Shown: piece after piece, positions 1 through 43,844 of the stretch
Position numbering within the stretch: position 1 is the stretch's first letter
How the letters are laid out: each line of letters opens with the position of its first letter
Sequence record: SRR16203515_1307
DNA: 43,844 nucleotides
Strand: one strand, 5' to 3'
Notes under the pieces: model-generated
What the model saw: the letters and a program-made list of their open reading frames with translations, nothing else
Told to the model about the DNA's origin: nothing
The model's database searches: none
Position numbers and translations under genes: made by a program

Positions 1-1
1 T

Positions 2-289
<288 letters not shown>

Positions 290-326
290 GTTAACTTACG
301 ATAGCTAGTTTCATTAACTACATACG

Positions 327-356
327 AAAAAAGGTCACAATAATGTGACCTTTTTT
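327..356. terminator. Bidirectional intrinsic terminator between convergent murA and degS
   Basis: AAAAAA-GGTCACA-ataa-TGTGACC-TTTTTT. Confidence 0.85.
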
Positions 357-439
357 GTGCTAGAAGGTTATTAAAGCTAGAAGGTTATTTAAATTAGCCG
401 TAAAGATCAGCTGGCCTTAAGCATTATTTTAACTTTCTA

Positions 440-1522
440 TTATTCGCCGGTTTTTTCTTCTATCAATACAGGGACAGTCAGTTGCTGATCTTTTCGGTAA
501 ATCTTAAATTCTAGAGAAGTATTTGGCGCCGTTTCCGCGACAATATCGAGTGCGTGGGTAATAGAATTTACTGGAATGCCGGCTATTTCGTAGATCACAT
601 CACCGCGTTGTAACCCTGCTTTTAACGCCGGACTATTCTCGCTTACCTCATCAATAACGATACCTTTTAAACTATCTATGTAGCTGCGAGCTGAAACTCC
701 AAGCCAACCGCGTACAACGCGTCCATTTTCGATAATTTTATGCATTATCTTGTTTGCAAGCTTGAAAGGCACAGCAAAGAATATTCCTTGGATACTTGAT
801 TGAGCATCAAGTTGTTCAAATTGCGCGTCTGATAATTCGAATTTACGAGAATTTATGCCAACCAAGTCGCCATTGGTATCGACTAAAGCGCCACCCGAAT
901 TACCGAAGTTTATCGCTGCGTCCATTTGTAAGAATTCTAAGTAACTGGTGTTGCTTAATCCATTGCGGCCGGTGGCGCTTATAATACCTTGTGTCACCGT
1001 TTGCCCTAAATTTAATGGGTTACCTATGGCAAGTACGATGTCACCTACCAATGATGTTTGATTGCCGTCTTGCGGTATCACCGGAAGATTAATGGCATTA
1101 ACCTTCAATAAAGCTAAATCAGTGTATTTGTCAAAACCGATTAACTCTGCTGGGTATCGGTTGCCATTTTGCAACCAAACTTCAATGAGTGCCGCGTTTT
1201 GCACTACATGCAAGTTAGTTAAAATATATCCGTCCGCTCGCATGATTACGCCTGAGCCTAATCTCGTTGCATTTCGAGGGCTTCCATAATATGGATTGCG
1301 CTGAATTTCTGTCGAATAAATATTAACCACTGATGGGCTAGCGTTCTTTACTGCTCTTGCATATGACAAGGGCGCTGGCTTAACTGTGTTGGTATCGAAA
1401 GCTTCCAAAAGCAAAGTACTTTTGTGCCTTAGCTCTGGCACAAGTAATAGTAATGCTATTGCAATCATTACACCGTAACTAGCAGCCTGGAAAACATATT
1501 TTAAGAAGGCGAGAATTTTCAA
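440..1522 (-). CDS. degS: Stress sensor serine protease DegS
   Basis: N-terminal TM anchor, trypsin domain (LTNLHVV, DLALLK, GNSGG), one PDZ domain; downstream of degQ. Confidence 0.92.
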   Translation of the reverse strand: MKILAFLKYVFQAASYGVMIAIALLLLVPELRHKSTLLLEAFDTNTVKPAPLSYARAVKNASPSVVNIYSTEIQRNPYYGSPRNATRLGSGVIMRADGYILTNLHVVQNAALIEVWLQNGNRYPAELIGFDKYTDLALLKVNAINLPVIPQDGNQTSLVGDIVLAIGNPLNLGQTVTQGIISATGRNGLSNTSYLEFLQMDAAINFGNSGGALVDTNGDLVGINSRKFELSDAQFEQLDAQSSIQGIFFAVPFKLANKIMHKIIENGRVVRGWLGVSARSYIDSLKGIVIDEVSENSPALKAGLQRGDVIYEIAGIPVNSITHALDIVAETAPNTSLEFKIYRKDQQLTVPVLIEEKTGE

Positions 1523-1645
1523 ATGAGATTATTTTAGTGTCGTTTTTTTCAAGGGTATCACATGTTTGGTTACAGTTTAATAAAGGTAAAAAAAATGGCC
1601 CTAAAAAGGACCATTTTCACATATTAAATTGTTAGTAAAAAAGAG

Positions 1646-3007
1646 CTATCTAACCATTAAGTATAAGTTGTTATCGCCTCGGTTAATATTTAAAGCGAAA
1701 ACACCTTTGTGGTCTTTCAAGTAGCTACGTAACTCACCAATAGACTTTAATCGTTTACGATTAATACCATTGATAACATCTTTAGCTCGTAAACCCGCTA
1801 CTGCTGCTGGACTATTTTGCGCGACAGATTTCACCATCACACCGTCGCCATTAGTATTATTCTCCAACTCCGCACCTTCTAACATCGGATGGATACTCGA
1901 GGCTTCTATGTTAGCAGTCTCAGACTTTTGTAAAGTGACAGAGTACTCTTTCTCTTTACCGTCTTTTCGAATAACAGTGATTTTTACTTTCTTGCCCGCA
2001 CCAATTGAACCGATCTTAGCGCGTAATTCGTTGAAGGACTGAATGTTCTGTCCGTTAACTTTAATGATCACGTCGCCAGCTTGAATACCTGCTTCTTCAG
2101 CAGCTGAGCCGGGAACCACTAATTCAACAAAGCCACCACGGTTAATATCCAATTCCATCGCTTTGGCAATTTCACTGTTTACGCTACGTCCTGATACTCC
2201 TAAAACCCCGCGTCTTACTTCGCCAAATTCAATAATCTGATTAACCAAGTTCGACATCATATTACTCGGAATAGCAAAGCCAATGCCTACGTTACCGCCA
2301 CTTGGGCCAATAATTGCGGTGTTAATACCAATTAATTCACCACGTAAATTAACTAAGGCACCACCTGAGTTACCACTATTAATCGCAGCATCTGTTTGAA
2401 TAAAGTCTTCAAAGTTTTCGATATTTAAACCACTGCGACCTAACGCACTGACAATACCTGAAGTCACTGTTTGTCCTAAGCCAAATGGGCTACCAATTGC
2501 AACGGTGAAATCGCCAACGCGCAAAGCATCAGAGTTCGCAATTTTAATTTCGCGTAAATCTTCGGCATCGATTTGCAACAAAGCAATATCACTTCCGGCG
2601 TCGGCGCCTATTTTTTTGGCTTCGAACTGACGACCGTCTTTTAAGGTCACTAGAATTTCATCAGCTTCATTAATGACGTGATTGTTTGTCACTATGTAGC
2701 CTTCATCTGCATCAACAATAACACCTGAACCTAACCCTCGAAAAGGTCTTTCTTGCGGTTGTTGTTGCTGTTGTCTTGGGTTTCCAAAGAAGAATTTAAA
2801 AGCATCTGGTACTCGGTCTTCAACTTCGTGAGTACCTTTCACCGATATGCTAACAACGGCAGGGGTCGCTTCGTCTAACATCGGTGCAAGGCTCGGCAGC
2901 GTTGCACCTTCTACAGCGATAGGTAAGTTTGCTTGTACTGGAAGGCTCGATAAAGCAAGTGCGCTCGAAATAATTGAAGCACTTAAAACAGCAGTCAGTT
3001 TATTCAT
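1646..3007 (-). CDS. degQ: Periplasmic HtrA-family serine endoprotease DegQ
   Basis: Signal peptide, TNNHV/DIALL/GNSGG triad motifs, two PDZ domains; zapG-degQ-degS order. Confidence 0.92.
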   Translation of the reverse strand: MNKLTAVLSASIISSALALSSLPVQANLPIAVEGATLPSLAPMLDEATPAVVSISVKGTHEVEDRVPDAFKFFFGNPRQQQQQPQERPFRGLGSGVIVDADEGYIVTNNHVINEADEILVTLKDGRQFEAKKIGADAGSDIALLQIDAEDLREIKIANSDALRVGDFTVAIGSPFGLGQTVTSGIVSALGRSGLNIENFEDFIQTDAAINSGNSGGALVNLRGELIGINTAIIGPSGGNVGIGFAIPSNMMSNLVNQIIEFGEVRRGVLGVSGRSVNSEIAKAMELDINRGGFVELVVPGSAAEEAGIQAGDVIIKVNGQNIQSFNELRAKIGSIGAGKKVKITVIRKDGKEKEYSVTLQKSETANIEASSIHPMLEGAELENNTNGDGVMVKSVAQNSPAAVAGLRAKDVINGINRKRLKSIGELRSYLKDHKGVFALNINRGDNNLYLMVR

Positions 3008-3087
3008 AACGTGTAATTTTCCTTAAACATTAATGCTAATTTGTTTGTTTAAAAGACTGGTTTATTTCCGTTTAGTTCCTAAAAAGG

Positions 3088-3543
3088 TTACTCGGCATTT
3101 GTAACAGTTTGTTTCTTGTCGTCAAATAGACCACTCGGATTACCAGAATAATCTAATGGTGGCTCGGTGATTTCAGCTGGTTTTTCTTTCTTCTCTTTTT
3201 TCTCATGACGTAATGTTACTGTTTGAGCTAGTTGCTCTTGAGTTTCTTTCGAGAAAAAAGGCATCGAACTATTCTCTTCTGGCGTAGCCTGTTGCAACAA
3301 CGTTGTACTCTTGGCCATTTGTGACATTGCGTCTTGGCAAGTGGCATTCATTTGTTCAAGCAACTTGGCTGAACTGTCTAAATGCTCTGCTACATCAATT
3401 TTATATTGTTGAAGCGCTGCTTCACTTTGATTTGCTTTCTCAGCAAACTCTTGCTCTTTCGAAGAAGAAGTCATTAAACGAGCAGCAAAAAAGCCTACTG
3501 CACTGCCTACTAAAAATATAATGAACCCTATTACTACATTCAT
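3088..3543 (-). CDS. zapG: YhcB/ZapG (DUF1043) family membrane-anchored protein
   Basis: N-terminal TM, coiled coil, PPLDY motif near C-terminus; conserved position between zapE and degQ. Confidence 0.85.
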   Translation of the reverse strand: MNVVIGFIIFLVGSAVGFFAARLMTSSSKEQEFAEKANQSEAALQQYKIDVAEHLDSSAKLLEQMNATCQDAMSQMAKSTTLLQQATPEENSSMPFFSKETQEQLAQTVTLRHEKKEKKEKPAEITEPPLDYSGNPSGLFDDKKQTVTNAE

Positions 3544-3680
3544 ACTGAGAACCCTTCGTTGTATTCGTGGAAAAAATTGGTGAAAATAAGAGTTAATATA
3601 ACGTGCTTAACTTGTCTAAGATAGTATATATATTCGCAATATTGTTAATTCAAGTTCCCCTTTTACAAAATGGTTAGTTA

Positions 3681-4796
3681 ATGATTAATCTTTCGCCTAT
3701 TGAGAAGTATAACCAAGATTTAAATAGAGAAGATTTTCTCTTTGATGCAGCACAAGAAAATGCTGTTAAACATTTACAGCGCTTGTATGAAGACCTGCAA
3801 AGTAAGCCGCTGCCAGTAACAGGATTTAAAAAAGTTCTTAACCGTTGGAAACGCGTCGTCAAAAAACAAGAAAAACAATCGGTAAAAGGGTTGTATTTTT
3901 GGGGCGGTGTTGGGCGTGGAAAAACGTATCTAGTCGATACTTTTTATGATTGCTTGCCTTTTGAAAATAAAACTCGTGTGCACTTTCATCGATTTATGCA
4001 TCGTGTTCATCAAGAATTAAAATCCCTGCAGGGTCAGTCAGATCCTTTAAAACATATTGCTAAAAAATTCTCTGAAGAAACCTGCATTATTTGTTTTGAT
4101 GAGTTTTTTGTTTCTGACATTACCGACGCGATGATTCTAGGCTCATTATTTGAAGAATTGTTCGCGCACAATGTCACCTTAGTTGCTACTTCTAATATTA
4201 TTCCTGATGAGTTATATCGTAACGGTTTGCAGCGCGCTCGATTTATTCCTTGTATTGATTTGATTAACAAAAATACTGAAGTTGTTAATGTAGATAGCGG
4301 TGTTGATTACCGGTTAAGAACACTAGAACAAGCTGAAATATATCATTTTCCACTCGATCAACAAGCTGAAGAAAATTTACATCGCTACTTTAAACAATTG
4401 TCTGTAGAGCCAGGCCAGAAGGGCGTTGATATTGAAATTAATAATCGTCAACTCCCAACAGTTGAAGTATCTGATGGTGTCGTGCATTTCGAGTTCTCAG
4501 TATTATGTGAAAGTGCAAGAAGCCAAGGAGATTATATGGAAATCAGTCGCCTTTATCATACGGTGTTGCTAGCGAATGTGACACAACTGCACGCTGAAAA
4601 TGATGACGCAACTCGCCGATTTATTGCGTTGGTTGATGAGTTTTATGAGCGTAATGTGAAACTTATTATTTCAGCGAACGTTGCTTTGGAAGACTTATAC
4701 GTTGATGGTCGATTAGTATTTGAATTCAAGCGTTGTTTAAGTCGCCTTCAAGAAATGCAGTCGCATGACTACCTCGCAAGCGAGCACTTGCCTTAA
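3681..4796 (+). CDS. zapE: Cell division ATPase ZapE (AFG1 family)
   Basis: GLYFWGGVGRGKT Walker A, RVHFHRFM, CFDEF Walker B, RCLSRLQEMQS. Confidence 0.95.
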   Translation: MINLSPIEKYNQDLNREDFLFDAAQENAVKHLQRLYEDLQSKPLPVTGFKKVLNRWKRVVKKQEKQSVKGLYFWGGVGRGKTYLVDTFYDCLPFENKTRVHFHRFMHRVHQELKSLQGQSDPLKHIAKKFSEETCIICFDEFFVSDITDAMILGSLFEELFAHNVTLVATSNIIPDELYRNGLQRARFIPCIDLINKNTEVVNVDSGVDYRLRTLEQAEIYHFPLDQQAEENLHRYFKQLSVEPGQKGVDIEINNRQLPTVEVSDGVVHFEFSVLCESARSQGDYMEISRLYHTVLLANVTQLHAENDDATRRFIALVDEFYERNVKLIISANVALEDLYVDGRLVFEFKRCLSRLQEMQSHDYLASEHLP

Positions 4797-4824
4797 TCTC
4801 AAAAGCTATCAATTTCAGATACCT

Positions 4825-4853
4825 AAAAAGCCAACATACTTGTTGGCTTTTTT
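4825..4853. terminator. Bidirectional intrinsic terminator after zapE
   Basis: AAAAA-GCCAACA-tact-TGTTGGC-TTTTTT between convergent genes. Confidence 0.85.
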
Positions 4854-4875
4854 ATGACTTACTCTTGACCAGAAA

Positions 4876-5172
4876 CTAATTGTCTACTCCCCAATCGAGA
4901 TCGATATCCGCTTCTATCTCTCTTTCGATAATTTCACGTTCTATTTCTCGACGAACAATTTCATCTTCAATAATACGATTCTCAAGTTGATTGCAATAGG
5001 CGTCTCGCGACATATTACCCGTAGAAAAACCATCGCATGGGCGATGATAGCCACCACCTCCATGGTAAATGGTTGAACCGCCCGACGCGTTGCCATTTCC
5101 TGAGCTTGCACAACCCGTTAAAGTAAGTATGCTCACCATTGATAAAAAAGCTAAATGTTTGAAAGTAAACAT
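4876..5172 (-). CDS. Small hypothetical lipoprotein (98 aa) with acidic repeat C-terminus
   Basis: ATG at 5172 gives MFTFKHLAFLSMVSILTLTG-C (lipobox LTGC), a Gly/Ser linker, two more Cys and an E/I/R repeat tail; purine-rich RBS upstream. Confidence 0.75.
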   Translation of the reverse strand: MFTFKHLAFLSMVSILTLTGCASSGNGNASGGSTIYHGGGGYHRPCDGFSTGNMSRDAYCNQLENRIIEDEIVRREIEREIIEREIEADIDLDWGVDN

Positions 5173-5283
5173 AACGTTCCCCTGTATCTCTAATGACAAT
5201 GCTCGCCAGAACTTAATTCCGCACTTTAGCAAGTGACAAACTTAGCAATTGCCTTTACACTTTTTTAAGCTTTGACTCACTTA

Positions 5284-5721
5284 TTAATCCCAGTCGTAGT
5301 CCAAATCATCTTCAATTTCGCGAATGGCTATTTCGTCGTCAATTACTCCCATATCAAGTTCATCTTCCAAATCTTGTCGAATGATCTCATCTTCTATATC
5401 TCTGCGGTCAAGTTCGTCTTCGATATCACTATCGATGTATACATCTTCTAAGTCGCGTATGTCACGACGACAGCGGTCAGCTTGAATAGAGCCTTCAACT
5501 AGTCCATCGATAGCGCCAACCGAACCACCTATTGCAGCGCCACGTTTTGCGCCTTGCTTGCCGTCAACGATGCCGCCAACAATTGCGCCTGCTACTGCGC
5601 CTTCAACGCCACCAACAACTGTGTCGGCAAGTACATCATCACAGTAGTCGCTCGCCATAGAAGGAGCGTTCAACATACTTGTGCTTAAAAGACCTGCAAT
5701 AATTAATGATTTATTTTTCAT
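5284..5721 (-). CDS. Secreted glycine-zipper protein with acidic repeat C-terminus
   Basis: Signal peptide ending PSMA, GxxxG repeats (GGVEGAVAGAIVGG...GAAIGGSVGAIDG), D/E-rich tail. Confidence 0.8.
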   Translation of the reverse strand: MKNKSLIIAGLLSTSMLNAPSMASDYCDDVLADTVVGGVEGAVAGAIVGGIVDGKQGAKRGAAIGGSVGAIDGLVEGSIQADRCRRDIRDLEDVYIDSDIEDELDRRDIEDEIIRQDLEDELDMGVIDDEIAIREIEDDLDYDWD

Positions 5722-6008
5722 AATAATCCCTAAGATTGATATTGTTGTTGGGGAGTCATTACCAAATCAAACTCACCAACTTTAAAGATGAGGTCAGTAT
5801 AGAGATCGTAAAAATTTAAGCTGTTGAAGTTTGTTAAAAAAATGTTGTAAAAATGTACACTTTTTATCTTGTTGATATATATAAAATAAATAAAAGATAT
5901 TTTACTCAAGCAATGCGCAGGTGACAGAAAGTTACAACTGTAGAGGGCTATTTTTTACTGAAGGTGTTAAAAAGTCATTTTATGAATAGGTCAGCTATCT
6001 ATCGTAAG

Positions 6009-7028
6009 TCACCTAAAGAGTCCACGATACTGGCTCGGCGCCATGCCTGTCCAGCTTTTGAAAGCCCGCGAAAATGCTCTCGCTTCGCTATATCCCAATA
6101 ATTCTGCAATAACTTCATTGGTATAATTCGTTTTTTGCAATGTTGTCATCGCTTTCGATTTAGTAAAGTCGGCTTTTAATTCACCGAAGTTAGTTGATAG
6201 TTCGGCAAGCTTTCTGCGTAAAGTAGCGCTACTAATATTTAGAATATTAGATACATCGCTTGCTGTTAGTATCTTCTGAGATTCCTTAAAGTGCTTTGCT
6301 AACAAAAGCTTAACTTGGTGACTGATCGCATGTTCTTCGCCCGGAAAATGCAAAACCATCATGGGAAATTCTTTAATTAACTTTAAAAATGCATTGCGGT
6401 CTTTTACTACAGGTAATTGCAATAATTTTTCATCAAAAACCAATCCATTTTGAGGTTGAGAGAACTTAACTGGGCACCTAAAAAGCAAGGTGAATTCCTT
6501 TTTGTATCCTTTCGGGAAGTAAGTAACTTGAGCAAAATTAAGAGCGATTTTTTTACCTGCTAGCCAACTTAAAATTCGATGAATGAAAACGAGTAGATAC
6601 TCGAGTAAGAAGTTATCAGGGTCTTCATGGTTATGGGTTAATGATAAAGCAAAATTTCGATTCTTATTGTTTGATTCATCCTCTATCGATACAGACTCAA
6701 AGCTTAATTGACAACCTACAAGCGAAAAACTCGTGGTTAGGTTGGTAATAGCCTGCCCAATTGTCTGGCAAAAATATAAGCTCTGTAAAAGTTGCGAAAA
6801 ATATGAAAGCGGAACTGGCTGAGACGAAAACCCTAAGAACGCATCATTAGTTTCGGCTGCAATCGCATTGAGGAACAGCGTCATTGAAGCATCGTTAATT
6901 CTTTCCGTTACATTTTCACTGGTTGTAGACTTAATACCTGCAATCGACATGAGCGATTTTGTATCTATGTTTTTTCCGCGAGCTGCGCTAGAGCACGCAC
7001 TTAGATAGTATCTTCCTATCGTTGCCAT
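6009..7028 (-). CDS. AraC-family transcriptional regulator (OruR/VqsM-like architecture)
   Basis: C-terminal double HTH (SATLRRKL...IAELLGYSEARAFSRAFKSWTGMAPSQYR); start placed at ATG 7028 (MATIG), ORF is open to 7121. Confidence 0.88.
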   Translation of the reverse strand: MATIGRYYLSACSSAARGKNIDTKSLMSIAGIKSTTSENVTERINDASMTLFLNAIAAETNDAFLGFSSQPVPLSYFSQLLQSLYFCQTIGQAITNLTTSFSLVGCQLSFESVSIEDESNNKNRNFALSLTHNHEDPDNFLLEYLLVFIHRILSWLAGKKIALNFAQVTYFPKGYKKEFTLLFRCPVKFSQPQNGLVFDEKLLQLPVVKDRNAFLKLIKEFPMMVLHFPGEEHAISHQVKLLLAKHFKESQKILTASDVSNILNISSATLRRKLAELSTNFGELKADFTKSKAMTTLQKTNYTNEVIAELLGYSEARAFSRAFKSWTGMAPSQYRGLFR

Positions 7029-7166
7029 AGTTTCTGTCGATTGTTTGTGATTGATGTATTGAGCGATATTGTGACATAGATGTCTATATTTGTCCTGTCG
7101 CTTGAGGGCGCTATACTTCAAAATAACCTCATTGAAATACCATTAAGTCTATTAGCGAGTTAAGCA

Positions 7167-8315
7167 ATGCAAATATCATTTACTGAAGAAGAGCTAATGA
7201 TCCAAGAGACTGCCAAGCAGTTTGCGGATACCGAGTTAAAACCAAATACAAAAAAAGTGGAAAAGCCAGAAGGTCGTTCACTATTTTTGGAAAACATCGC
7301 AAAACTTGGCGAGCTAGGTTTTATGGGGATTAACATCAAAGAATCCTACGGTGGCATTGAAGCTGGCAGTGCGGCTTTTTCTTTGGCAATTACCGAATTA
7401 GCAAGAGGGTGCGCATCAACAGCAGTGACTACATCAGTAACCAATATGGTGGCCGAAGTGATTCAAGCGGTGGGCAACGATGAACAGAAACAAAGCTATT
7501 TACCTCGTATCTGTTCAGGTGAATTTTGTGCTGCTGGTTTCTGCTTAACAGAGTCAACGGCGGGTTCAGATCCTTCTGCAATGAAAACTACTGCGACGAA
7601 ACAAGGCGACTCATATGTTTTGAGTGGTACAAAGCTTTATATTACTTCGGCAGAGTACGCGAATTTATTTGTTGTTTGGGCGGTGACAGATGCATCAGCA
7701 CCTAAAGGAAAAGGTATTAGCTGTTTCTTAGTCGATGCGGATCTTCCGGGTATTTCTGTGAGCAAAGGCGAAGAGAAAATGGGACAGAAAGCGTCTTCTA
7801 CGAACGAAGTAGTTTTTGACAACTGTGTTGTGCCTGCCTCCGCTTTGCTTGGCGACGAGAATCGCGGTTTTAAAATTGCAGTAACAGAATTAGCAGGTGG
7901 CCGCATAGGAATAGCATCGCTGGCGTTGGGCTTAGGCTTGGAAGCGCTAGATTATGCGAAAGAGTTTATAAAAGATCGTAAGCAGTTTGGCCAATCACTT
8001 GCTAACTTCCAAGGCTTGCAATGGATGTTGGCTGACAGATATACGGAATTAGAAGCTGCAAGGTTGTTGATCATGCAAGCGGCGGCTAATAAGGACCAAG
8101 GTGCTCCGTTTGCTACGGCAGCTTCAATGGCAAAAGTTTTCGCATCTGAAAAAGCTAATGATGCGTGTTATACCGCATTACAGTTATTAGGTGGTGCAGG
8201 TTACACCAAAGAATATCCAATTGAGCAACTTGCGCGAGACGTGAGAATTACCACAATTTATGAAGGTACGAGTGAGATCCAACGCGTCATTATCGCACGT
8301 GATATCTTATCCTAA
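7167..8315 (+). CDS. Acyl-CoA dehydrogenase (short/branched-chain type)
   Basis: FCLTESTAGSD, GTKLYIT, EKMG, RKQFG, IYEGTSEIQR motifs. Confidence 0.93.
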   Translation: MQISFTEEELMIQETAKQFADTELKPNTKKVEKPEGRSLFLENIAKLGELGFMGINIKESYGGIEAGSAAFSLAITELARGCASTAVTTSVTNMVAEVIQAVGNDEQKQSYLPRICSGEFCAAGFCLTESTAGSDPSAMKTTATKQGDSYVLSGTKLYITSAEYANLFVVWAVTDASAPKGKGISCFLVDADLPGISVSKGEEKMGQKASSTNEVVFDNCVVPASALLGDENRGFKIAVTELAGGRIGIASLALGLGLEALDYAKEFIKDRKQFGQSLANFQGLQWMLADRYTELEAARLLIMQAAANKDQGAPFATAASMAKVFASEKANDACYTALQLLGGAGYTKEYPIEQLARDVRITTIYEGTSEIQRVIIARDILS

Positions 8316-8441
8316 TTTAATTGATAAAAATTAATGTTGCAGAGCGTTATGTCATGCATAATATGGCGCAATTATTACACTCGCTCAGCAAAAAATAAGC
8401 ATTGAGTCATCATCCTCAGTGCTTTTAGAATACTAAAGAGA

Positions 8442-9518
8442 ATGACTATGTCTATTGAAATGAAGCCACTTGCACCAGAAAATCGTGGCAAATGCCCTGA
8501 AGAGTATACCTTCGGTGGTACTTTTTCTGATCACATGTTTACCCAAGATTATGCGCCAGATACAGGATGGCACAATGCTGAAGTTAGCCCATACCACGCA
8601 TTAACATTAGATCCGTCTGCCGCCGTTTTGCATTACGCGCAAGAAATTTTTGAAGGCTTAAAAGCTTATAAGACTGCAGATGGTCAAGTAAACCTTTTCC
8701 GCCCAGAGGAAAACTTTAAGCGTTTTAACCGTTCAGCAAAACGTATGGTTATGCCTGAAGTCGACGAGTCATTTCATTTAGAAGCTTTGAAGTCTTTGTT
8801 AAAACTGGACCATAAATGGGTGCCAGAGGCGGAAGGTTCTTCACTTTATATTCGCCCTACAATGATCGCGACCAGTTCAAAACTTGGACTTGGTGCAAGT
8901 GCTAATTATACCCACTTTATTATTACGGGTCCTGCAGGCGCATATTTTCAAGGCGGTTTTAAACCTGTTTCTGTTTACGTTGCTGATACATACCGTCGAG
9001 CAGTCGTTGGTGGTGTTGGTGAAGCAAAAACTGGTGGCAACTATGCCGCTAGCCTTTATGTTTCAGAAGAAGTAGCAAAGCTAGGTTACTCACAAGTGCT
9101 ATGGTTAGATGCGGTTGAAGGTAAATACGTTGAAGAAGTAGGCGCAATGAATATTTGTTTCGTTTACAACAATAAACGTATCGTTACGCCAGCGCTAAGC
9201 GGTAGCATTCTCCCAGGTATTACACGAGACTCTATATTGAAGTTGGCTCCTGCTATTGGTTACGAAGTCACAGAAGAACGTTTAGATATCAATCAAATCC
9301 TTGCTGATATCGAAAGCGGTGAAATAACCGAAGCATTTGGTTGTGGAACAGCGGCAGTTATTTCTCCTGTTGGTAAATTATGCCTTAAAGGAAAAGACTA
9401 CGTGATTAACAATAACGTATCAGGTGAAGTTGCCAAGAATCTTTATGACGAATTAACTGGCATTCAATACGGTACGCGCGAAGACAGATTCGGCTGGATA
9501 GAAAAAGTAGAAATTTAA
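8442..9518 (+). CDS. ilvE: Branched-chain amino acid aminotransferase (class IV PLP)
   Basis: LHYAQEIFEGLKAY, YIRP, KTGGNY, EEVGAMN, ILPGITR, GTAAVISP. Confidence 0.93.
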   Translation: MTMSIEMKPLAPENRGKCPEEYTFGGTFSDHMFTQDYAPDTGWHNAEVSPYHALTLDPSAAVLHYAQEIFEGLKAYKTADGQVNLFRPEENFKRFNRSAKRMVMPEVDESFHLEALKSLLKLDHKWVPEAEGSSLYIRPTMIATSSKLGLGASANYTHFIITGPAGAYFQGGFKPVSVYVADTYRRAVVGGVGEAKTGGNYAASLYVSEEVAKLGYSQVLWLDAVEGKYVEEVGAMNICFVYNNKRIVTPALSGSILPGITRDSILKLAPAIGYEVTEERLDINQILADIESGEITEAFGCGTAAVISPVGKLCLKGKDYVINNNVSGEVAKNLYDELTGIQYGTREDRFGWIEKVEI

Positions 9519-9544
9519 GTCGCTATCGGCATTGAAAATACTTT

Positions 9545-9572
9545 AAAAAAGGCTCCTACATGAGCCTTTTTT
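9545..9572 (+). terminator. Intrinsic terminator after ilvE
   Basis: AAAAAA-GGCTC-ctacat-GAGCC-TTTTTT. Confidence 0.8.
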
Positions 9573-9728
9573 ATTCCGTAAATCACCATTCAAACCCTCT
9601 GTCAAAATCGTCTCTCACTGTTGCCTCAAAAAATAAAGCAGTAATTCACTTGGCGTCGCTAAGTTAGACAAGGTAAATTGAATCAAAGTATTCAGTTAGC
9701 AACAATAAAACTTAAAATAAGGTAGCAC

Positions 9729-10202
9729 ATGAGTAAAGTTATCGCGTTGGCGTTAATGGTAGCAGTTGTTTGGTTTCTCTTTTCAAGAAACTCTAATAAC
9801 AAAGAATTAGCACAAGAAAACATTAAACAAGGTCAAGCGTTCCTTGCAAGCAACAAGTTAGAAGAAGGTGTTCAAGAAACCGCGTCGGGTCTTCAATATA
9901 AAGTATTAACGAAGGGGACTGGCGAGCAACATCCTGGTGCTAGAGATAAGGTAGAAGTTCATTACCATGGTACGTTGCTAGATGGCACAGTGTTCGACAG
10001 TTCAGTGGATCGTGGTGAGCCGCTTAGCTTTGGCTTAAACCAAGTGATTGCTGGCTGGACAGAAGGCGTGCAATTGATGGTTGTCGGTGAAAAAACACGC
10101 TTCTTTATTCCTTCAAATTTGGGATACGGTAATAGGGCTGCAGGAAAGATTACGCCCGGTTCAACGCTTATTTTTGACGTTGAACTTCTTGCTATTAAGT
10201 GA
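9729..10202 (+). CDS. FKBP-type peptidyl-prolyl cis-trans isomerase, membrane-anchored
   Basis: SGLQY, VHYHGTLLDGTVFDSS, VIAGWTEG, TLIFDVELL. Confidence 0.93.
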   Translation: MSKVIALALMVAVVWFLFSRNSNNKELAQENIKQGQAFLASNKLEEGVQETASGLQYKVLTKGTGEQHPGARDKVEVHYHGTLLDGTVFDSSVDRGEPLSFGLNQVIAGWTEGVQLMVVGEKTRFFIPSNLGYGNRAAGKITPGSTLIFDVELLAIK

Positions 10203-10222
10203 TCAAATTTCAGGACACATAA

Positions 10223-10855
10223 GTGACTCTATCTGAAAAATTTATCTATTTGATGCGGCATGGGGAAATTGCTACTCCTGGTATTCTTGCGGGGAAAACA
10301 GACGTAGCCCTGTCTGAATTTGGCCGGCGTCAATTATGGCAAAGCGCTGAATCTGTGTCGCCAATACACCAATGCGTATCGTCACCTTTGCAACGATGCG
10401 CTTTGTGGGCAAAAGAGTTTTCGGATAAAAATAAACTCCCTTTGCAGATAGAACCTAATATCCAAGAAATGAACTTTGGCGATTGGGATGGAAAGCCTTA
10501 CCAAAGCTTATGGGAGTCCAAATCAAATCCTGAAAATCCCAAAAACGAAACGATTAGCATTGGTGACTTCTGGCAGAACCCATGGAAAATAACACCTCCT
10601 AATGGCGAATCAATGCAAGCATTCTCCGATCGAATTGATAGATGGTGGCAGCAATTCATATTATCAAATCATCAAGGAAATACGCTCGTTGTTGCTCACG
10701 GGGGCGTGATAAAGTATCTAGTCGCTAAATTCATGGGGATCCCCATAAATAATGGCAGTTACCTTGGCAATATCAATATAGGATATGCGAGCGTAATAAA
10801 GTTATCGCTGTTTATCGATGAGAGTGACAAAGTTTGGACACGTGTTCACCTCTAA
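10223..10855 (+). CDS. cobC: Histidine phosphatase, probable alpha-ribazole/adenosylcobalamin phosphatase
   Basis: RHG, SSPLQRC, EMNFGDWDG, PPNGES, HGGVI; adjacent to the cob cluster. Confidence 0.8.
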   Translation: MTLSEKFIYLMRHGEIATPGILAGKTDVALSEFGRRQLWQSAESVSPIHQCVSSPLQRCALWAKEFSDKNKLPLQIEPNIQEMNFGDWDGKPYQSLWESKSNPENPKNETISIGDFWQNPWKITPPNGESMQAFSDRIDRWWQQFILSNHQGNTLVVAHGGVIKYLVAKFMGIPINNGSYLGNINIGYASVIKLSLFIDESDKVWTRVHL

Positions 10856-10980
10856 ATTGCCCAAAAAGCCTGCTATCTTTGTGAAAGTATCTTTGTGCAA
10901 TTATCCTATTCTCTAAATCAAGTTTAGCTTGCTATTTTGCGTCAAATATCGATAATCGCGTGCAGTAATGAAAAGTCATT

Positions 10981-11145
10981 AATTTTTGATGATATCGCCA
11001 ATTGACGCGATATTTGGGAATGTGGTGAAAATCCACAACTGTGCCCGCAACTGTAAGAATAAGCCTACTAACATTGGCTAACTTCAAGTCAGGATACCCA
11101 TCAAAAATTAATTTGTACTATTAGGTCGAGCGGGTTACTCGAACA
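10981..11145 (+). ncRNA. Cobalamin riboswitch 1
   Basis: GGGAA-TGTGG-TGAAAAT-CCACA-ACTGTGCCCGCAACTGT core, AGTCAGGA-TACC; P1 AATTTTTGATG/CATCAAAAATT; P13 hairpin at 11126-11142 with GCGGG complementary to L5 CCCGC. Confidence 0.9.
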
Positions 11146-11208
11146 TTGTATATTCAATTCTTTGATTGTATTAGCGATATTTTATTTCTTAGGTATCGCT
11201 GAATAAGA

Positions 11209-12075
11209 TTGTCTGTGCCCTGTTTGTCCGCCTTGTGCGAGAAAATAACAGTGAATCACCCAAAATCCCAAGCATCGCTACTATCGGTAGAGCAACTTAG
11301 TTGGTCAACTGAGAATAACGCGATCCTGTCTGATATTGGGTTCAACGTCCCACACGGCAGTTTTACGGGGATTTTAGGGCCTAATGGCGCGGGAAAATCA
11401 ACGCTATTAAGATGTTTGTATCGTTATTTAGAGCCTGACAGTGGCTCCATTACATTTGACGGTCAAGACATAAGTGAATTCACGGCCAATGACTACGCCA
11501 AAAAGGTCGCCGTAGTATTACAAGAAACCCCATCACACTTTAATTTAACGTTACACGATGTTGTTGCACTTGGCTTGATCCCGCATAAAGGTATTTTCAC
11601 ACGAGCAAGTGAAAGTGATCGTGAGAAAATCGCTCAAGCTATTGAACAAGTTGGCTTAAGCCACAAAGAAAAACAAAGCTTCGAGCATTTATCCGGCGGT
11701 GAAAAGCAACGAGCATTGATAGCACGTGCGATTGTGCAATCTCCTAAATTGTTGATCATGGATGAACCAACCAGTCATCTCGATGTTCGGTATCAAATTC
11801 AAATTATGGAATTGGCTAAATCACTCGATATCACCGTGATAGCCTCGTTTCATGACCTAAATCTAGCCAGTGCAATGTGCGATAACTTACTTGTACTTGC
11901 AGAGGGCAAGCTAGTTGCTCAAGGCAATCCTAATGAGGTGATAACGACCGATATGTTGTCAGATGTTTTTGGTGTCTGCGCGCAAATAACCGAACACCAT
12001 CAACATAAAGTGCCGCATATTTCTTATTATTACGGTTACATGGAACAGCACAAAAAGGAGATTGATGGTGTTTAG
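11209..12075 (+). CDS. Cobalamin/iron-chelate ABC transporter ATP-binding protein (BtuD-like)
   Basis: GPNGAGKST, LSGGEKQR, MDEPT; true start may be GTG 11251; under a B12 riboswitch. Confidence 0.88.
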   Translation: MSVPCLSALCEKITVNHPKSQASLLSVEQLSWSTENNAILSDIGFNVPHGSFTGILGPNGAGKSTLLRCLYRYLEPDSGSITFDGQDISEFTANDYAKKVAVVLQETPSHFNLTLHDVVALGLIPHKGIFTRASESDREKIAQAIEQVGLSHKEKQSFEHLSGGEKQRALIARAIVQSPKLLIMDEPTSHLDVRYQIQIMELAKSLDITVIASFHDLNLASAMCDNLLVLAEGKLVAQGNPNEVITTDMLSDVFGVCAQITEHHQHKVPHISYYYGYMEQHKKEIDGV

Positions 12076-13093
12076 TCAATCTTCGCTGAATCCACCTATT
12101 ATTATTTCTATCAGTCTTAGTTTGCTGGTATTTAGTTTTTTTTGCGCGCTTTCCTTCGGTGCTGCCAATATTACTTTTGCCGATGTTTGGGCGACCTTTT
12201 ATACTTCGGCGGACGCTGAAAGCGAAACACCAGCGTTTGTTAGTCGAATTATTTGGGAGCTTAGAATGCCTCGTGCGGTTCTTGCTTTCTTAGCGGGGAC
12301 AGGGCTGGCTGTTTCCGGTTTAATTCTTCAAACGGTAACTCGCAATCCACTTGCTGATCCCTACCTTTTTGGTATTTCATCCGGTGCTTCATTGGGCGTG
12401 GTAATTCTTATCGCCTTTACAGGTGGCGTGTTCACAATCATGACACCCGTTGCTGCTTTTATTGGTAGCTTGGTGGCGATGGTCATGCTATTGCTTATTT
12501 CGGCGCGTCGGCAAAGCCAGCAAGTCGAATCTATGTTGCTAGCGGGCGTGGCATTATCATTCTTATTCAGTTCATGTACTAGCTTATTGCTTTATCACAC
12601 AGACCCTCAAGCAGTTACGGCTGTACTTTTTTGGACTATGGGCAGTTTCACGCGCGCGCAGTGGGAGCTTTTGTGGTTTCCTGCGCTTGTTATTACTTCA
12701 TGCATCGTGCTGATGCTGGCGTATCGTCGTCAACTCAATGCGATGCTTTTAGGTGATGAAAGCGCTACGACTTTAGGTATTAAAGTTGGTCGATTTCGTA
12801 TCCTTATGTTGCTATTGAGTTCATTAATCACCGCAACGCTTGTTTCGCTTTGCGGCGGTATCGGATTTGTCGGGTTGATGATCCCACATATTGTGCGTTT
12901 CTTCGTTTCACAAGGGACAGTATTTGGCATTTTATTAACAGCACTTGCTGGCGGTATTTTCATGATTTGGGTCGATATTCTCTCGCGTATCGTGCTAGAA
13001 AATCAGGAGCTGCCGATCGGTGTTATAACGGCAGCAAGTGGCAGCTTGTTCTTCCTAAATCTACTCTATTTTCGCAAAAATAGGCCCAGTTAA
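12062..13093 (+). CDS. FecCD/BtuC-family ABC permease
   Basis: LRMPR, RNPLADPYLFGISSGA, LGDESATTLG, GFVGLMIPH, LPIGVIT. Confidence 0.9.
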   Translation: MMVFSQSSLNPPIIISISLSLLVFSFFCALSFGAANITFADVWATFYTSADAESETPAFVSRIIWELRMPRAVLAFLAGTGLAVSGLILQTVTRNPLADPYLFGISSGASLGVVILIAFTGGVFTIMTPVAAFIGSLVAMVMLLLISARRQSQQVESMLLAGVALSFLFSSCTSLLLYHTDPQAVTAVLFWTMGSFTRAQWELLWFPALVITSCIVLMLAYRRQLNAMLLGDESATTLGIKVGRFRILMLLLSSLITATLVSLCGGIGFVGLMIPHIVRFFVSQGTVFGILLTALAGGIFMIWVDILSRIVLENQELPIGVITAASGSLFFLNLLYFRKNRPS

Positions 13094-13105
13094 ATAAGGT
13101 TTACT

Positions 13106-14164
13106 ATGACATATCACATAGATCCTGTTTCTCACGGAAATGACGAAACTATTCAAGCGACCATTGATGGTAAAACAAAGCCCTTAGGTGCTCTTGGGCA
13201 ACTTGAAGACGTTGCCAAGAATATTGCCCGTGTTCAGTATTTGGCGGAAGGAAATAACACGGAGAATAAACTTGCTATCGAAGCACCTAGCCTGTTTATC
13301 TTTGCTGGCGATCATGGCATTGCCAATGAAGGCGTTTCTATTGCACCCAGTGAAGTAACCGGGCAAATGGTCGCGAACTTCGCCAATGGCGGGGCGGCGA
13401 TTAACGTTTTTTGTCGTCAACTTGGCTGGCAGCTCAATGTTGTTGATGCTGGGATTTTAGAAGCGCCAGCAGAAGAGCTTGGCATTATTAGTCAACGCTT
13501 AGGCAATATCACGCAGCCTTTCAATCAAACAAGTGCAATGTCTATCGAACAAGTTGAATTAGGCTTTGATCTTTCAAGCAAGTTAATTAAGAAAACCAAG
13601 GCGACAGGTTGCAATTTAGTCGCCTTTGGCGAAATGGGCATTGGCAATACAAGCTCTGCTTCAGCTTTGATGTCGGCGTTTTTAGCGCTACCTGCAACAG
13701 AAACTGTTGGAAAAGGCACAGGTGTTTCTGATGACATCGTGTTGAAAAAAATTGAAGTTGTGCAACAAGCGTTAGCACTTCACGCTGAAAATTTAACAGC
13801 TCCAAAAGAAATATTAGCGCGACTTGGCGGACACGAAATCGTGCAAATAACTGGCGCTATGCTCGCAGCAGCCGAGGAAAAAATGCATATCGTTGTTGAC
13901 GGCTTTATTTGTACCGCAGCAGCGATAGCGGCAATTAAAATAAATGCCAATGTTAAAGACTATATGATATTTGCCCATTGCTCAGGCGAACAAGGACATC
14001 AAAAAATGTTAGCGCATTTAGAGGTTACTCCCTTATTAGATCTTGGCCTACGTTTAGGTGAAGGCACAGGCGCAGCCATAGCATTGCCCCTTATTCAAGC
14101 ATCGGTGAATTTCTACAACGAAATGGCGAGCTTTGCTCAAGCGGAAGTGACGAATGTTGTCTAA
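13106..14164 (+). CDS. cobT: Nicotinate-nucleotide--dimethylbenzimidazole phosphoribosyltransferase
   Basis: KTKPLGALGQLE, FAGDHG, GEMGIGNT, LRLGEGTGA. Confidence 0.95.
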   Translation: MTYHIDPVSHGNDETIQATIDGKTKPLGALGQLEDVAKNIARVQYLAEGNNTENKLAIEAPSLFIFAGDHGIANEGVSIAPSEVTGQMVANFANGGAAINVFCRQLGWQLNVVDAGILEAPAEELGIISQRLGNITQPFNQTSAMSIEQVELGFDLSSKLIKKTKATGCNLVAFGEMGIGNTSSASALMSAFLALPATETVGKGTGVSDDIVLKKIEVVQQALALHAENLTAPKEILARLGGHEIVQITGAMLAAAEEKMHIVVDGFICTAAAIAAIKINANVKDYMIFAHCSGEQGHQKMLAHLEVTPLLDLGLRLGEGTGAAIALPLIQASVNFYNEMASFAQAEVTNVV

Positions 14165-14208
14165 GTGCCACATTACCAATGCCGTAATTTCAACTCGGCT
14201 TTTCTGTT

Positions 14209-15060
14209 GTGATGAATATGCGCTTTATGTCGAATAAGTCATCTGCGCCAAATAAGTCTTTTATGCAGACACTCAAAATACAATGGCAACTTGTCTTATT
14301 AGCCTTGAGTTTTTTCACGCGCGTCCCCGTAAAAATGAGCGCTGAAGTTGACAGTGAAATGCTCAACAAAGCGAGTCGGTATTTTGCTTTAATTGGTCTT
14401 TTTGTTGGTCTTGTTTGCGCGTTAGTGTATGCAGTTTCTCTTGAAGTTTTTCCGAAGAATATCGCCATTATTTTAGCGATTGCTGTTGGTGTGTTATTAA
14501 CAGGTGCTTTTCATGAAGACGGTTGGGCAGATGTTTGGGATGGTTTCGGCGGTGGCTGGACAGTTGAGCAAAAGCTAAACATCATGAAAGATAGTCGATT
14601 AGGCACTTATGGTGCAGCATCTTTATTTCTTATTTTGGCATTGAAGTTTTATGGTTTGTTAGCGCTTGCTTCGCCTGTTTTAGCTTTAATTTTAGGTCAT
14701 ACGCTAAGTCGAGTTGTCGCGACTAGCCTTATTTTCGACATGGCTTATGTAGCTGAAGACGCTACGTCAAAGGCAAAGCCCCTTGCACAAACGTTATCAA
14801 ATCGCAGCCTAATGATCTTGTTACTAACAGGCGCTCTGGTGCTCTTTCTCAGTGTAGAAATTACACTCGCCATTGTACTCATAGCGATATTAATAGTGAC
14901 AAGAACGGTGCTGAAATTTTGGTTCACTAACCAGTTAGGTGGCTATACTGGCGATTGTTTAGGCGCGGCGCAACAGGCAACTGAAGTGGTTATTTATCTG
15001 TCGCTAATTGCACTCACAAACCAAGTCACAATTGATGCGCTTATTGGGAGTGGTTGGTGA
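14209..15060 (+). CDS. cobS: Adenosylcobinamide-GDP ribazoletransferase (cobalamin synthase)
   Basis: FFTRVP, TGAFHEDGWADVWDG, IMKDSRLGTYG, GGYTGDCLGA; start uncertain. Confidence 0.95.
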   Translation: MMNMRFMSNKSSAPNKSFMQTLKIQWQLVLLALSFFTRVPVKMSAEVDSEMLNKASRYFALIGLFVGLVCALVYAVSLEVFPKNIAIILAIAVGVLLTGAFHEDGWADVWDGFGGGWTVEQKLNIMKDSRLGTYGAASLFLILALKFYGLLALASPVLALILGHTLSRVVATSLIFDMAYVAEDATSKAKPLAQTLSNRSLMILLLTGALVLFLSVEITLAIVLIAILIVTRTVLKFWFTNQLGGYTGDCLGAAQQATEVVIYLSLIALTNQVTIDALIGSGW

Positions 15061-15755
15061 GTAAATCTATCAATAAAAGTACAAGCAATATTGCCTCAAT
15101 GATGAGTGATATTCACTTAATTATTGGCGGTGCTCGTTCAGGGAAGAGTCGGTTAGCTGAAAACCAAGCGCAAGCATTTGAACAGCAACATGCAAACGCC
15201 AAAGTGTCTTATGTCGCAACAGCACAAGCGTTAGATAACGAAATGTCAGAAAGGATCGCAAAACACCAATCGCAAAGACCAAACCATTGGCATTTGATTG
15301 AAGCGCCAAGGCATTTAGCTCAATCGCTTTCAGGGCTCGTTAAAGATAATGACCAGCCACACTGTATTTTGGTTGACTGTTTAACACTGTGGCTGAGTAA
15401 CGCAGTTTGTGACGAAAATGATGAAACATGGCCTACAGAAAAAGCACAATTGTTAACGTTTATAGAAACGTTTCAAAGCTCATTTAATAACAGCTCTGCT
15501 AACGAAATCCGAGCGGCTAAACCGCCAGTAAAAATTATTCTAGTCAGCAACGAAGTAGGCCACGGCATCGTGCCGATGGGCGAGCTTTCGCGGAACTTCG
15601 TTGATCAGGCAGGGTGGTTACATCAAGCACTTGCAGAAAAAGCAGAACGGGTTGATTTTGTCATGGCCGGTATTGCGCTGCCGCTTAAAGCACCTAAAGA
15701 ATTGAGCTTGTCAGTTGAATCGACAGGTACGAAACAAGCAAAGGATACAAAATGA
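15054..15755 (+). CDS. cobU: Bifunctional adenosylcobinamide kinase/phosphate guanylyltransferase
   Basis: [34 protein letters not shown]; start may be about 45 nt later. Confidence 0.95.
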
Positions 15756-17305
15756 AAACCTTAATGGTGCAGGGCACTACATCAGACGCTGGAAAAAGTA
15801 CTTTGGTTGCTGGATTGTGCCGTGTATTTGCAGACAAAGGTTATTCTGTTGCACCTTTCAAACCGCAAAATATGGCGTTGAATAGCGCTGTAACTGAAGA
15901 CGGCGGCGAAATTGGGCGTGCACAGGCTTTACAGGCGGTTGCTGCAAGGGTCCCTTTGAGTGTTCACTTTAACCCCATTTTGTTAAAACCTAATAGTGAT
16001 ACCGGCGCTCAGGTAATTGTGCATGGCAAAGCCTTATCAAACATGGAAGCCGACAGCTACCACGACTATAAAAAGGTCGCGATGGATGCAGTACTCAAAT
16101 CTCATCAAAAACTGAGTGAAAGCTTTGACATTTTAATGGTTGAAGGCGCGGGTAGCCCAGCTGAAATTAACCTTCGAGAAAATGATATTGCCAATATGGG
16201 CTATGCAGAAGAGGTAGATTGCCCTGTCATAATTGTTGCCGATATCGATAAAGGTGGCGTATTTGCACATCTAGTAGGTACGCTCGAATTACTCTCACCG
16301 TCAGAGCAAAACCGCGTTAAAGGCTTTGTTATAAATAGATTTCGTGGTGATATCAAACTACTCGAGTCTGGCTTGGATTGGTTAGAACAAAGAACCGGAA
16401 AGCCCGTGCTTGGAGTTCTACCTTATTTGCATGACTTAGCCTTAGATGCAGAAGACGCTATCGCCATTGATAACAAAGTGGACGACAAACAAATATCGAT
16501 AGTCGTGCCGCTATTCCCTCACATTAGCAATCACACTGATTTTGATGCACTTAGACTTCACCCCCAGATTGACCTACGCTATGTTCGAATTGGCGAGCGC
16601 ATCGGTCACGCTGACTTAATCATTTTGCCAGGCAGTAAAAACGTCATTAGTGACTTAGCGTTTTTAAAAGGACAAGGATGGCAAACGGAGATTGAAAAGC
16701 ACCTCAGGTATGGTGGAAAAGTGCTTGGTATTTGTGGCGGGTTTCAAATGTTAGGTATGCAAATTTCAGATCCAGACAATATTGAATCAAGCGCTATCAA
16801 TGGCTTATCTAATACCGTAGAAGGGCTAGCACTTGCTGATTTTACAACGATACTCACGCCTGAAAAAACCTTAACTCAGGTAGCAGGAAAAATAACGCTT
16901 TCGAATAAAACGGGCGATATCAAAGGTTACGAAATTCATTGTGGTGTTTCTACTGGACCAGCTTTAATTCAGCCGTTGGTAACGAGTTTAACGACCAACG
17001 AACAAAATACGAATAACACACTTAGCAATAAACAAAATATCGATGGGTTCGTCTCTGAAGATGAACAAATTGCAGGCACCTATGTGCATGGTCTTTTTGA
17101 CAGTGCTGCGGTCACTAAATTGGTGCTTGATTGGGTAGCCCCTAATAACTCGGTATATGAAGCAATCGACATTGATGAGCACCGTGAAATACAACTTAAT
17201 CGTTTAGCGAAAGTGTGCAATCAACATATGGATATCGACAAAATAGCCGCAATTCTCACACAAGGTATGGATGCGGGTACTAAGCAACAAACGGTAAACC
17301 GATGA
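15752..17305 (+). CDS. cobQ: Cobyric acid synthase
   Basis: [52 protein letters not shown]. Confidence 0.95.
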
Positions 17306-17343
17306 TGATTTCAAAAACTGATATATGCCTAACAAGGATTTTT

Positions 17344-18222
17344 ATGAAGAAGTTAAACGTTGCCAAAGCTGCACTGATTAAATTCGGGGTGTTAATGCTC
17401 ATGTGCAGCATAGGTGTTACTAGCAACGCCGTCGCAGAGGAGCAAGGGGAAAAACAAGCTAATGATATGCGAATTGTTGCGCTAGCCCCTCATATTGTAG
17501 AAATGCTTTTTGATATTGGTGTTGGCGACAAAATAGTTGGCGCGGTGGAGTATTCTGATCACCCAGAAGCTGCACTCGACATTCCACGTGTCGGCGGTTA
17601 TCACGGTATGAAGATTGAAAAAATCTTAGAGCTTCAGCCAGATCTAGTCATTGCATGGCAGTCTGGTAATCAAGTTTCAGACATTGAAAAAATGCAGAAA
17701 TTAGGGCTGAAAGTGGTATTTAGTAACCCTAGCGATATTGCCGATGTGGCTAAAGAACTTCGCTATTTCGGCTCGCTTACGGGTAGTGATGTCGCCGCTG
17801 AAAAAGCAGCGACCCAGTATGAAAATGACTTAACAGCAATTCGAGAAAAACATAAAAACAGTAAACCTGTACCTGTGTTTTATCAGCTTTGGCCGGAGCC
17901 AATGATGACGATAAATAAAGAAACGTGGATAAATCAGCTTATCGAAATTTGTCAGGGGCAAAATGTCTTTGGAGATAACCCAACCGCTTACCCCAAAATT
18001 GGTATTGAAAATGTCATAGTCGCCCAACCTGAAGTTATTGTGATGCCAAATGAGCGTTCTGATAAAGAACAGCCCGTAATCGATTGGAGCAAATGGCCAG
18101 AAATTCCAGCGGTAAAAAACGACCGCTTTGTCCGTGTAAACGCAGATTTGTTGCACCGTTTTTCAACCCGCATGTTAAAGGGCGTGGAAGACTTGTGCAC
18201 AAAAATTGATGCTGTCCGTTAG
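17344..18222 (+). CDS. btuF: Periplasmic cobalamin-binding protein
   Basis: Signal peptide, RIVALAPHIVE, EYSDHP, EKILELQPDLV; ATG 17344 follows AAGGA (ORF is open from 17302). Confidence 0.88.
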   Translation: MKKLNVAKAALIKFGVLMLMCSIGVTSNAVAEEQGEKQANDMRIVALAPHIVEMLFDIGVGDKIVGAVEYSDHPEAALDIPRVGGYHGMKIEKILELQPDLVIAWQSGNQVSDIEKMQKLGLKVVFSNPSDIADVAKELRYFGSLTGSDVAAEKAATQYENDLTAIREKHKNSKPVPVFYQLWPEPMMTINKETWINQLIEICQGQNVFGDNPTAYPKIGIENVIVAQPEVIVMPNERSDKEQPVIDWSKWPEIPAVKNDRFVRVNADLLHRFSTRMLKGVEDLCTKIDAVR

Positions 18223-18269
18223 GCAGTATCCTTAAAAAAGAACCGATAGAATAATTCTATCAATATATG

Positions 18270-18455
18270 TCAGGTAGATTGGGGAAACCGATGAAAGTTT
18301 GGTACTGCCCCCGCAACGGTAATTTACATGTTTGTATGTAATTAGTCCGACACCCAACACCTGATTAATTGTCGCTTTGGCACTTAAATTAAACACTTAA
18401 ACAAGTGAAGCAAAGGCTTAAAAGCGAACAACATGGAGCGGTGGGCTTCATAGAG
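18270..18455 (+). ncRNA. Cobalamin riboswitch 2 (btuB leader)
   Basis: GGGGAA-ACCGA-TGAAAG-TTTGGT-ACTGCCCCCGCAACGGT core, AGTCCGA-CACCC; P1 TCAGGT/ACCTGA; P13 ATGGAGCGGTGGGCTTCAT directly before the SD. Confidence 0.9.
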
Positions 18456-18464
18456 AGAGGTAAC

Positions 18465-20345
18465 ATGAAAACACAAACATCAAACAAAACATTTAACAAA
18501 AAACTAGCTCATCTTGCGGTAGCTGCGGCAATAACGACAACATTTGCATCCTCATCATCTGTAGCTTTTGAAGCAACGGCAGAGGAAGCGATTGAAAACA
18601 TCGTTGTTACTGCGAACAGAACGCCACAAGATCAATTCTTAGCGCTTTCTTCGACGCATGTGATTACATCTGAAGAAATCACTGCTTTACAACCACAAAA
18701 TATCGGCGAGCTTTTAGAGCGTGTTGCTGGCGTTAGCGTTGCAACACTTGGCGGTCCAGGTCAATCTACATCGGTATATTTACGTGGTACTAACAGCAAC
18801 CATACTTTAGTTTTGGTTGACGGCGTACGTGTAAGTTCTGCCACTTTAGGTTCAACAAACTTCTCTTCTATGTCTGTTGGTCAAGTACAGCGTGTTGAAA
18901 TCGTTAAAGGCCCACGTGCGGCTCTTTGGGGGTCTGACGCGATTGGTGGCGTTATTCAAATATTTACTAAGAAACTAGATAACGGTGAAGGAAATGTCGC
19001 TGCTGGTTTTGGTAGCTTTGGATTCTGGAAAACTGAAGGTTCGGTAGGTTTCGGTAACGAAAAACATAACCTGACGTTGGCAGGTTCTCTTGAAGAGAGT
19101 AAAGGTTTTAACGTTTCAGAGTTTGACGGTCAAGAAGACAAAGACGGATACAACCGTCGCGCTATTAGTGCTGTAGGTAACAGCCAATTTACTGATGAAA
19201 TTTCAGGACAATTAGTCGGTCGCTACGAAAAAGGCGGTGCAGAGTATGATACTAAGTGGGCAGGCAGTGCCGACGAGAATGAATATGAAAACTACTCTGC
19301 CAAATTAGGCAGCCAATACAAATCTGATGCTATTTATGCTGAAGTAAGTGTAGCTACTATGAAAGACCAAGGCGGCACGTTTGTTAGTGACGACAAGGCA
19401 AATTCGCTTTCAGAAATCACCACTAAACGTAACCAATTCGGTTTGTTAGGTCAGTACATGTTTTCTGACGACACAAGTGCTACCGCTGGTTTTGATTGGT
19501 ACAAAGAAAAAGTATCGGCTGGCGATCTTGATAGCTGGACACCAGGCAACCAATCGTGGTCAAAAGATTCTCGTACAACAAAAGCGTTTTACGTTTTAGG
19601 TCGTCATCAAATGAATAGCTTTTTATTCGAAGGTGCTGTTCGTCGTGACGATATTCAAGGACTTGATGCAGAAACCACATACAATTTATCAGTAGGTTAT
19701 CAACTAAATGCTGATTGGTTAGTAAGTGCTAGCCGAGGTACAGGTTTTAAAGCGCCTACGTTTAACGACCTATACTGGCCTGGTTCAGGTAACCCACTAC
19801 TTAAACCTGAAAAAGTAGAAAGCAACGAAGTGCTTGTTCGCGGTCAGTTAGAAAACGCTGATATCGAGGTAAGCGTTTATGATTCTAAAATTGAAGATTT
19901 AATTGCATGGGCACCTGACGCTTCTGGCGCTTGGAGACCAATGAATATCAACCAAGCTGACATTCAAGGCATAGAGTTCACAGGCAATTATTACATTGGT
20001 GATTGGTCACATAACTTAGCAGCTACTTATGTGAAGACTGAAGATAAAAGCACAGGCAAAGAGCTTCTTCGTCGTCCTAAAGTTTCTGCAAACTATACGT
20101 TAGGTTATCAAGTAGGCGCTCTTACAGCTAACGCGACACTGAGATACCGTGGCGAAAGCATGGACGCAGGCGATGTGAAGTTAGCAAGTTCAGTTTTAAC
20201 TGACTTGTCGCTAAGTTATGAAGCAACTAATAGCCTGACGGTTATCGGTAAAGTGAACAACTTATTCGATAAAGACTACAAAATGGCTGAAGGTTACAAA
20301 ACGGCTGGTATTAACTACCAAGTAACGGCTGCTTACGCGTTCTAA
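18465..20345 (+). CDS. btuB: TonB-dependent vitamin B12 receptor
   Basis: TonB box ENIVVTANR, plug LRGTNSNHTLVLVDG, GFKAPTFNDLYWP, NLFDKDY, terminal F; ATG 18465 after GAGAGG. Confidence 0.92.
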   Translation: MKTQTSNKTFNKKLAHLAVAAAITTTFASSSSVAFEATAEEAIENIVVTANRTPQDQFLALSSTHVITSEEITALQPQNIGELLERVAGVSVATLGGPGQSTSVYLRGTNSNHTLVLVDGVRVSSATLGSTNFSSMSVGQVQRVEIVKGPRAALWGSDAIGGVIQIFTKKLDNGEGNVAAGFGSFGFWKTEGSVGFGNEKHNLTLAGSLEESKGFNVSEFDGQEDKDGYNRRAISAVGNSQFTDEISGQLVGRYEKGGAEYDTKWAGSADENEYENYSAKLGSQYKSDAIYAEVSVATMKDQGGTFVSDDKANSLSEITTKRNQFGLLGQYMFSDDTSATAGFDWYKEKVSAGDLDSWTPGNQSWSKDSRTTKAFYVLGRHQMNSFLFEGAVRRDDIQGLDAETTYNLSVGYQLNADWLVSASRGTGFKAPTFNDLYWPGSGNPLLKPEKVESNEVLVRGQLENADIEVSVYDSKIEDLIAWAPDASGAWRPMNINQADIQGIEFTGNYYIGDWSHNLAATYVKTEDKSTGKELLRRPKVSANYTLGYQVGALTANATLRYRGESMDAGDVKLASSVLTDLSLSYEATNSLTVIGKVNNLFDKDYKMAEGYKTAGINYQVTAAYAF

Positions 20346-20370
20346 GTTAAACCTAACTAAACTTTCTTAC

Positions 20371-20417
20371 AAAAAGACGCCACTGAGTAATTGTGAAATT
20401 ACCGTGTCGTCTTTTTT
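20371..20417. terminator. Terminator hairpin after btuB
   Basis: AAAAAGACG-CCAC...GTG-TCGTCTTTTTT between convergent genes. Confidence 0.7.
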
Positions 20418-20468
20418 ATTTCTAGACGTGATTTATTTTCAATATCTACTAATAAACTCTGAATTTAT

Positions 20469-20681
20469 TTACCGCGTGAAGAAATCAAAAACATTGCCTA
20501 AAGTGGAGCTACTACCTTTGTAAAACTCAGTAAAACCGCATCGCTCACAGGTAACCGCACTGTATTTATTGGCTTGAACATCGAATATTTTCGACCAAAA
20601 ACCACCTGCAACTCGAATTTCACCTGTATCGTATTCATCGTGACCGCACTTCATACATTGCCAATTTTCATGACGCATCAC
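20469..20681 (-). CDS. Small zinc-ribbon protein (DUF2082-like)
   Basis: CMKC...CERCGFTEFY, GGFWSKIFDVQ; GGAG RBS. Confidence 0.85.
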   Translation of the reverse strand: MMRHENWQCMKCGHDEYDTGEIRVAGGFWSKIFDVQANKYSAVTCERCGFTEFYKGSSSTLGNVFDFFTR

Positions 20682-20761
20682 TAACTCCTTCTGTAAGTTG
20701 AGTTTGGCTTGTTTCGAAGCATTTAATGCCTAGAAATAGCCTAATTCAAATGAATGTCTAC

Positions 20762-21724
20762 CTACTCTTTAAACCATTTTGCCATATTGCTTAATGTTTT
20801 TTGAAACCCGTTCATAGGCTTTATAACAAACCTATCAAAAACAATTTCCTTCGCTTCAGTTGTTGTGGTTAATGTCTGATTTAATTCGTGCAACTCATTG
20901 ACGCTTAAATCAAGGTTTGCTTCGTTTGGTTGATAGGTAGTGCCAATAGGATAGTACAAAGATGGCTTCTTCGTCATTTCAATATGTGCGCCCATTATTG
21001 CGGCAACTTCATTGTCTTTTGAAAATGTGGAAAGTGCTTGAATGCTCTCGCGGTATGCTTGCCAATCTTTTACATAAACGAGTCCTGCGTAGAAAGTATC
21101 CCCTGTCATAAGCCATTTCGTTTTATGATCGTATATCGTGATAGATTCTTCTTGGTGACCCGGTGTTGGAATGACGGTTATCTCTCTTTCACCTAAATCA
21201 ATCTTTACCAGTTCCTTTGGCCAATTAGTAAAACCAAAATAGCTTTTTAACCCTTCCTCGGTTGGGCCAACTAACGTAACATTTCCCAAGTTTTCAAAAG
21301 AAGCATCACCTTGGTAATGATCGCTATGACTATGGGAGTGAACCACAACAATTTCTTTACTACTAAATGCAGTTTTGCCGACTATATTTTCGATTTCGGC
21401 GCTCAAAGAGAATGTAGGAGTATCCTTAAGTGCACCGGTATCAATAACCAATATTTTGTCTTCGCCTGAAAGAACATAGATAAACGGCGCTTCAAAGGTT
21501 AAACATTTATTTTGTCTAATGATAAAAGTTTGTTCGCTATGTTTATAAACGTCATGCGATTGCGCGTTATTACTATCGCACTTTGGAGAGCCGTGCATCC
21601 AACTCGCTTTTTCTATGACAGAACGATGTTCAATTCCTTGTGCTGACACGTTTTCATCTACCGCGTTTATCTGTTGCGCTGCACAGCCAGAAACCATAAA
21701 AATAATTGGTATAAGAAATTTCAT
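20762..21724 (-). CDS. MBL-fold metallo-hydrolase, predicted lipoprotein
   Basis: Lipobox VSGC, IDTG, HSHSDH, TPGH, TGD, GAH. Confidence 0.88.
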   Translation of the reverse strand: MKFLIPIIFMVSGCAAQQINAVDENVSAQGIEHRSVIEKASWMHGSPKCDSNNAQSHDVYKHSEQTFIIRQNKCLTFEAPFIYVLSGEDKILVIDTGALKDTPTFSLSAEIENIVGKTAFSSKEIVVVHSHSHSDHYQGDASFENLGNVTLVGPTEEGLKSYFGFTNWPKELVKIDLGEREITVIPTPGHQEESITIYDHKTKWLMTGDTFYAGLVYVKDWQAYRESIQALSTFSKDNEVAAIMGAHIEMTKKPSLYYPIGTTYQPNEANLDLSVNELHELNQTLTTTTEAKEIVFDRFVIKPMNGFQKTLSNMAKWFKE

Positions 21725-21828
21725 TCATTCTCCACATTAAAAGTTAGCGCCCAAAAAGGCTGCTCTTAATTCGATAAAATTGCGATAAGAAAACGGAATA
21801 AACTACTTTAAACAAACCATTTATAAGT

Positions 21829-22281
21829 CTAATTAACGCTACGTTTCAATTGTTCTGTTAAAGAGTCCTTAATTGATTGCTTGTAATTGCCGACTAAATC
21901 TAAGCAGACATCGTCTGTGCAATATGAGACAAATGTAAACTCTTCACCTTCTTTGCTTTTAGACCAAATTTCAAAAAGCGTATAGCCATTAAATTTGGTT
22001 TTTTCGACTTCAATTTCAGCCGAGTTTTTCTCAAAGTCAGCGACGATATCAACGTCGTTCAACCGAAAATCCATGTAGTAGCTGCCACTTTCCTTATTAC
22101 CGCAAGAGTAGCCGACGGAAAACTTTTTTGGATCTGATTTTAATCGTTGCAGTTTCACTTGAGCTTCGCAGTTAATCGGCAAGGTTAATTTATCCGGAAA
22201 AATGTTCACAACGAATCCTTTTTCGGCTGCTGCAAATGAGTGAAACGAAATAAGTAGTAATATGAGGCTAAACGGTTTCAT
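21829..22281 (-). CDS. Hypothetical secreted protein with 4 Cys
   Basis: Signal peptide ending SFA; no family recognised. Confidence 0.7.
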   Translation of the reverse strand: MKPFSLILLLISFHSFAAAEKGFVVNIFPDKLTLPINCEAQVKLQRLKSDPKKFSVGYSCGNKESGSYYMDFRLNDVDIVADFEKNSAEIEVEKTKFNGYTLFEIWSKSKEGEEFTFVSYCTDDVCLDLVGNYKQSIKDSLTEQLKRSVN

Positions 22282-22417
22282 TAACGATCCTAGTAATTTT
22301 GAGTGAGTTCAACTTGTCCATCAGTTTAGTGAATTTTAACTAAACAAGCTGCGATTTTACTTCTTTTTACTTTTAAAAAACGTTGCTTTTAAATATCGTT
22401 CCCAACTTTGCGCTTTG

Positions 22418-22777
22418 TTATGCGTCAGATAAGCACCATACTGCAAATTCATTTCCGCTTGGCTCAATAAAGTGAAATCGGCTCCCTCCTGGAAATGAGA
22501 ATATTGGCGTAGAAACCTTACCGCCAAATAACTCTACAGTAGACTGCGCTTGCTCCAGGTCATCAGTTAACAATACAAGCAAGGCTGCCCCATTTGAGGC
22601 TAACGAAGATAATGCTGACTTGTAGAATCCTCCATCTAAACCTTCACCAGTAAACGCAGTGTATTCGTCGCCATAATCGGTGAAACTCCAACAAAAAGCG
22701 TCCTCGAAGAACTTTTTTGTCGCAGGAATATCTTTGGCTGGAAATTCTACATAGTTTAACTTTAAATTTTTCGACAT
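22418..22777 (-). CDS. VOC/glyoxalase family protein
   Basis: LNYVEFPAKD, FTDYGDEY, FSFPGGSRFHFIEPSGNEFAVW. Confidence 0.9.
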   Translation of the reverse strand: MSKNLKLNYVEFPAKDIPATKKFFEDAFCWSFTDYGDEYTAFTGEGLDGGFYKSALSSLASNGAALLVLLTDDLEQAQSTVELFGGKVSTPIFSFPGGSRFHFIEPSGNEFAVWCLSDA

Positions 22778-22827
22778 AACTTAAATCCTTTTAGAGACGT
22801 AATTCCCACTTTAGGGGCTGAAAACGG

Positions 22828-23472
22828 TTAGGTTTTATTACTCGATAGCATGGCCGCCCCTAGCCAAGAAAACCATACTATTTGACTTACACCAAAAATC
22901 TCTGTGAGAACTTCTGCAGGGTAAACAGTGAGAATACCAACAAGGCCAACGAAGAGCCCTAAACAGTTAAGTGTTTTAGGGAGATCTTTGCTTTTTAATG
23001 CGGCGAAACTTAATAATAGCACCCATAAACCTCCTACGACTTCGTTCCCGCCACCTAGGCCTTCTACCACAGAATAGATAGCTCGCCATACGGTCATCGC
23101 TTGTTCAGGGTCTTTAGTTGACAGCTCTATGGCTGACGCTAAACCTATATTGGCAATCATGCCGCTCGCTATGACTAAGCCTACCCAAATAATGCCGAAA
23201 ACAGCCGCTAATTGCGAAAGGGCGGTGGCCTTTATTTTTAATCGTTCATGAAGTGCTAAAACCAAAACTGCTAAAAGAATGCCAAAGAGCACGTACATAA
23301 CAAGATTTATGATAGAAAGGGCTACTTGATTCTCGGCTAGAAAAGCAAATTTCGTCACTGCATCAGCGTCAGCAGGGAAATTCCAGAACGCACCAAAAAA
23401 TATGAAAGCTGATACGTAAATTGCGGCTTCCAAAATAGCGGAAACACCACCTATTCTTTGTAAATTATTCAA
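22828..23472 (-). CDS. Integral membrane protein (DUF4386-like)
   Basis: Six hydrophobic segments, GLGGGNEVVGGLW motif; TTG start with AAGGA RBS. Confidence 0.75.
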   Translation of the reverse strand: MNNLQRIGGVSAILEAAIYVSAFIFFGAFWNFPADADAVTKFAFLAENQVALSIINLVMYVLFGILLAVLVLALHERLKIKATALSQLAAVFGIIWVGLVIASGMIANIGLASAIELSTKDPEQAMTVWRAIYSVVEGLGGGNEVVGGLWVLLLSFAALKSKDLPKTLNCLGLFVGLVGILTVYPAEVLTEIFGVSQIVWFSWLGAAMLSSNKT

Positions 23473-23790
23473 GCTATAAATTCCTTATTATTTGAAAGCA
23501 CAAAAAGCTAATAGTGTTAAGTTATCATTCAAGTTGTTGTCGTTATTATTATGTTATGGATATTACTTTTTTGTGGCGGAAAACGTTTTACTTATAATTT
23601 GACCGCGCCCCAGTTAAAAGATAAACAAGAGAAGTAACGGTTACCATCAACTTTGGCAGGCGCTTTTAATAAAGCTAGCATGGCAATACCTTGGAAAGGA
23701 AAAAAAGGCGGCTCAAATATGTAACTTGAAGTTTCTAATAGGGGAGTTTATTCGATAGGTGCTACACAAAAATTCAAGGGATTTAACCTG

Positions 23791-24409
23791 TTAGGCGAAC
23801 AAGTTTATAACAGCCCCATAGAATACAAGAATTAATCCAAATAGCTGAGGTTTTAAACCGCCAATAGTAATTTCTTTAATAACACCAGAGACATCGCTAT
23901 TTACTTTGGTTTGTACTTTTGTATTAGAGTTTAATTTTGTCTCTAACTTAATAATTTCCTGTTTAGACTCGATAACTTGGTTATTTAGCACTTCAATTTC
24001 ACGTAGAAAGTAATCAACAACCTCTCTAGAATTCTCTGGATTTGGCGGTATGACAAGTCGAGGAGTTAGAGCCCGAGATACTGAATTAGCATCTTTAGGA
24101 CAAATAGCTAATGGCTCCTCTCTTTTGTTCGGGAAAGATTTAAACCAGCTGATAACTAGATATTTTATGTTCGTATTTTTGAACAGCTGAATATTAGAAT
24201 TGATAGATATTAGAATTAAATATCCCCCAATTACTTGTAATAAAAATGAGAGGTATTTGTTTATAATATAATATAATATAATTACTTACGCAGGTGAAGT
24301 TATCAATGCATGGCGAAAAAATCAATGAGAGATGAATTGTCAGTATCAAAAGCGGAATTAGTACAGGCCACGCTTTTAAAGACCATTTGATATAAATTTT
24401 CAAATACAT
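23791..24409 (-). pseudogene. Frameshifted membrane protein gene (about 202 aa when restored)
   Basis: The 5' ORF from ATG 24409 and a stop-free alternative frame running to 23791 join exactly at the (TATAA)4 tract; 619 nt minus 10 nt = 203 codons. Confidence 0.8.
24262..24281. repeat. (TATAA)4 pentanucleotide microsatellite
   Basis: gtt-TATAA-TATAA-TATAA-TATAA-tt read directly. Confidence 0.95.
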
Positions 24410-24551
24410 GCTCCGATGTAAGGGTACACATAACAACGTAATAGTGCGCAATTTGCGCACTTTCCTGAACATAGGTGAAAATTATTTCACTGAACCTAAA
24501 TCAAACATCAACACCCTTGTCATTTAAGTGATTTAGGCTCGCCTAATCTGC

Positions 24552-26063
24552 TTATTTCGCTAACTCTATCATCACAGCGGTATACATTTTGAGATTCAGC
24601 ACAAACTGATCCATCGTGATGTATTCATGCTCAGAATGTCCTGTATATTCGGTACTTGGCATGGAAGGGCCAAAGCTCACGGCATTTGGAAATAAGCGAG
24701 AATTCGTTCCGCCACCAATGGCAATAGGTTTGGCATTTTCAACACCTGTGTAATGAGAAAAAACATCCAGTAGTGTTTGAATGTGTGGAATGTCTTTTTG
24801 CACCCAAGGATCACCAATTTTCACGGTAACTTCTTGTAATTCTGTATTGTTTCTTTTTTCCCAGTTAAGCAGTGTCTGGCGGAATTCATTGGTGAGTTGA
24901 ATATTGTCTTTACCGCGTGGGCGACGAATATTAATACTCAACTTTTTACCATTGTCTTGTTCTTTTATCACGGTAGGTGACACTGTCATCTTTCCCATAA
25001 ATGCATCTTCGTAAGCAACATTGCCAAAACGCTTTCCGTACAAACCAGTGCCTAAATGTTGGTTGATAAAATTCACTAGAGAACCGCTCGCATTGCTCGA
25101 CCATTTTTGAAATGACAATAAGTCAGCCAAATGTGTAATGGCGTTAATGCCGTCTTCTGGTTTAGATGAATGAGCTGATTTTCCTAGGGCCGTTATCGTT
25201 AAAATATCTTCTTTAAGCTCAAAATCGTATTGAATGCCTTTGTGCTTTTCTGCTGCGGTCATTAAGCGTTCTAGCAAATCAAAATTGGCATTGTCGATAA
25301 CCACTTTCGCGTCTTCTGGAATTTGGCTACCAAAAAAGCCGCCGCTAAATTCCATGATGTAAGCTCGCCCGTTTTTCACATGTTTCTTAATTTTTCTATC
25401 AGGGAAAACCATGCTTACTGTGCCGTAACCTTTCTCAGCTGTTACTACTGGGTATTCGGCATCTATGGTGATATTTGTTTGCGGCAAGTCGTTATTTTTT
25501 ACGTATTCGCGTAGAGGCTCCCAATCAGACTCTTCGGCCATATAAACATATAGTTCTATGCGCTTATTTAATGTTATGCCTTTGTCTTTAATTGATTTCA
25601 TTGCGTATAACGCGGTTGAAATTGGGCCTTTGTCATCTTCAGTACCGCGGCCAATAATATTGCCTGGCTCTGATGTAGTATCTAGTTCAAATGGAGATTT
25701 TTTCCATTTAGCAGGATTAACGGGTTGAACATCGCCATGGGTGATAATGCCAACGCGTTCTTTGCTATCGCCTAAGCCTACAATCAGCACATAACCGTGG
25801 TCAGTAAAATCTAGCCCTAGCCCTAACGCTTGTTTTTTCAACTCTTCTTTAAAGGCTATATGTACAGGGTTTTCAGTAGAAGGCGTTCCTTCTTCAGCCA
25901 CTGTATTGTGCTTTACAAGTGCGCGTAAACTTTCAACCATATCAAGCTGGTAGGTTTCTACCGCATAGTTTGCAACGCGCTCTGCATCTGCGCTGATGTT
26001 TTTAGCATTACCCGTAAACGAGAGTAACGCCAGCGGTAGTAATAATAGGGAGAATAACTTCAC
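24552..26063 (-). CDS. M20-family metallo-dipeptidase (PepV/Sapep-like), exported
   Basis: Signal peptide, HGDVQP, GRGTEDDKGP, AEES, SAHSSKPE, GGGT, GH-x2-HE. Confidence 0.88.
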   Translation of the reverse strand: MKLFSLLLLPLALLSFTGNAKNISADAERVANYAVETYQLDMVESLRALVKHNTVAEEGTPSTENPVHIAFKEELKKQALGLGLDFTDHGYVLIVGLGDSKERVGIITHGDVQPVNPAKWKKSPFELDTTSEPGNIIGRGTEDDKGPISTALYAMKSIKDKGITLNKRIELYVYMAEESDWEPLREYVKNNDLPQTNITIDAEYPVVTAEKGYGTVSMVFPDRKIKKHVKNGRAYIMEFSGGFFGSQIPEDAKVVIDNANFDLLERLMTAAEKHKGIQYDFELKEDILTITALGKSAHSSKPEDGINAITHLADLLSFQKWSSNASGSLVNFINQHLGTGLYGKRFGNVAYEDAFMGKMTVSPTVIKEQDNGKKLSINIRRPRGKDNIQLTNEFRQTLLNWEKRNNTELQEVTVKIGDPWVQKDIPHIQTLLDVFSHYTGVENAKPIAIGGGTNSRLFPNAVSFGPSMPSTEYTGHSEHEYITMDQFVLNLKMYTAVMIELAK

Positions 26064-26353
26064 AAATTTTCCTTAAAGAGGCTTGAGTAACATGCAATAT
26101 GGGGCTTGCGTTAGTGCGCGCTATGATACCAAAAGCTGGCGTTACAACGACAACGTTTTTCAAAAAAACACCCGTAGAATCAGCAACAATAACTTTACGT
26201 TATGCGAAAAAATATGACAGAAGATAACACCTGAAGTTCAATCAGATACTACAATGTTTAACAGGGTTTTTATGTTTATCGTGATAGATTACTAACTATA
26301 CTCGTGTGCATTCGAAAATTTGCCGAATTAAAACAAAGGATACAAGGGAAATC

Positions 26354-27085
26354 ATGGAAAATAACCGTTCTTCAAACAGCAATACTTACGCTTTTATTCT
26401 TGGCATCAGCATGATTATCGCAATGTCAATATTCGGACTTTATTTGAAAGGTGCCGTGGTGAGTTTTAAACAGTTTGATAGAAGCGTTACGGTGAAAGGT
26501 TTATCAGAACGAGAATACCAAGCTGACATTGTTATTTGGCCGATTGAATTTTCCGTAGCAGATAACGAGTTAGAAGCTCTCTATGGAGCGATAGAGTCAA
26601 ACACAGCCAATATTAAATCATTCCTGTTAGATAAAGGTGTCGCGGATGACGAAATTTCTTTCACAGCCCCTGCAATTATGGATAAGTCAGCACAGCAATA
26701 TGGCGACAGTTCTGGTTCTCAGTTTCGCTACAGCGCTTCACAAACCGTCACTGTGTATTCTAAAAATATAGACGCAGTGCGAAACATCATGAGCAAATTA
26801 TCGGAACTTGGTAAGCAAGGCATCGTTTTTACGGGCGGTAATTATCAATCGAGAACAGAGTATTTGTTTACTCGGTTGAACGAAGTAAAGCCAGAAATGA
26901 TAGAAGAAGCAACACGCAAAGCACGTGAAGTTGCCGAGAAGTTTGCTTCAGACTCACAAAGCCAATTAGGCAAAATAAAAAAGGCCTCACAAGGGCAATT
27001 CAGTATTAACGCTCGAGATAAAAATAACCCCCACATCAAAAAAGTGCGCGTGGTTTCAACGGTGCAATATTACCTGTCCGATTAA
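26354..27085 (+). CDS. SIMPL (DUF541) domain protein
   Basis: RSVTVKGLSERE, KPEMIEEAT, ASQGQFSI, KKVRVVSTV; ATG 26354 after AAGGGA. Confidence 0.88.
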   Translation: MENNRSSNSNTYAFILGISMIIAMSIFGLYLKGAVVSFKQFDRSVTVKGLSEREYQADIVIWPIEFSVADNELEALYGAIESNTANIKSFLLDKGVADDEISFTAPAIMDKSAQQYGDSSGSQFRYSASQTVTVYSKNIDAVRNIMSKLSELGKQGIVFTGGNYQSRTEYLFTRLNEVKPEMIEEATRKAREVAEKFASDSQSQLGKIKKASQGQFSINARDKNNPHIKKVRVVSTVQYYLSD

Positions 27086-27205
27086 TGTTTGTTCATTAAT
27101 TTTGGAGTTTATTTAGCCTTTCGAAAACTGCCTTTTAACTGGACAGACCATAGGTGCTCAAATAGAATCATCGACAGATTTTATTGGTTCATAACAAAGG
27201 TATCT

Positions 27206-27730
27206 ATGTATCCGTTTTTTAAGTTAACAAGCACACTTTTTAAAGCTAAGAAAAAAGATAAAATCCATCTTGGCGAATCTAGTGAAATGTTCTGTCGGGC
27301 TGGCTTAACCGACATTGACATGTTTATGGAACTAAACAACGCGAGATACTTTAATTATATGGAATTAGGGCGTTGGGATTTTTCTCACCGTGTTGGTTTC
27401 TATGATCTAATGAAAGAAAATAAGTGGGGCATCGCGGTTGGTGGTGCAAGTATTCGTTATCGTAAACGCATACCCGCTTTTGCCAAATTCAAACTAACAA
27501 CGCAAATGCTTTGTCACGATGAGCGTTGGTTTTACTTTCTGCAAGAAACTCATATCAAAGACAAGATTTGCTCTTCAGCATTGATCAAAATCGGTACAAC
27601 TTCAAAAGAGGGGTTAGTACCAGCAACAACTGTGATTGAAAAGTACGGTGAAGATTTTAACCCTGAAATGCCAGAGTGGGTAAGTGCGTGGATAGCGGCT
27701 GAAGGACAGAGACCTTGGCCGAAATCGTAG
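27206..27730 (+). CDS. Hotdog-fold acyl-CoA thioesterase
   Basis: DIDMFMELNNARY...ELGR motif; start MYPFFKL at 27206 after AAGG. Confidence 0.85.
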   Translation: MYPFFKLTSTLFKAKKKDKIHLGESSEMFCRAGLTDIDMFMELNNARYFNYMELGRWDFSHRVGFYDLMKENKWGIAVGGASIRYRKRIPAFAKFKLTTQMLCHDERWFYFLQETHIKDKICSSALIKIGTTSKEGLVPATTVIEKYGEDFNPEMPEWVSAWIAAEGQRPWPKS

Positions 27731-27744
27731 ATTGAACAAATCAA

Positions 27745-28050
27745 TTAGCGCATCATATTGTATTTTAAACGTAGCGTAATTATCTCTTGTTTTAACTTAT
27801 GTTTGATTTTCTCTTCTGCAGCAATCGCCAAGGCTTGTTCTTTTTCTTTAATCTCAGAGAGCAAAGCGAGTTTTGGTGGTTTGAAACCTGAATCGACCAG
27901 CACGCGATTGATCGCTCTTGTTTCTTTCGGCGCCCTGAAATAATCCGAAAAATCTATTTTCTTACCACGGTAAGGGTTCCTTTCCAACTCACCTGCTTTG
28001 CGCATTTTCTCTAAATTTCTAGCGATATGTTGATCAAAATAGTTCGTCAT
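27745..28050 (-). CDS. DUF1992-like small protein
   Basis: GEL-x2-PYRGKKID and SGFKPP motifs; AGAGG RBS. Confidence 0.75.
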   Translation of the reverse strand: MTNYFDQHIARNLEKMRKAGELERNPYRGKKIDFSDYFRAPKETRAINRVLVDSGFKPPKLALLSEIKEKEQALAIAAEEKIKHKLKQEIITLRLKYNMMR

Positions 28051-28144
28051 TTCTGCCTCTATTAAAACACATGTGTTGCATATGCTTATACTCTAAGGCA
28101 TGTATTAAACAACTGTTGTAACAAGGTGTAGTTACTTTGCGGAT

Positions 28145-28173
28145 AAAAAAGCCCTAAACAAAACGCTTAGGGC
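28145..28173 (-). terminator. Intrinsic terminator of the ABC exporter operon
   Basis: Minus strand GCCCTAA...TTAGGGC-TTTTTT. Confidence 0.75.
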
Positions 28174-28222
28174 AATAGCAACGAACTTTCCTTTAACAAA
28201 TGATTAAGATATAACGACCGCT

Positions 28223-29434
28223 TTACACTGAACGAGTCGCTGTTGCTGGCGGAATATTTGCGGCTCTTGTTGCCGGAAATAGCACCGATAGCTGTCCTAG
28301 AATAAAAAGAGAAACCAAACCAACAATAATCAACGTTGGGCCAATCGGCGCAATGGTAAAAGTATTCACTAGCCAGATATTAAGGCCAATTGCACCGCCG
28401 ATGCCTAGCAGCAAACCCACAGTTGTTATCAGTAAATTTTCAACCATAAAATAGCGCATAATTTGCCATTTCGTTGCGCCTAATGCTCGGCGTGTACCAA
28501 TCTGCTTTGTGCGTCGATTAATACTGAACATAGCAAGGCCAACAATACCAAATCCCGTAATTAGCAATAATGTGATGATCACGGTGGTTAAAATTTTGTT
28601 AGTTGCGTTATGACGCTGATAACTTCGTTCACGCGTTTCTTCCATGGTGGTCACGCGTCGAATAATGCGATTCTTATCAGATTCAGCTAATGCTTTTTCG
28701 ATTGTTGGCATTAATTCATCGCGTCGGCCTTCCTCGGTTCTAATGAAAAATCGACCGCCACCAGTTTCCATTTTGTAAGGGATTAACATCGCACGTTCAA
28801 CGCCATCCCATCCGTTCCATGGTGCTTGCAATCGATCAATTATGCCGATGATTTGCACTGGTTGTGTTTGCGAAATATAAACCGTTTTTCCCAATGCCGT
28901 TTGATAGTCATCGCCAAACAAGTTTTCTGCCATGGCCTTAGTGATGATGGTTTTTGGTGGCCAGCGGGTATCTGACTCGGCGCGCCACATGATATCTTCA
29001 GGCTCGAAATTAGTACCTGCGATAAGGTCAACACCCAACGCATTTAACGCATGGTCATCCACCATATACACGGCTAATCCTGTACTGTCTTTTCCCTCGC
29101 CAGGTTCAGTTTGTAATCCCATTGACCAACCGCCGCCACTCATTGGAATCGCGTTGATTTGAATCGCATCAACAACGCCTTCAGTTGAACGAATTAGACG
29201 TAAATCATCTTCTAAGGCAGCTTGATTATTGTAGTCTTGAGCAAATACCGTATTGGTTAAGTAAAAGGTATTTAGCTCATCAACACCGCTAGGTCGTAGC
29301 ATTTGTTGATTGCGCTCTTGCATCATAAACACTGCGTTTACCATGATGGTCATGGTTAACGCTATTTGCAGTGCAATTAACGCGGCGCCAATCTTGTTGC
29401 GCATTAAGGCGCGAAAAATTAATCCTAATTCCAT
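28223..29434 (-). CDS. MacB/FtsX-family ABC permease
   Basis: One TM, a periplasmic domain, three TM; RTKQIGTRRALGA, PATATR. Confidence 0.9.
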   Translation of the reverse strand: MELGLIFRALMRNKIGAALIALQIALTMTIMVNAVFMMQERNQQMLRPSGVDELNTFYLTNTVFAQDYNNQAALEDDLRLIRSTEGVVDAIQINAIPMSGGGWSMGLQTEPGEGKDSTGLAVYMVDDHALNALGVDLIAGTNFEPEDIMWRAESDTRWPPKTIITKAMAENLFGDDYQTALGKTVYISQTQPVQIIGIIDRLQAPWNGWDGVERAMLIPYKMETGGGRFFIRTEEGRRDELMPTIEKALAESDKNRIIRRVTTMEETRERSYQRHNATNKILTTVIITLLLITGFGIVGLAMFSINRRTKQIGTRRALGATKWQIMRYFMVENLLITTVGLLLGIGGAIGLNIWLVNTFTIAPIGPTLIIVGLVSLFILGQLSVLFPATRAANIPPATATRSV

Positions 29435-29445
29435 CTCTAAATTCC

Positions 29446-30756
29446 TTATTGGCTTTTAAGCTGGCTAGCGGGTTGAATAGAGCTAGCGCGCCACGTTGGG
29501 TATACACCAGCAATGATACTGGTAAGCACTGCCATGCCGATCGCCGCAATCACCATGTTGGTATCTAATTTGGCAAGATCTTGCATCATATCGCCGTACA
29601 AAATAACGATGCCTTTAAGTCCTAACCAAGCTAAAAATAATCCTAAAATTCCACCCGCGAAACCGATGCAGCTAGCCTCAACAATATATTGTGAAAACAA
29701 CGATTGCTTGCTGGCGCCAAGTGCTTGTCGAACGCCAATTTCCGCTGACTTTCCAAGAAATTTAGCCAATAACAATCCAACGGTATTGAGTAAGCAGACG
29801 AAAAGGAACATGAGCGACATTGCCATCATCATAGTGCTATCGTCAGAAACTACGTCTTGGTCTTCTAGCCATTGGCTTGGCGTTAATAAACGGTTTTCTA
29901 ACGGACGAGGAAAACGTCCCATGCTTTTTTGTTCTTCTACATAGGCATTAAGAAAGCTCATGTAGTCTTCTTTTTCTTGCTGATCTCTAAGCTCAACCCA
30001 AAACTGAGTCCATACACATTCTGAGTTAAAGAAAGCTTCGCGACCTTCACCTACAGGTTTCCAGCAATTTGTATTGCCCGAGCGTCCCAATTTATCTTCA
30101 TGGATCAGGCTAAACGGGGCGAAAATGTCGGCGCTGTCGTTAAACGCGCCTGTGGTCAGATCATAAAATCGAGGTTTAGGACTCCAAGTATTGATTACGC
30201 CTACAACAGTAAACATGTTTCCTTGAATGCGAATTTGCTTACCGACAGAGTCTTCACCACCAAAAAGTCTTTCGTTGGTTTCTCTGCTCAGCACAGCAAC
30301 TTGTTCTTTATTGGCATCAGCATCGCTTGACCAACCATTGCCGTATAAAAAAGGCACGTCAAACATGGCGAAAAAATCAGCTGAATTCGCACGGCCTTGC
30401 ACCATGAAAGGCAAAGTATCTTTTCCTTCAGGCTCAATAACCACCGACATCTGAGACTGTACATTTTGACGGAAGGCTCGATCGGCTTTCATCAAATTGG
30501 TGGAATCAACATAGGTTAGTTGGTCTGGCAATTCACCATTGTCTCCATAACCATCATTTGGATCCCAGCTATCAAGTTGCACGTGATATAGCACGTCATT
30601 CTTATGGGCAATAGGGTTTGCTGACATCATGTAGTTCACAGTAATTGTGGTCATTGAGGCGCCAATGCCTAGCCCAATGGCCGTGATCATTAGCAAACTT
30701 AAACCCCAATGTTTGCGAATACTGATGCTGGCTAATTTTATATAATACAAAAACAT
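29446..30756 (-). CDS. MacB/FtsX-family ABC permease
   Basis: EIGVRQALGAS, YPTWRAS, large periplasmic domain. Confidence 0.9.
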   Translation of the reverse strand: MFLYYIKLASISIRKHWGLSLLMITAIGLGIGASMTTITVNYMMSANPIAHKNDVLYHVQLDSWDPNDGYGDNGELPDQLTYVDSTNLMKADRAFRQNVQSQMSVVIEPEGKDTLPFMVQGRANSADFFAMFDVPFLYGNGWSSDADANKEQVAVLSRETNERLFGGEDSVGKQIRIQGNMFTVVGVINTWSPKPRFYDLTTGAFNDSADIFAPFSLIHEDKLGRSGNTNCWKPVGEGREAFFNSECVWTQFWVELRDQQEKEDYMSFLNAYVEEQKSMGRFPRPLENRLLTPSQWLEDQDVVSDDSTMMMAMSLMFLFVCLLNTVGLLLAKFLGKSAEIGVRQALGASKQSLFSQYIVEASCIGFAGGILGLFLAWLGLKGIVILYGDMMQDLAKLDTNMVIAAIGMAVLTSIIAGVYPTWRASSIQPASQLKSQ

Positions 30757-30768
30757 GGCTAACTCCTT

Positions 30769-31464
30769 TTACGCAATCGCTTGTTGTTGTATCGCGCTAA
30801 CATGTTCCACAACTTGGCCATCTTTTACTTGGATTTGACGTTTCGCACGTTGCGCGAGTTCGTTGTCATGAGTCACCATGATGATGGTAGTGCCACGGCT
30901 ATTTATTTCTTCTAGTAAGCTCATAACACTTTGCGCCATATGCGTATCTAAATTACCTGTCGGCTCATCGGCAAGCAGGAAGCGAGGATCTGTTGCTAGC
31001 GCTCGGGCAATTGCAACACGCTGTTGCTGACCGCCTGATAGCTGACTTGGCAAATGTTTCATGCGTGATGCTAAGCCAACCAAGTCTAAGTTTTCTTCAA
31101 TACGCTGTTTGCGCTCTTTGGCATTAAAACCACGATAGCGAAGCGGAACATCGACGTTATCGAATAGATTCAAATCTGGAATTAAATTAAAGCCTTGAAA
31201 GATAAAGCCGATTTTTTCGTTTCGCATTTTTGAACGTTCGTTATCGTTCAGACCACCAACGCTTATACCATCAAGCGAAAAGTCGCCACTTGTATAGGTT
31301 TCTAACAAACCTGCAATGTTCAAAAATGTTGTTTTACCTGAACCAGAAGGGCCAGTAACACTGACGAATTCTCCTTCGTTAACTTGTAAATTAAATTCCC
31401 TAAGTGCGTGCGTTTCGATGTCGTCGGTGCGAAAAACTTTACTAACCTGATTCATTGTTAACAT
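30769..31464 (-). CDS. ABC ATP-binding protein (LolD/MacB type)
   Basis: GPSGSGKTT, LSGGQQQR, LADEPTGNLD. Confidence 0.93.
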   Translation of the reverse strand: MLTMNQVSKVFRTDDIETHALREFNLQVNEGEFVSVTGPSGSGKTTFLNIAGLLETYTSGDFSLDGISVGGLNDNERSKMRNEKIGFIFQGFNLIPDLNLFDNVDVPLRYRGFNAKERKQRIEENLDLVGLASRMKHLPSQLSGGQQQRVAIARALATDPRFLLADEPTGNLDTHMAQSVMSLLEEINSRGTTIIMVTHDNELAQRAKRQIQVKDGQVVEHVSAIQQQAIA

Positions 31465-31544
31465 GTCTAAATTCCTTATTAAGTCGTTTTTTCTTTTGTT
31501 TGTTGCTCATTTATTCGAGCGTCATTTGGTTCGGTCGAGCATTA

Positions 31545-32822
31545 TTACTGGGTGAGTAAAACTTGCTCTGCGCCACGAAAAACATCAGTACCCGACGTAA
31601 TAATTTGGTCGCCCTGTGCCAAGCCCGCAGTAATTTCAACGGCGTTTAGGCTGCGCGCTCCTACGCTAATAGAGGTTTTCACTGCCATGCCGTTTTCAAC
31701 TCGATAGGCGAATCGTCCATTTGAGCTATCCAAAAACTGTCCGCGTTTCACAAGTAATACGTCGCTACGTTGCTCTAACAAAATACGAGAGGTTAAGCGT
31801 TGATTTTGACGAAGGCTGTTTGGCGAGCCATTGTTAAAACGTACACGGGCGGTGACTTGGTTGTTGATAATTTCTGGCGAAATAGTTACTAAATCAGCGG
31901 TGTAGATGGTCTGATCAAAGTTAACTTCAACTGACATACCGATGGCTAAATCATCGGCGTAACTTTCAGGAATGCCAATTTCTACTTCAAACTGTGTCAG
32001 GTCGACAACGGTAAGAATTAACTGGTTTTTACTCATGCGAGTTTTGTTGTCTATCGCTAAATTACCCACAATGCCGTTAACTGGAGAAGTAATTCTTAAC
32101 GCATTAACTTGGCGTTGAAGCTCATCAACTCGCAATTGCTGGCGACTTAAAATAAGCGCACTGGTTTGAATTTCGAAATCTAAACTTTCTTTATTTAACT
32201 TGGCATCTTGTACGGCATGTTTGAATTCAAGCTTGGCGTTTTTTAAATCGTCCTGTGCTTTTTCAAAGTCGATTTGATTAATTACTTTCTTTTCAAACGC
32301 TAAGTCATTACGACGTTTTTCACGTTCTGCAGTGGTTAGTTTAACTTGCGCTAAATCGATAGACTTTTGATCGGCAAGACCAGCGATTTTACTTTGAATT
32401 TTTTGGCGTTCTAAACCGAAAAGCAAGCTGTCGTATTGTGATTGCTCTTGCTTCAACAAATTGGTCAGTTCGGGGCTTTCAATGATTGCGAGCTCTTGTC
32501 CTACGGTAACTTGAGTTCCGGCGTCAATTTCAAAGCTGATAAAGCCGTCGGCTGGTGCATAGAGTTTCGGACTAACGGCCGCAACAACCTTACCTTGTAC
32601 TGAAATATCACGGGTTAATTCATCAATTTTTACCGTATCAATACGCACGCGGTCGCGAGGTATCGAAAGTTCTGCTTGGCTCCATTTGCTAGCCGCAGGT
32701 GCAAATTGCCAAAAAGCCACGACAAGCGCGCCGACAGCAATGACGGCGATTGAAGTATTCTTCTTGGTATTGGATTTTTTTTCGACGCGAACGTCTTGGC
32801 TGCTGGTGTCGGCTATTTTCAT
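31545..32822 (-). CDS. Periplasmic adaptor (MacA/HlyD-type membrane fusion protein)
   Basis: N-terminal TM, lipoyl half-motifs around a long coiled coil (ITSPVNG), VEITAGLAQGD; start 32822 or 32846. Confidence 0.88.
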   Translation of the reverse strand: MKIADTSSQDVRVEKKSNTKKNTSIAVIAVGALVVAFWQFAPAASKWSQAELSIPRDRVRIDTVKIDELTRDISVQGKVVAAVSPKLYAPADGFISFEIDAGTQVTVGQELAIIESPELTNLLKQEQSQYDSLLFGLERQKIQSKIAGLADQKSIDLAQVKLTTAEREKRRNDLAFEKKVINQIDFEKAQDDLKNAKLEFKHAVQDAKLNKESLDFEIQTSALILSRQQLRVDELQRQVNALRITSPVNGIVGNLAIDNKTRMSKNQLILTVVDLTQFEVEIGIPESYADDLAIGMSVEVNFDQTIYTADLVTISPEIINNQVTARVRFNNGSPNSLRQNQRLTSRILLEQRSDVLLVKRGQFLDSSNGRFAYRVENGMAVKTSISVGARSLNAVEITAGLAQGDQIITSGTDVFRGAEQVLLTQ

Positions 32823-32957
32823 TGTTATCCGTACTTTTCTCTCCATTGTTTGAAAGATAAGTAGCGATAACGATTAAAAAGGTTTAATTAAATTGGAAAT
32901 TAATTTTTAGAAAAGAGGTATTAGTGCGGACTTTTAAGTTCAAAAATCCGCGGGTTG

Positions 32958-33965
32958 CTAGCTTATGGCGTTGGTTACAACAGAGTCTCGCTCAATTAAT
33001 TTAGGTTCGAAAATTAATTGAAGATCTGTAACATCTTCTTTGTAAACTTTTTTTAATATAGTTTTTGCTGCCATTGCGCCCATATCGTAGATTGGGTAAT
33101 TAATAGAGGTCAATTTGGGAAAGATATAACCTGCAAACATCACATTATCAAAACCGATAACGGACAAAGCATTGGGTATATCTAGGCCATGTTCTCTAGC
33201 AACGGTAATAGCACCCAATGCCATGATGTCGTTACCACAAACTATCGCAGTACATTCTTTATGCTGAGCTAGAATGTGTCGCATACCTTGGCTACCGCTC
33301 TGCTCATGAAAGTCCCCTTCAAAAAACAAATCAGAATTTTGAGAGATGCCGTATTCTTCTAGTGCTTTTTGGTGGCCCTCGAAGCGAGCTTTTGCATCAC
33401 ATTTCCACAAAGGGCCTGAGATATAGCCAACTTCTTTATGGCCTTGCTCCAAAACAAATTTAGTCGCGAGATAGCCGCCCATTTCATTATTTAAACTAAT
33501 ACAATAATCGGCCAATTTTTCGACGTATCTATTCACCAAAATGAATTCAATTTTACGCTCGCTGAGTTCGATAAGATATTCATCTGACACTGACTCAACA
33601 TGAAGTATGAGTGCGTCACATTTTTTACTAATAAGAAATTCAATGCCTTCAACTTCTTTGGCTTCGTCACAGTGTCCTGCGGCAATAATTACGTGTTTGC
33701 CACTTTCACGGAACCGAGTTTCAATGCCTTGCATCATCGAGCCAAAGAAAGGACCTTCGAATTCAGAAACTAATACGCCAACGCTGTTTGTTCTGCTAGA
33801 AGCAAGTGACTGGGCGATAGAGTTAGGGCGATAACCAAGCGTTTCCATGGCAGCTAAAACCTTTGCTGCGGTTTTTTCACTTACACGTGCATTTTTATTC
33901 ATCACACGGGAAACCGTAGCGAGGGACACGCCCGCTAATTCTGAAACTTCATAAATGGTCGCCAT
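32958..33965 (-). CDS. LacI/GalR-family transcriptional regulator
   Basis: TIYEVSELAGVSLATVSRVMN HTH, YRPN, SVIGFD, PKLTSI. Confidence 0.93.
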   Translation of the reverse strand: MATIYEVSELAGVSLATVSRVMNKNARVSEKTAAKVLAAMETLGYRPNSIAQSLASSRTNSVGVLVSEFEGPFFGSMMQGIETRFRESGKHVIIAAGHCDEAKEVEGIEFLISKKCDALILHVESVSDEYLIELSERKIEFILVNRYVEKLADYCISLNNEMGGYLATKFVLEQGHKEVGYISGPLWKCDAKARFEGHQKALEEYGISQNSDLFFEGDFHEQSGSQGMRHILAQHKECTAIVCGNDIMALGAITVAREHGLDIPNALSVIGFDNVMFAGYIFPKLTSINYPIYDMGAMAAKTILKKVYKEDVTDLQLIFEPKLIERDSVVTNAIS

Positions 33966-34362
33966 GTATTTTCTGTTCTCTACTTAGTTCTCGCTCAACG
34001 CAGAAACATAACTACGAAGATGCGAATATGAATGTATTAAATTATGGTACTTATTTAACAGCTGAAGAAATAAGAGCAGGTTACGTTCGAGGCCTAAATG
34101 ATGTGAAAGGAGAAAACTTTCACTGCCGCACAAACTACTAATCGCCATAATATTTTCTGATTCTGCAACTCTAACATGGAACCCTTTCATGACTCTAGTT
34201 TTGGCAGGCCTAATACAATATTTCCTTATTTGAACTCAATATAGATACAAAAGCCTTCGAGGAAATTATACAAAAATGCAAATAAGGTGAACTTTAATAC
34301 TGTTCAACCAGTTGTTTTTAATGCATGCTACCAAACCGCTTAATAAGAATAATTAAAAAATA

Positions 34363-34725
34363 GTGATGTCTAATTATAGAAAACCTCTTCTAATGCTCGC
34401 CGTATTTGGTGGTATTTTCTCTTCGGCTGCGTTGGCGGAGGCTAAACGTGAAGTGGTTCTTAATAATGCCTCGGTTGAGGTCGTTCGTTTAACTTACCCA
34501 GCAGGTACAGAGTCTGGTATGCATACTCATATTCACCCGAATAGAGTCGTGTATTTTGTTAAAGGCGGTAAATTAGCATTGGTTTCAGCGGATAAAAAAC
34601 AGCAACCTAAAGTACTCAATGTTGCTGACGGCGATACGTTATTCCTGCCAACAATGACACATAATGTTAAAAATATTGGTGCAACTGAAGTCGTTATAGT
34701 TGAGACTGAGCTAAAAGCAAACTAG
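34363..34725 (+). CDS. Exported cupin-domain protein
   Basis: Signal peptide ending ALA, HTH-x-HP and TH-x-V-x-N cupin motifs. Confidence 0.8.
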   Translation: MMSNYRKPLLMLAVFGGIFSSAALAEAKREVVLNNASVEVVRLTYPAGTESGMHTHIHPNRVVYFVKGGKLALVSADKKQQPKVLNVADGDTLFLPTMTHNVKNIGATEVVIVETELKAN

Positions 34726-34814
34726 GATGTCGGTGGGCAAGTTGCTAATGCAGAACTTAAACCGACAATATTTTAATTATTTTTCATGATGTATCGAATT
34801 TAAAGGTGACTTTA

Positions 34815-35204
34815 ATGCAAGAGCACGGCTCTTTCGAGATGGAAATTATTGATCAAACACTTATCGTTAGGTGTTTTGACGATTGGAACCAAGAATTAGT
34901 GGTTCGGCTTTGTAAAGAATATAAAGAATTAGTGAAAACTATATACGATAAGCCGTGGGCGTGCCTTGTTGACATGACACTTTGGGGTTTGTCGACGCCA
35001 GAAATGTGGGATGAAATTGATGAGTTAAACCATTGGGGTAACCTCAATAATCAGCGTTTCGAAGTGGTTATTTGTAGTATGTCTATTCAAAAAGATTTAA
35101 TGGTTGATAGCCATGAAGTACTGACCAATGTTGAAACTAAATTTTGTGAAACTATTGAACAGGCGCATGACTGGTTAGCGAGTGTTGGCATGCTTAACAA
35201 GTAG
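34815..35204 (+). CDS. Hypothetical protein (possibly STAS/SEC14-like fold)
   Basis: EHGSF, WNQE, PWACLVD, A-x2-WL end; ATG 34815 after AAAGGTG; fold assignment is inference. Confidence 0.7.
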   Translation: MQEHGSFEMEIIDQTLIVRCFDDWNQELVVRLCKEYKELVKTIYDKPWACLVDMTLWGLSTPEMWDEIDELNHWGNLNNQRFEVVICSMSIQKDLMVDSHEVLTNVETKFCETIEQAHDWLASVGMLNK

Positions 35205-35304
35205 TCAAAAATAATGTGCCCATTTTAGGCATTTTTTTGCAAATGAAGTCGTTTTGCTCGCTTGGTCTAATTCATAAGAGTTACCGAAAATACCTGAAAG
35301 ACAA

Positions 35305-36030
35305 TTAGATGCAGGGTAACGTAGGCACCCAAATATAACCGTTATTTTCTTCTCCATAGAGCTTTCCATTAGCATTCATACCATGCAGCGCGGCGATGTA
35401 TACACAAATAATGGCATCCAAGGCGTCTTCATTACTCTTTAGCGCTTTACCTCTTAATTTATGTATATGTGCTTCGTCTAAATAAACCGCCAATTCGCAG
35501 GGAATATAGAGTTTTAATACCCTTGATGATGCCAGTTTTTTTAGTTTCTTTGATAGCGCAATTTGTCCGAGTTTCTTATCGGCAACAGATCCTTTCTTAT
35601 ACAGCATCCTTTCTTCTAACGAAAATATTTCAATAAGAGCAGGGTGCGGGTAACATTCTATTTGCCACTTTTCTCCGTCGATATGTTCATGGCCATTGTG
35701 TCGTAATATATCCGATAATTTCACGCTGAATGCATCTGGATAAAGTCCTAAATTGGCGGCATGACAGCTAGCTTTTTTACTCGCATAATCTTTGCTCAGG
35801 GAACTTTCACATGCTCTTTGCCCTGAGACGTTGTTGATTATTAACGGTGCATCGATTGCTACCCCTTTTAAATTAGGTATTTCCAAAACGTAATTTGTGA
35901 TCGCGCTTAACCCAATAATTGCGGGCTCAACGGTTTCGAGTAATAATTGTTTTCCAGTAAGCTTTCCCGTGGCAATTGCAGAAGGGTTTTTCTCTCCGGC
36001 CCAAGCTAAGTCTACTCCTACGAATCTCAT
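35305..36030 (-). CDS. DUF429 family predicted RNase H-like nuclease
   Basis: GVDLAW, AIDAPL, R-x2-E, ECYPH, YKKG, DALDA. Confidence 0.85.
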   Translation of the reverse strand: MRFVGVDLAWAGEKNPSAIATGKLTGKQLLLETVEPAIIGLSAITNYVLEIPNLKGVAIDAPLIINNVSGQRACESSLSKDYASKKASCHAANLGLYPDAFSVKLSDILRHNGHEHIDGEKWQIECYPHPALIEIFSLEERMLYKKGSVADKKLGQIALSKKLKKLASSRVLKLYIPCELAVYLDEAHIHKLRGKALKSNEDALDAIICVYIAALHGMNANGKLYGEENNGYIWVPTLPCI

Positions 36031-36155
36031 TTCTGTTTCTTTTTCCAGTGTAATGACTTATCAGTTTATAGCCGAAAGGCTTTATTGTCTCCCTCATCTA
36101 TCCAAGTCTAATCGCTGAAAGCGGCGATCGACTAAATTCAAATTAGCCAGCTTAT

Positions 36156-36206
36156 TTGACATACATAGAAATGCTATGTATAAATATACTTAGAACTACT
36201 ATGTAT
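36156..36206 (+). promoter_or_regulatory. Sigma70 promoter overlapped by two inverted-repeat operators
   Basis: TTGACA(36156)-17 bp-TATAAA(36179); ATACATAG-N5-CTATGTAT at 36161-36181 and ATACTTAG-N5-CTATGTAT at 36186-36206. Confidence 0.85.
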
Positions 36207-36276
36207 GTTTTGAATTAGATCTCATTAGCTATGTTGTGAGGTTAAATACATAAACTTTAAGATAACCGGAGGTTAA

Positions 36277-36618
36277 ATGGAGTTAACAAAAGATATGGTT
36301 GCTGCTTCTGCTACACCACTGATTTTGTCGATACTAAATCAAGGGGATAGCTATGGTTACGACATCATCCAAAAGGTAAAGCTGATTTCAAATGATCGGT
36401 TGAAATGGGCAGATGGCATGTTATATCCAATCATGCATCGTTTAGAAAAAAAGTCTTTTGTCGAAGCTTATTGGGGACAATCTGAAACGGGGCGTAAACG
36501 AAAGTACTACCGAATATTGAAAAAAGGTCAACAGGAATTAAACGTGCAGCTCGGACAATGGCAGGCGCTCAATGATATTTTGCAAAATATTGATGGAGGT
36601 TCAAAATGTTCAACTTAG
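36277..36618 (+). CDS. PadR-family transcriptional regulator
   Basis: SYGYDI, GMLYPIMHRLE, RKRKYY; GGAGG RBS. Confidence 0.93.
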   Translation: MELTKDMVAASATPLILSILNQGDSYGYDIIQKVKLISNDRLKWADGMLYPIMHRLEKKSFVEAYWGQSETGRKRKYYRILKKGQQELNVQLGQWQALNDILQNIDGGSKCST

Positions 36619-37133
36619 ATGAAAGCATCGATGCGTGGTGCAAAGCCGTGGGTAGAAGTCGATGCGGCCAAAAAGGTAATCTAGACGAACTTAAAGATCA
36701 TTTATTTTGCCAGGTCGAAGCTTTAATGGCGCAAGATAATGCTGAACAACTAACTGAAGAATCGGCTTTTTATTTAGCAATAAAGCAGCTAGGTGAAACA
36801 GAAGAGTTGGCAAGTGAATACGCCAAAAATCGTTCTGCCTGGTCAAAAATCTGTACACCGGAAAATGACGAAATATTTGATGAAATTTTAAAGGAGAGTG
36901 AAACCATGAGCGCTAAATTATTAAAGAGAATTATGATCAGCAACGCGATTTTATGGGCCGCAGCGATGCTGTCTATCTCATATGTTTTAAAAGGAACAGA
37001 GCAAAGTTCTAATGTGCTTATGTTGCTCATTTTCTTATCGACTGCATCAATAATAGGATTAGGTGGATTTAGGAATTCAGCTAAAGCTGAATGTGAATTC
37101 ATCAAATCTAAATTTAATAGCGCCAAAGAATAA
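36606..37133 (+). CDS. PadR-associated membrane protein (permease-prefix-domain-like N-terminus plus 2 TM)
   Basis: ELKDHL...EESAF..AIKQLG...LASEY; overlaps padR; GGAGG RBS. Confidence 0.8.
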   Translation: MFNLDESIDAWCKAVGRSRCGQKGNLDELKDHLFCQVEALMAQDNAEQLTEESAFYLAIKQLGETEELASEYAKNRSAWSKICTPENDEIFDEILKESETMSAKLLKRIMISNAILWAAAMLSISYVLKGTEQSSNVLMLLIFLSTASIIGLGGFRNSAKAECEFIKSKFNSAKE

Positions 37134-37282
37134 TAGCAGTATATCTATAGGTGTTAACTATCGGTACGAAGCAGAGCACAGGGTAGCGATAAGCTTTACA
37201 CCAAAAGATACAATAAGCTAGGTTCAAGCAACTGTTTACTTTTAATGGCGCTTCCAAACTTGGTATGCGAAAAGTAAATTTG

Positions 37283-37305
37283 AAAGGCCGCATGATGCGG
37301 CCTTT
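37283..37305. terminator. Hairpin/terminator after the padR operon
   Basis: AAAGGCCGCAT-g-ATGCGGCCTTT. Confidence 0.6.
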
Positions 37306-37671
37306 ATGCCCGTCTCTTAAACACCTCAGCAATACTCCTTGTTTTAAGCCCCAAAAGATATTGTGCAAATAAGTTCCCACTAAATTGTAATTAACTGTAG
37401 CACTAAAAACTTCTCTTCTCACTAACTCAACTATGTTTATTTTTTGTTAAAAAACAGTGAGATAAATAAATCAAATAAATAACAAATGTAACAACAGCCT
37501 TTGCTATTTATTACAAATCACGCGCATATACGCTGCCAGGTACAAGCGATAACATCTCCATACTTTTTTAAACACACTTTCCTCATAAGATAGCTCCATC
37601 AACGTTGAGCAGACAACAAAACAAGCCCAACGAAACAAGCTTAAAAATATAAAATATTAGAGGAAATAAAC

Positions 37672-38379
37672 ATGAAAACTTTCAATAAATTAGTTTTAGT
37701 AACAGCAATCTCAGCAACTACTTTTGGTGCTTTCGCAAACGAAAAAGCTGAAGATGTAAACTACGGTGACCCAACGGCTTCATTCTCAACAGTAGGTGTT
37801 TCTCGTGCTGACGGTCAAACACAATTAAATACCATGATGGGTTTTGATGGCGGTCACATTATCTCTGCTGATATCGGTGTAGCAGATAAGAAAACTGACG
37901 ACGACAAAATTGATTACAACTACCGTATGCGTTACTTCAAAGTAAACGATGGTCTTGGTTACTCTGTTGATGTAGTAGGCGACAGAAACTCTACAACTGC
38001 ATTGGCAGGCGTTATGTATAAGTTCCAAGTGAACGACAACATCTCTATTTTCCCAATGCTTAATGTTGGTCGTACAAGCATTAAAGATGATGCTCAATTA
38101 CCTTCTTTGCCTGAAAATGAAACATATTCGAGCTCTAATCTCGCACAAGCTGGTGTTTATGCAATGTATGGGTTTGATGCTGGCCATTGGGTTTACGTAA
38201 ACCCTAAAGCAACTTACGTTGCTGCATTAAAAGATACGGTAACACAAGTAGAAATGGGCGGTGGTTTCATGGTATCTGACAACATGTCTGTTGGTGTTAA
38301 AGTGGATTACACCGCTAAAGGTGGCTTGATGACTGAAGACGATACAACAACATGGGTTCAAGCTAACATCTACTTCTAA
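37672..38379 (+). CDS. Putative outer-membrane beta-barrel protein
   Basis: Signal peptide ending AFA, amphipathic beta strands, C-terminal WVQANIYF; AGAGGA RBS. Confidence 0.8.
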   Translation: MKTFNKLVLVTAISATTFGAFANEKAEDVNYGDPTASFSTVGVSRADGQTQLNTMMGFDGGHIISADIGVADKKTDDDKIDYNYRMRYFKVNDGLGYSVDVVGDRNSTTALAGVMYKFQVNDNISIFPMLNVGRTSIKDDAQLPSLPENETYSSSNLAQAGVYAMYGFDAGHWVYVNPKATYVAALKDTVTQVEMGGGFMVSDNMSVGVKVDYTAKGGLMTEDDTTTWVQANIYF

Positions 38380-38410
38380 GCACAACGCATACAGTATTTT
38401 ATATCCCAAT

Positions 38411-38439
38411 AAAAAAGGCCGCATTATGTGGCCTTTTTT
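38411..38439 (+). terminator. Intrinsic terminator
   Basis: AAAAAA-GGCCGCAT-t-ATGTGGCC-TTTTTT. Confidence 0.85.
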
Positions 38440-38604
38440 CATTCTATTTTATTTCTAAAGCCTACGAATTTACTCGAGCGGCTGAATTAACTTATTAAAG
38501 AATAATTGCATTCTTAGGGCCAAGTACACAGAATAAAGGGCAGATGGAGTTTGGTGTTTAATACCAACTTTCTCTGCTCTTTTTCATTTAAGGACGCAAT
38601 CTAG

Positions 38605-39000
38605 ATGCTTGAGAAACCAAACTTTTCTTTAACAGCTTGGATCATTGCCGTTATTGTATGTACTGTTCCTTTGCTTATCGGTTGGGAGAGCGTTCTATTC
38701 TTAATGTTACCTGGCGGTATCCCTTTGGGAACTTTAATGGCCGCAATTGCGATTTTTTCGGCGGCCAAGATAACTAGTGTGACCGCTAGGCCTAAAACTT
38801 GGCGTTCATACGTAGGTGTATTCTTATGTATTCTCGCTTTATTTTGGCTGCCATTAGGCGCTGTTTTATCTGGAAACATGTCACTGAGTTTTTATCAAAG
38901 CGCGGCAAATTCTGAGCTTTTCTGGCGCTATACAAATATGATTGTAGTGTCTGTTTTTGGGGGGGGTGTTTTGGACGCTAATAGACACTTTCTTACATAG
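38605..39000 (+). CDS. Hypothetical 4-TM membrane protein (C-terminus possibly frameshifted at a G8 tract)
   Basis: Hydrophobic segments, LPGGIPLGT, WLPLG...SGN; AAGGA RBS. Confidence 0.72.
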   Translation: MLEKPNFSLTAWIIAVIVCTVPLLIGWESVLFLMLPGGIPLGTLMAAIAIFSAAKITSVTARPKTWRSYVGVFLCILALFWLPLGAVLSGNMSLSFYQSAANSELFWRYTNMIVVSVFGGGVLDANRHFLT

Positions 39001-39030
39001 AAAGAATAAAAAATAATTCATTCGGAATAA

Positions 39031-40113
39031 TTGATGCGAGCTCCAATCAACTTTACTACTTTGGTTTTTTCTTTTAGTTGCTTAATATTTTGCGCTTTTA
39101 TAGCAGCTGAACCGAAAAATTCCGACGCTTACCTCATTGATGAAATAGATATTATTTTATCAGCGCAAAAGAAAAACGAACCAGGAATTAGCGTCCTTAT
39201 TCGAAAGCACAATAAGATAATATTCAAAGCTACCAAGGGGATCGCAAGCTTTTCCAACACAGAAAAGATTGCTTCAACCACAGGATTTAGGATTGGTTCG
39301 ATCAGCAAACCTTTTACCGCGTTAGCCGTAATGCAGTTAGTAGAACAAGGAAAGCTTTCGCTAGAAAGTGAAGTAAGGAATTATCTTCCACAGTTACGAG
39401 GATCATGGAATGGCGTAACGATAAAACATTTACTCTCACACCGAGTGTCTCTCTCAAAAGACTTCTTTTCAGATAGCAACCTATCTTTAGCCAACGGGTC
39501 TACAAATCATGACTTGTTAAAGTTCCTATCTACAGAAAGGGTAGATGTTAGAGCGTTAGCGTTTGACGAAGCCGTATATTGTAATAGCTGTTACGTTTTG
39601 CTTGCCGAAATTATTGCTGAGGCGAGTGGTGATAGTTTCGCAGATTATATGCGTGACAATATTTTTACTCCTGCCGGCATGCAACAATCTCACATCATAG
39701 AGAAAGGCAATCGCTTACGGCCATCAGATGCCTTGAATTATGGAAAAACAGAAGCTTTTTTTGGGATCAAACAATATACAACAGGGGCTATGGCGCAAGT
39801 GAGCAGCATCGACGACTTTAATCATTTTATAGATGCCCTAAAACAAGGGCACATAGTTAGTAGAGCCACTTTGAATTTGATGACTCAAGTTCACTCTGAT
39901 GCTGGCGACGATGGTACCTTTGGCTTAGGTTGGGTAATCGGTTGGGGAGAACCACCTTTCTTCTCTCATGGTGGCTCCCAAGATGGCTATCAATCTGAAC
40001 TATTCTTTCATCCAAAACATGATATTGAAGTTGTTATTTTATCGAATGGCGGTGAAAAGACCTACGCGATTCAATCAAAGTTGATGAGAGCTATTATTAC
40101 TCATTATAAATAA
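39031..40113 (+). CDS. Serine hydrolase, beta-lactamase/AmpC-like family
   Basis: FRIGSISK (SxxK), LLSH, YCN (YxN), HGG; signal peptide. Confidence 0.88.
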   Translation: MMRAPINFTTLVFSFSCLIFCAFIAAEPKNSDAYLIDEIDIILSAQKKNEPGISVLIRKHNKIIFKATKGIASFSNTEKIASTTGFRIGSISKPFTALAVMQLVEQGKLSLESEVRNYLPQLRGSWNGVTIKHLLSHRVSLSKDFFSDSNLSLANGSTNHDLLKFLSTERVDVRALAFDEAVYCNSCYVLLAEIIAEASGDSFADYMRDNIFTPAGMQQSHIIEKGNRLRPSDALNYGKTEAFFGIKQYTTGAMAQVSSIDDFNHFIDALKQGHIVSRATLNLMTQVHSDAGDDGTFGLGWVIGWGEPPFFSHGGSQDGYQSELFFHPKHDIEVVILSNGGEKTYAIQSKLMRAIITHYK

Positions 40114-40140
40114 AATTTTAGTGACTGGCTGCTGCTTAAA

Positions 40141-40914
40141 CTATTGCATCAGGTTGCTGTTTCTAGCCGCTAGCCAGCGTTCATACTCTTTAATACTGTA
40201 ACCTGCACTGAGAAATATAGGCTTAATTTTTTCTTGGGAAATGAGCTGGTTTACTGTCGCGTCTATGCGGCTAGCGATATCTTTTGTTCTAGGTGTTTTA
40301 CTATACATGGTATGAAAAGCGTTGATTTTGATGGGGAGTGCCATAGGCGTTAAGCAGGTTTTTTTGAGACTGTCGTCTAATGCTGAAGCACAATGTTTTT
40401 CCGCTACAGATTCAGAGAAAATAGCATAATCAATTCTTCCTTTACTCAGAAGGTTAAAAATTTGTTCAGAGCTACTTTTTCTATAGATATTAGGGAATGC
40501 TAGGCTATTTGCTAAAGAGTCGCCTATCGAGTTAGTTGTCACACCTATTAGCGAGTTCTGAGATTTTATTTCATCTAACGAAAGCGAATTTTTCTTCGTG
40601 GTGTACAAATAAATATTATCTAGCGCCATAGGTTGGCTGAAATATGCAATATCACTTCGTTCTTTTGAATAATAGGCGCCAATAATTGCGTCAATTTTTG
40701 CTAGCTTTAATTCATTCATCGCTCTGAGCCATAAATAAGGTTCAGACTGCAAAGTAAAGCCTCCTGAAACAGCGGCTAACTCAAAAACCTCCCAGTTAAC
40801 TTTGTAAGCTTTGGAATGTTTTAAATAGCTTTTATGATCTTCAAATAAGGCTACCGTGATTGTTTCCGCGTAGCTTGGAATCGACAAAAATATCAATAAA
40901 GCTAAAAGCTTCAT
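40141..40914 (-). CDS. Orphan periplasmic substrate-binding protein (family 3-like)
   Basis: ATG 40914 after AAGGAG gives signal peptide MKLLALLIFLSIPSYA; WLRA, ERS...FSQP, L-x-KGRIDY. Confidence 0.75.
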   Translation of the reverse strand: MKLLALLIFLSIPSYAETITVALFEDHKSYLKHSKAYKVNWEVFELAAVSGGFTLQSEPYLWLRAMNELKLAKIDAIIGAYYSKERSDIAYFSQPMALDNIYLYTTKKNSLSLDEIKSQNSLIGVTTNSIGDSLANSLAFPNIYRKSSSEQIFNLLSKGRIDYAIFSESVAEKHCASALDDSLKKTCLTPMALPIKINAFHTMYSKTPRTKDIASRIDATVNQLISQEKIKPIFLSAGYSIKEYERWLAARNSNLMQ

Positions 40915-41057
40915 AGCTCCTTCCTCATACAGCGCCAGACGTTCTAAATGTTCTTTAGAATTTAGATTTTTTATACAACTCACTCTACAGCTTTTTTGAG
41001 AGGTTTGTAAGTTTTGCTAAATCGGAGGTACTAGCTATTCGGCTTTCCAAACGCAAT

Positions 41058-41090
41058 AAAGCGCCAATCAATAATGCTTGGCGCTTTTTT
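41058..41090 (-). terminator. Terminator hairpin after ahpF
   Basis: AAAGCGCCAA...TTGGCGCTTT. Confidence 0.65.
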
Positions 41091-41118
41091 AGTCGTCTGA
41101 ATTTAGGTTTCTGGCGCG

Positions 41119-42669
41119 CTAGCCATTCCTAATAATATAATCAAATGCCGACAACGATGCTTTTGAGCCTTCGCCCATGGCGATAACAATTTGTTTATAA
41201 GGAACCGTAGAAACATCTCCCGCGGCAAAAATTCCAGGCTCAGTGGTTTGGCATCTTTCGTCAATAATCACTTCGCCGTGCTGGGTTCTTTCAACAATCC
41301 CACCAAGAAAGTCGCTATTTGGCAATAAACCGATTTGTACAAATACACCTGATAAGTCTTGTGTTTTAACTTCGCCGGACACTCGGTCTTCATAAGCTAA
41401 TGTAGTAACTTTTCCATTTTCAGCAATAACTTCTTTCGTCGCCGCGTTTTTGATAATGGTGATTTTCTCATGTGCTTCGGCTTTTTCGATTAATACTTGG
41501 TCTGCTTTAAGCTCAGGCAAAAATTCGAACACAGTCACGTGATTTACCATGCCTGCTAAATCTAGCGCCGCTTCAATACCCGAATTACCGCCACCGACTA
41601 CCGCAACATCTTTTCCTTTGAAGAAAGGGCCATCACAATGTGGGCAATAAGCCACACCATTGCCAATATTCTCCTTCTCGCCCGGTACGCCTAGTTCACG
41701 CCACTTTGCGCCGGTGGCAATAATCACTGTTTTTGTTTCAATTACTTCGCCACTTGAAAGGTGTAATTTCTTGGTATCACCTTTTTCGATTGTATCAACG
41801 CGCAAAAATTCTTTTACCGTGACTTCATAGTCATTTAAATGTGCCAGCATGTTGCCCGTTAACTCGGTGCCTGTTGTTTTAGGCACAGAAATTAGGTTTT
41901 CTATACCAACGGTATCTTTTACTTGCCCACCAATTCGGTCAGCTATCATGGTGACATTCAAGCCTTTGCGCGCTGCATAAATAGCAGAAGCTATGCCCGC
42001 AGGGCCGCCGCCAATAACGGTTACGTCTTGCAGTGGTAATTGTTCTGTTTCGCCGCCCGATAAAATCTGTGGAAAGCGTGCAATTAATTTATCGACTAGT
42101 TGCGCCGTATCAATTTTACCGTTGGCAAATAGTTCACCATTTAAGTAAACACTCGGTACACCTTGAATATTTCTTTCGTCTACTAAGCTCTGAAATAGCG
42201 CGCCATCGATCATTTCTGAGCTGATATTGCTATTTAGCAAGGCAAATTGATTGAGTGATTGAACAACGTCAGGGCAGTTGTGACAACTTAACGAAATAAA
42301 AACTTCGAAATGCAATTTATCTTCGATGCGTTGCACCATATCTACCAAGGTTTTATCGAGTTTCAGCTCCGTGCCTGACGATTGCAAAATAGCAAGAATA
42401 AGTGAATTAAACTCATGCCCGCTTGGTATGCCTGAAAAGAAAACGCCGTTACCTTTACCTTCTGTTTCTATATAAAAAGTAACAGGGCTACGCAAATTAT
42501 CGTCGCGTTCAACTAACAATAAATTGTCTGATACAGAAGTCAGTTGAGATAAAAAATCTCTTAAGTCGTTACGTTTTTCATGTTCGCCTGTTTGAAGCAC
42601 TAACGACACTTTGTTAGTCATGTTATTTGTGTAAGTTTTTACCGCGTTCAAAATATCTTGATTTAACAT
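41119..42669 (-). CDS. ahpF: Alkyl hydroperoxide reductase subunit F
   Basis: CHNCPDVVQ, GGGPAG, YCPHCDGP, GGGNSG, PYKQI. Confidence 0.97.
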   Translation of the reverse strand: MLNQDILNAVKTYTNNMTNKVSLVLQTGEHEKRNDLRDFLSQLTSVSDNLLLVERDDNLRSPVTFYIETEGKGNGVFFSGIPSGHEFNSLILAILQSSGTELKLDKTLVDMVQRIEDKLHFEVFISLSCHNCPDVVQSLNQFALLNSNISSEMIDGALFQSLVDERNIQGVPSVYLNGELFANGKIDTAQLVDKLIARFPQILSGGETEQLPLQDVTVIGGGPAGIASAIYAARKGLNVTMIADRIGGQVKDTVGIENLISVPKTTGTELTGNMLAHLNDYEVTVKEFLRVDTIEKGDTKKLHLSSGEVIETKTVIIATGAKWRELGVPGEKENIGNGVAYCPHCDGPFFKGKDVAVVGGGNSGIEAALDLAGMVNHVTVFEFLPELKADQVLIEKAEAHEKITIIKNAATKEVIAENGKVTTLAYEDRVSGEVKTQDLSGVFVQIGLLPNSDFLGGIVERTQHGEVIIDERCQTTEPGIFAAGDVSTVPYKQIVIAMGEGSKASLSAFDYIIRNG

Positions 42670-42798
42670 AGTGCTGCCTTTTCTAAAATAATGCCGTTAA
42701 TAAACAGGGTTGAAGAGTTTTAAAAATGAAATTGTTAGGAGAGGGAAAGTAGAACGGAACTGTTAGCGTCCCGTTCTTTTATCAACAACCAGTGGCTA

Positions 42799-43362
42799 TT
42801 AGATTTTTCCTACTAAATCTAAACTAGGTGTTAATGTTTCTTCGCCTTGTTCCCAAGCTGCAGGACAAACTTCACCGTCGTTTTCGCGAACATATTGTGC
42901 TGCTTTAACATTACGAACCATGTCTGTTGCGCTACGACCAATGCCACCTGCGTGAATTTGAGCTACTTGGATTACGCCGTCTGGATCTGCGAGGAAAGTT
43001 CCACGGTGTGCCATGTGGTCTTCTTCAATCATTACGTCGAAACCGCGAGTAATGTGGCCTGTTTGGTCGCCAACCATTGGGAATTTAATTTTGCCAATAG
43101 CGTCTGAAGAGTCATGCCATGCTTTATGAGAGAAGTGCGTATCAGTTGATACTGCATAGACTTCCACGCCTAATTTTTGCAGCTCTTCGTATTGATTCGC
43201 CATGTCTTCTAGTTCGGTTGGACATACAAATGTAAAGTCAGCTGGGTAGAACAAAAAGATTGACCATTTGCCTTTTACGCTGTCAGAAGTTACTTCAACA
43301 AATTCGCCGTTATGAAATGCTTGTGCTGTGAATTCTGGAATAGTTTTGCCTATCTGTGCCAT
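42799..43362 (-). CDS. ahpC: Alkyl hydroperoxide reductase subunit C (2-Cys peroxiredoxin)
   Basis: [28 protein letters not shown]. Confidence 0.97.
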
Positions 43363-43581
43363 GGGTTTTACCTCATTAGTTTTGGATTTTAAAAATGTTT
43401 AAATCTTCTTGGGTTAAAAGCGTGTTTGCTTTCGATGGGGAAATAATAGGGGATGTCTTGGTATTAATATAATTGATTGAATAGATATTAATGTTCTAAA
43501 AAATTGAATTACTTTCGTGTTTTGTCGATACTAGTATGGAAAAGACTTTTTACTCGTTCAGACTTTAAGGTAAGAAAAATA

Positions 43582-43844
43582 ATGATCTCAATTAAGCAAC
43601 TTACTTATGCACTTGCCGTTGAAAAAACGCTGCATTTCAAAAAAGCGTCAGAAGCGTGCAATGTTTCTCAATCGGCATTGAGCACAGCCATCAATGAACT
43701 TGAGAAGCAATTAGGCGTAACAATTTTCGAGCGCAATAATAAACAAGTGCTTGTGACAGACAAAGGGCAGTTGATTCTAAACAAAGCACGAAATGTGAAG
43801 CTTGAGCTGGATGAGTTGCTACAGATATCACAGTCGTACAAGCA
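43582..43844 (+). CDS. oxyR: OxyR-like LysR regulator, N-terminal part (3' truncated by window; absent from the ORF track)
   Basis: Hand translation: MISIKQLTYALAVEKTLHFKKASEACNVSQSALSTAINELEKQLGVTIFERNNKQVLVT; divergent from ahpC. Confidence 0.8.
   Translation, partial: MISIKQLTYALAVEKTLHFKKASEACNVSQSALSTAINELEKQLGVTIFERNNKQVLVTDKGQLILNKARNVKLELDELLQISQSYK

What the first reader, a model, noticed from the sequence alone, without database searches (positions are those of the whole stretch)
4876..5721. Tandem glycine-zipper protein and lipoprotein share an acidic 9-residue repeat tail ending in DW
Seen in sequence: the 145-aa secreted protein ends in six nonads, DLEDVYIDS/DIEDELDRR/DIEDEIIRQ/DLEDELDMG/VIDDEIAIR/EIEDDLDYD-WD. 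The adjacent 98-aa lipoprotein has an unrelated N-terminus but ends in three nonads of the same register, IIEDEIVRR/EIEREIIER/EIEADIDLD-W. Both place a Cys pair just before the repeats; in the larger protein the two Cys bracket the GxxxG hairpin. Established: glycine zippers drive membrane oligomerisation, including in two-peptide toxins such as Caulobacter CdzC/D. Inference: the two form an envelope module that co-assembles through the shared tail (anchor plus pore or fibre subunit), or a Ca2+/mineral-binding surface system. I do not recognise this repeat from any named family; it is the best candidate here for an undescribed system.
Basis: partly seen in the sequence, partly recalled or inferred. 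Interest (0 to 1): 0.75.

Follow-up and report, generated by a model that had tools for sequence, protein, structure and literature searches.

The report
Paired envelope proteins sharing acidic tail
Two neighbouring genes of a marine bacterium encode a secreted glycine-zipper protein and a small outer-membrane lipoprotein that share a related, strongly acidic repeat tail found in no named protein family; what the tail does is not known.

Summary
Gene A (5284-5721, minus strand, 145 aa) has a Sec signal, a glycine-zipper hairpin between two Cys, and a 9-residue-periodic acidic tail. Gene B (4876-5172, minus strand, 98 aa) has a lipobox, a Cys-x13-Cys loop and a similar tail. The tails align better than all 5000 shuffles. 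Family profiles match at 95.5% probability, so B looks like a lipid-anchored, zipper-less relative of A's C-terminal half. No Pfam or NCBIfam family covers the tail.

Both families are rare and marine. A-type genes occur in Shewanella, Vibrio, Psychromonas-like bacteria and Motilimonas. B-type genes fall into only 10 protein clusters among 5.8 billion.

B was adjacent to A only in this window. In Shewanellaceae the two are unlinked but share genomes (6 of 7 B-bearing genomes also have A; 6 of 12 A-bearing genomes lack B). There, 10 of 12 A genes are followed by a POTRA-less Omp85-type barrel.

RNA-library contigs bridge the A-B spacer, a weak hint of co-transcription.

Co-assembly through the tails is plausible but untested (about 0.35). 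The toxin reading is unlikely. I rate it a new variant of glycine-zipper envelope proteins, of moderate interest.

The parts
5284..5721 (-). Gene A: 145-aa secreted glycine-zipper protein with acidic tail (P0001)
   Evidence: ORF and translation. The family is recovered by an HMMER search of 1.84 billion representatives: 6 hits at E<1e-10.
5653..5721 (-). A residues 1-23: Sec (type I) signal peptide, likely cut after SMA
   Evidence: Read from the translation: K-rich N-terminus, hydrophobic core, A-x-A-like site. AF2 predicts helix 4-18. The cleavage site is inferred.
5470..5643 (-). A residues 27-84: GxxxG helical hairpin bracketed by Cys27 and Cys84
   Evidence: Sub-threshold Pfam glycine-zipper hits: PF13436 23.5 bits against a cut-off of 27. 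12 of 14 family members hit PF13441. AF2 pLDDT is 74-81 here. Cys84 is nearly invariant. The Cys27 column carries Cys in the 12 full-length family rows; P0018 lacks both Cys and P0014 is cut at its N-terminus. The disulfide is inferred.
5287..5454 (-). A residues 90-145: six acidic nonads D-[IL]-E-D-[ED]-[IL]-x-x-x, then WD
   Evidence: Lag-9 identity 17, reached by 0 of 3000 shuffles. The 61 residues after the last Cys hold 29 D/E and 7 K/R. The hydrophobic period peaks at 80 degrees, i.e. 4.5 residues. AF2 pLDDT is below 50.
5173..5283 (-). 111-nt A-B spacer with an AGGGGA Shine-Dalgarno-like site before the B start
   Evidence: Sequence. No stable structure: z 0.32. Bridged by RNA-library contigs X3 4897-5404 and X5 5118-5292.
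4876..5172 (-). Gene B: 98-aa lipoprotein with acidic tail (P0002)
   Evidence: Translation. Homologues at 98, 79, 65 and 55% identity. 10 clusters with the broadened profile.
5110..5172 (-). B residues 1-21: lipoprotein signal with lipobox LTG|C; Ala at +2
   Evidence: Read from the translation. G20-C21-A22 are invariant in 5 of 5, and C21-A22 in 9 of 9. Outer-membrane sorting is inferred from the absence of Asp at +2 (a rule recalled from E. coli).
4993..5037 (-). B residues 46-60: Cys-x13-Cys loop CDGFSTG..RDAYC
   Evidence: C46, D57 and C60 are invariant in 9 of 9. The loop is shortened to C-D-[FL]-x-C in the Shewanella forms. It aligns to A's DGLVEG...RC.
4879..4974 (-). B residues 67-98: three acidic nonads, then W-GVDN
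   Evidence: AF2 predicts helix 54-89; pLDDT block means are 64 (residues 51-60), 72 (61-70), 61 (71-80) and 53 (81-90). The hydrophobic period peaks at 78 degrees.
4820..4852 (-). Hairpin plus U-run after B, shared back-to-back with zapE: a likely bidirectional intrinsic terminator
   Evidence: Fold -14.9 kcal/mol, z -3.48; 1 of 200 shuffles folds as well. The consensus scan did not list it.
5772..5775 (-). Possible 5' end of the A(-B) transcript
   Evidence: RNA-library contigs of two studies stop at 5775 (X3) and 5772 (X5) without loose ends, while DNA run X1 continues to 6000.

Best explanation
A and B are two real envelope proteins of a Colwelliaceae bacterium, probably transcribed together.

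A is exported by Sec. It consists of a glycine-zipper helical hairpin, probably closed by a Cys27-Cys84 disulfide, followed by a polyanionic tail of net charge about -22.

B is a lipoprotein, probably sorted to the outer membrane. It is a truncated relative of A: it keeps only a small Cys-closed loop and the same type of tail.

The tail is an undescribed module. It is acidic, Ile/Leu/Val recur every 4.5 residues (two per nonad), and an aromatic residue sits near the C-terminus.

Inferred mechanism: the tail is a self-association element. B's tail pairs with A's tail and so tethers the lipid-less A hairpin to the inner face of the outer membrane. Together they would form a two-chain counterpart of single-chain glycine-zipper outer-membrane lipoproteins (SlyB, YfgH, OsmB, YiaD), which stabilise the outer membrane and its beta-barrel proteins. 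A can also work without B, as it does in Vibrio and in half of the A-bearing Shewanellaceae, so B would be an accessory.

Shown: the gene structures, the export signals, tail relatedness, family distribution and the lack of a named family. Inferred: the disulfide, membrane location, tail-tail pairing and the stabilising role.
For: - Tail relatedness: 0 of 5000 shuffles reach the observed score. hhalign gives 95.5%, E 1.4e-8, and the match extends into the non-repetitive Cys-loop region.
- The 4.5-residue hydrophobic period is conserved in 13 of 16 A-type and 8 of 8 B-type tails. Power at the 100-degree alpha-helical angle is at most 0.36 in all 24. The pattern is therefore selected, not mere composition.
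- The dependence is asymmetric. In 179 Shewanellaceae genomes A-type occurs in 12 and B-type in 7. Six of the 7 B-bearing genomes also have A, and 6 A-bearing genomes lack B. One-sided Fisher p is 1.5e-7, not corrected for kinship. This is the pattern expected of an accessory subunit.
- The window places the two genes 111 nt apart on one strand, with no terminator-like fold between them and a hairpin plus U-run after B. RNA-library contigs from two studies bridge the spacer.
- The zipper core hits the Pfam and NCBIfam glycine-zipper outer-membrane lipoprotein models, though below threshold.
- Outer-membrane context elsewhere: 10 of 12 Shewanellaceae A-type genes are followed directly by a 378-401-aa Omp85-superfamily barrel. 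Pfam was run on the G002 copy alone: PF01103, 35.4 bits against a cut-off of 24.
- The role of glycine-zipper lipoproteins as outer-membrane stabilisers comes from passages of the YfgH preprint 10.64898/2025.12.22.696046.
Against: - No direct evidence of binding exists.
- Adjacency of A and B was seen only in this window and its near-identical strains. 0 of 11 other A-type loci have B beside them. In Shewanellaceae the two genes are far apart or on different contigs.
- Tails of the same genome are no more alike than tails of different genomes. Shewanella same-genome pairs give z 1.8, 4.8 and 3.3, while cross-genome pairs reach z 8.2. There is thus no sign of pair-specific co-evolution.
- A's zipper helices carry about nine acidic and several basic residues, which argues against deep membrane insertion.
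- AF2 gives the A tail pLDDT below 50, so it may be disordered.
- In one related strain (RNA run X3) all 4 differences in B change the protein, including the ATG start read as ATC, whereas 5 of 9 differences in A are silent.
- The genome-level association may only reflect shared descent within one Shewanella clade.
Confidence: 0.35

Rival explanations
1. The tails are independent polyanionic cation binders. Each tail binds Ca2+/Mg2+ (or a cationic surface, polyamine or mineral) in the periplasm or at the outer membrane of marine bacteria. A and B resemble each other because they share this job and an ancestor, not because they touch each other.
For: - The 61 residues of A after the last Cys hold 29 D/E; the 38 of B hold 14.
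- All organisms found with either family are marine Gammaproteobacteria: Shewanella, Vibrio, Psychromonas-like, Motilimonas and a Colwelliaceae host.
- AF2 gives the A tail low confidence without ligands, as expected of a tail that folds only on binding ions.
- A occurs without B in 6 of 12 Shewanellaceae genomes and in 8 of 8 other A-bearing genomes searched.
Against: - A pure charge function would not need the strictly conserved 4.5-residue spacing of Ile/Leu/Val or the aromatic residue near the C-terminus.
- No known Ca2+-binding motif (EF-hand, RTX GGxGxDxUx) was hit.
Confidence: 0.25
2. The tail is a recognition or threading signal for an outer-membrane barrel. The acidic tail with its aromatic end would be handled by a POTRA-less Omp85-type barrel (or another beta-barrel), which would expose or anchor A, and B, at the outer membrane or cell surface.
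For: - 10 of 12 A-type genes in Shewanellaceae are followed directly by a 378-401-aa Omp85-superfamily gene. Family searches were run on two copies: PF01103 at 35.4 bits against a cut-off of 24 for G002, and NF047779 at E 1.7e-13 and 2.6e-15, below its cut-off, for G002 and G425.
- Other A-type and B-type loci also have neighbouring ORFs whose C-terminal residues look like those of barrel proteins: the 252-aa ORF in Vibrio and the 279-aa ORF beside P0008. These have no family hit.
- An aromatic residue lies within the last 1-6 residues of nearly all members.
Against: - No Omp85-like gene is found in the 43.8-kb window, and the rest of the genome is not held.
- The function of POTRA-less Omp85 proteins is itself unknown (PMC4104836, one passage; PMC11358297, abstract).
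- The barrel-like neighbours outside Shewanella belong to unrelated or unidentified families.
Confidence: 0.15
3. Glycine-zipper toxin plus partner. A would be a membrane-permeabilising glycine-zipper peptide toxin (as in CdzC/CdzD or class II bacteriocins) and B its helper or immunity lipoprotein.
For: - Weak Pfam hit to Bacteriocin_IIc (E 0.0068, 16.8 bits against a cut-off of 27.1).
- Patchy, rare distribution.
Against: - A has an ordinary Sec signal, not a double-glycine leader or a type I secretion signal.
- Its zipper carries many charged residues, and the mature protein is acidic, not cationic.
- No ABC exporter, HlyD-type adaptor or immunity-like membrane gene lies nearby. The neighbours are zapE, an AraC regulator, an acyl-CoA dehydrogenase and cobalamin salvage genes.
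- B is related to A's own tail rather than being a membrane immunity protein.
- The features of the Cdz system used here are recalled, not taken from a call.
Confidence: 0.05
4. No shared function. B is a decaying or fast-evolving fragment copy of an A-type gene, kept by chance next to A.
For: - In the X3 strain all 4 differences in B are non-synonymous and the start codon is lost.
- The B family is tiny: 10 clusters among 5.8 billion proteins.
Against: - B-type proteins are conserved from 98% down to about 30% identity, with invariant lipobox Cys, loop Cys pair and tail positions in 9 of 9 sequences across Colwelliaceae-like and Shewanella lineages. This indicates purifying selection.
- RNA-library contigs cover B at depth 51.6.
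Confidence: 0.1

Closest known systems
Glycine-zipper outer-membrane lipoproteins SlyB, YfgH, OsmB and YiaD (Pfam PF05433 Rick_17kDa_Anti, PF13488, PF13441, PF13436)
   Same: A's core is a GxxxG-rich helical hairpin that hits these models (E 4.8e-5 to 0.013; 12 of 14 family members hit PF13441; NF053611 YiaD, E 3.3e-6). It is an exported envelope protein. These lipoproteins are described as oligomerising stabilisers of the outer membrane (passages of preprint 10.64898/2025.12.22.696046).
   Different: A has no lipobox. Its hairpin is bracketed by a conserved Cys pair and is rich in charged residues. It carries a 56-residue acidic periodic tail that none of those families has. All Pfam scores for A are below the gathering cut-offs. 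The lipid anchor sits on a separate protein, B, which has no zipper.
POTRA-less ('noNterm') Omp85 proteins
   Same: The gene directly downstream of A-type genes in 10 of 12 Shewanellaceae is a 378-401-aa Omp85-superfamily barrel with room for only a short N-terminal region.
   Different: It is not part of this window. Its function is unknown in the literature I read (PMC4104836, one passage; PMC11358297, abstract).
RTX nonapeptide Ca2+-binding repeats (GGxGxDxUx)
   Same: A nine-residue repeat rich in Asp, in exported proteins.
   Different: The nonads contain no Gly and have two hydrophobic positions rather than one. No Pfam hit to the RTX repeat family was returned. AF2 predicts helix, not a beta-roll, for B's tail. 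The RTX consensus is recalled, not taken from a call.
Caulobacter CdzC/CdzD glycine-zipper two-peptide bacteriocin
   Same: Two adjacent small glycine-zipper-related genes (only A has the zipper).
   Different: A and B have Sec and lipoprotein signals instead of type I secretion. No exporter or immunity genes lie nearby. The mature proteins are acidic. Details of the Cdz system are recalled, not taken from a call.

Membership tests
Pfam glycine-zipper families (PF13436, PF13441, PF13488, PF05433) | Score at or above the Pfam gathering cut-off | tested here: not met
   P0001 scores 23.5 against 27, 20.1 against 28.9, 16.9 against 25, and 15.8 against 24.2. P0002 has no hit.
Pfam glycine-zipper families (PF13436, PF13441, PF13488, PF05433) | Repeated GxxxG/AxxxG motifs in two consecutive helices | tested here: met
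   Read in A residues 37-77. G45, G49, G57, G61, G65, G69, G73 and G77 are invariant or nearly invariant in the family. AF2 predicts helix with pLDDT 74-81.
SlyB/YfgH-type outer-membrane glycine-zipper lipoproteins | Lipobox and glycine zipper on one polypeptide | tested here: not met
   A has a type I signal and no lipobox. B has the lipobox LTG|C but no zipper.
SlyB/YfgH-type outer-membrane glycine-zipper lipoproteins | Ring-shaped oligomers around lipid and outer-membrane proteins | not testable with these tools
   No usable oligomer model was obtained. This needs cryo-EM or cross-linking.
RTX Ca2+-binding nonapeptide repeats | GGxGxDxUx consensus (recalled) and a match to the Pfam RTX repeat family | tested here: not met
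   No Gly in the nonads. No such Pfam family among hits up to E 10, up to 0.01 for the A family, or up to 0.1 for the B family.
CdzC/CdzD-like or class II glycine-zipper bacteriocins | Double-glycine leader or type I secretion signal with a dedicated exporter and immunity gene nearby (recalled) | tested here: not met
   Sec and lipoprotein signals are read in the sequence. The neighbours contain no such exporter. Bacteriocin_IIc scores 16.8 bits against a cut-off of 27.1.
Proposed family of this report: Cys-flanked acidic 4.5-period tail module | A Cys within about 6 residues upstream; then at least 30 residues with at least 30% D/E; hydrophobic period 4.3-4.7; an aromatic residue near the C-terminus | tested here: met
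   Both A and B meet it. The period criterion is met by 13 of 16 A-type and 8 of 8 B-type tails. Profiles match at 95.5%.

The most novel reading that the evidence does not exclude
The acidic 4.5-period tail is a previously undescribed protein-protein tether. Through it, a lipid-less, disulfide-clamped glycine-zipper hairpin (A) is docked to the outer membrane, either by a zipper-less lipoprotein relative (B) or by a POTRA-less Omp85 barrel. This would be a split, two-component version of the SlyB/YfgH membrane-stabilising system, specific to marine Gammaproteobacteria, and it would give a first partner and a testable role to POTRA-less Omp85 proteins.
Probability: 0.15. Interest if true: 0.65.

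Novelty: new variant of a known kind. Interest (0 to 1): 0.45.

Why it matters
Glycine-zipper envelope proteins are only now being recognised as stress-specific stabilisers of the outer membrane (the SlyB and YfgH work). Their diversity outside E. coli is said to be largely unexplored (YfgH preprint).

This locus defines a small, unannotated branch in which the zipper, the lipid anchor and a distinctive polyanionic tail are spread over separate genes. In Shewanella the zipper gene is tied to a POTRA-less Omp85 barrel of unknown function.

If the tail proves to be a tether or a cation-dependent folding element, it would add a new interaction module to envelope biology. It would also give an experimental handle on an orphan Omp85 class. 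If not, these are still two correctly delimited, expressed, unannotated envelope genes.

Tried and rejected
- Complex prediction of mature A with mature B: 'no answer', score 0.00 in both runs, and the controls were not run. It counts neither for nor against binding. The tool did not use my alignments.
- AF2 monomers: mean pLDDT 60.1 and 56.8. This is too low for fold searches, so none was run.
- Search of solved structures by profile. The only hits were a borderline match of the zipper to an OmpA-family chain (6x65_N, E 0.011), TraT (E 0.61), and nothing meaningful for B.
- ESM Atlas. For A, only generic glycine-zipper clusters, all below 0.9. For B, unnamed small lipoprotein clusters at 0.86 or less.
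- Synteny. None of 80 zapE loci from Colwellia, Thalassotalea and relatives carries A, B or any small ORF with a similar tail. None carries the window's AraC or acyl-CoA dehydrogenase genes either.
- Pattern scans of species-representative genomes. The scan with P0001 alone found nothing. The scan with the B alignment gave only 3 weak, spurious hits.
- The single metagenome scan returned one contig (L084) in which the region upstream of the B-type gene is cut off. Adjacency could not be read there.
- DNA-level similarity between the two tails: none beyond 7-13-base chance words. There is no recent duplication or gene conversion.
- Same-genome tail co-evolution: not seen.
- Sigma-70 consensus scan: 4 sites against 3.3 expected, which is uninformative. 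I could not assign a convincing promoter by eye upstream of 5775.
- Earlier notes of this scan, searched by place and by sequence: nothing.
- Literature. A search for 'glycine zipper' + 'acidic C-terminal' + 'periplasm' found 0 papers. A search for 'glycine zipper' + 'Omp85' found 8 papers (7 listed), none of them, by title and abstract start, about this family. My statement that the family is not in print rests on these two searches and on the database names only.
- Parts of the window without cover in the RNA runs are not used as evidence.
Full report
**1. What is in the sequence**

Two ORFs lie head-to-tail on the minus strand. A is 5284-5721 (145 aa, P0001). B is 4876-5172 (98 aa from the ATG, P0002).

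A reads as follows:
- a signal peptide, MKNKSLIIAGLLSTSMLNAPSMA;
- then SDYC;
- a GxxxG-rich stretch, residues 37-77;
- ...ADRC (Cys84);
- then RRDIR and six nonads, ending DYDWD.

B reads as follows:
- a lipoprotein signal ending LTG|C, with Ala at +2;
- a Gly/His-rich linker;
- the loop C46-DGFSTGNMSRDAY-C60;
- three nonads;
- then W-GVDN.

The one correction is that B does not end in DW.

A 111-nt spacer separates the genes. It carries an AGGGGA site before B's ATG and has no stable fold (z 0.32).

After B comes a 12-pair hairpin with a U-run at 4820-4852 (-14.9 kcal/mol, z -3.48). It lies back-to-back with the end of zapE.

**2. Is the tail resemblance more than acidic low complexity?**

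Yes.
- The local alignment of the two tails scores 73. Shuffles of both tails give mean 35.7 and maximum 67, and 0 of 5000 reach the observed score.
- Period 9 is strong in A: lag-9 identity 17, reached by 0 of 3000 shuffles.
- Period 9 is present in B by identity (9; 1 of 3000) but not by the hydrophobic measure (367 of 3000).
- Family profiles (7 A-type against 5 B-type rows) match with 95.5% probability, E 1.4e-8, over 52 columns.
- That match includes the non-repetitive stretch before the tail, DGLVEG-x5-RC in A against DGFSTG-x5-YC in B.

B therefore looks like a relative of the C-terminal half of an A-type protein with a lipoprotein signal in front. There is no DNA-level similarity, so the relationship is old.

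**3. The tail pattern**

I took the sequence after the last Cys for 16 A-type and 8 B-type proteins.
- The hydrophobicity spectrum peaks at 76-84 degrees per residue (period 4.3-4.7) in 13 of 16 A-type and 8 of 8 B-type tails.
- Power at 100 degrees, the amphipathic alpha-helix angle, is at most 0.36 in all 24.
- A's tail has 29 D/E and 7 K/R in 61 residues. B's tail has 14 and 5 in 38.
- On an ideal alpha-helix, two hydrophobic positions per nonad (i, i+4, i+9, i+13...) fall on two opposite faces. This is my geometric inference and is not shown.
- AF2 predicts B's tail as helix 54-89 at modest confidence. It gives A's tail pLDDT below 50.
- An aromatic residue sits within the last few residues in nearly all members.

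**4. Families and names**

No Pfam or NCBIfam model covers the tail. A's core hits four glycine-zipper Pfam families, all below their cut-offs. B hits nothing.

*A family.* HMMER over 1.84 billion representatives gave 89 hits at E up to 1e-3. Only 6 are below 1e-10. These 6, P0009-P0014, share the layout signal - YDDYC - zipper - ERCRRD - acidic tail. Most of the remaining sequences I read are generic glycine-zipper proteins.

*B family.* The first search found 4 clusters. A profile widened with the Shewanella forms found 10 clusters among 5.8 billion proteins.

*Names given by the sources.* These are 'hypothetical protein', 'glycine zipper domain-containing protein' and, once, 'outer membrane lipoprotein SlyB'.

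**5. Host and synteny**

- ZapE is at most 83% identical to Colwellia, Thalassotalea and Cognaticolwellia proteins. The host is therefore a Colwelliaceae-type bacterium not among the species representatives. No whole genome is held for it.
- None of 80 related zapE loci has A, B or a similar tail.
- In one relative that I read (L009), zapE is followed by rplM-rpsI-petABC. The window has none of these within 39 kb.
- The AraC and acyl-CoA dehydrogenase genes of the window are absent from all 80 loci. The A-B pair thus sits at a synteny break.
- In a sample of 401 genomes of the same family, the B profile found 0.
- In the same sample the A profile found 3 weak, zipper-only hits. The one I read is a different glycine-zipper lipoprotein without the tail. 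The other two lie in 565-aa and 518-aa frames and were not inspected.

**6. Co-occurrence**

*Adjacency.* 11 A-type loci were found among species-representative genomes: 3 Shewanella, 5 Vibrio, 2 Psychromonas-like and Motilimonas. None has a B-type gene beside it.

*Genome level in 179 Shewanellaceae.*
- A-type occurs in 12 genomes and B-type in 7.
- Both occur in 6, B alone in 1, and A alone in 6.
- One-sided Fisher p is 1.5e-7, not corrected for kinship.
- In these genomes the two genes are far apart or on different contigs.

*Outside Shewanellaceae.* 0 of 5 A-bearing Vibrio genomes and 0 of 3 others have a B-type gene.

*Other observations.*
- One Shewanellaceae genome (G426) has two A-type genes in tandem with different tails.
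- Tails from the same genome are not more alike than tails from different genomes.

B thus behaves as an optional companion of A, and adjacency is particular to this lineage.

**7. A recurring neighbour elsewhere**

In 10 of 12 A-bearing Shewanellaceae genomes, the A-type gene is followed directly by a 378-401-aa ORF.
- In the G002 copy this ORF matches the Omp85 superfamily: PF01103, 35.4 bits against a cut-off of 24.
- The G002 and G425 copies match NF047779 at E 1.7e-13 and 2.6e-15, below that model's cut-off.
- The copies compared are 39-66% identical to one another.
- The ORF is too short for POTRA domains.

The window has no such gene. The literature I read treats POTRA-less Omp85 proteins as of unknown function (PMC4104836, one passage; PMC11358297, abstract).

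**8. Expression hints**

Contigs from two metatranscriptome-labelled runs lie on the locus at 95-99% identity.
- X3 covers 4897-5404 (depth 51.6) and 5423-5775 (depth 144.6).
- X5 covers 4979-5179, 5118-5292 and 5533-5772.
- Two of these contigs bridge the A-B spacer.
- The RNA contigs of both studies stop at 5772-5775, whereas DNA run X1 continues to 6000.

By the tool's own cautions these are weak hints. RNA libraries can hold DNA, and a contig across two genes does not prove one transcript.

In the X3 strain, all 4 differences in B change the protein, including ATG to ATC at the start. In A, 5 of 9 differences are silent. The 111-nt spacer holds 7 differences.

**9. Interpretation**

*Firmly established.*
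- There are two real, exported, unannotated envelope proteins.
- They share a related, conserved tail module.
- A has a glycine-zipper core of the kind found in the outer-membrane lipoproteins SlyB, YfgH, OsmB and YiaD. Those proteins are described as oligomerising membrane stabilisers (YfgH preprint, passages).

*Best mechanistic guess (0.35).* The tail is a self-association element, and B tethers A to the outer membrane through it. B is an accessory that A can do without.

*Rivals.*
- Independent cation-binding tails (0.25).
- The tail as a signal for an outer-membrane barrel (0.15).
- B as a drifting fragment copy (0.10).
- Toxin plus partner (0.05).

- the tails do beat shuffled controls;
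- the genes do not co-occur as neighbours elsewhere, but they do co-occur at genome level in one family;
- neither gene falls into a characterised family.

**10. Verdict**

This is a new variant of a known kind, glycine-zipper envelope proteins, carrying an undescribed tail module. The families are small and no function has been shown. Interest is 0.45.

Noticed in passing
L085:5421-6581 and the matching ORFs in L113-L122: A 378-401-aa Omp85-superfamily barrel, too short for POTRA domains, directly follows the A-type gene in 10 of 12 Shewanellaceae genomes. This is a conserved two-gene unit that I did not find described.
   Followed up: partly
L123:1369-1938 and L123:2097-2534 (genome G426): Two A-type genes lie in tandem. 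One has an Arg-containing nonad tail ending EYWD. The other has an almost pure Glu/Ile-Leu tail ending DEWY. A third variant (L124) has an (EEEII)n tail.
   Followed up: no
window 4797-4875 and onward: Synteny break directly after zapE. In the one relative read (L009), zapE is followed by rplM-rpsI-petABC. The window instead has B, A, an AraC-type regulator, an acyl-CoA dehydrogenase and other genes, with no rplM or rpsI within 39 kb.
   Followed up: partly
window 5170-5172: In the RNA-library contig of run X3 (a related strain), B's ATG start reads ATC, and all 4 differences in B change the protein. Either B starts elsewhere in that strain or it is decaying there.
   Followed up: partly
window 11209-20345: Cobalamin salvage and uptake cluster on the plus strand: ABC ATPase, FecCD permease, CobT-type phosphoribosyltransferase, CobS, CobU, CobQ, a periplasmic binding protein and a TonB-dependent receptor.
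   Followed up: no
L089:5497-6255 (also L090, L092) and L084:595-1434: ORFs of 252 and 279 aa lie next to A-type genes (Vibrio) and a B-type gene (metagenome contig). Their signal peptides and C-terminal residues look like those of barrel proteins. They have no Pfam or NCBIfam hit.
   Followed up: partly
window 5324-5485 (+), 5532-5688 (+): ORFs of 42-53 aa on the strand opposite to gene A, rich in Ser and Arg. They mirror A's GA-rich codons, and I take them to be non-coding shadows.
   Followed up: no
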